The position numbers and the translations under genes are program-made. Positions 1 to 64,000 of a stretch of DNA of 64,000 nt are shown here, one piece after another. Each line of letters starts with the position of its first letter. Within the stretch, counting starts at the first letter, position 1. Source of the stretch: Octopus sinensis (taxonomy: Eukaryota); NCBI RefSeq assembly GCF_006345805.1, contig NC_043011.1, positions 66,910,464 to 66,974,463 of the forward strand, written 5' to 3'. Under the pieces are notes generated by a model. That model worked only from the letters and a program-made list of their open reading frames with translations, was not told the origin of the DNA and did no database searches.

Positions 1-129
1 TGAACGTTGAGAAGAAGTCGTAAAAAACATGGGTGAATACATTATTGATTAATTAGTTTTTATTTTTTACTAAACTTTTTTAAAAATTCAAATTAAAAAA
101 ACGGCTGGAACTTACTTGCTAACCTAATA
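1..129 (+). mobile_element. 3' end of a mariner (Tc1/mariner) element: transposase C-terminus plus right TIR
   Basis: Nt 2-52 read ER*EEVVKNMGEYIID*, matching the mariner C-terminal ERWxKVVxxxGEYIID. Followed by a TIR-like end ...ggaacttacttgctaacctaa and TA at 128-129. Confidence 0.75.
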
Positions 130-205
130 GTATGAGGAAATTTCAGATATTAAAACCTGTTTTAAATCACTGCGTTGATGCGGAAGTTTTTGGAGACATG
201 ATGTT

Positions 206-420
206 TTGAAGAGGGTAAAAGAAGCAATTTTAGACCAGATGGAAATGAAAAAGCTTCAAGAGGAATTAGAATTGAAAAGATTTGAAAAAGAAATTGAGCA
301 AAAAGTGTTAGAATGTTCTGTCGCTCCATCACACCCTTCCTCTTTCGATTATTCAAGACATGCCAGAATCCATCCCCCTTTCAATGAGAAAAGAGGTTGA
401 CATGTATTTCGAACAGGGGC
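206..420 (+). mobile_element. Gypsy LTR-retrotransposon gag fragment
   Basis: ORF 206-400 has an E/K-rich coil then FDYSRHARIHPPFNEK. A 1-nt shift continues EVDMYFEQ, together resembling the Gypsy gag motif FDVSKHIRLVPPFNEKEVDKYF. Confidence 0.6.
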
Positions 421-707
421 TGTTTCTTCTGGATGCAGTAACCGTAACAATATATGTCTGTGTGTGCGCGCGCTCTGTGTGTATGCACTCATATGAGTAA
501 ACCACTAATATCCCGTTCAAGAGCGTGAGAGAATTGATAGCGGCAATATCATTAAAAACAAAATATCGTCAATATTTAATTTTACATTGAGTTGTTATAA
601 TATATTAGTCAAAGGACATATACTCTCTCATCATTTTAGATATATCTAAAAGAGCTAGCATTTTGATAACGACAAACGATTTATAAAAGCAGATATAACA
701 ATAAGTT

Positions 708-712
708 CATAC

Positions 713-786
<74 letters not shown>
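708..786. repeat. (TA)n microsatellite, representative of many similar tracts
   Basis: Direct reading. Other long TA/TG/TATG tracts at about 2853-2898, 6243-6388, 11194-11227, 13110-13198, 21040-21095, 21748-21795, 24077-24160, 26897-27000, 27805-27912, 29393-29462, 33905-33990, 37905-37945, 40105-40180, 40478-40580 (with AAT), 44348-44460, 51925-52016, 54140-54610, 55665-55820, 58045-58150, 59430-59500, 61162-61265, 61688-61765, 62068-62185. Confidence 0.95.
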
Positions 787-788
<2 letters not shown>

Positions 789-1339
789 GCAGTGCTCGAA
801 TGTACTGTTGAGAGGTGTTACAAATGAACAAGGGCAGGGCCGTCGTGCTAGTCCATCGCAATCCCGTGAAAATACCCTGACACCTACAAAATGTAAAGTT
901 TGGCTTCATAATGTGAATTTTGCGTGTTCAAGGAATGCGATCGTCGAATGTTTTGGAGATTTTACAGACAAGAAAGTAAATTTCAAAATGCAGTATGGCC
1001 GTGAAAGCAGAAATAAGATTGTTCATTTTATGATTATAAAAATGAAGTTTGTCAGCGGACAGCTACGGATGTCAAACACCTGACCCTCAGACACCGGCTG
1101 TATCCCTGCCATTAAGCTAGACGGCCTGTTGCCCATAATGACCAACAAATTTTTGGAATGAGACAACATTTTATAGACGATCTTTTTTTTATTAGCGTCG
1201 AATGTGTTTGGTATTTTACAGTCAGGAAAGCAAATTTTATAAGTTGTATAGCTGTGAAAACATCAGGAAATTTCGTCTCCTGTATCCCTCTGCTGACAAC
1301 ATTTTTTAGTCTTTTAAGTTTCAAATATACAATCTTTCT

Positions 1340-1955
1340 GTTATTCAGATGCCTGGAATGCGTTCAAAATTTACTTTCTCTTGTCAGCAAAATATCGAAG
1401 TGAAAATTGTTGATCCCAAGAATATTCTACTGCCACCTCTCCAAATAAAAAAAGGTCTTCAAATCGAAAATGAAAATTGTGCGTGGTCCCTGAAGAAGTA
1501 CGTGGCACTCTCAAGTACATGAATCCAAAGTTTCTATGTATGGCAGAAGGCAAGCTAAACGTAGGTAACTTTTTTGGCTGTCATTTTCGAGAATTCATGA
1601 AGGAACTCATTTTGAGGTAACACAAGTCAGTGTCGAGTTAAATGATTGGTTCTCCCTTCAAACAGATTTCCGAAACTTACTTGGGAATTACCCGCTTCAC
1701 AGGATATGAAAAATTTTATTCAAGACCTGATTTCCAGTTGCCAACAACTTCGGTCTGCAATGAGTGTAAAAACGGACTTTTTGGAATCACATATTGAGTA
1801 TTTGCCAAGAATTGTGGCAACTACAGTGAGGAAAAAAGAGAGAAATACTATTAGGATATATGCATCATGAAATCTCGATAATATGGCAAATAGAAACAGG
1901 ATAACAGAGCAAATGGAAAGTCAGTTTGATTACTGTTGGTCATTCAAATGTAATG
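1340..1955 (+). mobile_element. Degenerate Chapaev3-like (CMC superfamily) transposase relic
   Basis: Ordered motifs across frameshifts: IVDPKNILLPPLQIKKGL (from 1406), KLNVGNFFGCHFREFMK, MSVKTDFLESHIEYLP, NCGNYSEE, DYCWS (from 1928). These match my recalled consensus LVDPxKILLPPLHIKLGL...MSLKxHFLHSHLDFFP.NxGxxSDE...DYCW. Confidence 0.6.
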
Positions 1956-2652
1956 GTCCACATGCACAGCAGAAGCGGAATACAAAGTGATCTTCTTCGT
2001 TTCGATCAATATAAGGGCTGACACTTAGAAGCATATTCTCTTGACATTCATTTGTGTTTGATATCTTCCTAACACTAACACAATATCTTCCCTTCATTGC
2101 TTGATTCATTTCAATAAAGTAACAATCTATTAAAAAATCACATCTTTTTATTATAACTAATTTTTATTTTATTGAAAATTTGTACGTGATAATGCATTAT
2201 AGTTTACATATTTGGGACCAGCAACCCGACAATATGTAAGATCACATCCATGAATAGATTTAAAATCTTATTTGTTACACGTTACATGATCGTAAGTGCA
2301 TTAACTTAAACGTATCCACGAAAACTGTAACTGAAATACTAAGTCTCTGGCAGAAAGCATGAATTCTGACATCATCTTGGTTACTCATAACCTCTAAATC
2401 TATCTCATGTGTTGTGAATTTCTCTGAGGATATAGAAGAACGAACTATACATTACAATCTGTGATTTCTCTTCCTACATTTACCCTTTAATATTTTTTTT
2501 TTACACAGACCATTTATATTCGTTAAGTATAGGCTTGACGCTTATGAAATAATTTCCCGTGTTTTTGCTGTTATATGCATGCCACTTGACAGTAAATGAG
2601 CCATGTATCAGATGTCATCCTTCATCATATTTCTGATAGCTGACTCCGATAT

Positions 2653-2853
2653 ACTCTTTTGCTCTTTTACTTGTTTCAGTCACTTGACTGCGGCCATGCT
2701 AGAGCACCGCCTTTAGTCGAGCAAATCGACCACAGGACATATTCTTTGGAAGCCTAGTAATTATTATATCCGTCTCTTTTTTCCAAACAACTAGATAACA
2801 GAGAAGTAAACACACCAACATCGGTTGTCAAGCGATGTTGGTGGGACAAGTAC

Positions 2854-2899
<46 letters not shown>

Positions 2900-3031
2900 G
2901 GCGGGCTTCATTCAGTATCCGTCTACCAAATCTACTCACAAGGCTTTCGTCAGCCCCAGGCTATAGTACTGAACCCAGAACCATGTGGTTTGTAAGCAAG
3001 CTACTTACCACGCAGCCACTGCTGCACCTAC
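2653..3031 (-). mobile_element. tRNA-derived octopus-type SINE
   Basis: Minus strand has a tRNA-like head, an internal microsatellite and a GAGTAAAA-like 3' tail. Near-identical family copies occur at 5168, 26715, 28553 and 55299. Confidence 0.85.
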
Positions 3032-4116
3032 GATGAACTTTAGCGATTAACGTCATTTATTTCACTGGATAATCGTCGATAATGTTTTGAACAGGCTGTA
3101 TAAATTATGGTGTCCTTACGAATTCTGTTTTATACAGTGGAAACCTTTCACCCATAGTCTACCATATCCGAACACGCTGCTAATTCTTATAGCCAGAAAG
3201 CTGGGTCGCTGAAAGCGAAGCAATGATCACCCACTACATTTCTGTAGAACATTTTTACTAGAACATTTTTCTAGAATGTGGAGAAAGGGTATTGCATACA
3301 TACCAGTACTGATTTTTTGTAATATTGGGATTTAATTTTTACGGCTCTTCAAATTTATACACGTACATACTTGCAGTAGCATAATAAATACTTATGAATG
3401 TGTAATAAAGTTACAACAGCTGTTTAGAATTCTGGCTCGATCCTAACCTGTATATGGAGAAAAAAGTTTGCTTATTCACAATTTTAGATCGGATATCATT
3501 TAAAATGAATTCGGTAAGCAATGTTAGTGCTAGTACTTTCTTTAGTGTTTAAATGACCTTCTTTTCTAGGATGATATGAACATGAAATATATTAGTAAGG
3601 ACTACAAATAATTTGAAAACCTTTCCTTCCGAAATCTCTCTATTAATAATCAGTATTATCACTGAACATTTCTTCAATAGCTCTTTAATTCGCAACAGCT
3701 ACCTAAAGCCATCAAAATTATATATTAAAAATGTGCATGTTGTTAAAATTACTTTGAAAGGAATAACGCATGCGTATCTGTATTATGAAACTAGCACCTC
3801 ATTCTCATAAAAGTAATTCCTGTGCATGCAGTAAGTTGTGTGCTACGTATAACATAAGTTAAAATACCATTGCAAGTACACGGGTACTTGATGCAATTTT
3901 CTGCAACTGCCCTTACATCGGGACCAACTTTTAACGTTCTCTTATAGAATTCACATTGCAACAAACATGCAATATGTATTACATGTCTAATGCATGCCAT
4001 TTACTGTGGACACTTCTATTTCAATTAATACCTTATAATATGACCTTAATAGGGCACCTGTTTTGATATATTCATTTGCTTTCTTGTAATTAAATATTAG
4101 AATAATTACACCGTAA

Positions 4117-4674
4117 TACTGTGTTGTCCAGAAAGTCCGTGCTGATTTTTAAAGGAAAGAAAAAGGTCAATAAATACCTGCCATTACATTTTCAATCTAC
4201 CAAATATGAACCATTTTGTTGCAAAATGCGTCTCCATCTTTCCTTTAACTTGAAAATACCCTCTTCCCAGAATTGGGGTGGTTTCATGGCAAAAAATTCA
4301 CCAGGGTATATTTTCCAAGGAATTGAAATATTTACCATTAAGACAATTCGGCAGAGACATGAATAAGTGGAAATCCGAAGGAACAATATCTGGTGAGCAT
4401 GGAGGCTGGGGTATGTCATCCCAGCCGAGCTGCAGCAATTTTTGTCTGGTTCCTAAAGCATCAAATGCCGAAAATGCACTTTCTTATCTTCTATTTTAAA
4501 GGGTTACAGAATTAACACAGGTTATAGGAACATAAACATTCTTCCACGAATAGCTTAAATTTTGTTCTAAATGGAGCTGCAGTCAAATCCTATTTTATGG
4601 ACACAACCATGTTCTAAAATAAGTCGAAAGGTAAGCTACTATAAATCGTCACAAACTTTCCGGACAACCCAATA
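4117..4674 (-). mobile_element. Internally deleted mariner element with both TIRs
   Basis: TIRs TActgtgttgtccagaaagtccgtg (4117) and cacaaactttccggacaacccaaTA (ending 4674). Minus strand encodes PPCSPDIVPSDFHLF and FWEEGIFKLKERWRRILQQNGSYLVD*. Confidence 0.85.
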
Positions 4675-5167
4675 CTATTGGAAAAGAATATTTTTCTTTT
4701 CCAGATATTTGGCATTATGGTTTATACTCATGATATTATTAGTGTAACCATGTCGAAAAGGTTTACAAACTATTTCACTGATAACAAAATGACAACAGCC
4801 TTTATTACAGAAATGTTTCAACAGAATTATTTTCAATAAAAACAAACGGATCTTTCAAAGTAATTTAGTTATAGTAATATATTGTACATTCAGCGGCAGT
4901 AGAAATGTTTTGCTTATTCCACCAGAGTTTGCCTGAAATAAATATCGAAGTATTGTGAAAACTTACTTTTAAAATGAAAGAATACATTTTCAGACATGTA
5001 CGCATGTGAAATTCTAACGACCTTAACTAAAGATAGATGCTAGAATACTCTGATCGATTAAAACACTTACAAATAAGAAACAAGGGTTTGTGAGAGATTA
5101 TTTAAAATTATAGCAACCATGACTCTTCGTTACATTTATGTTAATGTGGTAAGTTCTAAACCACGTT

Positions 5168-5601
5168 CTTTACTATTCTTTTGCACGTTTCAGTCAGTTG
5201 CCTGTGGCCATATTGGAGCACCGCCTTTAGTCGAGCAAATCTACCCCAGGACTTACACTTTGTAAGCCTAGTACTTATTATATCAATTTCTTTTGCCGAA
5301 CCGCTAAGTTACAGGAACGTAAACACACCAGCATCGGATGTTAAGCGACGTTGGGGGAACAAACAGAGACACACAAACATACAGACACACGCACACTCAC
5401 ACACACACAAACATATATATATATATACATATACACGATGGGCTTCATTCAGTTTCCGTCTACCAAATCCACTCACAAGGCTTTGCTCGGCCTGAGGCTA
5501 TAGTCGAAGACACTTTTGCCCAAGGTTACACGCAGTGGGATTGAACCCAGAATCATGTGGTAGATAAAGAAGCTACTTACCACACAGCCACTCCTACGCC
5601 T
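5168..5601 (-). mobile_element. tRNA-derived octopus-type SINE
   Basis: Same family as 2653-3031, with head and body both present. Confidence 0.85.
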
Positions 5602-6254
5602 GAATAAAATATCTAAATAAAATGTCTTTCCTTCCTTGCACGATTATTCCGTCCCTAATGACTTTAGGAAAATATTCGTAATATTCGTAATATGGAACAA
5701 TCTATTTAAATCGTTACTTTGACAAGCACTGCTTTTATTTTAACAAATATAATTAAAGTAATGCAAGCTTCGTACCAAAATCATGCTATTAAATTTATAT
5801 CTGCTATTGAATTTATACCATTTTAAACAATATCGTTTTTTTTCATCAGAAGCATTTCTCAAAATTCTTGTATTTACTGCAATGTAAAATACGAATCTAA
5901 ATTATATATTCAAGTATTGTTTTATGGTTTATATTTTAACATCAACTCTATTCTGGGCTCACATTCACCTTTGACATGACTCCGAACAGTCGGAAGAATA
6001 AGGAAGGAAAAGTAAATACATTGTTATCAAATATCAAAATCACTTCTCCTGTACATAGTTCTATAAAATAAACATAAGCGTTAACTTCACTGTCAATTAT
6101 AAAATTATCAAGATGTTAAGCCTATAGAATAATTAAAGCAAATTCTATTCAAAGTAGCTAAAAATGAATATTTATCTATTCATATTCCCTTGAATGTATC
6201 TTAACACAGTTTGTACTGACATTTCTATAATTAGTTAATAGATATATAAATATT

Positions 6255-6295
<41 letters not shown>

Positions 6296-6312
6296 ATGTG
6301 TGTGTGTGTATG

Positions 6313-6391
<79 letters not shown>

Positions 6392-6926
6392 GAATGTATG
6401 CATGTGAGTATGTATGACGAGTTTGAATGAGAGAGAATAGGATGAAACAGAATAGATATATTACTATTCGGGCATTCGTCGTGAGAAGACGTACTTTTCA
6501 TAGCTCCGCTCAAGTCAGTAGCCAAAGAAGCATATTTCAACTCAAGCCAGCATAAACTCTTCTTGTTTCTAGTCCCAGAACCTTTGAATTCTACAATTCT
6601 ACAATCCTACTATTCTACTCTTTTACTACCATCGGAGGATAAATTTATACAAATCTATATACAACCTGGAGAAAGAAATATAAACCAAAACTAAACCCAA
6701 GACTAGTTCTAAAACTAGTCCCGTGAGTACAATTATTTTCTCTTGATCTGTATTAAACACACCGCTCATCCTGATTTGTACTAAATACATTGAACTCTCC
6801 CACACACACTCAGATATAGCCACGCATTTCCATGTATATCGACACAAACTTTTCAACGGTGTATTCACTATTATACATCAAGCCATCAATAACTGACGTA
6901 CAGTGTATAATACTGTCCCACTGAAT

Positions 6927-8120
6927 ATGGCCAATAATATTCAAACACGCCCCTGGGTTGAAAATGAAATCACTGCACTGATAAACGCTTGGTACACTCA
7001 CCACAACGAAGCTAATGTTTACAGTAAAATAGCTGAAAAATTAGCAAAATAATCCTTTCACAGATATGTAAAACACATCGAAAACAAAATAAAAGAGATC
7101 GTAAGAACATTTCCTATTTTCCACACACATATGGCAACACTAGAAGCCAGCCTTGACAATGAATGTAGTGCACCAAATGACCCAACTCCAACAGGTCAGG
7201 GGTCACTTCAACGACCCGATAGCCAGCAACAAACAATATCTGACCTAATTCCTCCCAACACTACCTTGGCAAGCCAGGACTCACTATCGCAACAACAACA
7301 GCCTGCTTCTGCTACTACATTGGAAGCACCTTGTTTGGCACCAGTATCTGACCCGATTCCACCCAGCCCTACTGTTGCACGTCAAGTTTCCCTGCTGCTA
7401 CAGCAACAACAACAACAACAACAACACTCTGCTACTGCCACTACAATAGGATCACTGACCAACGTGCCTGCCAGAATAGAAAAATCACTTCTACACCCAC
7501 GTCAAACACCCTGCCATAACCATTCTCAAGGCAACTGTAGATTCGGCCCCAGCGGCCCCAACAACAAGGGACGCTGTGCTTTCTTCCATCCTACCTTATG
7601 TCGTAGACTTGTCAAGGGCACTTGTCCATATGGTATAACGGGAAAAAACTGCCCTCACCTTCACCCCAAATACTGTCCTAAATACAGAGTTCATGGTCCT
7701 GATCCCAAATATGGATGCACAAAACGCAATGGATGCACGTTCTTCCCTCCTAAACTGTGCCAAACTTCTCTGTCACTAAGGATGTACCTGAACCCATAAT
7801 GCAACCACCACCATCTGAAGGGCACAAAACAATCGTAAAATAAATATAAACAGCAACAGAGGAGATCTACGACAACAACAAAAACAAAATACAACCACGT
7901 TTCCCCTCCTACAATCCAACAGCGTAGACAGAACCATGAAAAAACACCAAATAACGCCAACATGAAATATGTATCCTCTGACCAAGTGGCAAACCAAACA
8001 AGTAACACTTTTTTACTGACTTAACTAGAAAATATGAAGGCCGACCTAAGCCAGGAGATCCAACGAGCTATTAGCAACCACCTATGCAAATCACAAGGAC
8101 CACACACCTACTACTAACAA
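6927..8120 (+). pseudogene. LINE ORF1: Myb/SANT-like domain, Q/P/T-rich linker, four CCCH-like fingers, C-terminal coil (disrupted by stops)
   Basis: ATG 6927 is in frame with ORF 7131-7799 (204 nt apart) with a single TAA at 7050-7052. N-term RPWVENEITALINAW...NVYSKIAEKLAK*SFHR...IENKIKEI. Fingers start CHNHSQGNC, CRRLVKGTC, CPKYRVHG and CQTSLSLR...CNHHHLKGT. Confidence 0.75.
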
Positions 8121-8161
8121 GAAACTCATAGACACACAGCTCCATACAAGAACTACCCACA

Positions 8162-11126
8162 ATGTTACCACTGAACAACATAAAACATAACTTAGAACAA
8201 TGCAAACATCAAACTTCCCTTACCTCGACATTCCTGTTAAATGTACGTGGCATTAACCCATCAATTATTGCCAAAAAATGGAAGATCCCATATATAGAGA
8301 GTTGGCTTGCCGAAACGGCACATTGCTTCCCTTTCTTTATCTTTACTGAGACTCACCTGAACAACACCCATATGGATGCCGAGGTGAAAATAAAAGATTT
8401 CACCATTGTTCATGTGGATCGCACAGACTGAAATAAGGGAGGGACAGCCATCTTTATCCATGACTCCTTTTCACTTGATGCCAAGGACATATTTTCCAAT
8501 GGCTATTGTGAATCTGTATCACTATTCAGCAAGGCCAAGGACATAATAATAGGTGGTCTTTACAGGCCTCTCCAACACCTCTAAAGAGCTTTGAAGAGTG
8601 CCTTAGCAAAATCAAGTCCTTCCTTCGGAAGTACAACTCTGGAAACATACTAGTGATGGGTGAATTTAACCTCCCTCATGTGAACTGGCCCACAAATACT
8701 CTGAAGTTAGGCAAATTCTCTACATCAGATAGGGCAGCAGCAGAACTGCTTTTAATCTAATGGATGAATATTTCCTGACTCAGCTAGTGCTCGAACAAAC
8801 GAGACAGAATAAAACGATCTTGGATTTGGTATTGACCAATCACTCTAGCTTCGTTGACAGTATTTCAGTTGAAAAAACTCTCCTCTCAGACCACGACATG
8901 GTACTCTGCAATTTTAATTCGCGACATATAAAAACCAAACCAGCCAATCCTACTCCATGGCACTCATTTGACAACATAAACCTCCACAAAGCGGACTGGG
9001 GAGCAATCAGAAAGGATCTGTCTTTCATCGACTGGTCTTTTACTCTCAATTCCACCCATATTGAGACCGCATGGCAGCACTTTGAGAACATTGTCACCTA
9101 GACATGCTCTAAACACGCTCCCACGAAATCTACTAACACAAACAGAAACCGGCTCCCTAAAAAGAAAGAAACACTCATCAGGCGCATCAAAAGACTAAAA
9201 AAAAAATCAACCAATTAAAATATTCCCACATACAACATCCACATTCAACAACAATTCAAAGGCTAGAGCTGGAAAAACGTCATCTGCAGACCGACATGAA
9301 AATCTCCATTGAAAATCAAAGAACTGTGGAGGAACAGTGGGTAACCAAAAACATCAAACAGAACCCAAAAGTGTTCTATTCTTATGCAAATAAGCATAGA
9401 ACCACTCTCTCACCCATTGGGCCCTTGATTGATGATAACGGCTTTCCCCAACACGATGCTAAAGAAATGGCAGAAACACTGTAGAAACAATACTGCTCTG
9501 TCTTTAGTGTTCCCACTGATATTGACGTAAGAGAAGCGAACGAAGTTGACTCCCAACATAAAATCTCAGACATAACCTTGACTGCCACTGACATCATAGT
9601 AGCAATAAATGAGGTCAAATACTACTCTGCTGTAGGCCCTGACAGATTCCCCGCTAGTCTCCTGAAGGAAGGTAGACACCAACTTGGAGTCCCTCTGACC
9701 AACCTCTGGAAAAATTCGTTAGACGCAGGATATATACCGAAACAGTTTCTATCCCTCGCACTCAACTATCGCCCAATCTCACTCACCTCCCACATCATTA
9801 AAGTGTTTGAAAGAGTGTTAAGATCAAGGATAGCTGACTTCCTGGAGACCCACAAACTCCTAAATGCAAATCAGCATGGCTTTCACAGTGGCAGCGTATG
9901 TCTAATACAGCTCTTACACCACATTGAAGATATACTCAAAGCCTTGGGAACAGGTTCGAACTCTGATGTCATATATCTTGACTTCAGTAAAGCGTTCGAC
10001 AGGGTAGACCATAATATCCTACTCTCAAAATTGGCAAATGTTGGAATCCGTGGAAAAGTTCTACACTGGATTAAGTATTTCCTGGCAAATAGAACACATG
10101 TTGTAGTTGAGTTCACTCAAGCCCAGCAAAAGTCACCAGCGGTGTCCCCCAGGGGACTGTCTTGGTCCCGCCACTCTTCATAATTTACATAAATGACCTT
10201 TCCAGTGTCGTACATCACTGCAAAGGGAAAATATTGAAGAAGTAGACCGAACTCAACTCCAGTCTGATCTATATGCTGTGAGTCAATGGAAAGACAGAAA
10301 TAAAATGCAACTGAACGAGAGAAAATTTGAGCTGATGAATTTTGGAAGAAATTCCTCACTAAAACAGCCATACTCTCTTCCTTCAGGGGAACCGCTCACA
10401 GCCTCTAACAATATCAGAGACTTGGGTGTAATTTTTTATGACGATCTCAGTTGGAGTGCACACATCAATAATAAGGTCGATATAGCTCGTAGGATGAGTT
10501 CCTGGATCTTAAGAACTTTCCGGTCCAGAGAACAAGGTGGCATCATACCACTTTTTTCCTCCTTTGTACGGCCACACCTCGAATACTGCTGCCCACTGTG
10601 GTCTCCCCATACAAGACAAAACATCTCGAGGATTGAATCACCCCAGAGGGTACTCTCTAAACGAATTGAAGTCATGGCTGCTCTCGATTATTGGGACCGA
10701 CTTAAAGCCTTGAAACTCTACTTTGTCCAGCGTAACCGTGAGCGGTACATCATTTGTACGATGTGGAGAATATACCGCCAACTTTGCCCAAACGACCTGA
10801 ACATTAGCTTCAAGGTTCATCCAAGACTGGGACCTCGGGCCATACGTCCCCTGCCCAATTCAAGATCACAGCATACATGTACACTGCAACATAATGTCTT
10901 TTTCTCAACAGGCCCTGTCCTATTTAACATTGTCACGAAAGAGATCAAAGAGGAAGAGGATCCCATCAACTTTAAACGGAGTCTGGATGGATTCCTTCAA
11001 AGAATACCAGGTAAGCCACCCATAATTGGATACAACTCACCCAACAAAAACTCACTACTTGAATGGACCATAAACAAAACTTGTCTTAAACAGGGTTCAA
11101 ATAATCCTATCAGGTGGTGCTATTAA
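8162..11126 (+). pseudogene. LINE ORF2 (APE endonuclease + reverse transcriptase), multiply disrupted
   Basis: APE motifs NVRG, FTETHL, VDR..GGTAIFIH, LDLVLTN. RT motifs [47 protein letters not shown]. The FADD catalytic motif is absent (deletion near 10220). Confidence 0.9.
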
Positions 11127-11190
11127 GTTAGACATGGCCTGGAGCAATCTTTGGTCGAAACATATCTAAGTTTATCTAAATTTACTCCAT

Positions 11191-11232
<42 letters not shown>

Positions 11233-12413
11233 ATAGAAGCCATCTTATCATGGCTAACCACATAGGGGAGGGGTGTCACTGTAGCTTTATAGACCCAAGA
11301 GATCATCGTATCTAGCTGGCTTTAGACACCATATCAGTGCCCTTGAAGTATTTGCAAAGGGAGGCCATCCCTTCCTCGCAAGCCTGACGAGAAGCCTACT
11401 TACGAGAAATGAGAATCGAAATATCCATAAGACAGTTCATTGTGTAATTTCGAGATCAAATCTGCCTATTCTGACGCCGTCCAGGTGGCAATTTCTATTA
11501 CAATTGAATATAATGTAACATGTGTTGTAAGTGACAAAAAAAGCATTTTAAGTTGATCAATGACATGTTGTGTTTTTATTCTTATACATTCACCAATACG
11601 ACGGATGTATAAAATATGAGTTACAGAAAACCGCTATTTGGTCGTATCTGTACTTAATGAACGAACATCAATATTAGACATACAATGGGTTCAGCCGAAA
11701 TTGACGATTTTTATTTCTCCATTTTTTTAAGGAAAGTCCTTATGAATTTGTAACTATTGAACATCACCTTTAAGGTTATTGTTTTAATTGAGAAATGTTG
11801 GATGAGTTTCAGGAAGGGAAGCCAACTGAATATTGGATTCAAATTTTGTGACAAGGAAAGCATTTTCGGTTCGTCGGATAAACATTCCTTTATAATTATC
11901 CTACCACTTGACTTGTACATATTTTATCGATCCCTAAATGAGCAAATCCAAAGTTGATCGGAATGGAACAAATGCAAGTCAGTGGAATTTGAACAAAAAT
12001 ATCCACTCTCTTTTTATCTCCTTTTTTTTCTGTTTGTTTATTTATTTCTCTTTTTCTATCCTATTCTTTTGTCACCTTATGCATACTTTTCTTGCTCTAC
12101 AATTTGCCTTCATTCTGCTTGTCACCCACCTCAGAATACTTTTATCCATGTTCTGACAGTTACTATTTAATTTAGCTGACATTTTGATAGAACTACAAAC
12201 TTTTATCAGCGAATCCGTACCTAAAAGAACACAAAGAATAAACTTCGCTGAAGAGAGATAAAACTCTCTTGAAGTACTTTGGTGTAAAATGCATTTTACA
12301 TTACAAATTTTAACAAACATTTAATTTATTATATCTACTGAAAACACAAAATACTCCTTATTTCCCAGTACCTTAAATTCTCCCTGCAATTCTCTAATCA
12401 TTTACTACGCAAG

Positions 12414-12550
12414 CGGTTAAATCGAAGGAGACTGTCGATTACCCCCACCCCAGTTTTCAGCTGGTACTTATTTTAAGGAACCTAAAAGGATAAAAAGCAA
12501 AGACATCTTCGGTGTTATTTGAACTCAGATCCTACAGAAGGACGAAATGC
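12414..12550 (-). mobile_element. Second SINE family (Meta-domain-like), degenerate
   Basis: Reverse strand resembles gagttcaaat..gcctttcatcctttcggggtcgataaaataagtaccag. A similar copy lies at ~47350-47470 and a very decayed one at ~11885-11970. Confidence 0.5.
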
Positions 12551-13110
12551 CTTATGTTTCATGTGAAATAATCAAAGGAAACGACGTAAACAAGCTATCA
12601 GTTATTATTTGTATAAATTATTGATAATTCAACTATTCAGATATAATGAATTTTAAACATAAACGAGTGTATTCGAGATCAATGAGTATCAATAATGGCG
12701 TCTCGGATATCAATATTGGCGTATACCAATGAATAATAAAGCAACATTCATGAGACCAAGTTCTAATAAAACAATTTTGAATTGTGTAATACAGAGACTT
12801 GCTCACACCATATATTTGACAAGGATCAGAAAATATAAAGAAATAGAATCTTTGACAATGATAATAAAATGTTAACATTTTTTATCAGTGTCAGCGACTC
12901 GTTTACTGTATTTTGATATATCTCTGTTAACAAATGTTTTCCCCTACAAAGGCTACAGAAAGCCTTGCACTTTACTTTTGAAAATCTTTCTGTTAAAAAA
13001 AGGTGTCACTGGTCAATTCAATTAACATCTTTAAAAGACCTCTGCATTTTCAAACTCACTTCCTTGTATATTTTCATACATGCGGTACCTTCCAGTATTA
13101 TTTTGTAATT

Positions 13111-13198
<88 letters not shown>

Positions 13199-13201
<3 letters not shown>

Positions 13202-14785
13202 TTGCGGCCAAAATTTTCAGAACGGCATTGTTTTCGTCAGAAAAATAGATATACGTTTTGTCAAAGTTGTTTTATATTCTATAACTTTCACAGACAATAA
13301 ATACAATATGAATTGTTATTGTCTGAGATTGTGGTGTAATTTGAGGGGATAATACAAAAGTTATGGATGATTTAGGGATTTACTGCAAAACCCATGGCGG
13401 CCAAAAGGATCAGAACGGTTGCTTTTACTCCGTGTTTTAGTATATTTAACCGACGAACTCTAATGTTTTGAATTTGTTTACATGACGGTTCGTTTACTAA
13501 ACATTAGTAAGAATATCTGCAGTGTACTTTGTTAATATAATTCCACTTACTCTGTTACCAATTCGTCAGCAGATTATTAAGCTTCGTAAGAAGGATAATT
13601 TAAGTATTGGGTCTATTGCAAAGATTGTTAACAAGTCAAAAAGTGTTGTTCACGGTATTCTTAAGGACTACAATGATTGTGGCTCGTGTGAAGCTAGAAA
13701 GTCTACAGGTAGGCCAAGAATAACTACCAAGAGAGAATATCGTGCTATGGTAAAGTTGGTTAAAAAGGACATGCTGCTGTACTGAAGAAAACTTTATCTC
13801 GAAAAACTGTGTCTCGTCGTTTAGTTGAACATGACCTACAAGCAAGAGCACCTGCAGTGAAGCCACTGATCAGTTCCAAGAATAAAAAGTGTCGTCTTAC
13901 TTTTGCAATGTGTTGTGGTCTCAAGAAGAATGGCAATCTGTGCATTTCAGTGATGAATCTAAGTTTATGTTATTTGGCTCAGATGGGAGAGGTACGTTCG
14001 TCGAAATGTAGGTGAAAACCTGTCGCCTAAATGCCTTAAGACTAGTGTTAAATTCGGTGGAGGAAGTGTCATGGTTTGGCGGATGATATCTGGAGATGGA
14101 GTGTGCCCTTTGATGCGATTATATGGGAAGTTAAATGCAGGAGTTTATAAACAACTTGTAAGAGATCATGTGTTGCCTGTGCTGAGAAATTCAACCAAGC
14201 GACCACCCATATTGATGCAGGACAATGCCCCATGTCACAAGGCTAAGGTGGTCATGAACTTCCTCAAGGCTGAAAAGGTTATTGTTTTGGATTGGCCTGC
14301 TCAAATCTCAGATCTCAATCCTATTGAAAATGTGTGGAATACTCTAGGAGAACGTTCGAAAGCCAGAAATCCTATAACAACCGAGCAATTATGGAATGTC
14401 CTTCAGGAAGAATGGAATAAGGTCACCCAGCAAGAAATTGAAAATTTAATTTCCTCATGCAGTCGAAGATGTCAAAGTGTGATTGAAGCTAAAGGGCTTC
14501 ACACTAAACATTAAATAATTCTAGTATTCTCTGTGCTTTTTTATTATTTTGTTATTTTTTTCAACCGTTCAGATCATTTTGGCCGCCATGGGTCTTGCAG
14601 TAAATCACTAAATCATCCATAACTTTTGTATTATCCGCTTAAATTACATTAAAATCTCAGACAATACCAGATACTATCGTATTTATAGTCTGTGAAAATT
14701 ATAGAATATAAAACAACTTCGATAAAAAATTATACCTACTTTTCACACGAAAACAATGCCATTCTGAACATTTTGGCTGCAACTG
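13199..14785 (+). mobile_element. Complete Tc1 (DD34E) element with long IR-DR type TIRs, transposase frameshifted
   Basis: TIRs ~13199-13421 and ~14562-14785, each with the motif ggccaaaa..tcagaacgg at both ends, flanked by TA. Transposase motifs GRPRITT, FSDES, QDNAPCH-(34 aa)-DLNPIENVW. Confidence 0.93.
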
Positions 14786-15254
14786 TATATATATATATTC
14801 AATGATTGATACAGGAGACGGAATGTAACTAGAAGCTTTATTAACACAACAATCGTTTCGGCTTCATTCTGTTCTGACTCCCTGTGTGTTACTGACAATA
14901 TAATGACATCAGATGCAACACAGAGTTCAGTAAGCACCATCAGTGACATAACATGCTTCAAAATTACCAGATTTACATTTTATTTTCGCTCCAACTCTAA
15001 CCTCAAACTAACTGTGATGACAAGCTTTTAACATCTTTCCTCAGCAGCTTTCATTCTATCTATATCACTCTCCCAGACAATTCCGCCTGTGTATATTCTT
15101 TTTTTTTCCAGTCCTCTTCTCTCGCCTTTAACTTAATTTAATCTAATCCTTCCTGTGCAGGCCTATCTCTTTCAGTCTCCCATTTACTTTCCCTTGTTCA
15201 ATTTTATTATTTCTTTTCATTCTATTTGTCTGCAGTTTATATGTACTCCTAAAA

Positions 15255-15517
15255 AGCTCCACGAGGCTGCGGCAGGGGATGGTGGTGATCCCTGCTGTAC
15301 TCTTTCACCACAACCTTCTATCACTCTTACTTCCTGTTTCTGTTGTACCTGTATTTCAAAGGGCCGGCCTTGTCACGCTGAATATCCCCGAGACATACGT
15401 TAAGGGTACACGTGTCTGTGGAGTGCTCAGCCACTTACACGTTAATTTCACGAGCAGGCTGTTCCGTTGATTCGGATCAACCGGAAGCCTCATCGTCGTA
15501 ACCGACGGAGTGCTTCC
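15255..15517. mobile_element. GC-richer interspersed repeat (SINE or LINE 3' end-like)
   Basis: Abrupt GC-rich block ending gttaatttcacgagcaggctgttccg...gtaaccgacggagtgc, which I recall as an octopus repeat. Family not assigned. Confidence 0.35.
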
Positions 15518-15825
15518 ATCCATATGTACTATTTTTGATGGATATTTAATATTGACAATGGTAGTAATGCCTCAATCCATAATTGAAGTGGACAATAACA
15601 ACATTACGGACCAAACTGAAGACCTTAAGTCAGACACCACTTTATGTGTGAATGTAACTGGTGTGACTGCAAAATAGGTGCAACACAATATGATGCACAG
15701 CAGTCCAGCCATAAAGGAAGGTCGAAGAATGGGTCAAAAAGATCGCCGTGCAAAATAAAGATTTATACCAAATCCATTTTCTGTTTCCTTCATTGATTAT
15801 GTGTGTCTTGGATCATCCCATACAT

Positions 15826-16470
15826 GCGCTTTCTTATCATTCTGTTTTTAATGCGGTTTTTTATTATACGGTTTCTTATAATTCTGTTTTTAATACGGTT
15901 TCTTATAATTCTGTTTTTAATGCGGTTTTATATTATACGGTTTCTTATAATTCTGTTTTTAATGAGGTTTTTTATTATGCAGTTTCTTATACTTCTGTTT
16001 TTAATGCGGTTTTAATGCGGTTTTTTATTATGCGGTTTCTTATAATTCTGTTTTGTATACATTTTTTTTTAATGGGATTTCTTATAATTCTGTTTTAAAT
16101 GCGGTTTTTTATTATTCGGCTTATTATAATTCTGTTTTTAATGCGGTTTTTTATTATGCCGTTTCTTATAATTCTGTTTTTGATGCGGTATTTTATTAAG
16201 CGGTTTCTAATATTCTGTTTTTAATGCAGTTTTTCATTATGTTGTTTCTTATAATTCTGTTTTTAATGCGGTTTTTATTATGCGGTTTCTTATCATTCTG
16301 TTTTTAATGCGGTTTGTTTTATGCGGTTTCTTATAATTCTGTTTTTTAAAGTGGTTTTTAAATTATACGGTTTCTTGTAATTCTGTTTTTTAATGCGGTT
16401 TTTCTATTATGCAGTTTCTTATAATTCTGTTTTTAATGCTGTTTCTCATTATGCAGTTTCTTATAATTCT
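15826..16470. repeat. Minisatellite, ~41 bp unit (tttcttataattctgtttttaatgcggttttttattatgcgg), about 15-16 copies
   Basis: Direct reading of head-to-tail degenerate units with no unique spacers. Confidence 0.9.
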
Positions 16471-16484
16471 CTTTTTTTTCAAAA

Positions 16485-16620
16485 TGAAGTTGAACAAAGT
16501 TCTTTGTTAATCTAAAATATACTTGCCTTCATTTTCTACAAAGTTCTTCCATCTATCTGAGAGACTTGTATACTAATATTGGTATACTTATTTACTAATT
16601 TTTATGAAAAAAACATGGTA
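16485..16620 (-). mobile_element. Mariner transposase C-terminal fragment
   Basis: Minus strand reads TSLSDRWKNFVENEGKYILD*. Confidence 0.7.
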
Positions 16621-17695
16621 AATTGTTTTTTTCCCCTTCCACAATTTAAAAAATAAATTTTTCCCGTTCCAGATCTTGAAAATTTGCCTTGAATTAAAAG
16701 CCGTTATGATTTATTTTTTGTTTTTTAATTTTTCATACACCCGTTTTTATGAAAATATACTTTCAATTTAGCATATACTTCTGGCATAATATGATCTTAT
16801 GTGTATGTAAGCAATAGAGTCACAACAGCAGTTGAAAACAGAGGTTGGCTCTTAAACTATTAGTGGAAGTAAAGTTTTGTTATTCAAAATTTTATATCTT
16901 TAAATATTTAAAATTAATTACTTAAGCTAGTTTACTTTGGTTCTCTTGTACTGCATAAACATTTACCCTATAAGCTGTTCCCAGAGATGGTTTAATTACA
17001 TGACGAAGAGGTTTTGCTTGTATAGGTACAGATTATTGAACATATCTGATCAATTCCGTGTACCTTATGATTCTTAAAACCTATCACTTAGTGTGTTTTC
17101 GCATAATAATCCGTATTGTCATTGAGCTTTTCATTGATAACAAATTTATTAGCAACGTATATGTAAAGCATCACAATTATGTGATATTTCTTATTAAAAG
17201 GGTACACAAGTTATTGAAATACATTCAAAATATCACGGCATGGAATAATGCTACCGTGTGTGTAATATGAATCTAGCACCACATTCGAATCGTAATCGTA
17301 AGTCAAATGCACACTGCTATATTCTATGTATAGTGTAAGTTAATCTATGAATAGCATTATTGTGACTGCAACAAGAACTTTATTCAATTTATTCAACTTT
17401 ATTCAATTTATTCAACTTTACTCAATTTTATTCATCTTTATTCAATACGAATATGGAGTATATATTACATGTGTATATTACATGTTTCTCACTGTAAACA
17501 CGTCTATTATATTCCATGGCACTCTATAATATCATGGTAATACCACATTCAAATGTAATACAACTGTATCAATGAAATTACACCGTGCTGCTACTGCAAA
17601 CGTCCTTTGTTTTCTTTGGTTTTTGGTACAGCTATTGCAAATTCATTGGAAATGTTCAACATACTATTTCACCGATAGGAGAATAACAGCTGTGA

Positions 17696-19215
17696 TTAAT
17701 ATAGAACAGTTTCAATAGCATATCCTTCATTTGTTGAAGCTGTAGTCATATACTGAAGACACATTGGCAGCAGAAACGCAGTGCTTATTCCAACAGTGTT
17801 GCCAGAGCTTTTAGTCGTGCTTTTATTCGGGTCTTTCTTAATCTGAAAGAAAACGAACAATATATCTTACAAAAAAATAAACCATGGAGATTTGAGGCTA
17901 TAAAAAATACTGAAATTATGACCGTTGGATAGAGTAAGTCCTGTGTCACATTATTTGGTACTTAATGAGTAGTTAAAACGCAGCTAAGTACCATATTCTT
18001 TCTTTTCTTGCTCGATCGTTCAATCAAGGATCTGTTTTAGTAAAAATACGTGATTGTTTTTATTGTGACAATAAAACAATTATTATTCGATCGATTGCTA
18101 CTCATTGCACTGCGGTAGGAATAAGTGAATTAAATGCAAACTAAAGAATATTATCACTCGCTCTTTGTTTTGACGAAGAAGACGATAGTAAGCCAGTCTA
18201 CATACCTCACACTTATGTCTATACATGAATTTGAAATTTTCCATACAATATGGGTCTACTTTATGGAAACATCTCCATAAGCTCTGGTATCTCCTGGAAG
18301 GGAAAAATATAATTGAAAATTATACATCCATGTACTCTTGTGTAGTTTATGTATTTCATGTTCCAATGTCAAATATATTCTGGACTCGATCTCGATTTTC
18401 AAGGGACCGAGTATTACACGTAGAAAGAACGACAGACAATACTCAGCCTTTAAAAACGTCTCAACTCATTTGCGTTGTTCTGTCAAAAGACATATCGCAG
18501 GAAAGTGCACAATTGCGTCAGGTTTAATATCATCCAATGTTTATCACTTCGAAGAATTGTAAAGAACTAGAGTAAATTAATTCAACTTCAATACAAAATT
18601 AACAAAAATCTATCTGTATGTTTCATATTGGCATGAGTATTACCTAGCACAGCTTCTAGGTTCTTTTCTCTAATGCCATGCTGCGATATTGGCTGTAAAT
18701 TGCCAATAATCCTAAGCCAGAGTGTAGCAGAATTGCTTTCACAAATGCTATTTGTTCAATTACCATTCGTTTAGACCATAGGACAGGTTTATGCTATCAG
18801 AAATGGCAGTAATAAAATGTATTAGCCAAACGATATATGACGATTAATCGTCATAGAAATGTGTAAATAGATCTAGAATTTCGTGAAAGGTTTTCTAACA
18901 ATTAATATATGTCAATAATTAGATGTATATATATATATATATACTAATATTAACATAGATACTAACAGTAAGATCATACATACATGCAGAATAATTTGGT
19001 ATTTTCAGGGTGTGCAAATCTAGAACAACTATGTCTTGCTTCTCCAACACAATCAATTGACACTGCAACACCTAAAATATTTCGAATTTCATAATATACG
19101 AATACATCTGTAGAGATGCGAATGAGGTTTTCGTTGGCATCAATATGATGGCATTAAGAGTTATTAAGATACATAAGAAGAACAGCGACAAACTTTACAG
19201 TTGCGGATATAACAT
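17696..19215 (-). pseudogene. Multi-exon pseudogene for a small Cys-rich secreted, possibly GPI-anchored protein (copy A)
   Basis: Exons with GT-AG sites: 19215-19173 (MLYPQL*SLSLFFL), 19071-18984 (CVAVSIDCVGEARHSCSRFAHPENTKLFCM), 18293-18206 (RYQSLWRCFHKVDPYCMENFKFMYRHKCE), 17842-17696 (IKKDPNKSTTKSSGNTVGISTAFLLPMCLQYM...*). Phases 1, 2, 0 join in frame. Minus-strand AATAAA motifs cluster at ~17380-17445. Confidence 0.6.
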
Positions 19216-19294
19216 TGGAACGAAGCGGGGTGTAAAGCGATGTATTCACAGACGTAACTTCCTACTCCCAACACGCGAGACACCAACGGTATTC

Positions 19295-20250
19295 TTCTAG
19301 TGGAGTCATCATTCAGTAGGCTCATTCACCTGTGTTGTTGTATAAGCGGGGATATCCTTCTTTCATCCATAGATCAACAGTCTGCAAACGTTATCTTCTC
19401 CCATGTATGAATTCATGGAATTTTTTTACTGCAAATATGATGGTTAATGCTTCTTTCTCTGCATAAGCGTAAATTTTGTCAACCAGCAATAAGGATCGCG
19501 AACCATGATCTACAAATTTCATATTTGTGGAAAATCACATCTCCAAAACGAATTTCATTAGCGTCAGATGCCATTTCTAAATTCAGGTTTAACTGTTATA
19601 AAACAATTCCGATGTTAAGAGATTCTTAATTTCTTGAAAACTTTTTGGTATTTGTCCGACTAATTCCACTTAACGTTTCTTTTTAATAAGTTATTCAGGG
19701 ATGCTCTCAAACCATGCATATTCGGTATATATACCTCAGTAATTTGTGAGCCATAAAAATGCTTGTAACTGTGTAATGTAATGCTTGTAACGTTGTAACG
19801 GGGGCTGGATCTTATTTATTGCACCCACCTTTGATGTGTCAGGTCTACATAAAATATTGAAAACAAAACTTGGTGCTATGTTTATACCAAAATGATCTCG
19901 ATTAAATTTATACAATCCCCCGAAGATTATCTAGTGTTAGAAATTTTTAATATTCTCCATCAGCTTTTACCTGCATGTATGCTTCAGATAGGTCCAACTC
20001 TGAAAAAAGTTTTCCTCCATTAAACTCCACGAACATTTCGTCCGAACTTGGTAGCGGGTAATTATATGTTATCAAAAATTTGTTTAACGCTTTAGGAAAA
20101 TCAGCTTACATACAGATTTTATTGTATTTTTCTTGATATTAACTGTTGGGCCCGCCCATTCAGAATAATCAATTTTTTTTTATAACCCCAAGTTTTTCTA
20201 GTTCTTCGATTACTTGGTCAAACGTTGCGAGAAGTAGTCCTGTTTTATTA
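19295..20250 (-). mobile_element. Gypsy pol relic (RT and RNase H), integrase portion deleted
   Basis: Minus strand: ELEKLGVIKKIDYSEWAGP, NYPLPSSDEMFVEFNGGKLFSELDLSEAYMQV, LASDANEIRFGDVIFHKYE, EKEALTIIFAVKKFHEFIHG. Confidence 0.85.
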
Positions 20251-20799
20251 CAAAACAGCTGCGGGAAAATTGTTTTTAATTCTTTTTAATTTTTTCCTCC
20301 CGCCACTTATTGGTACTGGCGGGTAAAAAACATTCACATTTAAAAAAAAATGAAAATTACGCTGAGGTCCCCTAAGTTAAATAATTGCATCCAGTATTTT
20401 CCGAATAAATTTGGCGTAGTACAAAAAATTTTGGCTTCTAAGGTTTTTCCGGGAAATGTAAAATCACTTTTTTCGAAATACTTTCCGTTCTACCTTTTCT
20501 TTATCTTCTCTCCCATGTCAGATTTTTCCACACACAAAGCATATAAAACGTAAGCCTCCGCACCTATGGCATGGATTGGGTCTTGACATATGTTTTACTT
20601 TTTTCCTTATTCGTTACAGGTCAACACGCATGAATACCAAACGAATCCCATTCTTCAAATTTATCCGCGTCATATCTTACAGTTATAATCCTCTTTCAAT
20701 ATAATGCTACAGCGCGTAGATAATATTTTCTGGCCTGTTCTAATTTTGTTAATAACCGGAAATGTGTATCTTCATCATTGCTTACGATTACCACTAGAA

Positions 20800-21025
20800 A
20801 AAAATATTAAACATCAAAATATGGCCAGGTTTAATTTATTTAATTTGAGTTTTTCATGTTCGCGGAGTTTTATGGAGGAAAACCCTGTAGACTTCACAAA
20901 GTCATCGACCTTTTTTACCAAATTCTGCCAGGCATTATTCAACAGAGAGCATATTTCATTGAAATCTTTCAATAAAATCTCAGTTAACAAAACTTTCCGA
21001 CGAACGGGAACGTGAAACTCTGAGT
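20800..21025 (-). mobile_element. Possible hAT (Charlie/Buster-like) transposase fragment
   Basis: HVPVRRKVLLTEILLKDFNEICSLL...KLNKLNL loosely resembles HTEVRWLSRGKVL..EI..FL...KLNxLNL. A copy lies at ~58506-58730. Confidence 0.35.
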
Positions 21026-21045
21026 AACAGCTTTTGTTATATATA

Positions 21046-21085
<40 letters not shown>

Positions 21086-21189
21086 TATATATACACATCT
21101 GTATAGGGGATATACCCTATATATGGACTGGCCCTCAAATTATTTTAGATTATATTTTCCTCTTTGTATCAATGTCATGAGTTCATGGT

Positions 21190-21680
21190 CTGACATAAAA
21201 TACATCTAAATTTACGTCATTTAGATATTGTAAACATTTTAAATACTGTGAAATATTTTTTAAACCAGGTATGAATGGAAGGGAAAGATTCTTGCCGAAA
21301 TGATTCGGCTGATAAAATAGAACATTCTAAACATCATATCAACAAACGGAGACCGCAATTCATCCAGCAGATTCAAAACATTATCGATTACAAACCGAGA
21401 ATATAGATGTAGATTATTTTCGAAAATCTCGCGGTATCAGAGTTAAACATCAGAAGTGTTGGGCACAAAATCTTTCTGAACTGAGCTTCTGCTAATTTAT
21501 GTCGTCCAGAACACAGAAAATGGTTTGATCTGTACCAAGTGGTTACTTAACAACGTTAACACGATCGCGAACATTGCAAGATTTGGGTTTTGGGAGAAGA
21601 AAATTTGGAAAAGACAAACGTTTTGTCCACTTATAAACAATTACTTATTAAGGTGGGAAAATGATCAGAAAACCGTTTGT
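21190..21680 (+). mobile_element. maT-like transposase N-terminal relic
   Basis: KRRPQFIQQIQNIIDYKP...LAVSELNIRSV and MSSRTQENGLICTKWLLN parallel the 52.1-52.5 kb element (KRTPEFIGKIREMINNDP...SEFLIRQVV). Copies at ~37350-37810 and ~58875-59350. Confidence 0.55.
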
Positions 21681-21754
21681 ATTCATCTTTTCAAATATAT
21701 AATAACATACCAAGTATTTACTATTAATTACTCTACTATAAATGAATATATATA

Positions 21755-21796
<42 letters not shown>

Positions 21797-24074
21797 CACT
21801 CGCAACTAGTTATGAAAATTCAGAAATATTTATCATTTCGCTACTTACGGAAAAGAACAAAGAAAATAAATATGGAATAATTCATTATGTATTTTCGTGT
21901 AGGACTCAATACCTGATCAATCTTTGACGATATAACGCTGCAACTTCTTTTATAATAGTGATGTAACATGTGTTTGAACAGTGCAACAACCTAATAAATT
22001 GGATTTATGGCGTTCTTTTGTAATATTTCCGACGTATTTGTTGATTTAGAGAAAATTGTCTACATTATTACGTACGTTTGATGAATTGTTTAAAACATTT
22101 TAAACAATTCATCAAACGTACGTAATAAATGAAGACAGTTACTTTTAACTAAAGTAACTGTCTTCATTTTTGCCTGTAAATTCCTAAGCTTCAAAAGGTC
22201 GAGCGGCTATCAGGGATCGGAGGTGGGGTGGGTTTCAACCTTTCAATCCTCATAGATGCCTACTGGGAACAATATATTTCACTCTTGGAAGAGTAAATAT
22301 AAAATATTTCTCTGCTCTTTTCACAGCTATACTTCGTTCGGAATCTAATTAATAGTCTCTAAAATACTAATATATTCGGGGATTCCAAAGTTATTTTCGC
22401 GATTCATAAACCAGAATATCATCTGAAATGGCGCTATAATGGCACAACTCGGTCCATGTTGCTGACTGCATGTTAGTTAAAACGACATCTTTAAGTCTGC
22501 CCGCACTAACGTTTTAGCCATATTTCACACTGAGAACGGTTAAAGAGCTAGAAAGTTTTCTGGGAAGACTAGAGGCAGTGCACTGTGTAGATATGGAGGA
22601 TTTACAACTTTTACCATAATATATATCGTGACGGATGTGCATTTGCCTTTCTAAGTTGCAATAGCTCACAAATACTTTTTCACTTAACAGATGAACGTTG
22701 TACATGTATATATATATATATATTCAGATGAATATGGTACTTAAGTTAAAGGCATCAGATTTTAGTATGGTATTATCCATATAATTCAAAATTACTAATT
22801 ATAAATTATCATGTAAGGATTAATAATAGCATTTTTTTACTTTATTAAAAAAAGTTTTTTGTTAATAATATAATTTTTGTCCAGTAACTTGATAATTTCT
22901 TTACCCGATATTAAACACTAGTCATTTATAGGTATTCTCATGATAAGTAAATATACTTTTTAGTCTAAAAATTATATATTTATAAAATTTCTTCTAAGAT
23001 CATACCTTACCTATTAATATAAATAAGCTAAGTATATCTTATAATAAGTTTTTAGAACACAAATCCGTTTTACCCATTGTCTATAACATTCTACAGATAT
23101 TTATATTTTTATTATATTCATTTTCATTTCTTTACTTTAATTTCAAACCAATTTCTTACCCATTTACTCACTCTATCGTTTTATTTATAATATATCTCTA
23201 TAAATTTCGTACTCAACTTATATAAAACTATTCTAGTATAATTCACTGTTTATTTTATAAATATAAGAAATATGCTTTAAATGGAATTATTAACATAATA
23301 TATACATTTTTAACGTATTCCTTTAACTTTACTTTCCTTTATTAATACCAAAAATTTCCATTTAATAATTAAATATAAATATATATAAAGTTAGTATAGA
23401 AATATATAAATATGGAATTATTTCTATATTCTCCATCCCTCTATTGCGTAAAATCGTTTGATAATACTAAAAATATTCTGAAATATTCTTCCTGTTGTTT
23501 TCTTTTTTAAACAACTCTAAAATGTACCTATGTATATATAAGTAACAATGCTTTTATAGTTGTCAAAGAGTTAATATGTTTTACTCTCCCTACCCTATCA
23601 GATTTAGCCTGCAAACTTAGCTGAAGTATATTCGTACTGAACCAAAATGTGTTTTTCTTCAAAGAAATCACGATTTATGATTCTGCCACTTAAACAGTCT
23701 TCTTACGCTATCCATAAATGATAGATTCCAGTTTCTATTAGATTTGATAAACGAGTCTATAAATTAAGACTACACCCCCGTAGTTAATCTGAATAATAAA
23801 TGTAATCAATGATAAGCAGTGTATTTCTTTGAAATAATCTCAGTTACAACTGTGATGTTGTCTATCTACTGATCTATTTATCCTCTTTGTGAATCTGGAT
23901 AATAAGTAAACTATACAAATGAATCCTTAGAATTTAACTAAATTCTATATTTTTATGCAGCTGGAGATTACTCTACTTTTTTAAATTGATGCAATATTCG
24001 CATTGCTCAAATAAATGGAGTCGCATGAAACGATCGTACTGCATTACTTCTGGATATTCTTGTTGCGTATTTTG

Positions 24075-24156
<82 letters not shown>

Positions 24157-24399
24157 GTATATACTGCCACCCACTCATAAAAATAAACGGGACTGCCGTT
24201 TGGGGAGTTAGGCTTCGGGACACGGCAAGCCTAAATATTGACACCCAAACACTGTGAAATGTTCGTATTGGAACATTCAGTGCGAATGCCAAGCAATCCA
24301 GTATGTCGTTTCCAAATTTCCACTGACCCTGCTATACTGTGTAGTCGACAAAATCTAAAATAAACAATGCGCACTGGCGAAATTAAAAATATGAGATGG

Positions 24400-25860
24400 G
24401 GTCAATTTACCCATCGCACCCTGTATATATGTGGGCCTCGTCTAGCTTTCACTGTGCATCTTTACACGTCGTTTCAACGCATACATACGTTCTGCAACAA
24501 ACGTTGAGCTTTGTTCTTGCATGTGTATTTGTTGATCGGTGCATCTTTCTGTTTCATATAAATCTTTTTCCTCCTCTTTTTCCGTTTATATCTGTTGCTA
24601 TCCCTTTTTATTATATGGCCCCTACAGGTTATCGTTGTATCGGTTACTACCGTAATTCGTGTCGATAGCGTTGTGACAATTAGAGTCAGCGCCTCGTTTC
24701 CTACTTGATTTCCAAGTCCCTTGTGGAAAAACTATCTTTTGTTATAGGGCCATTGGGTTCGTTACTTAAATCCTAGTTCACTTGCTTATATTGCTTTTGT
24801 CTATGTGATATTCAACTTTGCATACGATACCTTAACGATTTGCCATCTAAATACGCCATAGTATCAAATAGATTTAGGGGAAACTTATATCCAATTTAGT
24901 AAAAAAAAACAACTTCTTCACAACCTCCATACTATATGTAATACGTAGATAGTGTTGTACCACAAGACATCGATATATTTGTATTTTATATTCGGTTTGT
25001 GTTTACTAATGTGTGATGTGAGATTGTGACTATCGAATGCGTTTTGTGTTAATCACATTTCGGTGTTTCACTAGCGGTCTCCCTTTTACCTATAATATTT
25101 TGGCTTCCTACTTTTAGCCTATTCGAGTCATTTTTGTCGGTTTGCTGTTTGCCAATGTGTTTTTGTGTTCGATGTAGTTTTCGTAGCGTTTTGGGTATCA
25201 GAATTACATATATTATTACCTTGCAGCCTTATAAGTGGGTGCAAAGCATGAAAGCTTTGATATTCTATTAGAAATGTATTTTACTAGTATCCCTATTAAG
25301 GAGGTTGGGTGATTGTAATTTAATGTACATGGACTTTTTGTTGGGCTTGTGAAAAGGTTCATACGATAGAGTACCCAAGCTGAAGGGAGCGTCTAAAAAC
25401 AACTTTACGGAAATCATTTCATATAGCTATGCATAGGCTGAAATTTCTGAATAATTTGAATAACACATTCCTCTCATTCTTTTTGTCTGCTTTACAACTT
25501 CGATCACGAAATGATAAAGCATATTCTCTATATAGACCACACCAGATTCTTGGAAGCCAGGATTCGATTAGGAATAGGATGTAGACTCTAACCAAGTCTG
25601 TGATCTGTGCGGCGTCACTGGATCCCGTCATTATATCGAAGGCATCCAGCAGATTCGACCTATTTCAACATTTCCCATTGCAATCTAAAAAGGTTCCTCT
25701 CGAACTCACTATTTGGTCTGATTCTTGCCGAGATAGAAGCGAGTTTGGTAATGCAAAACTTAAGGCTTTATTGAAGAGAATTAGAATAATGTGTGAGTAA
25801 TAGCTATCAATGTATTTCCATTATAATCGATTATAAGCAAGTCCATTACCTATAGAAAGA
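24400..25860 (-). mobile_element. Old Penelope-like element relic (RT, thumb, start of GIY-YIG endonuclease)
   Basis: Minus strand: FDIMTGSSDAAQITDLVRVYIL...GLYRE, FLD...YEPFHKPNKKSMYI, NHPTSLI...RISKLS, VLWYN...LDISFP...VKVSY, CKNK...RCTV...HIYTG. Confidence 0.75.
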
Positions 25861-26714
25861 AATGATGCACCGCAAGCGGCTACGCAAAATCGCACGTGCA
25901 AGAGACTGATGCCCGATGGGACGAAATGATCGCAGTGTTTAATAACGTATTGGTGAAGTGCAAATGACAAGATACAAAATTTGGCAATAAGCTCCACACC
26001 TAGGTTTCGCCATTAACAAAATGTAAATACTCGTGGTAAGGCGATTTGGCGTCTTCTATCATATTAGGAATTCACCTTGCGGGTTTTTCTCTTATATATG
26101 TATGTAATATAATTTCGCAATCTTCGGATTTTTTTAAAGTATGCTAGGACACTGGTATTAATTAACATTAATTTCTACCCTCATTATTTAACTTTTAATT
26201 AACCATGTTCTCTAACCGGTGAATTCGCTGAGGGGATTTTGTAACACCAGAGCTCTTTCCGCCAAAATGAAGAAATTTCAAATACACCCACAAATATAAT
26301 TGGCAGAACTTTACACCCGTTCTCTTTCGGGAGGACGTATTGTGTCTAGTTCTGTGAATTATGTTTACCATGCGAGGGCTTCACTGAAGAACCACGGACA
26401 TTTACATTTTCTGAATGTTAATGGAGAAAACTAGGTATGCAGCATATTGCCAACTTTTGTATCTTTTCATTTGTCTTGCTCGTTTTACATTCTGGCGTTT
26501 GCTGCAATTTCTTGAAAACACATTCTTCGTGGTAAGAGGATTTGGCGTCTTCTTCTAGCATATTAGTGATCCACCTTGGTGGTTATTCCTCTTATATATG
26601 TGTATGCAATATAATTTCTTAATCTTCGGATTTTCTAAATTATGCTAGGCTACATGTTTAAGTTGATACTAATTAATATTAATTCCTACCTTCATTATTT
26701 AGCTTATATATATA

Positions 26715-26887
26715 TACTCTTTCTCTTTACTCTTTTACTCTTTTACTTGTTTCAGTCATTTGACTGCGGCCATGCTGGAGCACCACCTTTTAGTACTTAT
26801 TCTATCGGTCTCTTTTTGCCGAACCGCTAAGTGACGGGGACATAAACACACCAGCATCGGTTGTCAATGCTAGGGGGACAAACACAG

Positions 26888-26890
<3 letters not shown>
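26715..26890 (-). mobile_element. Partial tRNA-derived SINE (3' half)
   Basis: Tail actctttt repeats followed by cttgtttcagtcatttgactgcggccatgctggagcacc. Confidence 0.8.
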
Positions 26891-26926
<36 letters not shown>

Positions 26927-27845
26927 TATGTATGTATGTATGTATATATATATATATGTGTGTATATATATATATATATGTATGCATGTATGTATGTATA
27001 CACGCATATCTATGTGTGTTAATCAAAGTGCGATAACTAGGCCAAAGGAATTTGATATTCCTAGGGCATTCATAAATAAAAAGGTGGTATTCTAGCTGTT
27101 TCATGAAAATAAATGGTATCTCATCATCAGAGACGAGTTAATAGAGATTCAATGGAAGGAATTGTTAGAGTTAATTTGTTTAGAAGTTATTCTGGAGAGG
27201 GACAGATATCCTGCAGAAAGATATGATGCAGAATGATATCATGGAGAAAATATGAAAATATTAATAAGTATTGGTGGTTAAAGTTGCTAAACCGTTTCCC
27301 AGGATAACGTTAAAGTTGCTGTTCCGTTATCCATGATGACGAAACAGCAACTTTAAGATCTAACAAGTATTTTTATTTTTTCCGTTTATAATTTCTGCAT
27401 TATATCGTAATTCATGTGTATCTCCAGAATAACTTATTCTAAAAAATGAACACTGATGGTTCCTTCTATTGCAGATCTTTTAACTCGTCTCTGATGATGG
27501 CATATCATTTATTTCCCAGAAACAGGTGTACGAGCACTTTTCTATTTATATATGTCTTAGGAATATCAAATTGCCTTGGACTCGTTATCTTATCTCATTT
27601 AACATATACATGGTCACACACGACCTACCTTAGTCTCCTCACTAACGCCATTATTGAGATGGTGGGTTTATACTTGGATATTATCATACTCTTCTTAACA
27701 TGAAACCAATGGTAGGCTTAATTCACAAATAAAGAAATTATTTATCCACCAATGCGGTGTTGAGCACTCATTCCATCGTATTACATTATTTATGTGTGTA
27801 TGTATCTATATATATATATATAATCTATATATCTATCTATCTATC

Positions 27846-27917
<72 letters not shown>

Positions 27918-28140
27918 TCAAAATGTGACCGCGTGTGTACCGTTGGCGATTTTTTTCCCTCTGTCTTCCCTTCTCTGGATCTTTCCTTCTCCTATGTTTC
28001 TGACGAAGAGCTCCTTCTTTCCTTCTTTCCTGAGCGTCCAGCGTCCAATAATACTATATTTGTTCCACGTCCTCGCATTGTTGTGTGTTGTTTTGTGCTT
28101 CCTTGTTTGGATTAACTTTATATATATATATATATATATA

Positions 28141-28530
28141 TCAAACTAAGGTTATAGAACAAACAAATGCAAGGTCAACCGAATAGCATTTCATAATTCG
28201 AACATTTAATCAGAATATACATATAAACATCCCGCAGGATGGAACATAATTCATCTGTACAAGCATACAAGCATATAATAAGGTACGAGAAAAAAGTTCA
28301 TCACGGTTTAGAGTTAATACTTTAGCGATTCAGAAAAATACATTCTTTTAAAAAACATTACAACACCTAGTGTATTTTTTCCCCTGACGAAGGAGGTATT
28401 ATCTTGATGCACCCTAGTGCTTTAAACATAATAATACACCCCTGAAATGGCCATAGGGATTAAGTAAATATGGTTTCCTCTTTTTTAACTATAAGGCTTC
28501 TCTTACTTGAATGATAATTTTATAAGATTT
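28141..28530 (+). mobile_element. 3' fragment of a Penelope-like element carrying a hammerhead motif; 28141-28370 is repeated inverted at 29076-29307
   Basis: The inverted copy is directly visible and the hammerhead is at 28380-28459. The PLE assignment is inferred mainly from the hammerhead. Confidence 0.55.
28380..28459 (+). ncRNA. Minimal type I hammerhead ribozyme (predicted cleavage AUA after 28455)
   Basis: Stem I tccc/ggga; core CTGACGA 28384-28390; stem II aggaggtattat/ataatacacccct; GAAA 28444-28447; palindromic stem III ATGGCCAT. Confidence 0.75.
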
Positions 28531-28552
28531 CTAAACGATGAACTTTTATTTT

Positions 28553-28975
28553 ATTTACTCTTTTACTCTTTTACTCTTTTACTTGTTTCAGTCATTTGAC
28601 TGCGGCCATGCTGGAGCACCGCCTTTAGTCGAGCAAATCGACCCCGGGACTTATTCTTTTTGTAAGCTCAGTACTTATTCTATCGGTCTCTTTTTGCCGA
28701 ACCGCTAAGTGACGGGGACGTAAACACACCAGCATTGGTTGTCAAGCAATGCAAGGAGAACAAACACAGACACACAAACACACACACATACATATATATA
28801 TATACATATACACGACAGGCTTCTTTCAGTTTCCGTCTACCAAATCCACTCCCAAGGCATTGGTCGGCCCGGGGCTATAGCAGAAGACACTTGCCCAACA
28901 TGCCACGCAGTGGGACTGAACCCGGAACCATGTGGTTGGTTAGCAAGCTACTTACCACACAGCCACTCCTGCGCC
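28553..28975 (-). mobile_element. Near full-length tRNA-derived SINE
   Basis: A-box-like tggctgtgtggtaag, B-box-like ggttcagtcc, and (GAGTAAAA)n tail. Confidence 0.9.
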
Positions 28976-29407
28976 ATTTACATGATAAATATTATATATT
29001 TTTTATATGCTTTCTATATATATATATATATATTACATATTTTTATATATTACTTTATATTATATTTTTACTTTCTAGGTGTTGTAATGTTTTTAAAAAA
29101 AATGTATTTTTCTGAATCGCTAAAGTATTAACTCTAAACTGTGATGAACGTTTTTCTAGCACCTTATTATATGCTTATATGCTTGTACAGATGAATTATG
29201 TTCCATCTTGCGGGATGTTTATATGTATATTCCATGATTAAATGTTCGAATTATGAAATGCTATTCGGTTGACCTTGCATTTGTTTGTTCTATAACCTTA
29301 GTTTGACATATTTGTATCTTTCAATAGAGCACTTCTATAGCGGTCCTATTAATCTCTTTGTTCCTGACAAGAAACAATCACTGTATTATTGATATATATA
29401 TATATAT

Positions 29408-29467
<60 letters not shown>

Positions 29468-29469
<2 letters not shown>

Positions 29470-29748
29470 TTGCATCATGGAAGGTGTTATAAGCCATTTA
29501 AGAAACACACAAAAGCCGTTTGATTCACTTCAACATTTAAGTTTAATTTGTCAAAATATTTTCGTCGCTAAAATCCGCAACCTGTTCACTGACTAAAATC
29601 CGTGATGCAGCACAGATTTTTGTCAGTGAACAGGTCGCGGATTTTAGCGACGAAAATATTTTGACAAATTAAACTTAAATGTTGAAGTGAATCGAACGGC
29701 TTTTGTGTGTTTCTTAAATGGCTTATAAACACCTTCCACGCTGCAATT
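29468..29748. repeat. Fold-back palindrome (~135 bp arms) containing hammerhead-like motifs on both strands
   Basis: Arms are near-perfect reverse complements around a short centre at ~29601-29612. Confidence 0.9.
29619..29668 (+). ncRNA. Variant minimal type I hammerhead (G3-C8 core); mirror copy on the minus strand at ~29547-29596
   Basis: Stem I tttgtca/tgacaaa; core GTGAACA in place of CTGANGA; one extra G; stem II gtcgc/gcgac; GAAA; palindromic stem III AATATT; predicted cleavage after 29661. Confidence 0.6.
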
Positions 29749-30159
29749 GTTTTCGTTTCAGCACACGATCTCAGATCAAATTACTTGCTATGCGAGTACA
29801 TCTCCTATATATATATTATATATATATATTGACTAAGACTATTAGAGGAAATACTGCAAGCATGGTAACTGCATCTATGATTGATCTTGTTACGTCATTG
29901 TCGGCAAGTTCTATTAAAAAAGCAGAAACGTAACTAATTAACATATACTTTCTTTTCTGGATTGTTCCTCCAAAGGTGTGCTTTAGAACGATTCATGTGA
30001 TCTTACCATTCTACAATGAGACTATTCTTTCTCTAACAATCTTTTCTATATAAGTTAAGAAGGGAAATGTACATTAAAGAAAGTAAGCAGTATAAGTTTA
30101 GTTGGGGTCATAGCTGGTAATGGATTGTGGTTCATTCTTTATTTATTAGTCTTTTCAAT

Positions 30160-30420
30160 TACATTGGTTGTACACATATTCTCTTTAAATTGCGATTAAA
30201 TAACCATAAATCATATTTTAAGGACCCTAGAAAAGAGTACCCGCCTATCAAAAAATGTCTGGTAACTGATAAGAGACGACATAGATTACAAAATCTGTTG
30301 GAAGATTATCTCTTCAGTTCCTACTTATAGGCTCAGCAGCAGGATATTTTAATGTCTGAAAGAATGTTATAATTTTATGAAAAGGAACAATTCTCTATTG
30401 AATTCGAGAGATGAAAATTT
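30160..30420 (+). mobile_element. Penelope-like GIY-YIG endonuclease relic
   Basis: YIGCTHILFKLRLNNHKSYFKD, then ICWKIISSVPTY and NSLLNSRDE in other frames. Confidence 0.65.
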
Positions 30421-32698
30421 TTTACTTTTAAACATATGTCACAATTCCATTGAGCCTAAACGTAAGCACCTGTAGGAAGAAATTATTATCAATATATTCA
30501 AAAATAAATATTAACCACTACCTCTCTATTTACTATTCTCTTTATATATATACACACATTTACTTTTACTTATTTCAGTTTCTTTCAACTCCCAGACATT
30601 TTTAGGGAGACTTGTTGCTGTTCTATTTTCAGGGTACCGAAACGAATTTCGATGGAAATACACCCTTGTCTCGCAGGAATTTTCCCTGTCCCCTGTATAT
30701 GTCTTATATGTTTGCGAGTCGTCTTTTATTTATTAGATAAGAACATAAATCCTATACATGTGGATTGATTGGCATTTATTAGAAATACCAAGTAATTTTT
30801 ATTTCCGTTCCTTATTCTACTTCTAAAAGTATACATAGCATATCTTGGTCCAATTTCTAAACTATAAATTCATCATTTAAAACGATTTAACGTATATAAT
30901 ACGCAATAGCATGAGGGCTATTGATAATGTATTTGCGTGTTAAATATGTGCACACAATCATTTTATATGATTTTTACTCACAGAAATGAATTTCCTTGAA
31001 CGTTACAAATCTAAATACTCAATGCGCAAATTAGAATTGAGATATTGCGACATCTATCATCTTTATCCTCACAGAGAATATTACAAGACTGATGCAAGAC
31101 TTTATTACATTTATTCTAGATTTGCTTCGCTACAAATGTTAAATAATGCTCTCAAAGTAAAACACATCAGGCATTTATATATGAGGGATTGTTATTAAAG
31201 CCCTATTACAGTATTTCCAATACCTGACTTCAGAGTTAAGTAAAAATCACATATTACTTATGCTCTCAGGTATCGGTTACATCGTAACCGATACCTAAGC
31301 AAAGTTTAGTGCTTCCATTAATTTTTTTTTATATATGTTATTAATATATGCGTCATAATTTCTCTTGTGTGTCCAGTCATTGCTTCATGTTTGACAGATT
31401 ATAGTTTACGTTCCGATAAAGTTATTTCTTGTTAAAAGTAAAATTTGAGGATTACGATGAAACCTACAACAATTTCTATTATTCTTAACATTATTGATTT
31501 TGTTTGTATTACATAATTTTCAACCCGGGTGAATATTTCCAATATTATAATCAAAACTATTTGATAATTCCCAAAACTGACACAGTAAAAATCGATGAAA
31601 TCTCACAAAGATAATTTCATGTTAGGTTAAAGCATACCGTGCAGAACAATATAAGATATCGGCAATGTCACGTGTAAAACTGCATACATTTGTAGTGAAG
31701 CCGATCTCTTGTAAAATTATGATTTCACTTTCACGCCTCATCTCATTGCATAACTTCTTCAAAATGATACACATATATACTTCTGGCATAATATGATCTT
31801 ATGTGTATGTAAGCAATAGAGTCACAACAGCAGTTGAAAACAGAGGTTGGCTCTTAAACTATTAGTGGAAGTAAAGTTTTGTTATTCAAAATTTTATATC
31901 GTTAAATATTTAAAATTAATTACTTAAGCTAGTTTACTTTGGTTATCTTGTATTGCATAAACATTTACCCTATAAGCTGTTCCCAGAGATGGTTTAATTA
32001 CATGACGAAGAGGTTTTGCTTGTATAGGTACAGATTATTGAACATATCTGATCAATTCCGTGTACCTTATGATTCTTAAAACCTATCACTTAGTGTGTTT
32101 TCGCATAATAATCCGTATTGTCATTGAGCTTTTCATTGATAACAAATTTATTAGCAACGTATATGTAAAGCATCACAATTATGTGATATTTCTTATTAAA
32201 AGGGTACACAAGTTATTGAAATACATTCAAAATATCACGGCATGGAATAATGCTACCGTGTGTGTAATATGAATCTAGCACCACATTCGAATCGTAATCG
32301 TAAGTCAAATGCACACTGCTATATTCTATGTATAGTGTAAGTTAATCTATAAATAGCATTATTGTGACTGCAACAAGAACTTTATTCAATTTTATTCAAC
32401 TTTATTCAATTTATTCAACTTTACTCAATTTTATTCATCTTTATTCAATACGAATATGGAGTATATATTACATGTGTATATTACATGTTTCTCACTGTAA
32501 ACACGTCTATTATATTCCATGGCACTCTATAATATCATGGTAATACCACATTCAAATGTAATACAACTGTATCAATGAAATTACACCGTGCTGCTACTGC
32601 AAACGTCCTTTGTTTTCTTTGGTTTTTGGTACAGCTATTGCAAATTCATTGGAAATGTTCAACATACTATTTCACCGATAGGAGAATAACAGCTGTGA

Positions 32699-34262
32699 TT
32701 AATATAGAACAGTTTCAATAGCATATCCTTCATTTGTTGAAGCTGTAGTCATATACTGAAGACACATTGGCAGCAGAAACGCAGTGCTTATTCCAACAGT
32801 GTTGCCAGAGCTTTTAGTCGTGCTTTTATTCGGGTCTTTCTTAATCTGAAAGAAAACGAACAATATATCTTACAAAAAAATAAACCATGGAGATTTGAGG
32901 CTATAAAAAATACTGAAATTATGACCGTTGGATAGAGTAAGTCCTGTGTCACATTATTTGGTACTTAATGAGTAGTTAAAACGCAGCTAAGTACCATATT
33001 CTTTCTTTTCTTGCTCGATCGTTCCATCAAGGATCTGTTTTAGTAAAAATATGTGATTGTTTTTATTGTGACAATAAAACAATTATTATTCGATCGATTG
33101 CTACTCATTGCACTGCGGTAGGAATAAGTGAATTAAATGCAAACTAAAGAATATTATCACTCGCTCTTTGTTTTGACGAAGAAGACGATAGTAAGCCAGT
33201 CTACATACCTCACACTTATGTCTATACATGAATTTGAAATTTTCCATACAATATGGGTCTACTTTATGGAAACATCTCCATAAGCTCTGGTATCTCCTGG
33301 AAGGGAAAAATATAATTGAAAATTATACATCCATGTACTCTTGTGTAGTTTATGTATTTCATGTTCCAATGTCAAATATATTCTGGACTCGATCTCGATT
33401 TTCAAGGGACCGAGTATTACACGTAGAAAGAACGACAGACAATACTCAGCCTTTAAAAACGTCTCAACTCATTTGCGTTGTTCTGTCAAAAGACATATCG
33501 CAGGAAAGTGCACAATTGCGTCAGGTTTAATATCATCCAAAGAACTAGAGTAAATTAATTCAACTTCAATACAAAATTAACAAAAATCTATCTGTATGTT
33601 TCATATTGGCATGAGTATTACCTAGCACAGCTTCTAGGTTCTTTTCTCTAATGCCATGCTGGGATATTGGCTGTAAATTGCCAATAATCCTAAGCCAGAG
33701 TGTAGCAGAATTGCTTTCACAAATGCTATTTGTTCAATTACCATTCGTTTAGACCATAGGACAGGTTTATGCTATCAGAAATGGCAGTAATAAAATGTAT
33801 TAGCCAAACGATATATGAAGATTAATTGTCATGGAAATGTGTAAATAGATCTAGAATTTCGTGAAAGGTTTTCTAACAATTAATATATGTCAATAATTAG
33901 ATGTTATATATATATATATATATATAATATATATATATATTATATATATATATATATATACTATATATATATATATAATATATATATATACTAATATTAA
34001 CATAGATACTAACAGTAAGATCATACATACATGCAGAATAATTTGGTATTTTCAGGGTGTGCAAATCTAGAACAACTATGTCTTGCTTCTCCAACACAAT
34101 CAATTGACACTGCAACACCTAAAATATTTCGAATTTCATAATATACGAATACATCTGTAGAGATGCGAATGAGGTTTTCGTTGGCATCAATATGATGACA
34201 TTAAGAGTTATTAAGATACATAAGAAGAACAGCGACAAACTTTACAGTTGCGGATATAACAT
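32699..34262 (-). pseudogene. Copy B of the Cys-rich secreted protein pseudogene
   Basis: Exons 34262-34220, 34118-34031, 33296-33209, 32845-32699. Same splice sites and the same TAA in codon 7. Confidence 0.6.
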
Positions 34263-34329
34263 TGGAACGAAGCGGGGTGTAAAGCGATGTATTCACAGAC
34301 GTAACTTCCTACTCCCAACACGCGAGACA

Positions 34330-36470
34330 CCAACGGCATTCTTCCAGTTTCAATTAGACACGTTAATCTTTATAAGGCTTCAAAGAGCTCCCTTTTAATC
34401 AAAAGGATGTTACTATATATCCCTACAAATCCCATTTTCAGATCGACATCCGTTGGAAGTGGACTTTATTTTACACATCTCCCTTTTAGAGATTTACTTC
34501 CCTTGGAAGCTTAATATTCTTTCGTTTTGGAACTACATCTAATGATTCTGTATTTTTTCTTTTTCTTGTACTAGGTTCAATGATTTATTGCGGAGTCGCT
34601 GCATCAAAGACATCGTAGAGAACTCCCATGGGTACTTCTTTCCTAGTAACAATTTCTCCAGTAAACCTTCAGCTGACTCATCTCTCTTTTATTCCTATTT
34701 CGAAACTGTCTTCATGTACATTATTCTACAGATCGGTGTTATTATTTCGCCGTCCTCACAACCTTCCTTTCCAATTCTGTATTCTGTGAACAACACCTTA
34801 CCCCAAGCTTTTGAATATATGGTCGTATTTTTACTGTCTTGCCAAGTTTTCATTGATTGCTCAGGTAATTATTTGTCAAAAACTGACCTAGTTTTTCTTG
34901 TGAGCAAAAGTTCAGCAGGTGACTTGCTTGAAGAGGTATTTGGATATACCATTACCTGGTAAACTTACAGGAACTGTTGCAACGCTAACTCATACAACTT
35001 ATCCCTTCGATCTTGTGTGATACGAAGGAGGACATCTTGCAAAATTTCTAAAATGTACTCGCAGTAAATTTGTACCATTATCAGAGACTATGGTTCCCGG
35101 AACCCCATACTTTGCAAACATTCCCTGTAGAAATACCACTGTTACCGCGGGGGTAGGTTTTCAACATTTACTAATTTCTGGCTTTTTTTCTAAAGACATC
35201 TACTACTATAAGATATCATCAGTTCTATGATCCTGCATGAATTGTATGAAGCCAGGTCCATGGAATATCAGTCTTGGACCAGGGTTGAAACTTTGTAGGA
35301 AGTGAGTGCGCTGCAAGAGCTCAACTGTTGCAGGATTTTAGTAACTTTTCAATATCGAGATCCATTTTCGGTCGGTAAAAATAACTCCTCATAAGTGACT
35401 TCATCCGAGAAATTCCAGGATGTCCAGTGAGAAGTCCCTTTAATATTCGACTTTGTAGTGATGCAGATAATACGGCCCTTTGTGCATATATAAGCATACT
35501 ATAATATATCGAATACAAATTCGAAACTCTGTTACGTCCAGAAAAATGTATTTTTTGTTTCTTTTGATTTGACTATTTTTCTTCATTTTCATCACAGACC
35601 CGTCCGTCTCTGCCTTAGTTTTTATTTCCCCCAGCCTCACAGGCAATTCATGCACAAAGTTGCATAAAATACTTTTTATTTCATTTTCTACACTTAACGC
35701 CGTTCTTACTCTGTTTTCTAGTGGAGTCATCATTCAGTAGGCTCATTCACCTGTGTTGTTGTATAAGCGGGGATATCCTTCTTTCATCCATAGATCAACA
35801 GTCTGCAAACGTTATCTTCTCCCATGTATGAATTCATGGAATTTTTTTACTGCAAATATGATGGTTAATGCTTCTTTCTCTGCATAAGCGTAAATTTTGT
35901 CAACCAGCAATAAGGATCGCGAACCATGATCTACAAATTTCATATTTGTGGAAAATCACATCTCCAAAACGAATTTCATTAGCGTCAGATGCCATTTCTA
36001 AATTCAGGTTTAACTGTTATAAAAACAATTCCGATGTTAAGAGATTTTTAATTTCTTGAAAATTTTTTGGTATTTGTCCGACTAATTCCACTTAAAGTTT
36101 CTTTTTAATAAGTTATTCAGGGATGCTCTCAAATCATGCATATTCGGTATATATACCTCAGTAATTTGCGTGCCATAAAAATACTTGTAACTATATATTG
36201 TTTCATGGGAGAGGGATATTATATATTGCAGTCGTCCTTGCACTCTTCCTTTAAGATTATCTATTATTAAAAATTTCGATATTCCCCATCTCCTCGTGCC
36301 TGCATATATGCTTCAAATAGGTCCAATTTCCTCCATTGAACTTCCCGAACATTTTGTCCGAACTTGGTTACGGGTAATCATATGATATCAAACATTTGTT
36401 TAACGCTTTAGGAAAATCAGCTTATACACGGATTTATTATATTTTTGTTGATATTAACTGTTGGGCTCGC
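34330..36470 (-). mobile_element. Gypsy pol relic (RT, RNase H, integrase)
   Basis: Same RT/RNase H motifs as copy A plus integrase motifs GHPGISRMKSLMRSY and IVSDNGT (35085-35110 region). Confidence 0.9.
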
Positions 36471-37903
36471 AATCCTAAAATGTCTCGTCGACACTATTAT
36501 ATACTTGGTTGCCTATATATGCTTTTAAGAAAGCTGTGGGAAAGCAAAGTATTCACAAACCAAACTTCCGACTGTCATCACCCGAGACTCCTGCATCTTC
36601 TCTTGTCTCAAGGAGACACATTATTCTTTATAAGAGTTCGACGTATCCTCCTTTTAATCGCACAGGGGTTTTAATGTCTATCACCACAAAAATATTATTT
36701 TTCAAATGGATCCAATCCACGTTTGTATTCTGCAAACGATGAGCAGTTTTGCTATAATATAATATCAATAATATACACTCGACTTATAGCTGTAGCTGAA
36801 GGGTATGAACATATATCATAAACTTTATTACCATTCCTCAACTGATGATTTATTGCCAAATTTTGATCTAAGTTCTTGTAGCATTTCTCTCCTTAAATTT
36901 TGTCGTTTTTTAGATATATAAAAGTCACAAGTTTAACCGTTGCCAGTTGTTTGTCTGTTTATACTTTATATTGTTGGGCTTCTATCGGCACCTTTGGAGC
37001 AAAGACAATACCAAATCTCCACCAGGCAACCTACATGTTTAGTTTCAGCCCATGTTGCATGTCAGTCTGAGCATTTACCGCATTTCAGATCGAATGTTAT
37101 TAGTATCACTAATTATATATATAAATATATAAATATGCGTGTGTGTGCGGGGTCTGTGTGTCTGTATGTCTGTGTGTCTATGGGTGTGTGTGAGTGTTTG
37201 TTTGTGTGTCTGTGGGCGTGCGTATACATGTCTGTGATGTGTGTGTGCATGTCCGTGTTTATGCGTATGTGGAGAACCTTTCTTTCTATTGATTAAAAAA
37301 ATCCATCAATAGCAGATATGCTGTCACGTGTACATGCTACATGTACATGATCTGACACAAGATACATCTAAATTTACGTCATTTATATATTGTAAACATT
37401 TTAAATACTGTGAAATATTTTGTACACCAAGTATGAATGGAATGGAAAGATTCTTGCCGAAATGATTCGGCTGATAAAATAGAACATTCTAAACATCATA
37501 TCAACAAAAGGAGACCGCAATTCATCCAACAGATTCAAAACATTATCGATTACAAACCGAGAATATAGATGTAGATTATTTTCGAAAATCTCGCGGTATC
37601 AGAGTTAAACATCAGAAGTGTTGGGCACAAAATCTTTCTGAACTGAGCTTCTGCTAATTTATGTCGTCCAGAACACAGAAAATGGTTTGATCTGTACCAA
37701 GTGGTTACTTAACAACGTTAAAACGATCGCGAACATTGCAAGATTTGGGTTTTGGGAGAAGAAAATTTGGAAAAGACAAACGTTTTGTCCACTTATAAAC
37801 AATTTCTTATTAGGTGGGAAAATGATCAGAAAACCGTTTGTATTCATCTTTTCAAATATATAATAACATACCAAGTATTTACTATTAATTACTCTACTAT
37901 AAA

Positions 37904-37948
<45 letters not shown>

Positions 37949-38041
37949 AAATCATATTAAATGGAAATGGAAGTTAATGAAAATTTACATTTCCAGTAGT
38001 CTATTATGTAAACTTTTGAGTGCAAAAGACTATATATTACT

Positions 38042-38742
38042 TATACGATATAGTGTATATTTAATTCCATGAGGAATCTACTTATAGGAATTCAATACGC
38101 TAGAAAGAACAGCTAGGTTCTATAACCACAAAATTAGGGATAAAACTCAAGAAGAACGAAATGAAAAATGAAAAACATTTTACCGTCTAGTTTCCTGGAC
38201 CAATTGGATTCTGATTTTAGTTTAGCAAGTCAAGGAACTCGCTAGGTGCAATCTTCTTCAGCAGGACCACCTAGGGTTAAACGTATACACGCTGGGCGAT
38301 GAAAACTACTTGTCCCGTATTTATACGTCCTAACCTCTTCAAAATCTACTGCGCAGCCGCAGACCCTCGCTAGCAATAAAAAAAAGGCAACTTTTAAAAC
38401 CGAAAATTATGTCGGCGAAGGTCTGCGGCTGCGCAGTAGATTTTGAAGAGGTTAGGATGTCTAAATACGGGACAAGTAGTTTTATCGCCAAGTGTGTATA
38501 CGTTTAACCCTAGGTGGTCCTGCTGAAGAAGATTGCACCTAGCGAGTTCCTTGACTCGCTAAGCTAAAATCAGAAACCAATTGGTCCAGGAAATTAGATC
38601 GTAAAATGTTTTTCATTTTTCATTTCGTTCTTGTTGAGGTTTATCCCTAATTTTGTGGTTATAGAACCTAGCTGTTCTTTCTAGCGTATTGAATTCCTAT
38701 AAGTAGATTCCTCATGTATTTAAATATACACTATATCGTATA
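38042..38742. mobile_element. ~700 bp fold-back element (329/328 bp arms, 44 nt spacer) with a hammerhead motif in each arm
   Basis: Arms 38042-38370 and 38415-38742 are reverse complements. The element is absent from paralog A, where only (TA)n remains. Confidence 0.85.
38518..38591 (+). ncRNA. Type I hammerhead ribozyme (predicted GUC cleavage after 38586)
   Basis: Stem I tcctg/cagga; CTGAAGA 38523-38529; stem II gatt/aatc plus hairpin tagcgagt/actcgcta; GAAA 38573-38576; palindromic stem III ACCAATTGGT; A.A mismatch at the base of stem II. Confidence 0.8.
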
Positions 38743-40111
38743 TATCTTTATATATATATATCTGTGTATGTATGTATTTATGTATGTATATATGTATGTA
38801 TATAACACTCGCAAATACTTATGAAAATTCAAAAATAGTTATCATTTCGCTACTTACGGAAAAGAACAAAGAAAAAATATGGAATATTTTATACGTAGTT
38901 TAGCGTTGGACTCAATAACTGCTCAATCTCTGACGATATAACGCTGTAATTTCTTTTATAATAGTGATGTAACATGTGTCGGAACGGTGCAACAGCCTAA
39001 TAAATTGGATTTATGGCGTTCTTTTGTAATATTTCAGACGTATTTGTTGATTTAGAGAAAATTGTCTACATCATTACGTACGTTTGATGAATTGTTTAAA
39101 AGTTTAAAGTAACTATCTTAATTTTGCCTGTAAATTTCTAAGCTTCAAAATGGTCGAGCGGCTATCAGGTATTGGAGGTTGTTGGGGTGTCAGCCTTTCA
39201 AACCTCATAGACGTCTGCTGGCAACATATTTAACTCGGGTAAGAGTAAACATACAGTATTTCTCTGCTCTTTTCACAGCTATATTTCGTTGGGAATTTAA
39301 TTGTCTGAAAATCACTAATACGTTCGGGGATTCCAAAGTTATCCTGAATATCATCTGAGATAGCGGTCTAATGACTGCATGTTAGTTAAAGCAAGAGCTT
39401 TCAGTCTGTCCGCACTTACTTTACTTTCCTATTTCACACAGAGAACGGTTAAAGCGATAGAAAGTCTCCTCGGAAGCGTAGAGGCGGCGAAATGTGTAGA
39501 TGCGGGGGATGTACAACTTTCACCATAAGATATATCGTGACGGATGTGTATCTGCTTTTCTCAGGGGAAATAGGTCACAAACATACTTTCCCTTAACACA
39601 AGAACATTGTACACACACACACACACACGCACACACACACACACTTATATATATTATATATTATATATATATATATATATATATCTTCCGGCTACACCAG
39701 CAATGTAACTACACACGTACTATTAGCGATTTCTTTTCCTTATTTGGACTTTTCTACTCCTTTCCGACAAAGTGCTCAGCACGAAATGTCAACTCCTTAT
39801 TTTTACCAAGTGTTAATTATACACATTCCTTAAACCCGTTCTCTTGCTCTCCCTTAGCTGTATTCGTTTATTTGAACAGTGTTTCTTTATGTGAATTCCT
39901 GTGTTGAAGCATATATCGTTGTGTCTGGAGAGAGTCATTCAGTTTTAATGTTTTATTAACACACTCGCCGCTTCCATTTCCACTCATTTACTTCTTTATT
40001 TTCTAAATTGTCCTTGCTTCTTGCAACCTCTTCTTGAAGTAACTGAGTGTATTAAGTACTAAGACATTAATAGAGAATGTCTCACGCCACCCGAGGCACA
40101 ACAATATATAT

Positions 40112-40180
<69 letters not shown>

Positions 40181-40473
40181 AAATATTAGGGAATAAATCC
40201 AAACTTACAGGGAAAAATAAGATTGAGGATTGAATCCAATTTTATAGTAAAATATTATATTATTTTAAATTAGAGATAAACCCACTATCAGGCAAATCAT
40301 ACAATGACATACTTAAGCCAATACATAAGATATGAAACGATCGTAGTGTTATACTAATTATCTTTTTTTAATAATTTTGATATATATTTAAAATAATATT
40401 AATTAATTAATCTTATGCTTTGGCTTAAGCTTTTCATTGTATGATTTGCCTAATAGTGGTTTTATCTCTAATG

Positions 40474-40574
<101 letters not shown>

Positions 40575-40663
40575 CAATAATAAAAACAATAATAATATGA
40601 GGGAATATTTCCAAACTTACCAGGAAAAATTCAATTTTGAAATACTAAATCAAATTTCACAAA

Positions 40664-40728
<65 letters not shown>

Positions 40729-40978
40729 TTCGACAAAAAACACCTTTTATCGATTCAATAATGAAATTTTAAATTATACCATTTAGAAAAATTACATACT
40801 ATAGAAAGATAAATCATAGAACAATGATTAAGTAATATGCAAAATAATAAATAAAATATATATATTTGGTATATATAACATTGTTATATGATTATCTTAT
40901 ATTTAATCTTTCTATAATATGTAATTTTTCTAAATGGTATAATTCAATTTTTCATGTTTGAATTTTTATAAGTATATA

Positions 40979-41014
<36 letters not shown>

Positions 41015-41569
41015 TTGAAAATTAAGAACTTTGACATGGAAACAAATAGATGGATGCTCACAGCCATGCTTTACTCTAAAGGTTGCATGCACTCCATACT
41101 TTGTATAGCGTTATGTAATATTTTGATAAAATATAGCAGGAATGAAAAACTGAAGCTGACTTCTTTTAAAATAAGTATTTAATATTTTCGGAACTAATGG
41201 TTGGAAATACTTTCACAACAATACAAATATCTGCTGTATTTGCATAATATTTATTTATATTTGTATGAGTATTAGAGTTACAATCGCAGGAACGAATACT
41301 GATTCGACGTTCCCCTGTAAAGAGCAGAAAAATATATTTATATATATTGACGAACTTTTAATATAAACAAAAAAGAAAGCAGTTTTCGTTTTTTTTTCTG
41401 CTAGTACTTTCATGCTTCACAATTTTAAATGGTATTAGCCAGTCAACGAACGACATCTCATTATACTTTTCTACGCTTCACTAGTTTCAATCCTTAAACT
41501 GCAGTTATACAAGAATACCGACGTGAAGACTTTTACTCCAACATGTCGCAGCTAATGCTCAAATTTGCG

Positions 41570-44346
41570 TCTCATTATCAAAAACTATACTCATGCCCAT
41601 TCTATTAAAAAACCTAGCTAACCTGCTCTTAGTTTTCTGCACTATTCTGTTCGTGGTGTTTTGCAGGTAAAACAGACAATCGTCACGATACAGGCCGCCC
41701 GCGATCTCCGGGAATTGGTCGGACAATTCGTAGAGAATATATATTCCGACCAAATCGGCTATCTGCGCACTATCCGAACTACTCATAGGCACATCAAATT
41801 CATTGGGAGTATCTTTACGGATCCACAACTTATTATCAAACTTAATAAACGATTTCCTGGCAACTAAAATGATATCTATCTCTTCTCTGGTGAGGCCAGC
41901 CTTGTTGTGAGCATGCCAGAGGGCCTTATTTAGCACACTAGGGTTAATCGAGGGGTAGAAGCTGGCGATATCAAACTGAATGAACCTAGTACGGTTCTTA
42001 TTGGGGATGGAAGAGAACCACTTCACTACCTGCGAGGAGTTGGCCCAGAGGCTGAGCTTCAGCTTGTTTACTAAACTAGGGATATATTTATCTAAAATGT
42101 ACTTACTGATTATCCCGATATCAGATCTAGCAGGGCATATGAGTCTTAGCGCTGGGTTGGTGTGGAAGTTCGTTTATGGTCCTTCACTATAAATCTGGGT
42201 TGCTTAGGGCTAAGCGGCTGAGTTTAAGGAAATAATATTTAAACACCGAATTCAAATGAGAACTCAGCCGCTTAGCCCTAAGCAACCCAGATTTATAGTG
42301 AAGGACCATAAACCGAACTTCCACACCAACCCAGCGCTAAGACTCATATGCCCTGCTAGATCTGATATCGGGATAATCAGTAAGTACACTAACCCAAGAT
42401 TCGTTATTCATCCGAGAATCACCCACCCGAATGCGAGAGCTGGCGTCCCGACCCATCACACTGATAGGAATAAGCATATATGGTTTGTAATCCCCTTTGG
42501 TAAGCAGATTAGAACTAACCTCCCCCTCATGTTTAGACAAGCCATCGCCAATAACTTCCCCAGAAATTCCAAATATTACTTCACGGTTAACTCGCATAAA
42601 GTTAGGATAGCTTTCTCCAACACTAAAAACCATGGCCCAGGTAATCGCCTCCCATAATAATAGGCTACTTACTAAGACCCTATCACCTTTTTCCGGAGGC
42701 ACAGCCTCTTCCGCTCCCGGTTTAATGCTCAGTAGGAATAATTATAGTAGTAACAATGATATGAGAGCCAGTACAGTGACACATAATCTCAGCTCCAGCC
42801 AGGGAGTACCCACTAGGGGTATAGTTATAAATAGGGGTGTTGTGGTTGACGGTAACAATGGGAGTAGGGAAGAGAGCCCCAATAGCATCCCCAGCATCAT
42901 TTCCCGCAATAGTAGCACCACGGGCACTAGCAATGACAGCACTCTGATAGATAGTGGAGAATCAGGGGTTATTCCTATAGATAATAGTGACGTAGTGGAA
43001 AAATAGAGTAGTAAGCGGCTGCAGGACTCGGAACGAATATAGTGACAGGAACGCAGTTCTAATTTCAGAAACTAATCCTAGCAGAATAAGATTCACGTCG
43101 GCAAACTCCAAGATCAAAAACGCCGTCTACCAATGCAAGGTTTACACGGACTCAGATGTCTTCACTTATGTAGGGGCCTCATCCTCAAGATTGTCTTTGC
43201 GAGTCTCCAACCATTACGCAACTTTTCGGGACATGAACAAGCGCCAGACCACGGGACTCAGTAAGCTAATATGGCGACTGAAGGATACGAACTTAAGCTA
43301 CAGGCTGGAATGGTCAATTTTGTCGGTGGCCCTCCCATTTGATAGGGGCAGAAGGCAGTGCAACCTTTGTGTCTCCGAACTCTTCCATATTTTGTTTGCC
43401 AGAGGCCGGATGGTAAACGGCTTTTACAGTCGGCTTTTCGATGCCCCCATTGGCGGCGTTACACTTATCTGGCTTTTAAATAGCGTTTATAAATAATACC
43501 GGCACCCATAGCCCTTGGTAACAAATTCTGAAATAGCCTTAAGATATCTACGATTAACCACTGCAAGGGGAATTACTCCTGTAAGATAAACGGGGCTTGG
43601 TTTTTTCACAACGGGGGGTTTCCTTGACAAGGCAGGCTTAGATGAACACACACACACATAAAACTTAATATATATTTTTTTTTCTGCCACCCAACGGTTC
43701 TCACTGCAGTAGCCACTGACAGCTGAACGATCAAACGCACACACGTACACAAAAAATGTTTTCTACCCCTACGCCAGCACACACATATATAGAACAGTAT
43801 ACACACACACGTCTCTAAGTAGATTTTTCTCGCCCCTTATAAAACATCCAATATTCCTTAAACATTCAGAACTTTATTCTACACACCCTCATCAACATGA
43901 TTGACCGATGCCTGACCCGTTAAATTCTTCAGCCACCGGTTCTCAACATACACTGATAAACAGTTTCGCCATGGGCTCTTAGGAGCCTAGTTCGATTTGT
44001 TTTGCTCCGCCTCTGTTCTGTTTTTGTTTTTTCCAACGGATTTCCTATTTCTTCCTGAAGAGAAAGACACAATATGGTCCCATTATTCAATCGGATTTTG
44101 GTAAATTGTGCCTTTCGAAACACGTGTAGAATGAAATAAAACGATTTCTGTTACATCTGCGTTCAGCTCCATTTCTTCAATTCACCAATAATATTTTAAT
44201 TTCAATTATCCGCACCAACGCACGGTTGCAACACCATATGGTTGTACCTCCAACCGTGCTGTTTACTGCTGTGATTTTTGCTACCAAGGTATCGGTTAAA
44301 CTTTTGATTAATCTACCACAAGATTATTCATTTCTATTTCACATAA

Positions 44347-44347
<1 letters not shown>
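41570..44347. mobile_element. Rearranged Penelope-like element: RT core inverted (minus strand), thumb and GIY-YIG endonuclease on the plus strand
   Basis: Minus: FIQFDIASFYPSI, FDVPMSSSDSAQIADLVG, GLYRDD. Plus: KDHKPNF..RLICPARS, IWFVIPF..FP..VRIAFS, VYQCKV..TYVG..NH..GLSKLIW..CNLC. The whole segment is absent from paralog C. Confidence 0.9.
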
Positions 44348-44413
<66 letters not shown>

Positions 44414-44421
44414 ATATATAA

Positions 44422-44457
<36 letters not shown>

Positions 44458-45029
44458 TGTATTGAAAATTAAGAACTTTGACATGGAAACAGTTAGATGG
44501 ATGCTCACAGCCAGACTTTACTCTAAATGTTGCATGCACTCCATACATTGTATAACGTTATGTAATATTTTGATAAAATATAGTAGGAATGAAAACTGAA
44601 GCTGACTTCTTTTAAAATAAGTATCTAATATTTTCGGAACTAATGGTTGGAAATACTTTGACAACAATACAAATTTCTGCTGTATTTGCATAATATTTAT
44701 TCATATTTGTATGAGTATTAGAGTTACAATCGCAGGAACGAATACTGATTCGATGTTCCCCTGTAAAGAGCAGAAAAATATATTTATATATATTGACGAA
44801 CATTTAATATAAACAAAAAAGAAAGCAGATTTCGTTTTTTTTTTCTGCTAGTACTTTCATGCTTCACAATTTTAAATGGTATTAGCCAGTCAACGAACGA
44901 CATCTCATTATACTTTTCTACGCTTCACTAGTTTCAATCCTTAAACTGCAGTTATACAAGAATACCGACGTGAAGACTTTTACTCCAACATGTCGCAGCT
45001 AATGCTCAAATTTGCGACTCGTACTTATT

Positions 45030-45215
45030 ATGTCTTGATTCTCTCCCCTGAACCACTTATTGACCAGGGCATAAACAATCTAACAACTGTTACAATGTTC
45101 ACTCACAAGGCTTTTGTCAGTCCTAGCTTGTACTATGGGTCATTTGCGTAATTTGCCGCGTATGAGATTTCAGCCTGAACCAAAGGATTGCGAGATCAGC
45201 TTCTTATTGCGCAGG
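45030..45215 (-). mobile_element. Highly degenerate tRNA-derived SINE (duplicate at ~63180-63362)
   Basis: Remnants cactcacaaggctttt and ...gcgcagg. Confidence 0.45.
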
Positions 45216-46473
45216 TGCTGATTTTTATGTGAATGCTTTTAAATTTAACTACAAAAATCTAGTGATTACTTTGATAGGTTATACCCTTTCTTTTATACTA
45301 TTGCCAGCGTGTTATGATTATTGAAGTCCATATGTATTACTGCGATATGCTATACTTAACGCATGTTAAACTTTCTGTAATATTATCGTAACAACACCAG
45401 TTTATAGAACTTCATTTTTAAGAAAGCATTCTCTGAACGCGATAGTGTATATTTTAGATTACAAGCAATGGTGACATGTATTACATATCTATCGCATCAA
45501 CGTCACTGTAAATCGCTCTAATATTCCCCCTAGTGCATTGCAATATCATATTAATACGGGAGAGAGAAAGAGAGTGAGAAATCATGTAATATACGCTGTA
45601 TCAGCACCTTAATGTGGCTGATGGCAAGAATAATAGCAATGAAAGTATGCTGTAATGCTACAATAAAATTTAGCAGGTTTGGCATGGACGGTAGGCTGTT
45701 TGTTTTATCGTCAATTTAGTTTAATTGTAGTCTTATTCCAAAGGCTTCACATACTACCACAATTGCGGTTATTAGAGAAAAAATTCGCCGGTGTAACTAT
45801 GAAACATATCTCTCAAATTTACATAATCGTAATAATATATGGATGTGTCAGCATCAGTAGGAATGTATTGCTTACCCCAATTCTGCTACCGGAAGTTTTT
45901 GGTTTCTTCGTCGTACCTGCCTGGAAACAAAGTATTGATATGTTGTGAAAACCATTCACACATCATCAGAAACTTTTCCAACACAACATGACAAATGATA
46001 GAGGGTACTTTCTATTAAAAATCTTTCGAAACTTTATGGGCCTTCCCAACATCCTGATTGATTTCGTCCACAAAACACACTGAGAGGCTCCTGTACTTTC
46101 GGGAATAAAGCAAAAATATTTTTGAAAATTTATGAATTATTCAAATCCCCCTCCAACAGAAAATACTGATTTTGGCCATTTTTTGTATTGCACTGCGCAC
46201 TTAAAAACGATAGGAAACGCCTTTAAGATCAAAATAAAATCAAAATATATTGGAATCATTAAAATCCCCACTTGCTGCGTTTTCAAGCAGAAATATACCC
46301 AGAGGAAATTTATCGTTCTCTGCCCAATATACAAGCCATTATTCTATGCTCTTTTAATTGTCAGCAAGATAGCAAAGCAATTAGCATACCGGACAAAATG
46401 ATTTTTGTTCCGAACGCAGTTTAAAATTCTGCCGCTGCCTGCATTCGCATTCATCATTTTGGTGTCGATAAAA

Positions 46474-46870
46474 TATCAGGTCACCCCATAAGTTCTGTCC
46501 GATTTTACCTTTTTTAAAATTGAATGAAATTGAATTGTATTTTAGAATGTCTAATAGAATTAAAAATTAGTTTTATGCATTAGTGTCCATTTAAACTAAT
46601 TAAATGTTATTTTACAGAATAATAGAATTAAAATTTCTTTGATTAAAATCCTTTCTAACATGAAAGTATCAAGAGCATTTGAGGCACATAATGCTTTATG
46701 GGTACAAAAAAGGGAACTCTGCCGCCGGAGAAATTTACACGCAGATTATGGGAAAGAATGCTTGAATGAAAAATCTTCCAGCAGATTTTTTGCAAAATTC
46801 AGAAGTGGAAATTTCAGGCTTGAAGATGAAGATCGAACAGGACGAATTGAAGAATTGAAAAGTTGGCAAA
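46474..46870 (+). mobile_element. Mariner 5' fragment (left TIR and HTH region)
   Basis: TAtcaggtcaccccataagttctgtccg TIR; MKVSR/HLRHIMLYGYKKGNSAA and FFAKFRSGNFRLEDEDRTGR. Confidence 0.75.
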
Positions 46871-49110
46871 AAAGCATAGTTCAAACCATGCAACTGTTCA
46901 TCGTCATGCACAGAGACTATTAGATGAAATACTGCAAGCATGGTAGCTGCATCTATGATTGATCTTGTTACGTCATTGTCGGCAAGTTCTATTTTGTATT
47001 ATTTTCTATTTAAAAAAAAAGAAACGTAACTAATTAACAAATACTTTCTTTACTCGATTATTCCTTCAAAGGTGTATTTTAGAGCGGTTCATGTGATCTT
47101 ATCTTTCTACAATGAAACTATTCTTTCTCAAACAATCGTTTCTATTTTAGTTAAGACGGGAAGTGTAAAAGAAATTAAACAAATAGGATTGATGCAAATG
47201 ACTTACCACACACTTATGGAAATGAACAAAGTCAAAAAATCTTCTACAATATCTGCCTAATTCTTTCGTACATGCTTCAAACTTCTTGTACTCTCTGAAA
47301 GATGAAAATATGATTGAATGTTCTCTTCTGATCTAAGTACAAGGACTGAAATTTGGCGGGGAAGGATGCCAGTCGATTAGCTCAACCTCAGTACGTAACT
47401 GGTACTTAATTTATCGACTCCGAAATTATGAAAGGCAAAGTTGACCCCAGTGGACATTTGAACTCAAAAACATGATTAAATGTTATACATTCAGCGTTTT
47501 TGCTTTGTTTATAATTCTACCCTCTAATTTCCTCTAATATCAACTCTATTCCGGGCTGAAACTCTCTTTTTCTGTGGGTGAATCATAAGTAGCAAGATCA
47601 AATGCAATACTCGGGTATTTCAAAAATATAAACTGTCAAACACGTAGTTTAGTAACAATAGGCAACACCGCAAGAAAGAACATTATTTCAGCCAGATATA
47701 TTATCCAGGCATTGGACTTTTGAAGTTGTGGAAACAAACCTAGTGAAATTTCGTTTCAATATAAATAAAAAATACGTGCTATGATTCACATTTAAGTGAG
47801 TGCTGCCTAACACATTCTGTGGGGTCATTTCACTTATTGACATGGGTATGTAAACAACCAAAATACCGTTCGAGTGGCCCAATACGCTTTGTTCAAACTA
47901 GTTTAGTTTAAACCATACTAATATAATGTCTCAACAATTGTAAACGGATAAAAAGTTATAGTCAGTTTCATCGACTGAATACTATTTAATTATATCGATC
48001 ATATTGAAAACAATACAAGCTTTACAACAACAAACATCTGCCATAAAATTACTCGATTAATACTACCCGTAACACCAAGAGTAGCAGTACGATCGTACAT
48101 ACTTGCAGAATTTCGTTGTCGAATCAATTGCTGGATAGCTTGACGCACACTTCGATGAGGCCTCTTGACTGCATTGAATTGACAACGCAACATCTAAAAA
48201 TTTGAAAATGTATTTGAAATTCTGAAATTATTTTTACGACACTGAGTTTATGCTGCAAAACAAAACCATAATTTCCGTTTATGTTCAATTCCTATTACTA
48301 AGAGGAGAGGCATATGGCGGTTGTTGGCCTGATTTTGCGAAGTTATGCGTATGAGGTTAACGTTTCAAAATGTTCCGTGTTGGGTAGAACTTTTTTCAGG
48401 GTATTTCACAATGGTCCAATCTGCAAATTGTTTCTCATAATTTTTAAATAATTCTCAAACTAATAAGTGTGTGATTTAAGGTCGAATTAGCTGTTTTTTT
48501 TAGTAAATCCAACAACACCTGATACCTTTCTCATTTCTTTCTCATATGTATTGATATGTTTTTAATATTTTGCCCCCCAAAACTCATTTTAGCGAATGAT
48601 GGTGCAGTGATTAATTGTCGGGATTTAAGCAAAGCAAAAATAAAAAAATAAAAGTAATTGAAATTTCTGATCGCCCATCCTGCCCCAAGAGGGGCGGTTA
48701 GAAAAAGCAAAGTTACTATTCTATGAAAACAGATTATTTTTCACAAAACATTTTTAGAACACCCTATCACCCTATCACCCTATCACCCTAATTTTAACAT
48801 TTTGAATATCTATTTGAATATCTATTTGTACAGGATAGGTGTGATAAAATGAAAGTAAAATTTAGAATACGAAGCATTCCAACGACACAATACATATGCG
48901 CAGAGACAGCGTAATCAAGAGTGTGGTGTATAAGTGAAAGACAGATAGATAGAAGGAGGGGAAGACAGGGAATTAGAGAAAGACTGCAAGAGAGTTGTCG
49001 ATCTAGAAGTTGAGTTATGTTTCGTACATTGTGACGCACATTTCGCGAATTAAATTCGGTTTATGCCTAGCTGCATATATTCGCATTTATATAGTGTATA
49101 TATACAGGGT

Positions 49111-49778
49111 CCTATGCCTTCAGAACGTCCGACGACGGAGTGTTCCTCCACACCAGGGCTGATGGTGGGTTGTTCAATCTTGCGCGCCTCAGAGCTAAGA
49201 CCAAAGACCGTCAGGTGCTGATCAGAGAGATCCTCTTTGCTGACGATGCCGCCCTAACATCACACAACCAGCCGGGTCTCCAGAGGCTGGTCAGCCCCCT
49301 AGCGGATGCCTGCCAAGAGTTCGGCCTTACCATCGACCTGAAAAAGTCAGAGATCATGGGCCAGGACGTCGCATGCCTAAAGACATCCTGTACAGCGAAC
49401 TCACCACGGGATCCCGACCCAAGGACGTCCACCTACGATACAGGGATGTGTGCAAGCGTGACCTGAGGACTGCCAACATCTGTGTGGACACGTGGGAGGT
49501 AACAACTGCTGACCGCTCTGCCTGGCGTCGGACAGTGAGGAAAGGCGTGTCCATGGCTGAGGAAAGGAGAGCACAGCTGTGGTCGGACAGGCGGGACAGG
49601 AGGAGGACAACTGCAGCAACACCCCACACGTACCCATCGATGTTCGTGTGCAGCAACTGTACCATGGACTGCCACTCTAGAATTGGACTGTTCAGTCACA
49701 GCAGACGCTGCTCATCATCAAAGTAGGCCCCACCCTTGGCGCGACCCATTGTCTATCAAGACAGACGGGGAAAAGAAG
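49111..49778 (+). mobile_element. 5'-truncated, internally deleted RTE (BovB-like) LINE with 11-bp TSD
   Basis: LFNLARLRAKTK..IREILFADDAAL, MPKDILYSEL, CSNCTMDCHSRIGLFSH. TSD atatacagggt at 49100-49110 and 49779-49789. Confidence 0.9.
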
Positions 49779-49783
49779 ATATA

Positions 49784-51066
49784 CAGGGTGGGGAAGCAAA
49801 ATTTACAATATTTTGAGGCAGGGATTGAAAGTCATTGTATGACTAATCAGTTTATTGAAAGTCATGAGAATTATTTGCCACAAGAAAATTTACATAACAG
49901 AAAATGTTTTTATTCTGTGTCCTTCTTTCTCAATTACTGCCATCACACGCTTCCTGGATCTTGTGCAAGTGTTCCTCAAATATTTGGGAGACAAAGTCTC
50001 CCATTCTTCTTTAATAGTATATTTAAGAGAGTCGACATTACTGTGTGATGTTCTATTGGTAGCATGTTCTAAAACGCCCCAAATAGCATAATCCAGAGGG
50101 TTTAGATCTGGGCTAGAAGGTGGCCATAAACAGGATTCCCAAAAATTGCTAAAGTTGGATTTGCAGAAATCTTGTATTTTTCTAGCTGTGTGGGCTGGAG
50201 CACCATCCTGTGTCCATATATAATTGCCATCTGGGTAGTTTGCTTTAAGCCATGGCAATACCTGGTATATCAGAGTCTTGTAGTAAGTATTAACATTGAT
50301 CTTTTCATAAGCTTTGTAGAAATTTATACGCACTTTCTTTTTATCGGAAACCAACAACACCAAAAGCCATAACTTGAGCAGGATGATTTGTTTTGAATGT
50401 CCCCTTAACCTCAGCTGTTGATTTTACAATAAATCTATCCTTTCTGCGGTTCAGAACAGCATTGAACTGAAGATCTTCTCATCTAAAAAGATCGTTACAA
50501 TGGAGGACTTTTTCTTGAACCATGTAATAATTTTCTTGCACCTTTCCAATCTCTTTTCCATCATAGCTGTTGTCAACAAGTGTTTTGGTGTTCTTGTGTA
50601 CGATTTTAACCTCAAATCATATATTACTGCTTCTAATGGTCTCGTTGACTACCTCAAGTTCAGTTGCCATTTTTCTCATGGATTTGGTTGGATCCTTTAG
50701 GAATTTGGATTTCAGAGCTTTAATAAAAGCTTTGGTACTTATTTGTTGATTCCTCCACTTCCAGACCTCCTCATAATAGTTTTGCTCATAGTCATTCTAT
50801 TCTTTACATTATAAACAGTCTTTATGGACACTCCAACTATCCTTGAAATCTCCTTTAGTGTGACGAGTGCATTCACCAAATCACACACTCTTTGACATTT
50901 GCTTTCCTGATTACTCATATGGGTAAATGTTTCTGAAAAGGTAACGATAATAGTGTTAGGTATGATTACGACATCAATATATGCTAGGTTTCAAAACAAT
51001 TGTCTTAGTGCTTGCTGAGAAAAAAAACAACTTATCGTTCATTGTAAATTTTGCTTCCCCATCCCG
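49784..51066 (-). mobile_element. Full-length maT (DD37D) Tc1/mariner element
   Basis: 26-bp TIR cagggtggggaagcaaaatttacaat at both ends with TA flanks. ORF 49890-50363 has QDGAPAH-(37 aa)-DLNPLDYAIW. Confidence 0.92.
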
Positions 51067-51967
51067 TATATATATATATATATTGAGATCTATTTGAATT
51101 AGATGCTTAAGTTGGAACACCAAATTAGTGCGGTGTGATCCGGACAACTCAAACTAAGGCGAATACGATCAAATTAAGCAACAAGATATAAAGAGGTGAT
51201 GCAGTACTACGACCGTTTCAAGCTGCTCCATGTAATTAAACAATGCTATCATTACATCAATTTAAATGCAGGGCTATTCACATCTGGGTAAATAAATAAA
51301 AAATAATTTTTAATCAGATTGACATATTAGGCGCAGGAGTTGCTCTGTAATGATACTAAGTGTGCCGTAATAAAATCAAACACGCATCCAAATTTACTGT
51401 TCGAATAACAAATTTATGTTAACTTATTTTAGATTAACATAGGTTATATTGATCCCAGAAACTTGGAAATGAATCATCTGCATCACTATACTAAACAAAG
51501 CTGAAATTTGACGTTGATCTATTGCTTAAACAATTAATTCTTCGGCAAACAGTCACCACAACATGTCTCGGTACTGGTGACCTGCAAATGTTCTAGCATT
51601 CTCCATTACATCTTAGTTTAGACTCACTCTTGCCTCAAAATGTTACCCCACATTCTACATCCCACCTTAGCAGATGAATTTTACTATATTGAAAACAGTG
51701 CTAAAATTTGACAACATGAACCTACACAATTGATTTACAATCAATTTATACAAAAGCTGTGCAGCCGTTCACGTATTCATCTAACGGTGTCAACGTGTCA
51801 CTGTAGAAATAGGAAGCTATTACCATCTGTCCAATATGAAACAAAATACCCGAAGGAAATTATGAGTAGAAACCAACAAGAGCTACCGTTAGATGGCATG
51901 CAATGGTTATAAGTATCACTATATAATATATATATATATATATATAATATATATATATAATATGTGT

Positions 51968-52016
<49 letters not shown>

Positions 52017-52017
<1 letters not shown>

Positions 52018-53062
52018 ATTCTCAGCGGATACTCCAATAGGGTTTGTGTGTCAATCTGAGGACAGTGCAGAGGATTCGTAATGAAATGGATGTGTCTAAT
52101 TGGGAATACGAAGGAACGGCAGATCGGAAAACTGACTATGAACGTTCTCATAAGAAAAGAACTCCTGAATTTATTGGTAAGATCCGGGAAATGATTAATA
52201 ACGATCCCTCCATGTCAATTAGGTCCATCGGTTAGGGACATGGGATTGATTGTCTGAGTTTCTTATCAGGCAGGTAGTGTATGAAGATATTCCATATTCC
52301 TTATACAAGATTCGAAAGGGCCATAAAGGGCGAGAGGGCCATCAAGGGCGAAAGGGTCATGAAACAGAAGAAACAAAACGCGCTACGAAGCTTTGGAACA
52401 AACTCAAGTGTCCCCTCCAACAAAGCATGCTTTGGAATCTCTCCAACGAGAAAAATTTCTACCAGGACCAGATGGTGAGCATACAAAACAACCGTTGCCT
52501 TACAATGTTCCTAAAACATGAACCGATTGTGATAAAAATTAAACTTTTAGTCAATATTATGGCGTTTCGAGTGATCACTAGTGATGGTGACGTTATGCCT
52601 CCATTCATCTTCCCACGTGGTCTCCGATTCAACACGGATGCCTTCATCAAGAGCTTGAAGGTAATAGCAGAACCCAGTTATGTCTGTCGAACAATTTCTG
52701 CGATCACATCGCTCCTAAAATCTAGCCACCTAACGTTCCAGACCGCAACCCATTTGATCATCATATGTGGGGTACAGTTGAGCGAGAAACCAATAAAACT
52801 CCTTGTAACCAAAGATAAACCAAAGATAAAGGCAAAGATTATTGACCGACTTAATCAAAGAGTGTTTCCAGAAATGTTGCAGGAGTTTCCGAAGTCATCT
52901 GAAAGCTGTGACTGAAATTAATGGCGATTTCATTGAATGAATTTACTCTTTAGTATTTCAATATATTTTTTTGTAATTTTGGTAAATATATCTGTTAAAA
53001 TGAGATGTCAGTGATATTTTCGTTTTTGCGTAATTTAGGGACAATTTGATCACCACACCCTG
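52017..53062 (+). mobile_element. Second maT-like element, degenerate, right TIR present
   Basis: KRTPEFIGKIREMINNDPS, NEKNFYQDQMV, VITSDGDVMPPFIF. Ends ...tgatcaccacaccctgTA. The QDSAP region is deleted. Confidence 0.8.
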
Positions 53063-53412
53063 TATGCATGTGTGTGCGCGGGAGGTGTTATGCGTGTGTT
53101 AATAATTCTAAGTTCATTTGCGTATAAATATTTCAGTTTGCCCTATAAAGTTCATCCAATGAAAGTGTCTCTGTCTCTCTGACATGTACAATTCACTCTA
53201 ACTGAGAGATTTTTACTACAGAAAAGCTACAAATTATATCAATGATTTCTGATCAAGAGAAGCAGTTTTGAGGAACATACTTTCAAAACATTGCATAATA
53301 TATTTATATAGTCAGAAAGATCAAGTTCAAGTCAAACAATTATAAATTGTTATAATCAAAGGAAAAGCTCACATCATTTCCCCCTTTCTCGCTCCCCCTC
53401 TCTCTCTCTCTC

Positions 53413-53459
<47 letters not shown>

Positions 53460-54259
53460 CCATAGCAGGCGTTGGAGTGTATATTGATTTAGTGTCGTTT
53501 ACTTCAACAAACTTCGAATACCACCGCACTACCATAGTAGTATAAGGGCTACCTTGATAGATGGTTTAGACAAATTATATCAACTACATTATAGGACCTC
53601 AGGTCACTAATCTCTTGGTGAGTATCGCCTGCTGGCAATATTTTCCATTGATAAATATAAGTATTCAAAGTTTCTATGTTCGTACAGCTTTCCCGCGTAC
53701 GGAATTTACATTGTCTATATTTAGCAAACACTTTCCATGCTCACAAAATTATTTGTTGCATGAATTAAGAATAGTCGTTGAAAGGTAATACGCAGAAATG
53801 CATAACAATGTTTTTTCTTTCTTTTTATCTTTTTTTTTGGCATTTCAGTGCTTCAGGTTAGCAACTGGAGGAGCACCAGAGAGCAGATTGATTTGAAAAA
53901 AATACCTTTAAAAAATTCAAATTGTGTCTGTAGATTACTTTTTGAAAATAGAATGCATTTCAATAAAAACAATGCTGATCCATCAGACATTCTATGCGGG
54001 TATGTGGACGGAAATCTTTAGAAAGTATTCTGTGTATATTAATATATGTATATCACCGAACCTGGAGCTTAACTATAGTCTATTAGTCTATGCATATTTA
54101 CTCATCATTACCTGATACCTTTGGGTCTTATTGACGTTACATCTCATAAACCCCCTATATATATAGATATATATATATATACATATATATATAAAGATAT
54201 ATAGACAGAGATAGATAGATAGATAAGTATACGTGTATGTATATATATATGTTTATGAA

Positions 54260-54305
<46 letters not shown>

Positions 54306-54322
54306 ATATATATATATTGATA

Positions 54323-54353
<31 letters not shown>

Positions 54354-55298
54354 ATGTACACATATGCATATATATTCTTATATATATTCAGATAGATATG
54401 TATGTATATACATGAACATATATATTTATATGTATATATGCATATATACGTATATATATATATATTGTGTGTGTGGTGTATGTGTGTGCGCGTTGTCCCT
54501 GCGTTTGTTTTTTTTATGCGTGCGCGCTCTTATGTGTGTGTGTATTTATATATATATGTGTGTGTGTGTATTTATATATATGTGTGTGTGTGTGTGTGTG
54601 TATGTTTGTGTGTGGAAACCAGGACTAAAATCAAGTGACAGATTGGATATGTTTATTTGTTACTGCAACTGTCTCGATATTCCATGCAACAAATGAAAAA
54701 GAGTAAAGAACATTCAGATTTAATCCTCGTATGGCTACTTACCAACAGTGAGAAGCAAAAGAAATATAAAATATTTCATCTTGATTTTTCGCTTTGAATT
54801 CAACTCCTCTTCATATTGTGACAACGTACACGTATCTTTTACTTATATATAATTAAGAATTGTGTAACACCTGTTTAAACCGAACAACACGACATATAAA
54901 TTTCATATATGACATGTGGTAGTACTTGAATTGTTATTTTTATGAATAGTAGTTGGTACGTTATCAGCTGATGTATATGCTATGTCTGTTTTATTGATAC
55001 ATATTTTTGCAAATTGAAATAAACCATCCTTTTTCTTCATTTTGTGTTTAGATCCTAGCGAATGACTGAACATTTTACACTCACCGTCGCACAATGTAAA
55101 ATAATTTTACGTTTAAAAAGAACATGTGTGTATACGTACATAGTGAAATACGTCAGTATTACATACATATATATATATATAAGATAAGGGTATAGATTCG
55201 TAAGCGTACGACAGCGGTTTCAATACGTGGACAGATCACTGTGTTTTGAGTAAAACACTTCATTTCATGGCTTGAAAAGATCAAGGATGGCTCGTTTC

Positions 55299-55650
55299 TT
55301 ATAGGAACAGGCGTGGCTCTGTGCTAAGAAGTAGGCTTTCGAACCGCGTGTTTTCAGGTCTAGCATCTCTGCGAGAATGGATTTGGTAGACGGAAACTGA
55401 ATGAAACCCGTAGTATATGTATGTGGGTATGTGTGTGCGAGCATGCGTCTGTGTGTGCGCGTGTATCTTTGTGTCCCCTTTCCCGGCCACCACTTCACAA
55501 ATGGTGTTGGCGTATATAAGTTCCCATAACATAAGTACGAGTTTTAAGGAAAACAGAATAATTACTGTGGTCGATTCGGTCGACTTAAAATTCTTCTAGA
55601 CGGAACCTGCAGCACGACCGCATTCTAGTGACTGGAACAAGTAAAAGATA
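55299..55650 (+). mobile_element. Degenerate tRNA-derived SINE
   Basis: Head ataggaacaggcgtggctctgtg, internal ggatttggtagacggaaactga, tail gactggaacaagtaaaag. Confidence 0.7.
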
Positions 55651-55661
55651 AAAAGTGAAAG

Positions 55662-55692
<31 letters not shown>

Positions 55693-55785
55693 TATATATA
55701 TATATGTGTATATGGTATTGTGTGTGTGTGTGTGTATGGTGTGTGTATATATATATGTAAATATATATGTATATATATATATGTA

Positions 55786-55816
<31 letters not shown>

Positions 55817-57134
55817 GTATATAAGGTTAGCTGAGTTAGAGGTAAAATAACCGTCTAAAAGATAGAAGTATCCATTAAACTACCGGCTTATTACCTATAT
55901 TTATCCGTAGGCATACATATGCAAGCGTATTATGCTAATAAATCATAAGTAACAACAAGGATAAAAATGAGTTTATAAATTTATAAATCAAAATTTTAAG
56001 AAAACAGAAAATGGAGAAATATTGATGAACAAAAATTGAATTACATCAATTATTATTTGTTAATTCAATCCAAATAGACTGCATCCCATTTAACAGCTGT
56101 TTCTGCTTCCAACGTTCAATAGGTTTTCGACGGACATAAGGTTGAAAATAATCATAGTAATTTTAATAATTATGTTCACAGTACTAATTAATAGTATTTA
56201 TCATAATATATTGCTCATCGACTAACTGTAAATCTTTATTTAGTACTAGGTGGTTAAGTCCTTCCACCTGAAAATTGCGTTTGTGTTTGTATGTGTGTGT
56301 GTATATCTGCGTATATGTATATCTACGTACACACGTGTGTATAATGCATTTATGTATGTATATACACCGTAATATAAATATAATTTGAAAGAGCCATTTA
56401 ATTAAATAGAAATCGTAAATTTAAATTTAATAGTATTATGCGTATCAATTTTTCTCTGCTGATTTACGATCAAGTCGCTGACACGGTACAGACAGACATT
56501 TTTGAGATTTTATTAATAGTTCTTCTACAATGTATATTTTCTTTTCATTACTGTGTTCTCTCTTTTCCGCCGCACTTAGTTCTATAGATATTTGTGTGGT
56601 ATTCGTGTAGATTGATTGGCAAGTTGGACATCAATTGAAAATATTAAGCAATTTTTATTTTCCTACTTTATTTGGATAATTGTTTAAAACGTTCTACAAT
56701 ATATATTATCGTTCCACCTAGTTCTTTTATCAAAATAAAAAAAATACTCCATTAGGAAAGAAAGAACTTGTACAATGTGCGAGACAACCAGATGTCATAT
56801 AGATTTCTATTGCGCCTTAAATATTTGCATAGAATCATTTTATATCATTTATGCGTAAATTAAAATCATTGTAATACTGGAATCTTACAGCTGCAATGAT
56901 GAATATTTAACATCCAAATTTGATTTAAGATATGCCAAAATGTATGCTCTTTAGAATCAATTAAGATCAACCATTATTAATAAAAAGTCATTAATGTTTT
57001 CATTCCAAATTACTTTATATGAAATCTTAATTATTACTTTTAAAGTAACATGCATTAGGGCTTTGCATATTTGGTTTTTATAATTAACGATGTTGAAATA
57101 TTTAATCGTACCTCCCCGTTTTATTTTAAAGACT

Positions 57135-57211
57135 CTTCTTCTTCTTCTTCTTCTTCTTCTTCTTCTTTCTTCTTCTTCTTTCTTCTTTCTTTTCTTCTTC
57201 TTCTCTTCTTC

Positions 57212-57242
<31 letters not shown>

Positions 57243-57278
57243 CTTCTTCTTTCTTCTCTCCTTCTTCTTCTTTCTATC
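57135..57278. repeat. (CTT)n-derived polypyrimidine tract
   Basis: About 145 nt of almost exclusively C/T. Confidence 0.95.
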
Positions 57279-58096
57279 CCTTCCAACCTGATTTTTTTCA
57301 CTGCTGTTTGAGATTCCGGCATTCAAAAGCTACGAAGTACTTTTGGTCTCATGAATCTTCGTAGTGTTAATGGAAGGCAAACACCTGCTCATTCATTCGC
57401 AGATTGCACATCTACTCACTCTCTGACCCCCAAAAGCATCGCTACATCTGGCAGCCAGTAGTGGACATTGGCACAAGTATATATTCACACCACGCTCCGC
57501 TCCAGTGCTGAAACTACTTCGCATGTACCAGCGCACTTGGCAGATATAATATCATTGGAATCAAAGAAACATTACCTTTGAATTTCGAAGTATTAATATA
57601 AACATCGAAATTCAAAAAATAGCAGCAGAAATGTTGATCATTCAGGAGCAAAAGTCAATACCAAAGTGATCATGTCATTCGACGAACGGCTGTGTCTCAT
57701 ATCGTGGAGATTTGATAGATGAAGATATTTTACCTGTCACAGGTCGAATTGTACCGTGCACTGCTTCGCATAACGTGATGTATGTGTGCATATTATATAT
57801 ATATATGCTTTTGGCGCGAATGTTTTTTATACGGTGCCGTTTTTGCAATATAAATAATAATAATAGTATTTTTACATAAGCGTAAAGCCTATGGCGATAT
57901 TCGCGCAATGACTAAGGAAAATAGTGTAATAAAGGGGCATATAAACCCTCGACAGAAACAAAGAAGGCTTATATGACCCTTTATTAGACTATTGTCCTTA
58001 GTCATTGTACCTTAATCGCCATAAGCTTTAAGCTTATATGAAAATAATATATATATATAATATTTATATATACATATATACGTGTGTGTATACGTG

Positions 58097-58153
<57 letters not shown>

Positions 58154-58742
58154 TGCATGTATCTACGAAGACATCTATGTGTGGGCTTGTACATGGGTTT
58201 TTTTATGTCGGATGGTCAAATCAGAGAAAGTAAGCTAGTTTTCAATTGATATTTTCGTTCCCGATATCTCATCGTTCGACCATTTGTAATGAAAATAAAC
58301 CCAAATCTGTAGCTATTATAGATTATAATCCTGAACGTCAAACTGTCAGGATAATATTAAGTAAGTTCTCCTGTTTTCCTATAACACGGGATTACGTTAA
58401 TTTGTTGATTATTTTCATTGGAATGTTGATAAGATTTTCTGTCATCTAATTTTGTTAATAACCGGAAATGTATATCTTCATCATTGCTTACGATTACCAC
58501 TAGAAAAAAATATTAAACATCAAAATATGGCCAGGTTTAATTCATTTAATTTGAGTTTTTCATGTTCGCGGAGTTTTATGGAGGAAAACCCTGTAGACTT
58601 CACAAAGTCATCGACCTTTTTTACCAAATTCTGCCAGGCATTATTCAACAGAGAGCATATTTCAATGAAATCTTTCAATAAAATCTCAGTTAACAAAACT
58701 TTCCGACGAACGGGAACGTGAAACTCTGAGTAACAGCTTTTG

Positions 58743-58782
<40 letters not shown>

Positions 58783-59434
58783 CTGTATAGGGGATATAAC
58801 CTATATATGGACTGGCCCTCAAATTATTTTAGATTATATTTTCCTCTTTGTATCAATGTCATGAGTTCATGGTCTGACATAAAATACATCTAAATTTACG
58901 TCATTTAGATATTGTAAACATTTTAAATACTGTGAAATATTTTTTAAACCAGGTATGAATGGAAGGGAAAGATTCTTGCCGAAATGATTCGGCTGATAAA
59001 ATAGAACATTCTAAACATCATATCAACAAAAGGAGACCGCAATTCATCCAGCAGATTCAAAACATTATCGATTACAAACCGAGAATATAGATGTAGATTA
59101 TTTTCGAAAATCTCGCGGTATCAGAGTTAAACATCAGAAGTGTGGGGCACAAAATCTTTCTGAACTGAGCTTCTGCTAATTTATGTCGTCCAGAACACAG
59201 AAAATGGTTTGATCTGTACCAAGTGGTTACTTAACAACGCTAAAACGATCGCGAACATTGCAAGATTTGGGTTTAGGGAGAAGAAAATTTGGAAAAGACA
59301 AACGTTTTGTCCACTTATATACAATTACTTATTAAGGTGGGAAAATGATCAGAAAACCGTTTGTATTCATCTTTGCAAATATATAATAACATACCAAGTA
59401 TTTACTATTAATTACTCTACTATAAATGAATATA

Positions 59435-59466
<32 letters not shown>

Positions 59467-59594
59467 ATAATATATATATATATATATATTATATAATAAA
59501 TATAATCATATTAAATGGAAATGGAATTTAACTAAAATTTACATTTCCAGTAGTCTATTGTGTAAAATTTTTAGTGCAAAGACTATATATTACT

Positions 59595-60294
59595 TATACG
59601 ATATAGTGTATATTTAATTCCATGAGGAATCTACTTATAGGAATTCAATACGCTAGAAAGAACGCTAGGTTCTATAAACACAAAATTAGGGATAAAATTC
59701 AACAGGAACGAAATGAAAAATGAAAAACTTTTTACCGTCTAGTTTCCTGGACCAATTGGTCTCTGATTTTAGTTTGGCGAGTCAAGGAACTCGCTAGGTG
59801 CAATCTTCTTCAGCAGGACCACCTAGGGTTAAACGTATACACGCTGGGCGATGACAACTACTTGTCCCGTATGTATACGTCCTAACCTCTTCAAAATCTA
59901 CTGCGCTGCCGCAGTCCTTCGCTAGCAATAAAAAAAGGCAACTTTTAAAACCGAAAATTATGCCGGCGAAGGTCTGCGGCTGCGCAGTAGATTTTGAAGA
60001 GGTTAGGATGTATAAATACGGGACAAGTAGTTTTCATCGCTCAGTGTGTATACATTTAACCCTAGGTGGTCCTGCTGAAGAAGATTGCACCTAGCGAGTT
60101 CCTTGACTCGCTAAACTAAAATCAGAAACCAATTGGTCCAGGAAACTAGATCGTAAAATGTTTTTCATTTTTCATTTCGTTCCTGTTGAATTTTATCCCT
60201 AATTTTGTGGTTATAGAACCTAGCTGTTCTTTCTAGCGTATTGAATTCCTATAAGTAGATTCCTCATGTATTTAAATATACACTATATCGTATA
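59595..60294. mobile_element. Duplicate of the hammerhead-bearing fold-back element
   Basis: Arms 59595-59922 and 59966-60294. Confidence 0.85.
60070..60143 (+). ncRNA. Type I hammerhead ribozyme (predicted GUC cleavage after 60138)
   Basis: Same elements as 38518-38591: tcctg, CTGAAGA, GAAA, ACCAATTGGT, C, cagga. Confidence 0.8.
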
Positions 60295-61695
60295 TATCTT
60301 TATATATATATCTGTGTATGTATGTATTTATGTATGTATATATGTATGTATATAACACTCGCAAATACTTATGAAAATTCAAAAATAGTTATCATTTCGC
60401 TACTTACGGAAAAGAACAAAGAAAATAAATATGGAATATTTTATTACGTAGTTTAGCGTTGGACTCAATAACTGCTCAATCTCTGACGATATAACGCTGT
60501 AATTTCTTTTATAATAGTGATGTAACATGTGTCGGAACGGTGCAACAGCCTAATAAATTGGATTTATGGCGTTCTTTTGTAATATTTCAGACGTATTTGT
60601 TGATTTAGAGAAAATTGTCTACATCATTACGTACGTTTGATGAATTGTTTAAAAGTTTAAAGTAACTATCTTAATTTTGCCTGTAAATTTCTAAGCTTCA
60701 AAATGGTCGAGCGGCTATCAGGTATTGGAGGTTGTTGGGGTGTCAGCCTTTCAAACCTCATAGACGTCTGCTGGCAACATATTTAACTCGGGTAAGAGTA
60801 AACATACAATATTTCTCTGCTCTTTTCACAGCTATATTTCGTTGGGAATTTAATTGTCTGAAAATCACTAATACGTTCGGGGATTCCAAAGTTATCCTGA
60901 ATATCATCTGAGATAGCGGTCTAATGACTGCATGTTAGTTAAAGCAAGAGCTTTCAGTCTGTCTGCACTTACTTTACTTTCCTATTTCACACAGAGAACG
61001 GTTAAAGTGATAGAAAGTCTCCTCGGAAGCGTAGAGGCGGCGAAATGTGTAGATGCGGGGGATGTACAACTTTCACCATAAGATATATCGTGACGGATGT
61101 GTATCTGCTTTTCTCAGGAGAAATAGGTCACAAACATACTTTCCCTTGACACAAGAACATTGTACACACACACACACACACGCACACACACACACACGCA
61201 CACGCACACACACACACACACACATATATATATTATATATTATATATATATATATATGTATATATATCTTCCGGCTTCACCAGCAATGTAACTACACACG
61301 TACTATTAGCGATTTCTTTTCCTTATTTGGACTTTTCTCCTCCTTTCCGACAAAGTGCTCAGCACGAAAAGTCAACTCCTTATTTTTACCAAGTGTTAAT
61401 TATACACATTCCTTAAACCCGTTCTCTTGCTCTCCCTTAGCTGTATTCGTTTATTTGAACAGTGTTTCTTTATGTGAATTCCTGTGTTGAAGCATATATC
61501 GTTGTGTCTGGAGAGAGTCATTCAGTTTTAATGTTTTATTAACACACTCGCCGCTTCCATTTCCACTCATTTACTTCTTTATTTTCTAAAATTTTCCTTG
61601 CTTCTTGCAACCTCTTCTTGAAGTAACTGAGTGTATTAAGTACTAAGACATTAATAGAGAATGTCTCACGCCACCCGAGGCACAACAATATATAT

Positions 61696-61768
<73 letters not shown>

Positions 61769-62062
61769 AAATATTAGGGAATAAATCCAAACTTACAGGG
61801 AAAAATAAGATTGAGGATTGAATCCAATTTTATAGTAAAATATTATATTATTTTAAATTAGAGATAAAACCACTATCAGGCAAATCATACAATGACATAC
61901 TTAAGCCAATACATAAGATTATGAAACGATCGTAGTGTTATACTAATTATCTTTTTTTAATAATTTTGATATATATTTAAAATAATATTAATTAATTAAT
62001 CTTATGCTTTGGCTTAAGCTTTTCATTGTATGATTTGCCTAATAGTGGTTTTATCTCTAATG

Positions 62063-62164
<102 letters not shown>

Positions 62165-62252
62165 CAATAATAAAAACAATAATAATATGAGGGAATATTT
62201 CCAAACTTACCAGGAAAAATTCAATTTTGAAATACTAAATCAAATTTCACAA

Positions 62253-62317
<65 letters not shown>

Positions 62318-62568
62318 TTCGACAAAAAACACCTTTTATCGATTCAATAATGAAATTTTAAATTATACCATTTAGAAAAATTACATACTATAGAAAGATA
62401 AATCATAGAACAATGATTAAGTAATATGCAAAATAATAAATAAAATATATATATTTGGTATATATAACATTGTTATATGATTTATCTTATATTTAATCTT
62501 TCTATAATATGTAATTTTTCTAAATGGTATAATTCAATTTTTCATGTTTGAATTTTTATAAGTATATA

Positions 62569-62604
<36 letters not shown>

Positions 62605-64000
62605 TTGAAAATTAAGAACTTTGACATGGAAACAAATAGATGGATGCTCACAGCCATGCTTTACTCTAAAGGTTGCATGCACTCCATACTTTGTATAACG
62701 TTATGTAATATTTTGATAAAATATAGTAGGAATGAAAAACTGAAGCTGACTTCTTTTAAAATAAGTATTTAATATTTTCGGAACTAATGGTTGGAAATAC
62801 TTTCACAACAATACAAATATCTGCTGTATTTGCATAATATTTATTCATATTTGTATGAGTATTAGAGTTACAATCGCAGGAACGAATACTGATTCGATGT
62901 TCCCCTGTAAAGAGCAGAAAAATATATTTATATATATTGACGAACTTTTAATATAAACAAAAAAGAAAGCAGATTTCGTTTTTTTTTTTCTGCTAGTACT
63001 TTCATGCTTCACAATTTTAAATGGTATTAGCCAGTCAACGAACGACATCTCATTATACTTTTCTACGCTTCACTAGTTTCAATCCTTAAACTGCAGTTAT
63101 ACAAGAATACCGACGTGAAGACTTTTACTCCAACATGTCGCAGCTAATGCTCAAATTTGCGACTCGTACTTATTATGTCTTGATTCTCTCCCCTGAACCA
63201 CTTATTGACCAGGGCATAAACAATCTAACAACTGTTACAATGTTCACTCACAAGGCTTTTGTCAGTCCTAGCTTGTACTATGGGTCATTTGCGTAATTTG
63301 CCGCGTATGAGATTTCAGCCTGAACCAAAGGATTGCGAGATCAGCTTCTTATTGCGCAGGTGCTGATTGTTATGTGAATGCTTTTAAATTTAACTACAAA
63401 AATCTAGTGATTACTTTGATAGGTTATACTCTTTCTTTTATACTATTGCCAGCGTGTTATGATTATTGAAGTCCATATGTATTACTGCGATATGCTATAC
63501 TTAACGCATGTTAAACTTTCTGTAATATTATCGTAACAACACCAGTTTATAGAACTTCATTTTTAAGGAAGCATTCTCTGAACGCGATAGTGTATATTTT
63601 AGATTACAAGCAATGGTGACATGTATTACATATCTATCGCATCAACGTCACTGTAAATCGCTCTAATATTCCCCCTAGTGCATTGCAATATCATATTAAT
63701 ACGGGAGAGAGAAAGAGAGTGAGAAATCATGTAATATACGCTGTATCAGCACCTTAATGTGGCTGATGGCAAGAATAATAGCAATGAAAGTATGCTGTAA
63801 TGCTACAATAAAATTTAGCAGGTTTGGCATGGACGGTAGGCTGTTTGTTTTATCGTCAATTTAGTTTAATTGTAGTCTTATTCCAAAGGCTTCACATACT
63901 ACCACAATTGCGGTTATTAGAGAAAAAATTCGCCGGTGTAACTATGAAACATATCTCTCAAATTTACATAATCGTAATAATATATGGATGTGTCAGCATC

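What the first reader, a model, noticed from the sequence alone, without database searches (positions are those of the whole stretch)
6927..7835. LINE ORF1 with a hidden Myb/SANT-like domain fused to four CCCH-like zinc fingers
Seen: the ORF track starts ORF1 at 7131, but ATG 6927 is in frame and separated only by one TAA (7050-7052), consistent with a CAA>TAA change. The added 68 aa (RPW.ENE..ALINAW..N.VYSKIAEKL..F.R....NKIKEI) follow the Myb/SANT-like trihelix pattern. A Q/P/T-rich linker and four tandem CCCH-type motifs follow (the 3rd lacks the final His, the 4th is damaged). Knowledge: described LINE ORF1 types use RRM+CCHC, PHD, esterase or L1-type coiled-coil/RRM domains; Myb domains are known in R2 and TRAS proteins. 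Inference: a possible DNA-binding plus RNA-binding ORF1 architecture that I do not recall being described, and perhaps a targeting or self-regulatory module.
Basis: partly seen in the sequence, partly recalled or inferred. Interest (0 to 1): 0.8.

Follow-up and report, generated by a model that had tools for sequence, protein, structure and literature searches.

The report
Octopod LINE ORF1 with Myb-like head
A decayed jumping gene (a CR1-like LINE, probably in an octopus genome) once encoded a helper protein with a Myb/SANT-like head, where its many relatives carry a PHD finger, joined to a row of CCCH zinc fingers; this domain swap was not found in the papers searched.

Summary
ATG 6927 is in frame with the listed ORF (ATG 7131) and separated from it only by TAA 7050-7052. 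Read with X at the stop, residues 8-63 match Pfam Myb_DNA-bind_4 above its curated cut-off (28.7 bits against 27; E 1.8e-6).

The reading frame does not end at 7835. It runs in one frame to TGA 8172-8174 (415 codons, five internal TAA stops) and overlaps the ORF2 ATG at 8162.

A relative in Argonauta hians, the sister of this element in an RT tree, has an intact 407-aa ORF1. Its layout is the same: a homologous Myb-like N-terminus, a low-complexity linker, CCCH fingers and a C-terminal helix. So the Myb head belongs to the element and is not a chance in-frame piece.

The zinc fingers are the conserved core of an unnamed family with 1105 hits at E ≤ 1e-3. The usual spacing is C-x7-C-x8-C-x3-H, C-x13-C-x5-C-x3-H, C-x8-C-x4-C-x3-H, followed by an "FLxxLExMKADL" helix. 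Other members carry a PHD-like finger at the N-terminus (the type III ORF1 of CR1/L2-group LINEs).

The octopod lineage therefore swapped PHD for Myb/SANT. Function is inferred only. Repbase and Dfam could not be checked. I rate it a new variant of a known kind, of moderate interest.

The parts
6638..6926 (+). Presumed 5' UTR of the LINE copy; the 5' boundary is tentative
   Evidence: A 13-nt candidate target-site duplication TTTACT(A)CCATCG lies at 6622-6634 and 11180-11191. 30 of 500 shuffles reach its score, so it is weak. The region is not alignable to the Argonauta 5' UTR.
6927..8174 (+). Ancestral ORF1: 415 codons in one frame, now with five internal TAA stops (7050, 7797, 7836, 8022, 8115). 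The terminal TGA 8172-8174 overlaps the ORF2 start.
   Evidence: The related copy P0001/L001 is open across the last four stop positions. The intact Argonauta ORF1 of 407 aa has the same layout.
6948..7115 (+). Myb/SANT-like domain (residues 8-63), interrupted by TAA 7050-7052
   Evidence: Pfam PF13837 at 28.7 bits (cut-off 27), E 1.8e-6, with X at the stop. BLASTP to the Argonauta ORF1 N-terminus gives E 4e-6 at 28% identity. The Argonauta N-terminus hits the same Pfam family in the same register, sub-threshold at 13.1 bits.
7131..7502 (+). Low-complexity linker rich in Q, S, P, L and T, with a run of eight Q; no PHD remnant
   Evidence: The Argonauta ORF1 has a T/P/N-rich linker in the same place.
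7512..7589 (+). Extra, lineage-specific CCCH-like finger (C-x7-C-x11-C-x3-H)
   Evidence: A local HMM of the family core aligns 7509-7611 to the profile's first finger (iE 2.3e-5). The finger is shared with P0001.
7599..7814 (+). Conserved three-finger CCCH core. Finger A is intact. Finger B has His>Pro. Finger C has Cys>Tyr and TAA 7797.
   Evidence: The family HMM scores 90.5 bits over 7596-7830. The ligand columns are at least 90% conserved. See the spacing census. The AlphaFold2 model has pLDDT 89. The profile hits only CCCH proteins in the PDB, and weakly.
8007..8087 (+). Conserved C-terminal helix motif 'FLLT*LENMKADLSQEIQRAI' of the ORF1 family
   Evidence: 'FLxxLxxxK' appears in the consensus of 150 sequences. 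The motif is present in P0001, P0122-P0140 and the ORF1s of L002, L005, L006 and L009.
8162..11126 (+). ORF2: APE endonuclease plus reverse transcriptase, degraded by stops and frameshifts, with the stretch after the 'IYINDL' motif not readable
   Evidence: Pfam Exo_endo_phos_2 at E 1.5e-11 and RVT_1 at E 1.2e-20 on stitched pieces. It is 56% identical to the intact 933-aa Argonauta ORF2 over 486 columns.
11108..11179 (+). Conserved 3' UTR hairpin followed by two degenerate octamer repeats (TATCTAAG-like): the 3' end of the element
   Evidence: 80% identity over 71 nt to the Argonauta element. An 11-bp hairpin is predicted in both. The Argonauta tail is (TATCTAAG)3.

Best explanation
Window 6638-11179 (the 5' end is tentative) is an old, dead copy of an APE-type LINE of the CR1/L2 group in an octopod-like genome.

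Its ancestral ORF1 (6927-8174) encoded a protein of about 415 aa with four parts:
1. An N-terminal Myb/SANT-like three-helix domain.
2. A disordered Q/S/P/T-rich linker.
3. Four tandem Cys3His zinc fingers. Three are ancestral to a large ORF1 family, and one is an extra copy.
4. A conserved C-terminal helix.

Shown: the domain content, the homology to an intact Argonauta ORF1, and that the nearest RT relatives have a PHD-like finger where this lineage has the Myb-like domain.

Inferred:
- The CCCH fingers bind the element's RNA in cis, as tandem CCCH fingers of CPSF30 and MBNL1 bind single-stranded RNA, and so take the RNA-binding and chaperone role that RRM/CCHC modules have in other ORF1 proteins.
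- The C-terminal helix helps multimerisation.
- The N-terminal head, PHD or Myb/SANT, tethers the ribonucleoprotein to chromatin or DNA at integration.

The stop at 7050 is one of five decay mutations in this copy.
For: - LINE identity: APE and RT domains lie downstream, and the ORF1 stop overlaps the ORF2 start.
- Myb domain: the Pfam match is above the curated cut-off and spans the stop.
- Intact relative: Argonauta L002 ORF1 3944-5167 is open. Its N-terminus is homologous (E 4e-6) and gives Myb_DNA-bind_4 as its only Pfam match, in the same register. It is followed by CCCH fingers, the tail helix and an open 933-aa ORF2.
- Phylogeny: the window and Argonauta ORF2 are sisters in an NJ tree, at 56% identity against about 50% for the next clade.
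- Finger family: 1105 hits at E ≤ 1e-3, with conserved ligands and spacing.
- Physical linkage: PHD + 3xCCCH + tail ORF1s sit directly upstream of related APE/RT ORF2s in L006, L009 and L005.
- Uniqueness in the sample: none of the 149 listed relatives matches a Myb HMM, while 64 of the 120 with a recognisable core have a full PHD-like motif.
- CCCH character: all 13 PDB hits of the profile are CCCH RNA-binding proteins (CPSF30 E 0.048, MBNL1 E 0.057). Relatives give sub-threshold Pfam zf-CCCH hits. The AlphaFold2 model has pLDDT 89.
Against: - No second copy of the Myb-bearing 5' part from the same genome could be found, so the family consensus at codon 42 is unknown.
- The Argonauta N-terminus alone is below the Pfam threshold (13.1 bits).
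- The single-sequence model of the Myb part is poor (pLDDT 63, with helices 1 and 2 fused). A PDB sequence search gave only noise.
- No CCCH evidence reaches significance against Pfam, the PDB or Foldseek.
- Nothing here tests RNA or DNA binding.
- The exact RT clade (CR1, Crack or L2) was not determined.
Confidence: 0.72

Rival explanations
1. Chance or chimeric juxtaposition. The 41 codons upstream of TAA 7050 are 5' UTR, or a fragment of an unrelated Myb/SANT gene or Harbinger-type Myb-like ORF, and happen to lie in frame with a LINE ORF1 that truly starts at ATG 7131.
For: The window copy carries a stop between the two parts. ATG 7131 gives a listed ORF. No other copy with the 5' part was found.
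Against: The Pfam match runs across the stop: residues 8-63 are used, and the first 41 residues alone give only 15 bits. The Argonauta relative has the homologous domain within one uninterrupted 407-aa ORF1 upstream of the same kind of fingers and ORF2. The stop is one of five TAA stops in a clearly decayed ORF.
Confidence: 0.05
2. Same architecture, but the Myb-like head is a sequence-specific targeting module. It steers integration into particular DNA such as TA-rich microsatellites, as Myb domains help R2 and TRAS/SART elements find their targets.
For: The Argonauta copy sits inside a long TA-rich array on both sides. The window copy has (AT)17 right after its 3' end and (AT)n about 250 bp upstream of its tentative 5' end.
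Against: (TA)n arrays of at least 8 units occur 54 times in this 64-kb window, about one per 1.2 kb, so nearby arrays are expected by chance. Only two insertions were seen. The candidate target-site duplication is not TA repeat.
Confidence: 0.12
3. Same architecture, but the head is SANT-like rather than Myb-like. It would bind histone tails or a host protein rather than DNA, as a like-for-like replacement of the PHD histone reader. Alternatively it acts on the element's own promoter or RNA (self-regulation).
For: It replaces a PHD-like finger at the same position in the protein. [quoted passage not shown]
Against: The only profile match is to Myb_DNA-bind_4, a family annotated as DNA-binding. 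No data here separate DNA partners from histone partners.
Confidence: 0.2

Closest known systems
Type III (PHD-type) ORF1 of CR1/L2-group LINEs (classification of Khazina and Weichenrieder 2009 and first report of the PHD in CR1 elements, both as cited in Metcalfe and Casane 2014, PMC4120745)
   Same: ORF1 lies upstream of an APE+RT ORF2. It shares the three-finger CCCH core and C-terminal helix with proteins whose N-terminus is a PHD-like finger. Relatives show 2A-like NPGP peptides, as reported for CR1, Crack, L2 and Rex1 elements.
   Different: There is no PHD. A Myb/SANT-like domain sits in its place, and there is one extra finger. The paper read here mentions neither Myb/SANT nor CCCH in these ORF1s.
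R2 element N-terminal zinc-finger + Myb DNA-binding region, and the Myb-like domain of TRAS/SART ORF2
   Same: A LINE protein that combines zinc fingers with a Myb-type domain.
   Different: R2 is a single-ORF element with a restriction-like endonuclease, and its fingers are C2H2. In TRAS/SART the Myb-like part lies in ORF2. Here the domain is in ORF1 of an APE-type element, next to CCCH fingers. No sequence comparison with those proteins was run.
Tandem CCCH RNA-binding fingers of CPSF30 (CPSF4), MBNL1 and Nab2
   Same: They are the only PDB proteins hit by the finger profile and the top Foldseek hits. Both have closely packed Cys3His units.
   Different: The matches are weak (E 0.05 and E about 1). 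The spacings x8 and x13 in fingers A and B are non-canonical. The context is a transposon ORF1.
Pfam Myb_DNA-bind_4 (Myb/SANT-like, trihelix/MSANTD-type) domains of cellular and transposon-derived proteins
   Same: The window N-terminus scores above the family's curated cut-off.
   Different: It is fused to a LINE ORF1. No close relative of the domain was found in the protein collection, so its donor is unknown.

Membership tests
APE-type non-LTR retrotransposon (LINE) | APE endonuclease domain followed by a reverse transcriptase domain in ORF2 | tested here: met
   Exo_endo_phos_2 at E 1.5e-11 and RVT_1 at E 1.2e-20 on stitched pieces of 8162-11126. The copy is broken.
APE-type non-LTR retrotransposon (LINE) | ORF1 immediately upstream of, or overlapping, ORF2 on the same strand | tested here: met
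   ORF1 TGA 8172-8174 overlaps ORF2 ATG 8162.
CR1/L2 group (Jockey superfamily) of LINEs | RT phylogeny with reference elements (RTclass1 or Repbase) | not testable with these tools
   No reference LINE library was available. Indirect support comes from three points. PHD-type ORF1 and 2A-like peptides in relatives are reported for CR1, Crack, L2 and Rex1. There is a 3' hairpin. There is an octamer-repeat tail.
CR1/L2 group (Jockey superfamily) of LINEs | 3' end with a conserved stem-loop and short tandem-repeat tail instead of poly(A) | tested here: met
   71 nt are 80% conserved with Argonauta. An 11-bp hairpin is predicted. The tail is (TATCTAAG)3 in L002 and two degenerate units in the window. 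Only two sequences were compared, so there is no real covariation test.
Myb_DNA-bind_4 (PF13837) | Profile score at or above the curated gathering cut-off (27 bits) | tested here: met
   28.7 bits with X at the stop and 33.7 bits with Q. The Argonauta homologue scores only 13.1 bits.
Myb_DNA-bind_4 (PF13837) | Three-helix Myb/SANT fold | tested here: inconclusive
   The single-sequence AlphaFold2 model has pLDDT 63. It is helical, but helices 1 and 2 are merged.
Myb_DNA-bind_4 (PF13837) | DNA binding | not testable with these tools
   This needs a binding assay.
CCCH-type zinc finger | Conserved Cys-Cys-Cys-His ligand sets | tested here: met
   All 12 ligand columns of the three core fingers are at least 90% conserved in 150 and in 39 sequences. 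82 of 120 share one exact spacing.
CCCH-type zinc finger | Significant match to a zf-CCCH profile or a solved CCCH structure | tested here: inconclusive
   Pfam zf_CCCH_4 gives E 0.08-1.3 on the window, and zf-CCCH gives E 0.006-0.03 on relatives. The PDB profile search gives E 0.048. Foldseek gives E about 1. Every hit is a CCCH protein, but none is significant.
Type III (PHD) ORF1 | PHD finger in ORF1 | tested here: not met
   There is no PHD motif in the window or Argonauta ORF1; the linker has only two Cys. Relatives have one. The window protein is therefore a derivative of the family, not a member by this feature.

The most novel reading that the evidence does not exclude
The N-terminal head of this large ORF1 family may be an exchangeable chromatin- or DNA-docking module. 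Octopod elements would have replaced a histone-reading PHD finger with a DNA-binding Myb/SANT domain. That would give an APE-type LINE a sequence-directed or chromatin-state-directed way of choosing integration sites through ORF1p rather than ORF2p. Separately, the three-finger CCCH block would be a fourth, so far unlisted, RNA-binding solution for LINE ORF1 proteins, beside RRM+CCHC, L1-type RRM/CTD and esterase.
Probability: 0.15. Interest if true: 0.75.

Novelty: new variant of a known kind. Interest (0 to 1): 0.5.

Why it matters
LINE ORF1 proteins are known to be modular, but the role of the N-terminal PHD finger in CR1/L2-type ORF1 has never been tested (PMC4120745).

A natural replacement of that finger by a Myb/SANT-like domain, with the rest of the protein kept, suggests that the head does a job either module can do, such as docking to chromatin or DNA. 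It also provides a matched pair of proteins for testing that idea.

In addition, a conserved trio of CCCH fingers is present in about 1100 unnamed ORF1-like proteins from marine animals. The ORF1 survey read here does not mention CCCH fingers. If they are confirmed as RNA binders, they would be an ORF1 RNA-binding module not included in the types listed there.

Tried and rejected
- Second copy in the window: none found by tblastn or blastn.
- Word-indexed protein search with the full ORF1: only P0001, which lacks the Myb part.
- The same search with an alignment of the two Myb N-termini: nothing.
- JGI metagenome scans with peptide patterns and with a back-translated 11-aa motif: nothing.
- Exact look-up of the 222-aa window ORF to identify the source genome: not on record.
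- PDB sequence search with the Myb part: noise only.
- Single-sequence structure prediction of the Myb part: low confidence, so not sent to Foldseek.
- Foldseek of the finger model: only CCCH proteins, but not significant.
- Upstream regions of two RT relatives: L004 is 5'-truncated and L003 is degraded, so both were uninformative.
- Supplements of two papers: they held no reference LINE sequences, so the RT clade could not be fixed.
- Source names for ten family members: none.
- Flanking (TA)n arrays as evidence of targeting: rejected because such arrays are very dense here.
- The Myb-like region as a homologue of the helical region that precedes the PHD in relatives: rejected, because an HMM of the two Myb N-termini gives no hit among 149 relatives.

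Full report
**1. The observation**

The sequence is as described.
- ATG 6927 opens a frame that meets TAA at 7050-7052 (codon 42). The frame continues through ATG 7131, the start of the listed 222-aa ORF.
- With X at the stop, residues 8-63 match Pfam PF13837 (Myb_DNA-bind_4, 'Myb/SANT-like DNA-binding domain'). The score is 28.7 bits, E 1.8e-6, against a curated cut-off of 27. With Q it is 33.7 bits.
- The match uses both sides of the stop. The first 41 residues alone give only 15 bits.
- A linker rich in Q, S, P, L and T follows (residues 69-192).
- Four Cys3His units follow the linker, at nt 7512-7589, 7599-7664, 7674-7748 and 7758-7814.
- The third unit ends in Pro instead of His.

**2. 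The true extent of ORF1**

- The frame does not end at 7799 or 7835. It runs without a frameshift to TGA 8172-8174. The five internal stops, all TAA, are at 7050, 7797, 7836, 8022 and 8115.
- The terminal TGA overlaps the ATG of ORF2 at 8162.
- P0001, on the 1915-nt ENA contig L001, is a related copy with 83% nucleotide identity to window 7300-9250. It is open across the last four stop positions and has an intact fourth finger, C-x8-C-x4-C-x3-H. That contig starts inside the linker, so it says nothing about the Myb part.
- ORF2 (8162-11126) carries APE and RT domains. It is broken by stops and frameshifts, and the stretch after the 'IYINDL' motif is not readable.
- The copy is therefore old and dead, and the stop at 7050 is one decay mutation among many.

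**3. Is the Myb-like head part of the element?**

- The closest named RT relative is from the octopod Argonauta hians (P0011).
- Its locus L002 (GCA_054771915.1) holds a nearly intact element, with ORF1 at 3944-5167 (407 aa, open) and ORF2 at 5416-8217 (933 aa, open, with the FADD motif).
- The N-terminus of that ORF1 aligns with the window N-terminus at 28% identity over 74 residues, E 4e-6 for the pair.
- On its own, its only Pfam match is again Myb_DNA-bind_4, in the same register (profile 2-67), although below threshold at 13.1 bits, E 0.13.
- It is followed by a T/P/N-rich linker, two CCCH fingers of the family's third type and the same C-terminal 'FL..L' helix.
- In an NJ tree of ORF2 with 59 relatives, the window and Argonauta elements are sisters (56% identity). 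The next clade is at about 50%.
- The two elements also share a 3' UTR segment of 71 nt at 80% identity, which forms an 11-bp hairpin.
- The Myb-like head is thus inherited within a LINE lineage. A chance in-frame fragment is unlikely.

**4. What the fingers are**

- An exhaustive HMMER search of 1.84 billion representative proteins gave 1105 hits at E ≤ 1e-3 and 169 at E ≤ 1e-10. All of the best 150 align to the finger region and tail.
- All 12 Cys/His ligand columns are invariant or at least 90% conserved, in an alignment of 150 sequences and in one of 39.
- 82 of the 120 sequences with a recognisable core share one spacing: C-x7-C-x8-C-x3-H-x3-C-x13-C-x5-C-x3-H-x3-C-x8-C-x4-C-x3-H.
- Downstream lies a conserved 'DFLxxYLExMKADL' helix.
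- A profile of the core hits only CCCH RNA-binding proteins in the PDB: CPSF30 at E 0.048, MBNL1 at E 0.057, and Nab2.
- Relatives give sub-threshold Pfam zf-CCCH hits.
- AlphaFold2 with the 39-row alignment gives pLDDT 89. The best Foldseek matches are CPSF30 fingers, but at E about 1.
- I read this as three real Cys3His zinc fingers of CCCH type. No single external match reaches significance.
- The window's first finger (C-x7-C-x11-C-x3-H) is an added copy resembling the family's first finger and is shared with P0001.

**5. The family context**

- Most full-length members carry a PHD-like Cys4-His-Cys3 motif in the N-terminal half. 64 of the 120 with a recognisable core have the full motif, and most of the rest are N-terminal fragments. 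Pfam gives sub-threshold PHD hits.
- Ten members have a 2A-like NPGP peptide at the N-terminus.
- Such ORF1s lie directly upstream of APE/RT ORF2s related to the window's:
 - L006 has an ORF1 at 2799-4058 with PHD + 3 CCCH + tail.
 - L009, from the clade next to window+Argonauta, has the same layout.
 - L005 has the finger core and tail.
- PHD-bearing ORF1s and 2A-like peptides are reported for CR1, Crack, L2 and Rex1 elements (PMC3708506; PMC4120745).
- None of the 149 listed relatives matches an HMM of the Myb-like N-termini.
- Conclusion: the octopod lineage replaced the PHD head with a Myb/SANT-like head and kept the fingers and tail.

**6. Mechanism (inferred)**

- By analogy with tandem CCCH proteins, the fingers most likely bind the element's single-stranded RNA. 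They would take the RNA-binding and chaperone role that RRM/CCHC or L1-type domains have in other ORF1 proteins.
- The C-terminal helix may drive multimerisation.
- The head is most likely a chromatin or DNA tether. Two unrelated chromatin/DNA modules (PHD, then Myb/SANT) occupy the same position, which argues for a shared docking role.
- Sequence-specific targeting is possible but unsupported. The Argonauta copy lies within a TA-rich array, and the window copy is followed by (AT)17. However, (TA)n arrays of at least 8 units occur 54 times in this 64-kb window.
- The candidate 13-nt target-site duplication is weak, with 30 of 500 shuffles matching it.

**7. Novelty**

- Full-text searches found no paper that combines ORF1, non-LTR and 'Myb SANT'.
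- For ORF1 with Myb and CCCH, or with PHD and CCCH, the searches returned a paper on the ZAP restriction factor, two reviews of retrotransposon restriction and regulation, a review of RNP granules and an unrelated review; none was opened.
- The survey of 448 Jockey-superfamily ORF1s mentions neither Myb/SANT nor CCCH.
- Repbase and Dfam could not be consulted, and the sources give the family members no names.
- I therefore rate it a new variant of a known kind: a type III-derived ORF1 with a swapped head. The secondary point is that the CCCH trio itself seems undescribed in the literature available to me.

**8. Limits**

- No same-genome copies of the 5' part were found.
- The host species was not identified.
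- The RT clade was not fixed.
- The fold of the Myb part is not supported by a confident model.
- There are no functional data.
- Only the best 150 of the 1105 hits could be inspected, so other Myb-headed members may exist below that list.

Noticed in passing
window 11108-11179; L002 8233-8310: The 3' UTR is 80% identical over 71 nt between the window and Argonauta elements, although their ORF2 proteins are only about 56% identical. It forms an 11-bp hairpin (CAGGTGGTGCTA...TAGNCATGGCCTG) followed by TATCTAAG octamer repeats. This looks like the RT-recognition stem-loop and repeat tail of CR1/L2-type LINEs.
   Followed up: partly
proteins P0169, P0175, P0178, P0189, P0190, P0200, P0208, P0218-P0220, P0243, P0250 (relatives, not in the window): Many PHD+CCCH ORF1 relatives begin with 'MGISLEQYRAAIG...', a hydrophobic stretch and a 2A-like 'G(I/V)E(P/S)NPGP' ribosome-skipping motif upstream of the PHD finger.
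   Followed up: partly
window 6927-8174: All five internal stops of ORF1 are TAA. Where the related copy L001 can be compared, they correspond to GAA, TAC and CAA codons, so they are not all C>T changes at CAA.
   Followed up: partly
window 7662-7685: 'PKYCPKY' looks like a 12-nt tandem duplication or indel relative to L001/P0001 ('PKY' only). The window version has the first Cys of finger B, as P0122 does, and P0001 has lost it.
   Followed up: partly
window 6587-6618: An (AATTCTAC)4 octamer repeat lies just upstream of the tentative 5' end. It resembles the repeat tail of a CR1-type LINE and may be the 3' end of another, unrelated element fragment.
   Followed up: no
whole window: The window is 66% A+T and has 54 perfect (TA)n arrays of at least 8 units in 64 kb, about one per 1.2 kb.
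   Followed up: partly
window 13522-13785: An ORF whose translation ('...GRPRITTKREYRAMVKLVKKD...') looks to me, from my own knowledge, like the N-terminal helix-turn-helix part of a Tc1/mariner-type transposase. It suggests another transposon remnant nearby. It was not scanned against any library.
   Followed up: no
L002 2664-3186 and 8310-10826: The intact Argonauta element lies inside a long TA-rich compound microsatellite that continues on both sides of it.
   Followed up: partly
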